Source: an uncultured archaeon
GTDB taxonomy: Archaea > Asgardarchaeota > Lokiarchaeia > Sigyniarchaeales > Promethearchaeaceae
Assembly: GCA_964426185.1 (NCBI GenBank)
Contig: CAYRPF010000096.1
Location: 1 to 9,622 of the forward strand
DNA length: 9,622 nt
Reading direction: 5' to 3'
Under the pieces are notes generated by a model. The model saw only the letters and a program-made list of their open reading frames with translations, did not search any database and was not told where the DNA came from. Below, one piece after another: positions 1-9,622 of this stretch (its first letter is position 1; every line of letters begins with the position of its first letter). A program made the position numbers and the translations under genes.

Positions 1-71
1 GAAAATAGAATGAGTTGTACAGAAAAATAAGGGGTTCTCAGAAAGTTTAAATCGCGATCGGCTGCTATAAT

Positions 72-84
72 AAAAAAAAAAAAA
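72..84 (-). terminator. T13 tract on the minus strand; possible archaeal oligo-U terminator
   Basis: A13 on the + strand at 72-84, downstream of the yhbY-rnp4-nep1 cluster. Archaeal intrinsic termination uses oligo-T, but this tract lies about 280 nt past the nep1 stop. Confidence 0.25.
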
Positions 85-212
85 GGTTTGGCACCGTACT
101 CTGGATCAAATCCAATCTCTGCGATTTTTGCTTCAGCTTTGTTTAGATTACGACTGAGGAAACGTTCCAATTACTCATTTGCTAATCGTATATTTATCGT
201 GTGTAATTCAGA
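84..212 (-). pseudogene. Probable remnant of a ClpB/ClpC-family C-terminal (D2-small) domain
   Basis: Minus-strand translation gives SELHTINIRLANE*LERFLSRNLNKAEAKIAEIGFDPEYGAKP. IAEIGFDPEYGAKP matches the Clp D2-small signature (LAExGYDPxYGARP). There is an in-frame TAA at 173-171 and an apparent short deletion before KAEAK. Similarity stops at a T13 run (72-84), and there is no AAA+ module upstream. Confidence 0.55.
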
Positions 213-367
213 TTATGATTCGGGAGTTTCTCTTTTTTCATGACGACCGGGAGATACTGAAGATTATTAGGAGAACAGATTAAAGAAATTACCATGGATC
301 CCACCACATTTATTTTTCTGCGTTTTGACGCTGAAAATTCAACAACAACACCATGAATGATAAGTAG

Positions 368-1054
368 TTAAAGTTCCAATGCCATTTCGGCAATTACTAA
401 CAATCTATTAACCACAGTCCATGCATTCAATGGGTGGGAACTAAATGCTATTTTTTTTACGTTAAGATTTCGAATTTCGGTTGAAAATTCCCCTTTTTGA
501 AATCCACCCACTAAAAAGGCAATATTTTCCGAGGAATTTAATGCAATTTTTTCCTTTACTCGATTCTGTAATTCTCCCCCTGAAACATTTTTTCCATTTT
601 CACTTAGTAAAAAGACACTTTCAGGTTTAAATTGAGATTTTAACCATTCTGAAAGAGTTTCCTTTCTTTTAAAAATTAAATAAGGAGGTTGAGGCGGAAT
701 ATGCTCCAAATCAAGAAGTTGAGCCATTAATCCTTTAAACCGAATGTAATCTCTCGGACATCGCATATCTGATTCTATTGTAAAAAAACCATCTGGACCA
801 TGAAAATGAATTCCCAGTTTCTTATGCAAATTTAGAATTGAGCTTGAAGTGTCCAGTATAAAATGAAAAAGAATATCTGGTCTTCCCCTTTTTTCACTTT
901 CTGGCAGAGTTTTTATAATTCCATGGTGAAGTGCTACATCAAGAATTTCTCCCGCGCGTTTGTATTTCTCCAGATTCTTACGTACACTTTGATGTTGCTT
1001 GATATTTTCTGGTATTCTCTCCAATGCTGTATCTACCAAGATAATATGGATCAT
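368..1054 (-). CDS. nep1: 16S rRNA pseudouridine N1-methyltransferase Nep1/Emg1 (SPOUT class)
   Basis: 228 aa. N-terminal IILVDTALE, then GRPDI, RCPRDYIRFKGLMAQL and the SPOUT SAM-binding loop VGGFQKG, all typical of archaeal Nep1. Confidence 0.93.
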   Translation of the reverse strand: MIHIILVDTALERIPENIKQHQSVRKNLEKYKRAGEILDVALHHGIIKTLPESEKRGRPDILFHFILDTSSSILNLHKKLGIHFHGPDGFFTIESDMRCPRDYIRFKGLMAQLLDLEHIPPQPPYLIFKRKETLSEWLKSQFKPESVFLLSENGKNVSGGELQNRVKEKIALNSSENIAFLVGGFQKGEFSTEIRNLNVKKIAFSSHPLNAWTVVNRLLVIAEMALEL

Positions 1055-1083
1055 TCGTGGAGTTTCTCCATTTTTTAGATGAA

Positions 1084-1503
1084 TTAATTACGATTCTGCT
1101 TTTTTTCTGGATTTTTGGGTTGTAATGATGAAATCCATTTCAAATGCTGGCATGCAGGACCTTTGTATGGGTAACGGGTGGTATGGCCGCAATCCAAGCA
1201 AGTAACAGCCAAATAACTGGCATAGTTTTTCATCTGACCTAAGCGGTATCTGGCATTAACTCCCGCTTTCAGCCAGTGTTTACAGTGATGACAAATTTGA
1301 TGGCGGTATTTGGGGGGAATATTTATCTTGGTTGCCATAGCCAGTCTTCTGGCATGCTCTATATATCTATGCGCTAAAGTGGGATTATTTGATATAATTA
1401 TGTTTGCCTGGTTAAAAAAATAATCAATACGTTCCAAGGCTGCTTGTTGCATAATTTTTTGCCTTTTTTGGCGTTTGGAATAGTAACGCCGTGATTTTCC
1501 CAC
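1084..1503 (-). CDS. rnp4: Ribonuclease P protein component 4 (Rpp21/Rpr2)
   Basis: 139 aa with a GTG start preceded by the SD-like AAGGAG (1520-1515). Motifs ALERIDYFF and LAHRYIEHARRLAM, plus a zinc ribbon ICHHC...VTCLDCGHTTRYP. Confidence 0.93.
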   Translation of the reverse strand: MGKSRRYYSKRQKRQKIMQQAALERIDYFFNQANIIISNNPTLAHRYIEHARRLAMATKINIPPKYRHQICHHCKHWLKAGVNARYRLGQMKNYASYLAVTCLDCGHTTRYPYKGPACQHLKWISSLQPKNPEKKQNRN

Positions 1504-1514
1504 GGTTATTAAAT

Positions 1515-1520
1515 CTCCTT
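1515..1520 (-). promoter_or_regulatory. Shine-Dalgarno-like site for rnp4
   Basis: AAGGAG directly follows the yhbY stop and lies 11 nt before the GTG at 1503, consistent with co-transcription of yhbY and rnp4. Confidence 0.55.
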
Positions 1521-2234
1521 TTATTTTCTTTTTGAATAATTTTTGGATCGACCAGATTTACGATAGGAAGAGTTTTTTCTTGATTTTCCTTTTTTTGCTG
1601 GCTTTCGTGAATATGAAGAGCTCGCTCCTTTTTTATTTCTGGATTTTTTTTTGGAGTTTTTTACATTAAATTTTTTCTTTTGTTTCTGTGGAGGTTTTCT
1701 AATTATTCCTTGTGTTTTTTCCTTCGACTCCATTGCCGAAGTGGAAGAATGGTCAACTTTTCCATAGATTTCATCACTGATTTCATCAATTTCCGCCATT
1801 AATTCTTCATTATCATAATCGATGAATTCTGGTTCCTCTTCCAGATATTCGGAAACTTCATTTTCTCCATTTTCATCCTTATTTAATTGAAGGTTTGAAG
1901 GATTCTCTATTATTGCTTCTTCTGATTTGGTTGATATGGAATCTTTCATGTTTTTATATTTTTTGGGGATTCTAACACCCTTAACTGCTTTTTTAGAAAT
2001 TACCGCAGTAAATCCCCGAACATCTAACACAAAAATGCCAAGATTCTTTATGAGATATTCGAGAAAGTAATCAATTCCATATTCTTGGGCAACTTCTTTC
2101 ATAATTTTAATTTTAAGCATCTTGTTAGATTTGAAAAGCTCGCGTATATGAGCAAGCATGTTGGGTGTAATTCCATTCTTTCCGATGATTACATGAGCCC
2201 TATTCTGTAAGATGGTTTGAAATTCATCATTCAT
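1521..2234 (-). CDS. yhbY: YhbY/CRM-domain RNA-binding protein with a long acidic-then-basic C-terminal extension
   Basis: Residues ~1-82 carry the CRM signature (VIIGKNGIT...MLKIKI...DVRGFTAVIS). The gene is adjacent to rnp4, a usual archaeal neighbour. The remaining ~155 aa are low-complexity. Confidence 0.82.
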   Translation of the reverse strand: MNDEFQTILQNRAHVIIGKNGITPNMLAHIRELFKSNKMLKIKIMKEVAQEYGIDYFLEYLIKNLGIFVLDVRGFTAVISKKAVKGVRIPKKYKNMKDSISTKSEEAIIENPSNLQLNKDENGENEVSEYLEEEPEFIDYDNEELMAEIDEISDEIYGKVDHSSTSAMESKEKTQGIIRKPPQKQKKKFNVKNSKKKSRNKKGASSSYSRKPAKKGKSRKNSSYRKSGRSKNYSKRK

Positions 2235-2335
2235 TCTTTGTCATTCAAGTTAAAGAAGCATGATGGATAAATTTTTGGAGAAAGATTTCTTCATGATCTT
2301 TGGTTCATTTCAATCATCTCAAAAATGCAATAAAA

Positions 2336-2794
2336 TTAATTTTTTGGTTGTTGCCCAAACCAATTCTGAAAATTATCTATCCAATTGATGAAAATCTCCC
2401 TAAATCTATCAAAAGTCGATTTTATTAGAGAATAGTGAATGAAATTCCCTTTTTTCCAACCTTGAATGAGTTGTGCTTTCTCAAGTTTTTTCAGATCACG
2501 AGATACGGCAGGCTGACTTTTTTGCAACAGAGCCTCAAATTCACAAGAGCACATATCTTTTAGAGAGAGTGCCTCAATAATCATCATACGGTCAGGGTTA
2601 GATAATACTGAGAACATTCGATTTAAATATTGCAAATTGTCATTATTGCGTATTTCTTTCGATTTTTTCTGTAAATTGCGGTAATGCGAAACCGAATCAT
2701 CAATATCATCGCAATTACTTAATATATGGCATATTCTCTCTTCAAAAGGTGTTAGTTCATCTGAATTTAAGTGAAAAATTTCTTTCGTTGGCAT
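2336..2794 (-). CDS. arsR: ArsR/SmtB-family metalloregulator (arsenite-responsive repressor)
   Basis: FSVLSNPDRMMII; DMCSCEF (the ELCVCDL-type metal site); SQPAVSRDLKKL HTH; wing KKGNFIHYSL. Divergent from acr3. Confidence 0.88.
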   Translation of the reverse strand: MPTKEIFHLNSDELTPFEERICHILSNCDDIDDSVSHYRNLQKKSKEIRNNDNLQYLNRMFSVLSNPDRMMIIEALSLKDMCSCEFEALLQKSQPAVSRDLKKLEKAQLIQGWKKGNFIHYSLIKSTFDRFREIFINWIDNFQNWFGQQPKN

Positions 2795-2818
2795 GGTATT
2801 ATTATGAATAAAAATGCA

Positions 2819-2837
2819 ATAATCTTTTAAAGATTAT
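2819..2837. promoter_or_regulatory. Perfect 9-1-9 inverted repeat over the putative arsR TATA box; candidate ArsR operator
   Basis: ATAATCTTT-T-AAAGATTAT. The minus strand reads TTTAAAAG about 30 nt upstream of the arsR ATG (2794). Confidence 0.55.
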
Positions 2838-2901
2838 GATCATGAATATGTATAACAATTTTTAAATATTAATTCTAATTTCTAAATATTGAAATTACTT
2901 G

Positions 2902-2950
2902 AAATTTGGTGAGTTTTTTTTGCATTTTCACTCTATACTCTACCAAATTT
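2902..2950. repeat. Imperfect inverted repeat upstream of acr3
   Basis: AAATTTGGTGAGT (2902-2914) pairs with ACTCTACCAAATTT (2937-2950) with one bulged base and a 22-nt spacer. Confidence 0.5.
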
Positions 2951-2985
2951 AGTGCATTTACAACGAAAATGAATATGTGATTACC

Positions 2986-4068
2986 ATGGAAAATTCAGAA
3001 CAAAAAGTCACAGTTGGAGAATCTGAGATCAAAGGAGGGAAAGAGAAAGAGGAAAAACTGAGTTTCTTCGAAAAATTTCTGGTGGTCTGGATTCCGCTAT
3101 GCATGCTTGCGGGAATTCTACTGTCTCAGTACACTAATCTGGGGAGTGCAATTGACTCTTGGTCGGTCCGAGGTATTTCCATACCAATCGGAATCTGCTT
3201 GTTTCTAATGATGTATCCTGCAGTTTTAAATTTACAAGCTTCAGAATTGAAAAAATTAAAGGATAACCCCAAACCCATAATTTTAACATTAGTATCAAAT
3301 TGGATTGTTGCTCCCTTAGTTGGTTTTGGACTGGCAAAATTATTCTTGGGAGATAACGATCAATTATTTGTGGCGGTTATCTTGCTCAGCTCCAGTCCTT
3401 GTACGGCCATGGTATTGGTATGGGGTTCAATGGCACATGGAAATCAAGAGCAGAATGTGCTCAATACCAGTATAAACACCATCACGATTATGATATTCTA
3501 TGCACCCTTGGTGGCTTTTCTCACGGGGATTCAAAACATTGAAGTAGATCGAGTGAGTTTAGCCATTTCTGTATTGGTGTTTATTGGTCTTCCGATTATA
3601 TTGGGAATTATCACACGAAAAACAATTATACCTCGAAAAGGAGAGAAATGGTTCAACGAAGTTTATAGGCCTATTTTAGGCAAAATTTCAATCGTCGCTT
3701 TATTAACCACGTTGATAGTGTTATTTGCTTTGAATGGAAATACCTTATTGGCAAATCCTGAGTTATTGCTTCTCGTATCTGCACCATTATTACTGGGTTT
3801 TGTTATAGTGGTTGGATATAATGTATTAATCACCAAACTTTTCAGACTCAAATACCGGGAGGCAGTAGTAACCGTAATTATTGGATCTTCCAGCCATTTT
3901 GAAATTGCTATTGCTACTGCAGTTACAGCTTACGGTGTTGGTTCAGTGGCTGCCTTAGGGACCACCATGGGTTTATTCTGGGAAATTCCGGTGATGCTTA
4001 GCTTGGTGTATTTTGGTCGATATTTAGGTAAAAAGCATTTTTGGCCTCCAAATACTCCTAATATGTGA
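2986..4068 (+). CDS. acr3: ACR3-family arsenite efflux transporter
   Basis: LSFFEKFLVVWIPLCM, PIGICLFLMMYP, SNWIVAP, PCTAMVLVW (conserved Cys) and SSHFEIAIA (conserved Glu); about 10 hydrophobic segments. ATG 2986 is preferred over the in-frame GTG at 2977. Confidence 0.95.
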   Translation: MENSEQKVTVGESEIKGGKEKEEKLSFFEKFLVVWIPLCMLAGILLSQYTNLGSAIDSWSVRGISIPIGICLFLMMYPAVLNLQASELKKLKDNPKPIILTLVSNWIVAPLVGFGLAKLFLGDNDQLFVAVILLSSSPCTAMVLVWGSMAHGNQEQNVLNTSINTITIMIFYAPLVAFLTGIQNIEVDRVSLAISVLVFIGLPIILGIITRKTIIPRKGEKWFNEVYRPILGKISIVALLTTLIVLFALNGNTLLANPELLLLVSAPLLLGFVIVVGYNVLITKLFRLKYREAVVTVIIGSSSHFEIAIATAVTAYGVGSVAALGTTMGLFWEIPVMLSLVYFGRYLGKKHFWPPNTPNM

Positions 4069-4295
4069 TTATTTTTTCTTGATCAAACTTGATCACATTT
4101 AAATTAGCTGCGGTTCCAGTCTAATCTCGAAAATGTTGCTGAATTGAAGGAAAAGAGTCAAGAATAGATGCCTATTTTATGTATTCATCCATTATCATTA
4201 AAGGTTCAATGAACACCCTTTCTTTTTTCATACTCAAGAAAGAAACAATTTCAGAAAATATCCAAGTATTAAAAAAGAAAAGAATTAAGTTACAT

Positions 4296-5117
4296 TTACT
4301 GCTTATTTGGCCGAAAGTAAATTGTCATCAACCAAATGACTATAATCGAGGATAAACATATAGAAATAATATGCAAAAAGGGCGGAATATCTATACCATT
4401 TGAATATAAATAAAATACATATCCTGCCAAAATTCCAACCACTACAATAAAACTAATGGTTTGCTTTGGTTTTTTTTTAAGCTCCGATAAATTATTGAAT
4501 TCTGGATGAGAATTAACTAAAAAAATACTTGAAAATTTATACAAAATAATAATTAATCCCAATTTGAAAAAATCACCAGGCAAATAAGGGAAAAATCCAA
4601 CCGATAATGCTTTGGTTATTGAAATTTCTTGCAATAATAAGCCGATTAATCCAAAAATATAAATACACATATTTGCGATAATTCCAATTCCAATTAAATT
4701 TCTGAAATCGCCGAAATCCGGTATTTTTTCCTTCATCCAACCTGTTATCCATGCAGAAACTAAGAATCCAATTAAATATCCTCCGCTTGGGCCATATAAG
4801 ACCACCATGCCGGATTTCATTCCTGAAAACCATGGAATCCCGAGAATTCCAGCTCCGATATATAATAACTGTGCCAAAGTGCCATTCTTTTTTCCTAAAA
4901 TCATTCCCGACAGAATTACAGCAAAAGTTTGCAAAGTAATTGGTATGGGAGTAAATGGTAATGGGATAGAAATAACCCCTCCCAAACCAGTAAGCAGTGT
5001 GAAGGATATGATTGCCATTAAAGAGGTAAAGTTTGAAACCATAATTTCGGATTTCTGATCTCCTGATATTTGTGCTAGCTTTTGTGGTCCATGATGTGGA
5101 TTTGATTTTAAGTACAT
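4296..5117 (-). CDS. bioY: BioY-family biotin transporter (ECF S-component) with a C-terminal two-helix extension
   Basis: PFTPIPITLQTFAV, LYIGAGILGIPWFSG, GPSGGYLIGF and PYLPGDFFK (DxxK biotin-binding motif). ATG 5117 is preferred over TTG 5126 because a TATA-like TTTTATAC lies at 5148-5141. Confidence 0.9.
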   Translation of the reverse strand: MYLKSNPHHGPQKLAQISGDQKSEIMVSNFTSLMAIISFTLLTGLGGVISIPLPFTPIPITLQTFAVILSGMILGKKNGTLAQLLYIGAGILGIPWFSGMKSGMVVLYGPSGGYLIGFLVSAWITGWMKEKIPDFGDFRNLIGIGIIANMCIYIFGLIGLLLQEISITKALSVGFFPYLPGDFFKLGLIIILYKFSSIFLVNSHPEFNNLSELKKKPKQTISFIVVVGILAGYVFYLYSNGIDIPPFLHIISICLSSIIVIWLMTIYFRPNKQ

Positions 5118-5140
5118 AATGATCAAAAGAATGTTTATTT

Positions 5141-5148
5141 GTATAAAA
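5141..5148 (-). promoter_or_regulatory. Putative TATA box for bioY (leaderless or short leader)
   Basis: TTTTATAC on the minus strand, 24-31 nt upstream of ATG 5117. Confidence 0.4.
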
Positions 5149-5231
5149 TATCTTCTATCTAATACTGAAAATCTATTCCTTTTTGAATATAATTTCTCTG
5201 CATGGCAATAACCAACGCCGCTTTCTATAAA

Positions 5232-5239
5232 TTTTATAA
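5232..5239 (+). promoter_or_regulatory. Putative TATA box for the 560-aa membrane protein gene
   Basis: TTTTATAA 32-39 nt upstream of ATG 5271. Confidence 0.4.
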
Positions 5240-5270
5240 CTGAAAAAGACAGATTACTAATTAGATTATA

Positions 5271-6953
5271 ATGAAACGTTATTCATCTATAGATTTCTTG
5301 CGGGGTTTAGCCATTGTATTAATGATAATATTACATACGATTAGCGACACTTTGGATATAGACACCTTAACTTCAGATTTAAGCGCTCTTCCCATAATTC
5401 AAATACTGTTGCTGCTGGTCCTACCTTTTTTTGGTGGACTTGCTGGCTTCTTTTTGATGGTTTCGGCAATAGGAAATGTGATTTCCATGCAAAGAAATTT
5501 AGAAAAAGGGATGGATGCAAAAACTCTAATTTTTCGGCAAGTATTGGGTGGATTTTTGTTGTTAATTTTTGCCATGCTTTCCGAAGCAGTAATTGGTTAT
5601 CATGGGACCTTGGGCGAGGTTTTTCTGCATCTTAATGATCTATCTCAAGGGCATTACGATCAATGGGCTTGGCGCTTTCTTCATTTTGAGACGGTAAACA
5701 CTATAGCTTGGTGTATCATCCTAAATGGTTTAGTGCATGCTATTATGACAAGAAATGGTAAATGGAAAAACGTTACCAAACTTATGCGCAACTATTTACT
5801 CTTAATTGTTATCGTTTTAGCTTTAACACCTTTAATATGGTGGTTGGCAGACAAAATCCTTCCTGGGTATCCCTATGCAACCGATCCTGAAACGGGAAAG
5901 TCACTTCTTTATGGATATATTGGAAAGTCTTCTTTCCTTGATATCGTGCTCCGTTTCTTTTTAGGACCATTAGCTGCCAGTTGGGAACCTGTTTTTCCAT
6001 ATTTAGCCGCCAGCTTTATTGGCAGTATAATTGGTATTTATATAAATCAAGATCCAAAGGAAATTAAAACCCATTGGCTTAAAAAATTCTTGTTAGTTGG
6101 TTTAATTATGTTCATTGTAGGCGGTATTGGAGTAATCACAAATATCGTTTTGGTAATGATGAACGAGGGGTTAGATAGCACACTGAATTTGTATCTTTTA
6201 ATATCCGAACATCGATACTGGACTGTAGCAAATGGAGTTCCTATATTAGGGTGGTTGTTTCAATTTTTGTTTTTAAACGGTTTTACGATTTGTGGCATTT
6301 TGCTTTTAATTCGGCTTGTTGAGTTTCGTGGAAAAGGTCAAAAATTTGCTGAAAAGACCAAATTTATCCGAAGAATGGGTTTTATTGCATTTACCATCTA
6401 TACTGCTCAATGGGTCTATAATTTCTTCTACTTTGTGGTTTCATCTATCAATGGAGCTCCTTATCAGCGATTTTTCTGGAACGGAACTTTAATTACACTT
6501 GCCCTAACTTTTATTGCATTCTATATAATTACTGTTTTATGGGAAAAGGTTGGATACATAGGAAGTTTGGAATGGATGATAGCATCGATTGCCTTATTGG
6601 TAATTCCTGGAAAAAAGAGTGCAGAATTAAAGAAAAAATGGCCCAAGGATGTCTTGAATGTTGAAAATGCATTCTATGATGCAGAGTGGCTTGATATTAT
6701 TCCGAGTGAGAAGATAAACCCAAAAGCTCTTCCAGATTCAAGACTTTCATCCAAAATTAGTGCATTGGGATTTTTGTTCTTTCCAGGATCATTCATCGGA
6801 TTGACAATTGCGATTAATTCCGAAAAGAGAGAAGGCAGAAATAAGTGGAATAGAAGAGGCAAGATATTTGGAATATTAGGTGTTGTTTTCTTTTTCACTT
6901 GGGTGTCCTTGTTGTCGTTTCTCAAACTCTCTACCTTTGGAATAAGTTTATAG
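5271..6953 (+). CDS. Polytopic membrane protein of the DUF1624/HGSNAT-like transmembrane acyltransferase superfamily, with a DUF418-like GSLEW motif and a C-terminal helical hairpin
   Basis: N-terminal RYSSIDFLRGLAIVLMIILH matches the R-x2-S-x-D-x2-RG...H signature. It also has FFLMVSAIG, PVFPYLA, a late MGFIAFTIY...GSLEW segment and more than 10 hydrophobic segments. The substrate is unknown. Confidence 0.65.
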   Translation: MKRYSSIDFLRGLAIVLMIILHTISDTLDIDTLTSDLSALPIIQILLLLVLPFFGGLAGFFLMVSAIGNVISMQRNLEKGMDAKTLIFRQVLGGFLLLIFAMLSEAVIGYHGTLGEVFLHLNDLSQGHYDQWAWRFLHFETVNTIAWCIILNGLVHAIMTRNGKWKNVTKLMRNYLLLIVIVLALTPLIWWLADKILPGYPYATDPETGKSLLYGYIGKSSFLDIVLRFFLGPLAASWEPVFPYLAASFIGSIIGIYINQDPKEIKTHWLKKFLLVGLIMFIVGGIGVITNIVLVMMNEGLDSTLNLYLLISEHRYWTVANGVPILGWLFQFLFLNGFTICGILLLIRLVEFRGKGQKFAEKTKFIRRMGFIAFTIYTAQWVYNFFYFVVSSINGAPYQRFFWNGTLITLALTFIAFYIITVLWEKVGYIGSLEWMIASIALLVIPGKKSAELKKKWPKDVLNVENAFYDAEWLDIIPSEKINPKALPDSRLSSKISALGFLFFPGSFIGLTIAINSEKREGRNKWNRRGKIFGILGVVFFFTWVSLLSFLKLSTFGISL

Positions 6954-6957
6954 TGCA

Positions 6958-6978
6958 AAAAGAAAGTAAGTTTCTTTT
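6958..6978. terminator. AT-rich hairpin between convergent genes; possible bidirectional terminator
   Basis: AAAAGAAA-gtaag-TTTCTTTT gives a T-rich tract on both strands in the 38-nt gap between the stops at 6953 and 6992. Confidence 0.4.
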
Positions 6979-6991
6979 GGATATCAAAGTT

Positions 6992-8434
6992 TCAATTTTT
7001 TTCTGATTTCGTTTCCTTCGTTACAAAATAACACCGTTTAGTTCCCATTTTTTTGGAGATAACTATTTCAGCTTTAATCAATTTATCAAGATGGTATTTT
7101 ACTGTGCTACGTTTCAATTGACTCTTAATTATAATTTGATTTTGGTAAATTCCTGGATTTTCTTCTATTATTTGCATAATTTTTAAAGTGACTGTACTTT
7201 TCTTTATCAGAAAATCCACTTTTGTGATTGGATTTTTGTCATAGCAGGGAAAATAAACAATAAAATGTCCAATTCGCTCTGTTTTAATGATCTTGTATGA
7301 TTCTAAAATATTTAAATGCCAAACCAAGTTTCCTGAGCTGATTTTCGCTTGGCGTCGTAATTCGTTAAAATGAATTCCGGGATTATTTAAAATGATATCA
7401 ATGAGTTCATCACGTTTTTCATTCTCGAATACTTCTTCCAATGACAAATTATGACGATTCTTTGGAACTGGATGAATACGGTTCAAGATAAATTGCCGAT
7501 ATTCTTGTTTCGTCATCATTAAGCCAAATATAATGCCAATCACAATTACTCCGACTATAATATATGTAGTTATTGACTTGGGCAGTATAGGTGGAGAAGT
7601 TAGATCAATCCCAATTTTTGGATCTAAAATTACAGTATCTGAAAATTTTTGAAAGGCCAAGTATACAATTGGATCCCCGGCTTCCCTTCCCTCGCTAACT
7701 CCGATGTTAATATCTGTTTCATTAGATGAAGCAGTTTTCATACTGCTAAAATAACCTTGATTCCCAAAATTGACTCGTTTTTCATCGGATTGATCCTCAT
7801 TGTCTTGCTCGGTCGAAGAAACAGTATTTTCTACTTGCCCAGATGAAAGTAAATGGAATCCCAGAACCAGCATTGCATTTTCATCCAGACTGACAAAAGT
7901 ATAATTTTGTATCACAATATCAAATTTGAGGTAACTATTCTGGGAAAAATGATTCCGAAATTGAATTGTAAAAGGTCCTCCAACGCTTGTAATGTTGAAA
8001 TGTTTTGAATTTTCTGTAGTTTCTTGAATCTCACTAAAATCCCAGGAGAGTGAAGGTAGTGAAAATGATGATGCAGGTACTTGACGATCTATATCAGGTG
8101 TATAAATCCCATCTTTGTTTTGATCAATAATCTCAAAAAGTAAAAGGAATTTAACTTCATATCTGATCGTTTCTTGGGAAGTTAACCAAAATGAATACAT
8201 CGGAACATTAAACCCTGTTACCGAAAATGTAATGATCTCATTACTTACCTCAAGTTGATTTCTTAGTTGATCAATTTCATCATCATCTGTTGGAATGTCT
8301 ACAGGAGGTTGAGTAATCGGGGGATCTGTGGTAAGGGGGGTCATACTCTGGGATTGAGCTGAAATTAAGAGAGAGTTACTTGTAATGCAAAGGAGGATAA
8401 GAAAAATACCTTGGAAGTATGTGTGTGTTTTCAT
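6992..8434 (-). CDS. Single-pass membrane-anchored transcriptional regulator: signal peptide, ectodomain, TM helix, tandem winged-HTH (COG3398-like)
   Basis: Hydrophobic signal aa ~8-26 ending ISA-Q; Pro/Thr/Asp linker; beta-rich ectodomain aa ~62-276; TM aa ~288-307. Two wHTH repeats follow: ENEKRDELIDIILNNPGIHFNEL...LVWHLNIL...VYF and TLKIMQIIEENPGIYQNQI...TVKYHLDKL...CYF. Confidence 0.85.
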   Translation of the reverse strand: MKTHTYFQGIFLILLCITSNSLLISAQSQSMTPLTTDPPITQPPVDIPTDDDEIDQLRNQLEVSNEIITFSVTGFNVPMYSFWLTSQETIRYEVKFLLLFEIIDQNKDGIYTPDIDRQVPASSFSLPSLSWDFSEIQETTENSKHFNITSVGGPFTIQFRNHFSQNSYLKFDIVIQNYTFVSLDENAMLVLGFHLLSSGQVENTVSSTEQDNEDQSDEKRVNFGNQGYFSSMKTASSNETDINIGVSEGREAGDPIVYLAFQKFSDTVILDPKIGIDLTSPPILPKSITTYIIVGVIVIGIIFGLMMTKQEYRQFILNRIHPVPKNRHNLSLEEVFENEKRDELIDIILNNPGIHFNELRRQAKISSGNLVWHLNILESYKIIKTERIGHFIVYFPCYDKNPITKVDFLIKKSTVTLKIMQIIEENPGIYQNQIIIKSQLKRSTVKYHLDKLIKAEIVISKKMGTKRCYFVTKETKSEKN

Positions 8435-8490
8435 TCTATTCCCATTAGTATATTTATTAGTAGGGTATTAATGATCATTGAAAATAAAAA

Positions 8491-8511
8491 AATAGAATCA
8501 TAATAGAATCA
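8491..8511. repeat. 10-bp direct repeat x2 (AATAGAATCA) with an 11-bp period
   Basis: Copies at 8491-8500 and 8502-8511. A T7 tract (minus strand, 8486-8492) and the palindrome AATGATCATT (8470-8479) are adjacent. Confidence 0.6.
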
Positions 8512-8523
8512 AAATCGAGTGTA

Positions 8524-9438
8524 TTATGCTTTCTTTCTCTGATTTTTAGATTTGCGCAAGTAAATGATCCCTGATACTGCTATAGAAAGACCAATAAACC
8601 ATATTGAGGCGTATCCTGGTATTGAGAAAATTGAACTCTCTTCCGAATCAAGTCCGTTATCCGTACTGTCAACACTTTCTGAAAGTCCGATTATGGGATC
8701 CAGATATAGGGGTCCATCAAACCGTTCAAAAGCAATATAGGCAAGTGGATTTCCTTCTTCACTACCAACAGAAACACCTGCATTAATTTCTTTTCCCGAT
8801 GCATTTGCTTTGGTTTCACTTTCGAAGTAAGCTCCTCGACCAAAATTGATTTTCTTATTACTTCCCGTTTCATTACTGGTTTGTGTTACTTGTGGTGTTT
8901 CAGTTTCATCAAGTCCTTGTTCGACTGCTATTAAATGAAAACCAATCACCAACATGGCATTTTCATCAGCACTAACAAATTCATAACCTTCAATTTTCAC
9001 ATCAAATTTAAGACTGGCATCGGAACCTAAATGGTTAATTAATTGAATCGTGTAGGCTCCACCGACACTTGTTATGTTGAAATGGGTGATCCCATTGCCA
9101 TCTGTTTCGATTGCACTGAACTCCCAAGAAAGAGCAGGAAGCGCATTGACGGATGCAGGAACATTTGAATCATTTCCGGGAGTATAAACTCCATCTTGAT
9201 TTTCATCTATTACTTCGAAAAGTAAGATGAATTTCACTTCGTATTTTGTATCATTTTGTGAAGGATCCCAAAATGAATACATAGGCACATTTTGCCCACC
9301 GGTGATTTTAATCGCTATGTTATCATTTTCTACATAAATATTGTCTCCACCAATTAAATCAGAAGGTTGAGCAGAGACGATTGAAATAGAAACGATAAGG
9401 AATAGTGCAAAAATCCCTGTTGAAATTTTTTTTTTCAT
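8524..9438 (-). CDS. Exported cell-surface (glyco)protein with a C-terminal IPGY-TM-basic sorting signal (Loki-CTERM/PGF-CTERM-like); paralog of the neighbouring regulator's ectodomain
   Basis: The start at ATG 9438 gives a canonical signal peptide MKKKISTGIFALFLIVSISIVSA-Q (304 aa); the ORF-track start at 9495 runs through the promoter. Sequons NDT, NDS, NIT, NET and NAS; a Ser/Asp/Glu linker; then SIPGYASIWFIGLSIAVSGIIYLRKSKNQRKKA. Confidence 0.8.
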   Translation of the reverse strand: MKKKISTGIFALFLIVSISIVSAQPSDLIGGDNIYVENDNIAIKITGGQNVPMYSFWDPSQNDTKYEVKFILLFEVIDENQDGVYTPGNDSNVPASVNALPALSWEFSAIETDGNGITHFNITSVGGAYTIQLINHLGSDASLKFDVKIEGYEFVSADENAMLVIGFHLIAVEQGLDETETPQVTQTSNETGSNKKINFGRGAYFESETKANASGKEINAGVSVGSEEGNPLAYIAFERFDGPLYLDPIIGLSESVDSTDNGLDSEESSIFSIPGYASIWFIGLSIAVSGIIYLRKSKNQRKKA

Positions 9439-9461
9439 GTTTTTCAACTCTATAATAATGA

Positions 9462-9535
9462 AGCAAATTTTCACTATATAAGTGATGAGGAGCAAATTTC
9501 AACATAAGAAAGATCAACATAAGAATTTAAATTCT
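9462..9535 (-). promoter_or_regulatory. Promoter of the surface-protein gene: TATA box inside an inverted repeat, plus direct repeats and a palindrome
   Basis: TCACT-ATATA-AGTGA (9471-9485; the minus strand contains TTATATAG); AGCAAATTT x2 (9462-9470, 9491-9499); TCAACATAAGAA x2 (9499-9510, 9514-9525); perfect palindrome AGAATTTAAATTCT (9522-9535). Confidence 0.55.
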
Positions 9536-9622
9536 AATTTATCTTATTTCCAAACCAATTTCGAAAACTATCTTCCTATTCATTGAAAATTTTCCGAAAT
9601 CTATCAAATGTGGATTTAATTA

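Follow-up and report, generated by a model that had tools for sequence, protein, structure and literature searches.

The locus described here raises the question of why a membrane-tethered transcription regulator should carry the same extracellular domain as the surface protein encoded next to it. The window, that is the whole stretch of DNA analysed, is the complete 9,622-bp contig C96 of a Promethearchaeota genome. That genome belongs to the same genus as Ca. Harpocratesius repetitus (which has a 4,361,485-bp chromosome), and the host is therefore an Asgard archaeon (Promethearchaeota), as the first-pass annotation of this DNA had thought probable. Both genes lie on the minus strand, to which all coordinates below refer, with gene A (8524..9438, 304 residues from its ATG) upstream of gene B (6992..8434, 480 residues) and 89 nt between them. 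Our analyses point to the answer that B is probably a membrane regulator that bears a diverged copy of its neighbor's ectodomain and switches that neighbor gene on.

Gene A encodes a predicted surface protein whose hydropathy profile has an N-terminal signal-like segment and a single C-terminal transmembrane (TM) helix. A signal peptide (9370..9438, residues ~1–23, from hydropathy) is followed by the ectodomain (8683..9351, residues 30–252) and a Loki-CTERM-like tail (8524..8622) composed of IPGY (residues 273–276), the TM helix and a basic cluster. The Loki-CTERM profile NF033507 was matched by A over its whole length at 13.6 bits (cut-off 19.9), and two A homologues (P0004 and P0123) score above the cut-off, at 23.0 and 20.7. 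Gene B encodes a predicted type-I membrane-tethered transcription regulator, with a signal-like segment, an ectodomain paralogous to that of A (7604..8251, residues 62–277, 48–50% identity) and, from hydropathy, one TM helix at about residues 288–306 (7517..7573). A conserved juxtamembrane linker (7424..7516, residues 307–337), in which Y, R, H, L, E, V, E and N are invariant or nearly so in alignment A1, leads to two winged helices, PF24266 (HVO_0163_N; 7247..7423, residues 338–396) and an HTH_24/MarR-like domain (7016..7198, residues ~413–473). These parts of B C-terminal to the TM helix scored 67.3 bits against PF24266 (cut-off 31) and 44.2 bits against HTH_24 (cut-off 21.9), and HTH families were the only Pfam matches in B. 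A TM helix precedes the pair of winged helices (wHTH) in essentially every full-length homologue of B.

The first-pass annotation had claimed that these adjacent, co-directional genes encode one ectodomain with entirely different C-termini, and both parts of that description proved accurate. Over 120-codon stretches, its count of 74/120 ungapped identities is exact, and the BLASTP alignment of A with B (110/220 identities, 50%, E 1e-72) extends to the common LDPxIG end; A then has its IPGY-TM-basic tail, and B a TM helix with GIIFG (residues 300–304) followed by the two winged helices. The GxxxG motif that it named in GIIFG is not conserved, occurring in 4 of 101 regulator TM helices, and a GxxxG dimerization motif was dropped as a family feature. 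Small residues of any arrangement are frequent in those helices (75/101). In the DNA of the same 120 codons, 231 of 360 positions are identical (83, 94 and 54 of 120 at codon positions 1, 2 and 3, respectively), and the third positions are near saturation. Relative to the orthologous locus L120, dN/dS is 0.095 for A, 0.20 for the B ectodomain and 0.15 for the cytoplasmic part of B. On these ratios (0.10–0.20), both genes are under purifying selection, and neither copy has a value near 1.

An AlphaFold2 model of the A ectodomain (pLDDT 86.8) is an all-beta supersandwich whose nearest structure is GLMP/NCU-G1. Foldseek ranked GLMP (6nyq) first (TMq 0.64, E 1.4e-6), exhaustive alignment to 48,161 chains returned 8r8q_B, also GLMP, as the best match (Z 17.1, rmsd 2.9, 207 aligned; next Z 13.4), and an Atlas search with the model found GLMP at TM 0.78. 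As the top match in all three structure searches, the GLMP luminal fold is the predicted fold of this domain. Sequence searches of the PDB and Pfam with the ectodomain gave no matches, neither A nor B matched PF15065 (Pfam NCU-G1) at its curated cut-off, and 5 of 46 relatives match that family weakly (best E 5.2e-5). The GLMP-like domain family was found in 197 of the 301 Asgard genomes searched, mainly in anchored surface proteins and with two copies per chain in some. A DxNxDG loop, for which we can only infer Ca2+ binding, is present in 41 of 46 surface proteins and in 15 of 18 regulators, and four N-glycosylation sequons of A are close to it. A complex prediction for the A and B ectodomains scored 0.01, a value that favors neither contact nor its absence.

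Of the 75 genomes in the order, 71 encode regulators with a TM helix and tandem wHTH. At least 84 of the 99 distinct ectodomain-bearing regulators adjoin a C-terminally anchored protein of homologous ectodomain class. Three or more unrelated families contribute these partner ectodomains: GLMP-like, GAIN/ZU5-like (which has an HFS motif) and others. Partner profiles matched their own regulator class alone (84/86 for class I at E<1e-3), with no cross-class matches except between classes II and IV, whose GLMP-like domains are related to each other. Class I comprises 74 pairs (profile-profile 98.5%), including a second module pair of the host genome on contig C109, and the identity between partner and regulator within these pairs is merely ~17–20%. 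In class III the partner is downstream of the regulator. Additional ectodomain classes were found at L150 and L159 (the latter in another Asgard family), and there are also three-gene cassettes and a split form, L166, consisting of a surface protein, a receptor with the same ectodomain and a soluble wHTH pair. Both class I and class IV pairs occur in P. syntrophicum MK-D1, and a class IV pair in L. ossiferum. About 12 regulators have no detectably homologous neighbor (L011, L017, L020, L058, L062, L063, L069, L140, L142, L144 and L145). The type closest to the ectodomains of the window, type II, has a scattered distribution and occurs in 7 of the 161 genomes of the taxonomic class. Pairs of this type are present in the window, L120, L002 and L007, and type II surface genes are unpaired in H. 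repetitus (L003), L. ossiferum (L133) and L006, some with the promoter site described below. As these stand-alone genes indicate, an A gene need not have a B beside it. Judged from gene neighborhoods, regulator-partner pairing is evidently a general rule of the order, of which the window is one instance, and not a one-off fusion; the pair of the window is conserved in L002, L007 and L120.

A single fold for all of the ectodomains was ruled out, as class I and GLMP-like profiles match with 0.2–0.5% probability and their structural neighbors differ. The class I model (pLDDT 92.5) is nearest to GAIN, FIIND and ZU5 domains, with middling Z scores of up to 7.3, and the GAIN/ZU5-type superfamily is autoproteolytic (PMC3482391). 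The class I partner ends in an invariant HFS, which is missing from the class I regulators.

In the tree of GLMP-like ectodomains, regulators fall with the type of their partner (100/100), and one clade uniting all regulators was rejected (p-AU 2.8e-5). Within an ectodomain type, orthologues cluster by role and not by locus, the A protein of the window being 81% identical to that of L120 and 48% identical to its own B. The first-pass annotation had looked to ectodomain trees for co-clustering of partners, and this was found at the level of type, whereas the grouping within a type is by role, which argues against fast lock-and-key co-variation. The L002 pair is 80% identical with a dS of 0.58, and the window pair is 48% identical with a dS of about 2; together with the rejected all-regulator clade, this indicates that the sensor was re-made from, or homogenized with, its partner more than once. 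So the sensor appears to have been copied from the partner when a lineage was founded, and to have been inherited and specialized afterwards. Two origins are suggested for the type II regulators, which occupy two places in the unconstrained wHTH tree, and their monophyly was not rejected on either the ectodomain tree (p-AU 0.36) or the wHTH tree (p-AU 0.069).

Upstream of A is a candidate operator of the tandem-wHTH regulator, a 19-bp two-half site (9486..9504) with the left half TGTTGA (family consensus TGGGRA) and the right half TCCTCA. The TATA box (9475..9481) is 4 nt downstream of the site, and the BRE position is pyrimidine-rich, which makes for a poor BRE by the Pyrococcus consensus (PMC5937170), one not established for Asgard archaea. 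Across classes, a 19-bp two-half site precedes the first gene and ends 4–5 nt short of the TATA box. The window site scored 10.6 with a matrix that was trained on 35 promoters of class I, excluding those of the host genome; this score is reached at 44 of 6.5 million genome positions and corresponds to a chance of ~1e-3 for the 184-nt region searched. The orthologous locus L120 has the same site at the same spacing (score 17.9); 12-bp direct repeats and a 14-bp palindrome upstream of A are absent from L120, whereas the TATA-adjacent site is kept. The three best matrix scores in the host genome are all upstream of module genes, the C109 pair ranking first, followed by two class III-like genes at contig ends, and the assembly contains a single window-type site. 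Because only 6 of 2176 upstream regions score as high as the window, the site was rejected as a general promoter element. The site also precedes a 2-TM tandem-wHTH operon without an ectodomain in another Asgard family (L156-158), so that it goes with the wHTH pair rather than with surface genes. Several roles had been suggested for A in the first-pass annotation, and because a candidate operator lies at the promoter of the surface gene, that of regulated output is now the best supported.

Most regulators combine a helix 2 that starts HKT or RKT with a G-run in the left half of the site. Helix 2 of B starts RST, and in four lineages where S or N replaces K/R (window/L120, L142, L150 and L156-158) the left half has no G-run. 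The left half therefore seems to covary with a recognition-helix residue, a relationship noticed post hoc in four lineages, of which L156-158 was checked afterwards. Between the two genes, a T-run after A (8481..8492) is a probable attenuating terminator. A T7 run at most 70 nt past the partner stop was present in 82 of 84 loci, versus 128 of 419 (31%) co-directional control genes.

We propose that A and B form a two-gene surface-to-promoter feedback module, in which B would activate the A-B operon and read A through its like ectodomain, and consider that this model as a whole has about an even chance of being correct. Its parts differ in strength. It is highly probable, from the promoter and intergenic sequences, that B binds the 19-bp site from the membrane, each half being taken by one winged helix, and thereby controls the A-B operon, and that the T-run, by known archaeal termination, leaves A abundant and B scarce. 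B is also fairly likely to be an activator that makes up for the poor BRE, by analogy with TFB-RF1 (PF1088) of Pyrococcus furiosus, a TFB-recruiting activator that binds directly upstream of the weak BRE of its own operon (PMC5937170). The location of the B site beside a weak BRE matches that of TFB-RF1, which is likewise encoded behind the gene that it controls and whose site keeps a constant spacing to the weak BRE and TATA box that follow it. The motif is different, no ectodomain paralogy is described for TFB-RF1, and the likeness drawn here is one of site position. The right half of the window site extends into the BRE position, a reach that also fits repression. The input step is the least certain, with odds a little short of even: the B ectodomain may sense A itself through an inherited like-with-like surface, such that plentiful intact A would keep B off and the loss, shedding or occupancy of A would free B to re-activate A.

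The main alternative for the input, though a tentative one, leaves the DNA side as in the feedback module: a ligand from outside, either a glycan or a Ca2+-dependent partner, would bind A and also be detected by B, which would then induce A, so that contact between A and B is unneeded. Carbohydrate-active enzymes share the supersandwich fold class, the DxNxDG loop is kept in most surface proteins and regulators, and stand-alone A genes would be readily explained. Keeping the specificity for a ligand would require re-making the sensor from the output gene; partner sensing and a shared ligand both demand a sensor copied from the output. However, no small ligand is known for GLMP, the structure nearest to A, which serves as the accessory subunit of a transporter (PMC11252000), the class I pairs have diverged to the low identity given above, and the rule covers folds without a common ligand chemistry.

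For the output, either input could be combined with ectodomain shedding and intramembrane cleavage of B, which would free the tandem wHTH to act on DNA, but we regard this as unlikely. It would suit the type-I topology of B, the small residues of the TM helices and the split cassette L166, whose soluble wHTH pair behind the receptor indicates that the domain can function untethered. The resemblance to Notch raised in the first-pass annotation holds for this order of signal peptide, ectodomain, TM helix and transcription effector, and goes no further. No EGF, LNR or ankyrin domains were found in B with Pfam, and B is itself predicted to bind DNA whereas the released co-activator of Notch does not. 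Moreover, no conserved cleavage signature was identified, GxxxG is rare in the TM helices, and the self-cleavage-type HFS of class I belongs to the surface protein, not to the regulator. Archaea lack a nuclear envelope, and regulators of the tethered kind, whose known class includes type-I membrane regulators, bind DNA from the membrane (PMC10269533). More improbable still is that the B ectodomain is a by-product of tandem duplication, serving as signal peptide, stable glycosylated spacer and TM anchor without specificity while B autoregulates the operon in response to another input (membrane state or protease load): adjacent genes are the likeliest donors for duplication-fusion, some regulators have a non-matching or absent ectodomain and the B ectodomain evolves faster than A, but the match is retained in ~85% of loci, has been re-established for each new ectodomain family, including the downstream partners of class III and the three-gene cassettes, and is accompanied by purifying selection on the B ectodomain.

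The feedback module has relatives among known systems. The TTR class (ToxR, TcpP, CadC and the archaeal ArnR), reviewed by Demey et al. 2023 (PMC10269533) without mention of Asgard or Loki, unites a DNA-binding domain, one TM helix and an outside domain in a single chain. With its predicted DNA-binding domain and TM helix, B belongs under that definition and would control transcription from the membrane; it differs in its type-I topology with a signal peptide, its C-terminal tandem wHTH and a sensor paralogous to the adjacent gene product. The co-component systems (ToxR/ToxS, VtrA/VtrC and TcpP/TcpH; Kinch et al. 2022, PMC9214523) are likewise two-gene cassettes, in which a TTR is paired with an outside partner anchored in the membrane; the outside domains of that class join as obligate heterodimers. 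Their HTH is N-terminal, with the outside domain C-terminal, and their partner lipocalin-like, whereas the order in B is opposite and A is supersandwich/GLMP-like. A further differs from those partners in its upstream position, in the terminator-like T-run between it and B, in having an ectodomain of the same family as that of the regulator and in being the apparent target gene of B. The A-B pair thus resembles a co-component cassette and falls outside that class by topology and partner fold. By curated cut-off, the cytoplasmic part of B is a member of the HVO_0163-type tandem wHTH family (PF24266 and HTH_24), for which the literature searched gave no characterized function, and in B it is fused to a TM helix and ectodomain.

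If the feedback module is correct, it is a circuit from surface to gene that is nearly universal in the Asgard order of both cultured model organisms and has apparently not been described, and it gives a handle on the control of the Asgard cell surface. Outside subscription journals, our literature search found no account of the module, nor of GLMP in Asgard archaea. As an input domain, an output gene, an operator and a specificity residue have been named, the circuit can be tested in vitro. It would also place GLMP-like and GAIN/ZU5-like domains in a signaling role outside eukaryotes. Possibly, although we hold it doubtful, there is a general "self-copy sensor" class in Asgard archaea, in which a tethered tandem-wHTH chassis is refitted with copies of the surface proteins that it controls (GLMP-like, GAIN/ZU5-like self-cleaving, and others) and senses them like-with-like on the same or a neighboring cell, giving contact- or shedding-dependent transcription. 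Such a circuit would draw on domains that later came to serve in the lysosomal proteins and adhesion receptors of eukaryotes.

Besides the fold, A shares with GLMP/NCU-G1 itself (PF15065; 6NYQ, 8R8Q chain B) the layout of a single-pass type-I protein with a sequon-rich beta-sandwich, at an identity of ~10%. GLMP partners the MFSD1 transporter, and Pfam found no MFS gene in the window. In H. repetitus, an MFS gene follows the stand-alone homologue.

The module, a surface-protein gene beside a gene for a membrane regulator with a homologous ectodomain and tandem wHTH domains, recurs within the genome that contains the window. A second pair, on contig C109 (L008:4402-5097 and 2871-4283), belongs to class I, which is the most frequent form of the module. 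The closest model neighbours of its surface-protein ectodomain are GAIN/ZU5/FIIND domains, and immediately ahead of the final strand is an HFS motif that is invariant in the class I surface protein and absent from the ectodomain copy of the C109 regulator. Given that modelled likeness and the invariant HFS, the class I surface protein may self-cleave. Two class III-like genes, each with a class III-type site upstream, are both truncated by contig ends, one at the end of C18 (L153:2864-3592) and one at the end of C1 (L154:2027-2695), the latter carrying an interruption ~92 codons in; together they probably represent a third module split by assembly.

Broken copies were also identified. A window-type ectodomain fragment of 103 codons on contig C7 of the same genome (62440-62754; L009, L132), having neither signal peptide nor tail, looks like a gene remnant. 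In a genome of the Lokiarchaeum genus, the ectodomain of a type II regulator is interrupted by a stop (L134:1444-4257), and its wHTH pair remains as a separate frame.

Good copies of the candidate operator site were found at stand-alone GLMP-like surface genes (L136:3336-6089, L168 and L003; scores 29, 27, 23 and 17), which suggests that a regulator not adjacent to these genes controls them in trans. At the H. repetitus locus (L003:6001-8508), a co-directional MFS transporter gene lies directly 3' of the stand-alone gene, a likeness in gene order to GLMP-MFSD1; no such neighbour was found at the other loci checked, save an opposite-strand MFS gene in L002.

Within the window, ATGATCATTAA (8462-8477), located 3' of the T-run between genes A and B, is identical in the orthologous locus L120; the remaining spacer differs. 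This stretch is a possible internal promoter element for gene B. The neighbours of the pair (368-6953) are ordinary, comprising Nep1/EMG1, Rpp21, YhbY-like and BioY genes, an Acr3-like (SBF family) transporter gene with a divergently oriented ArsR regulator gene, and an acyltransferase_3/HGSNAT-like membrane protein gene convergent with gene B.

On contig C3 of the genome that holds the window (L139:3220-6305), the gene for a 796-aa membrane protein, whose cytoplasmic tail is similar to that of the split-cassette receptors, overlaps a soluble tandem-wHTH gene, and dnaJ and dnaK adjoin them. One class I and one class IV pair (L137 and L138) face each other within ~7 kb, with a Cys-rich membrane gene between them. 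Seven proteins (P0117, P0118, P0119, P0121, P0124, P0126 and P0217) carry two tandem GLMP-like domains ahead of one anchor in a single chain.
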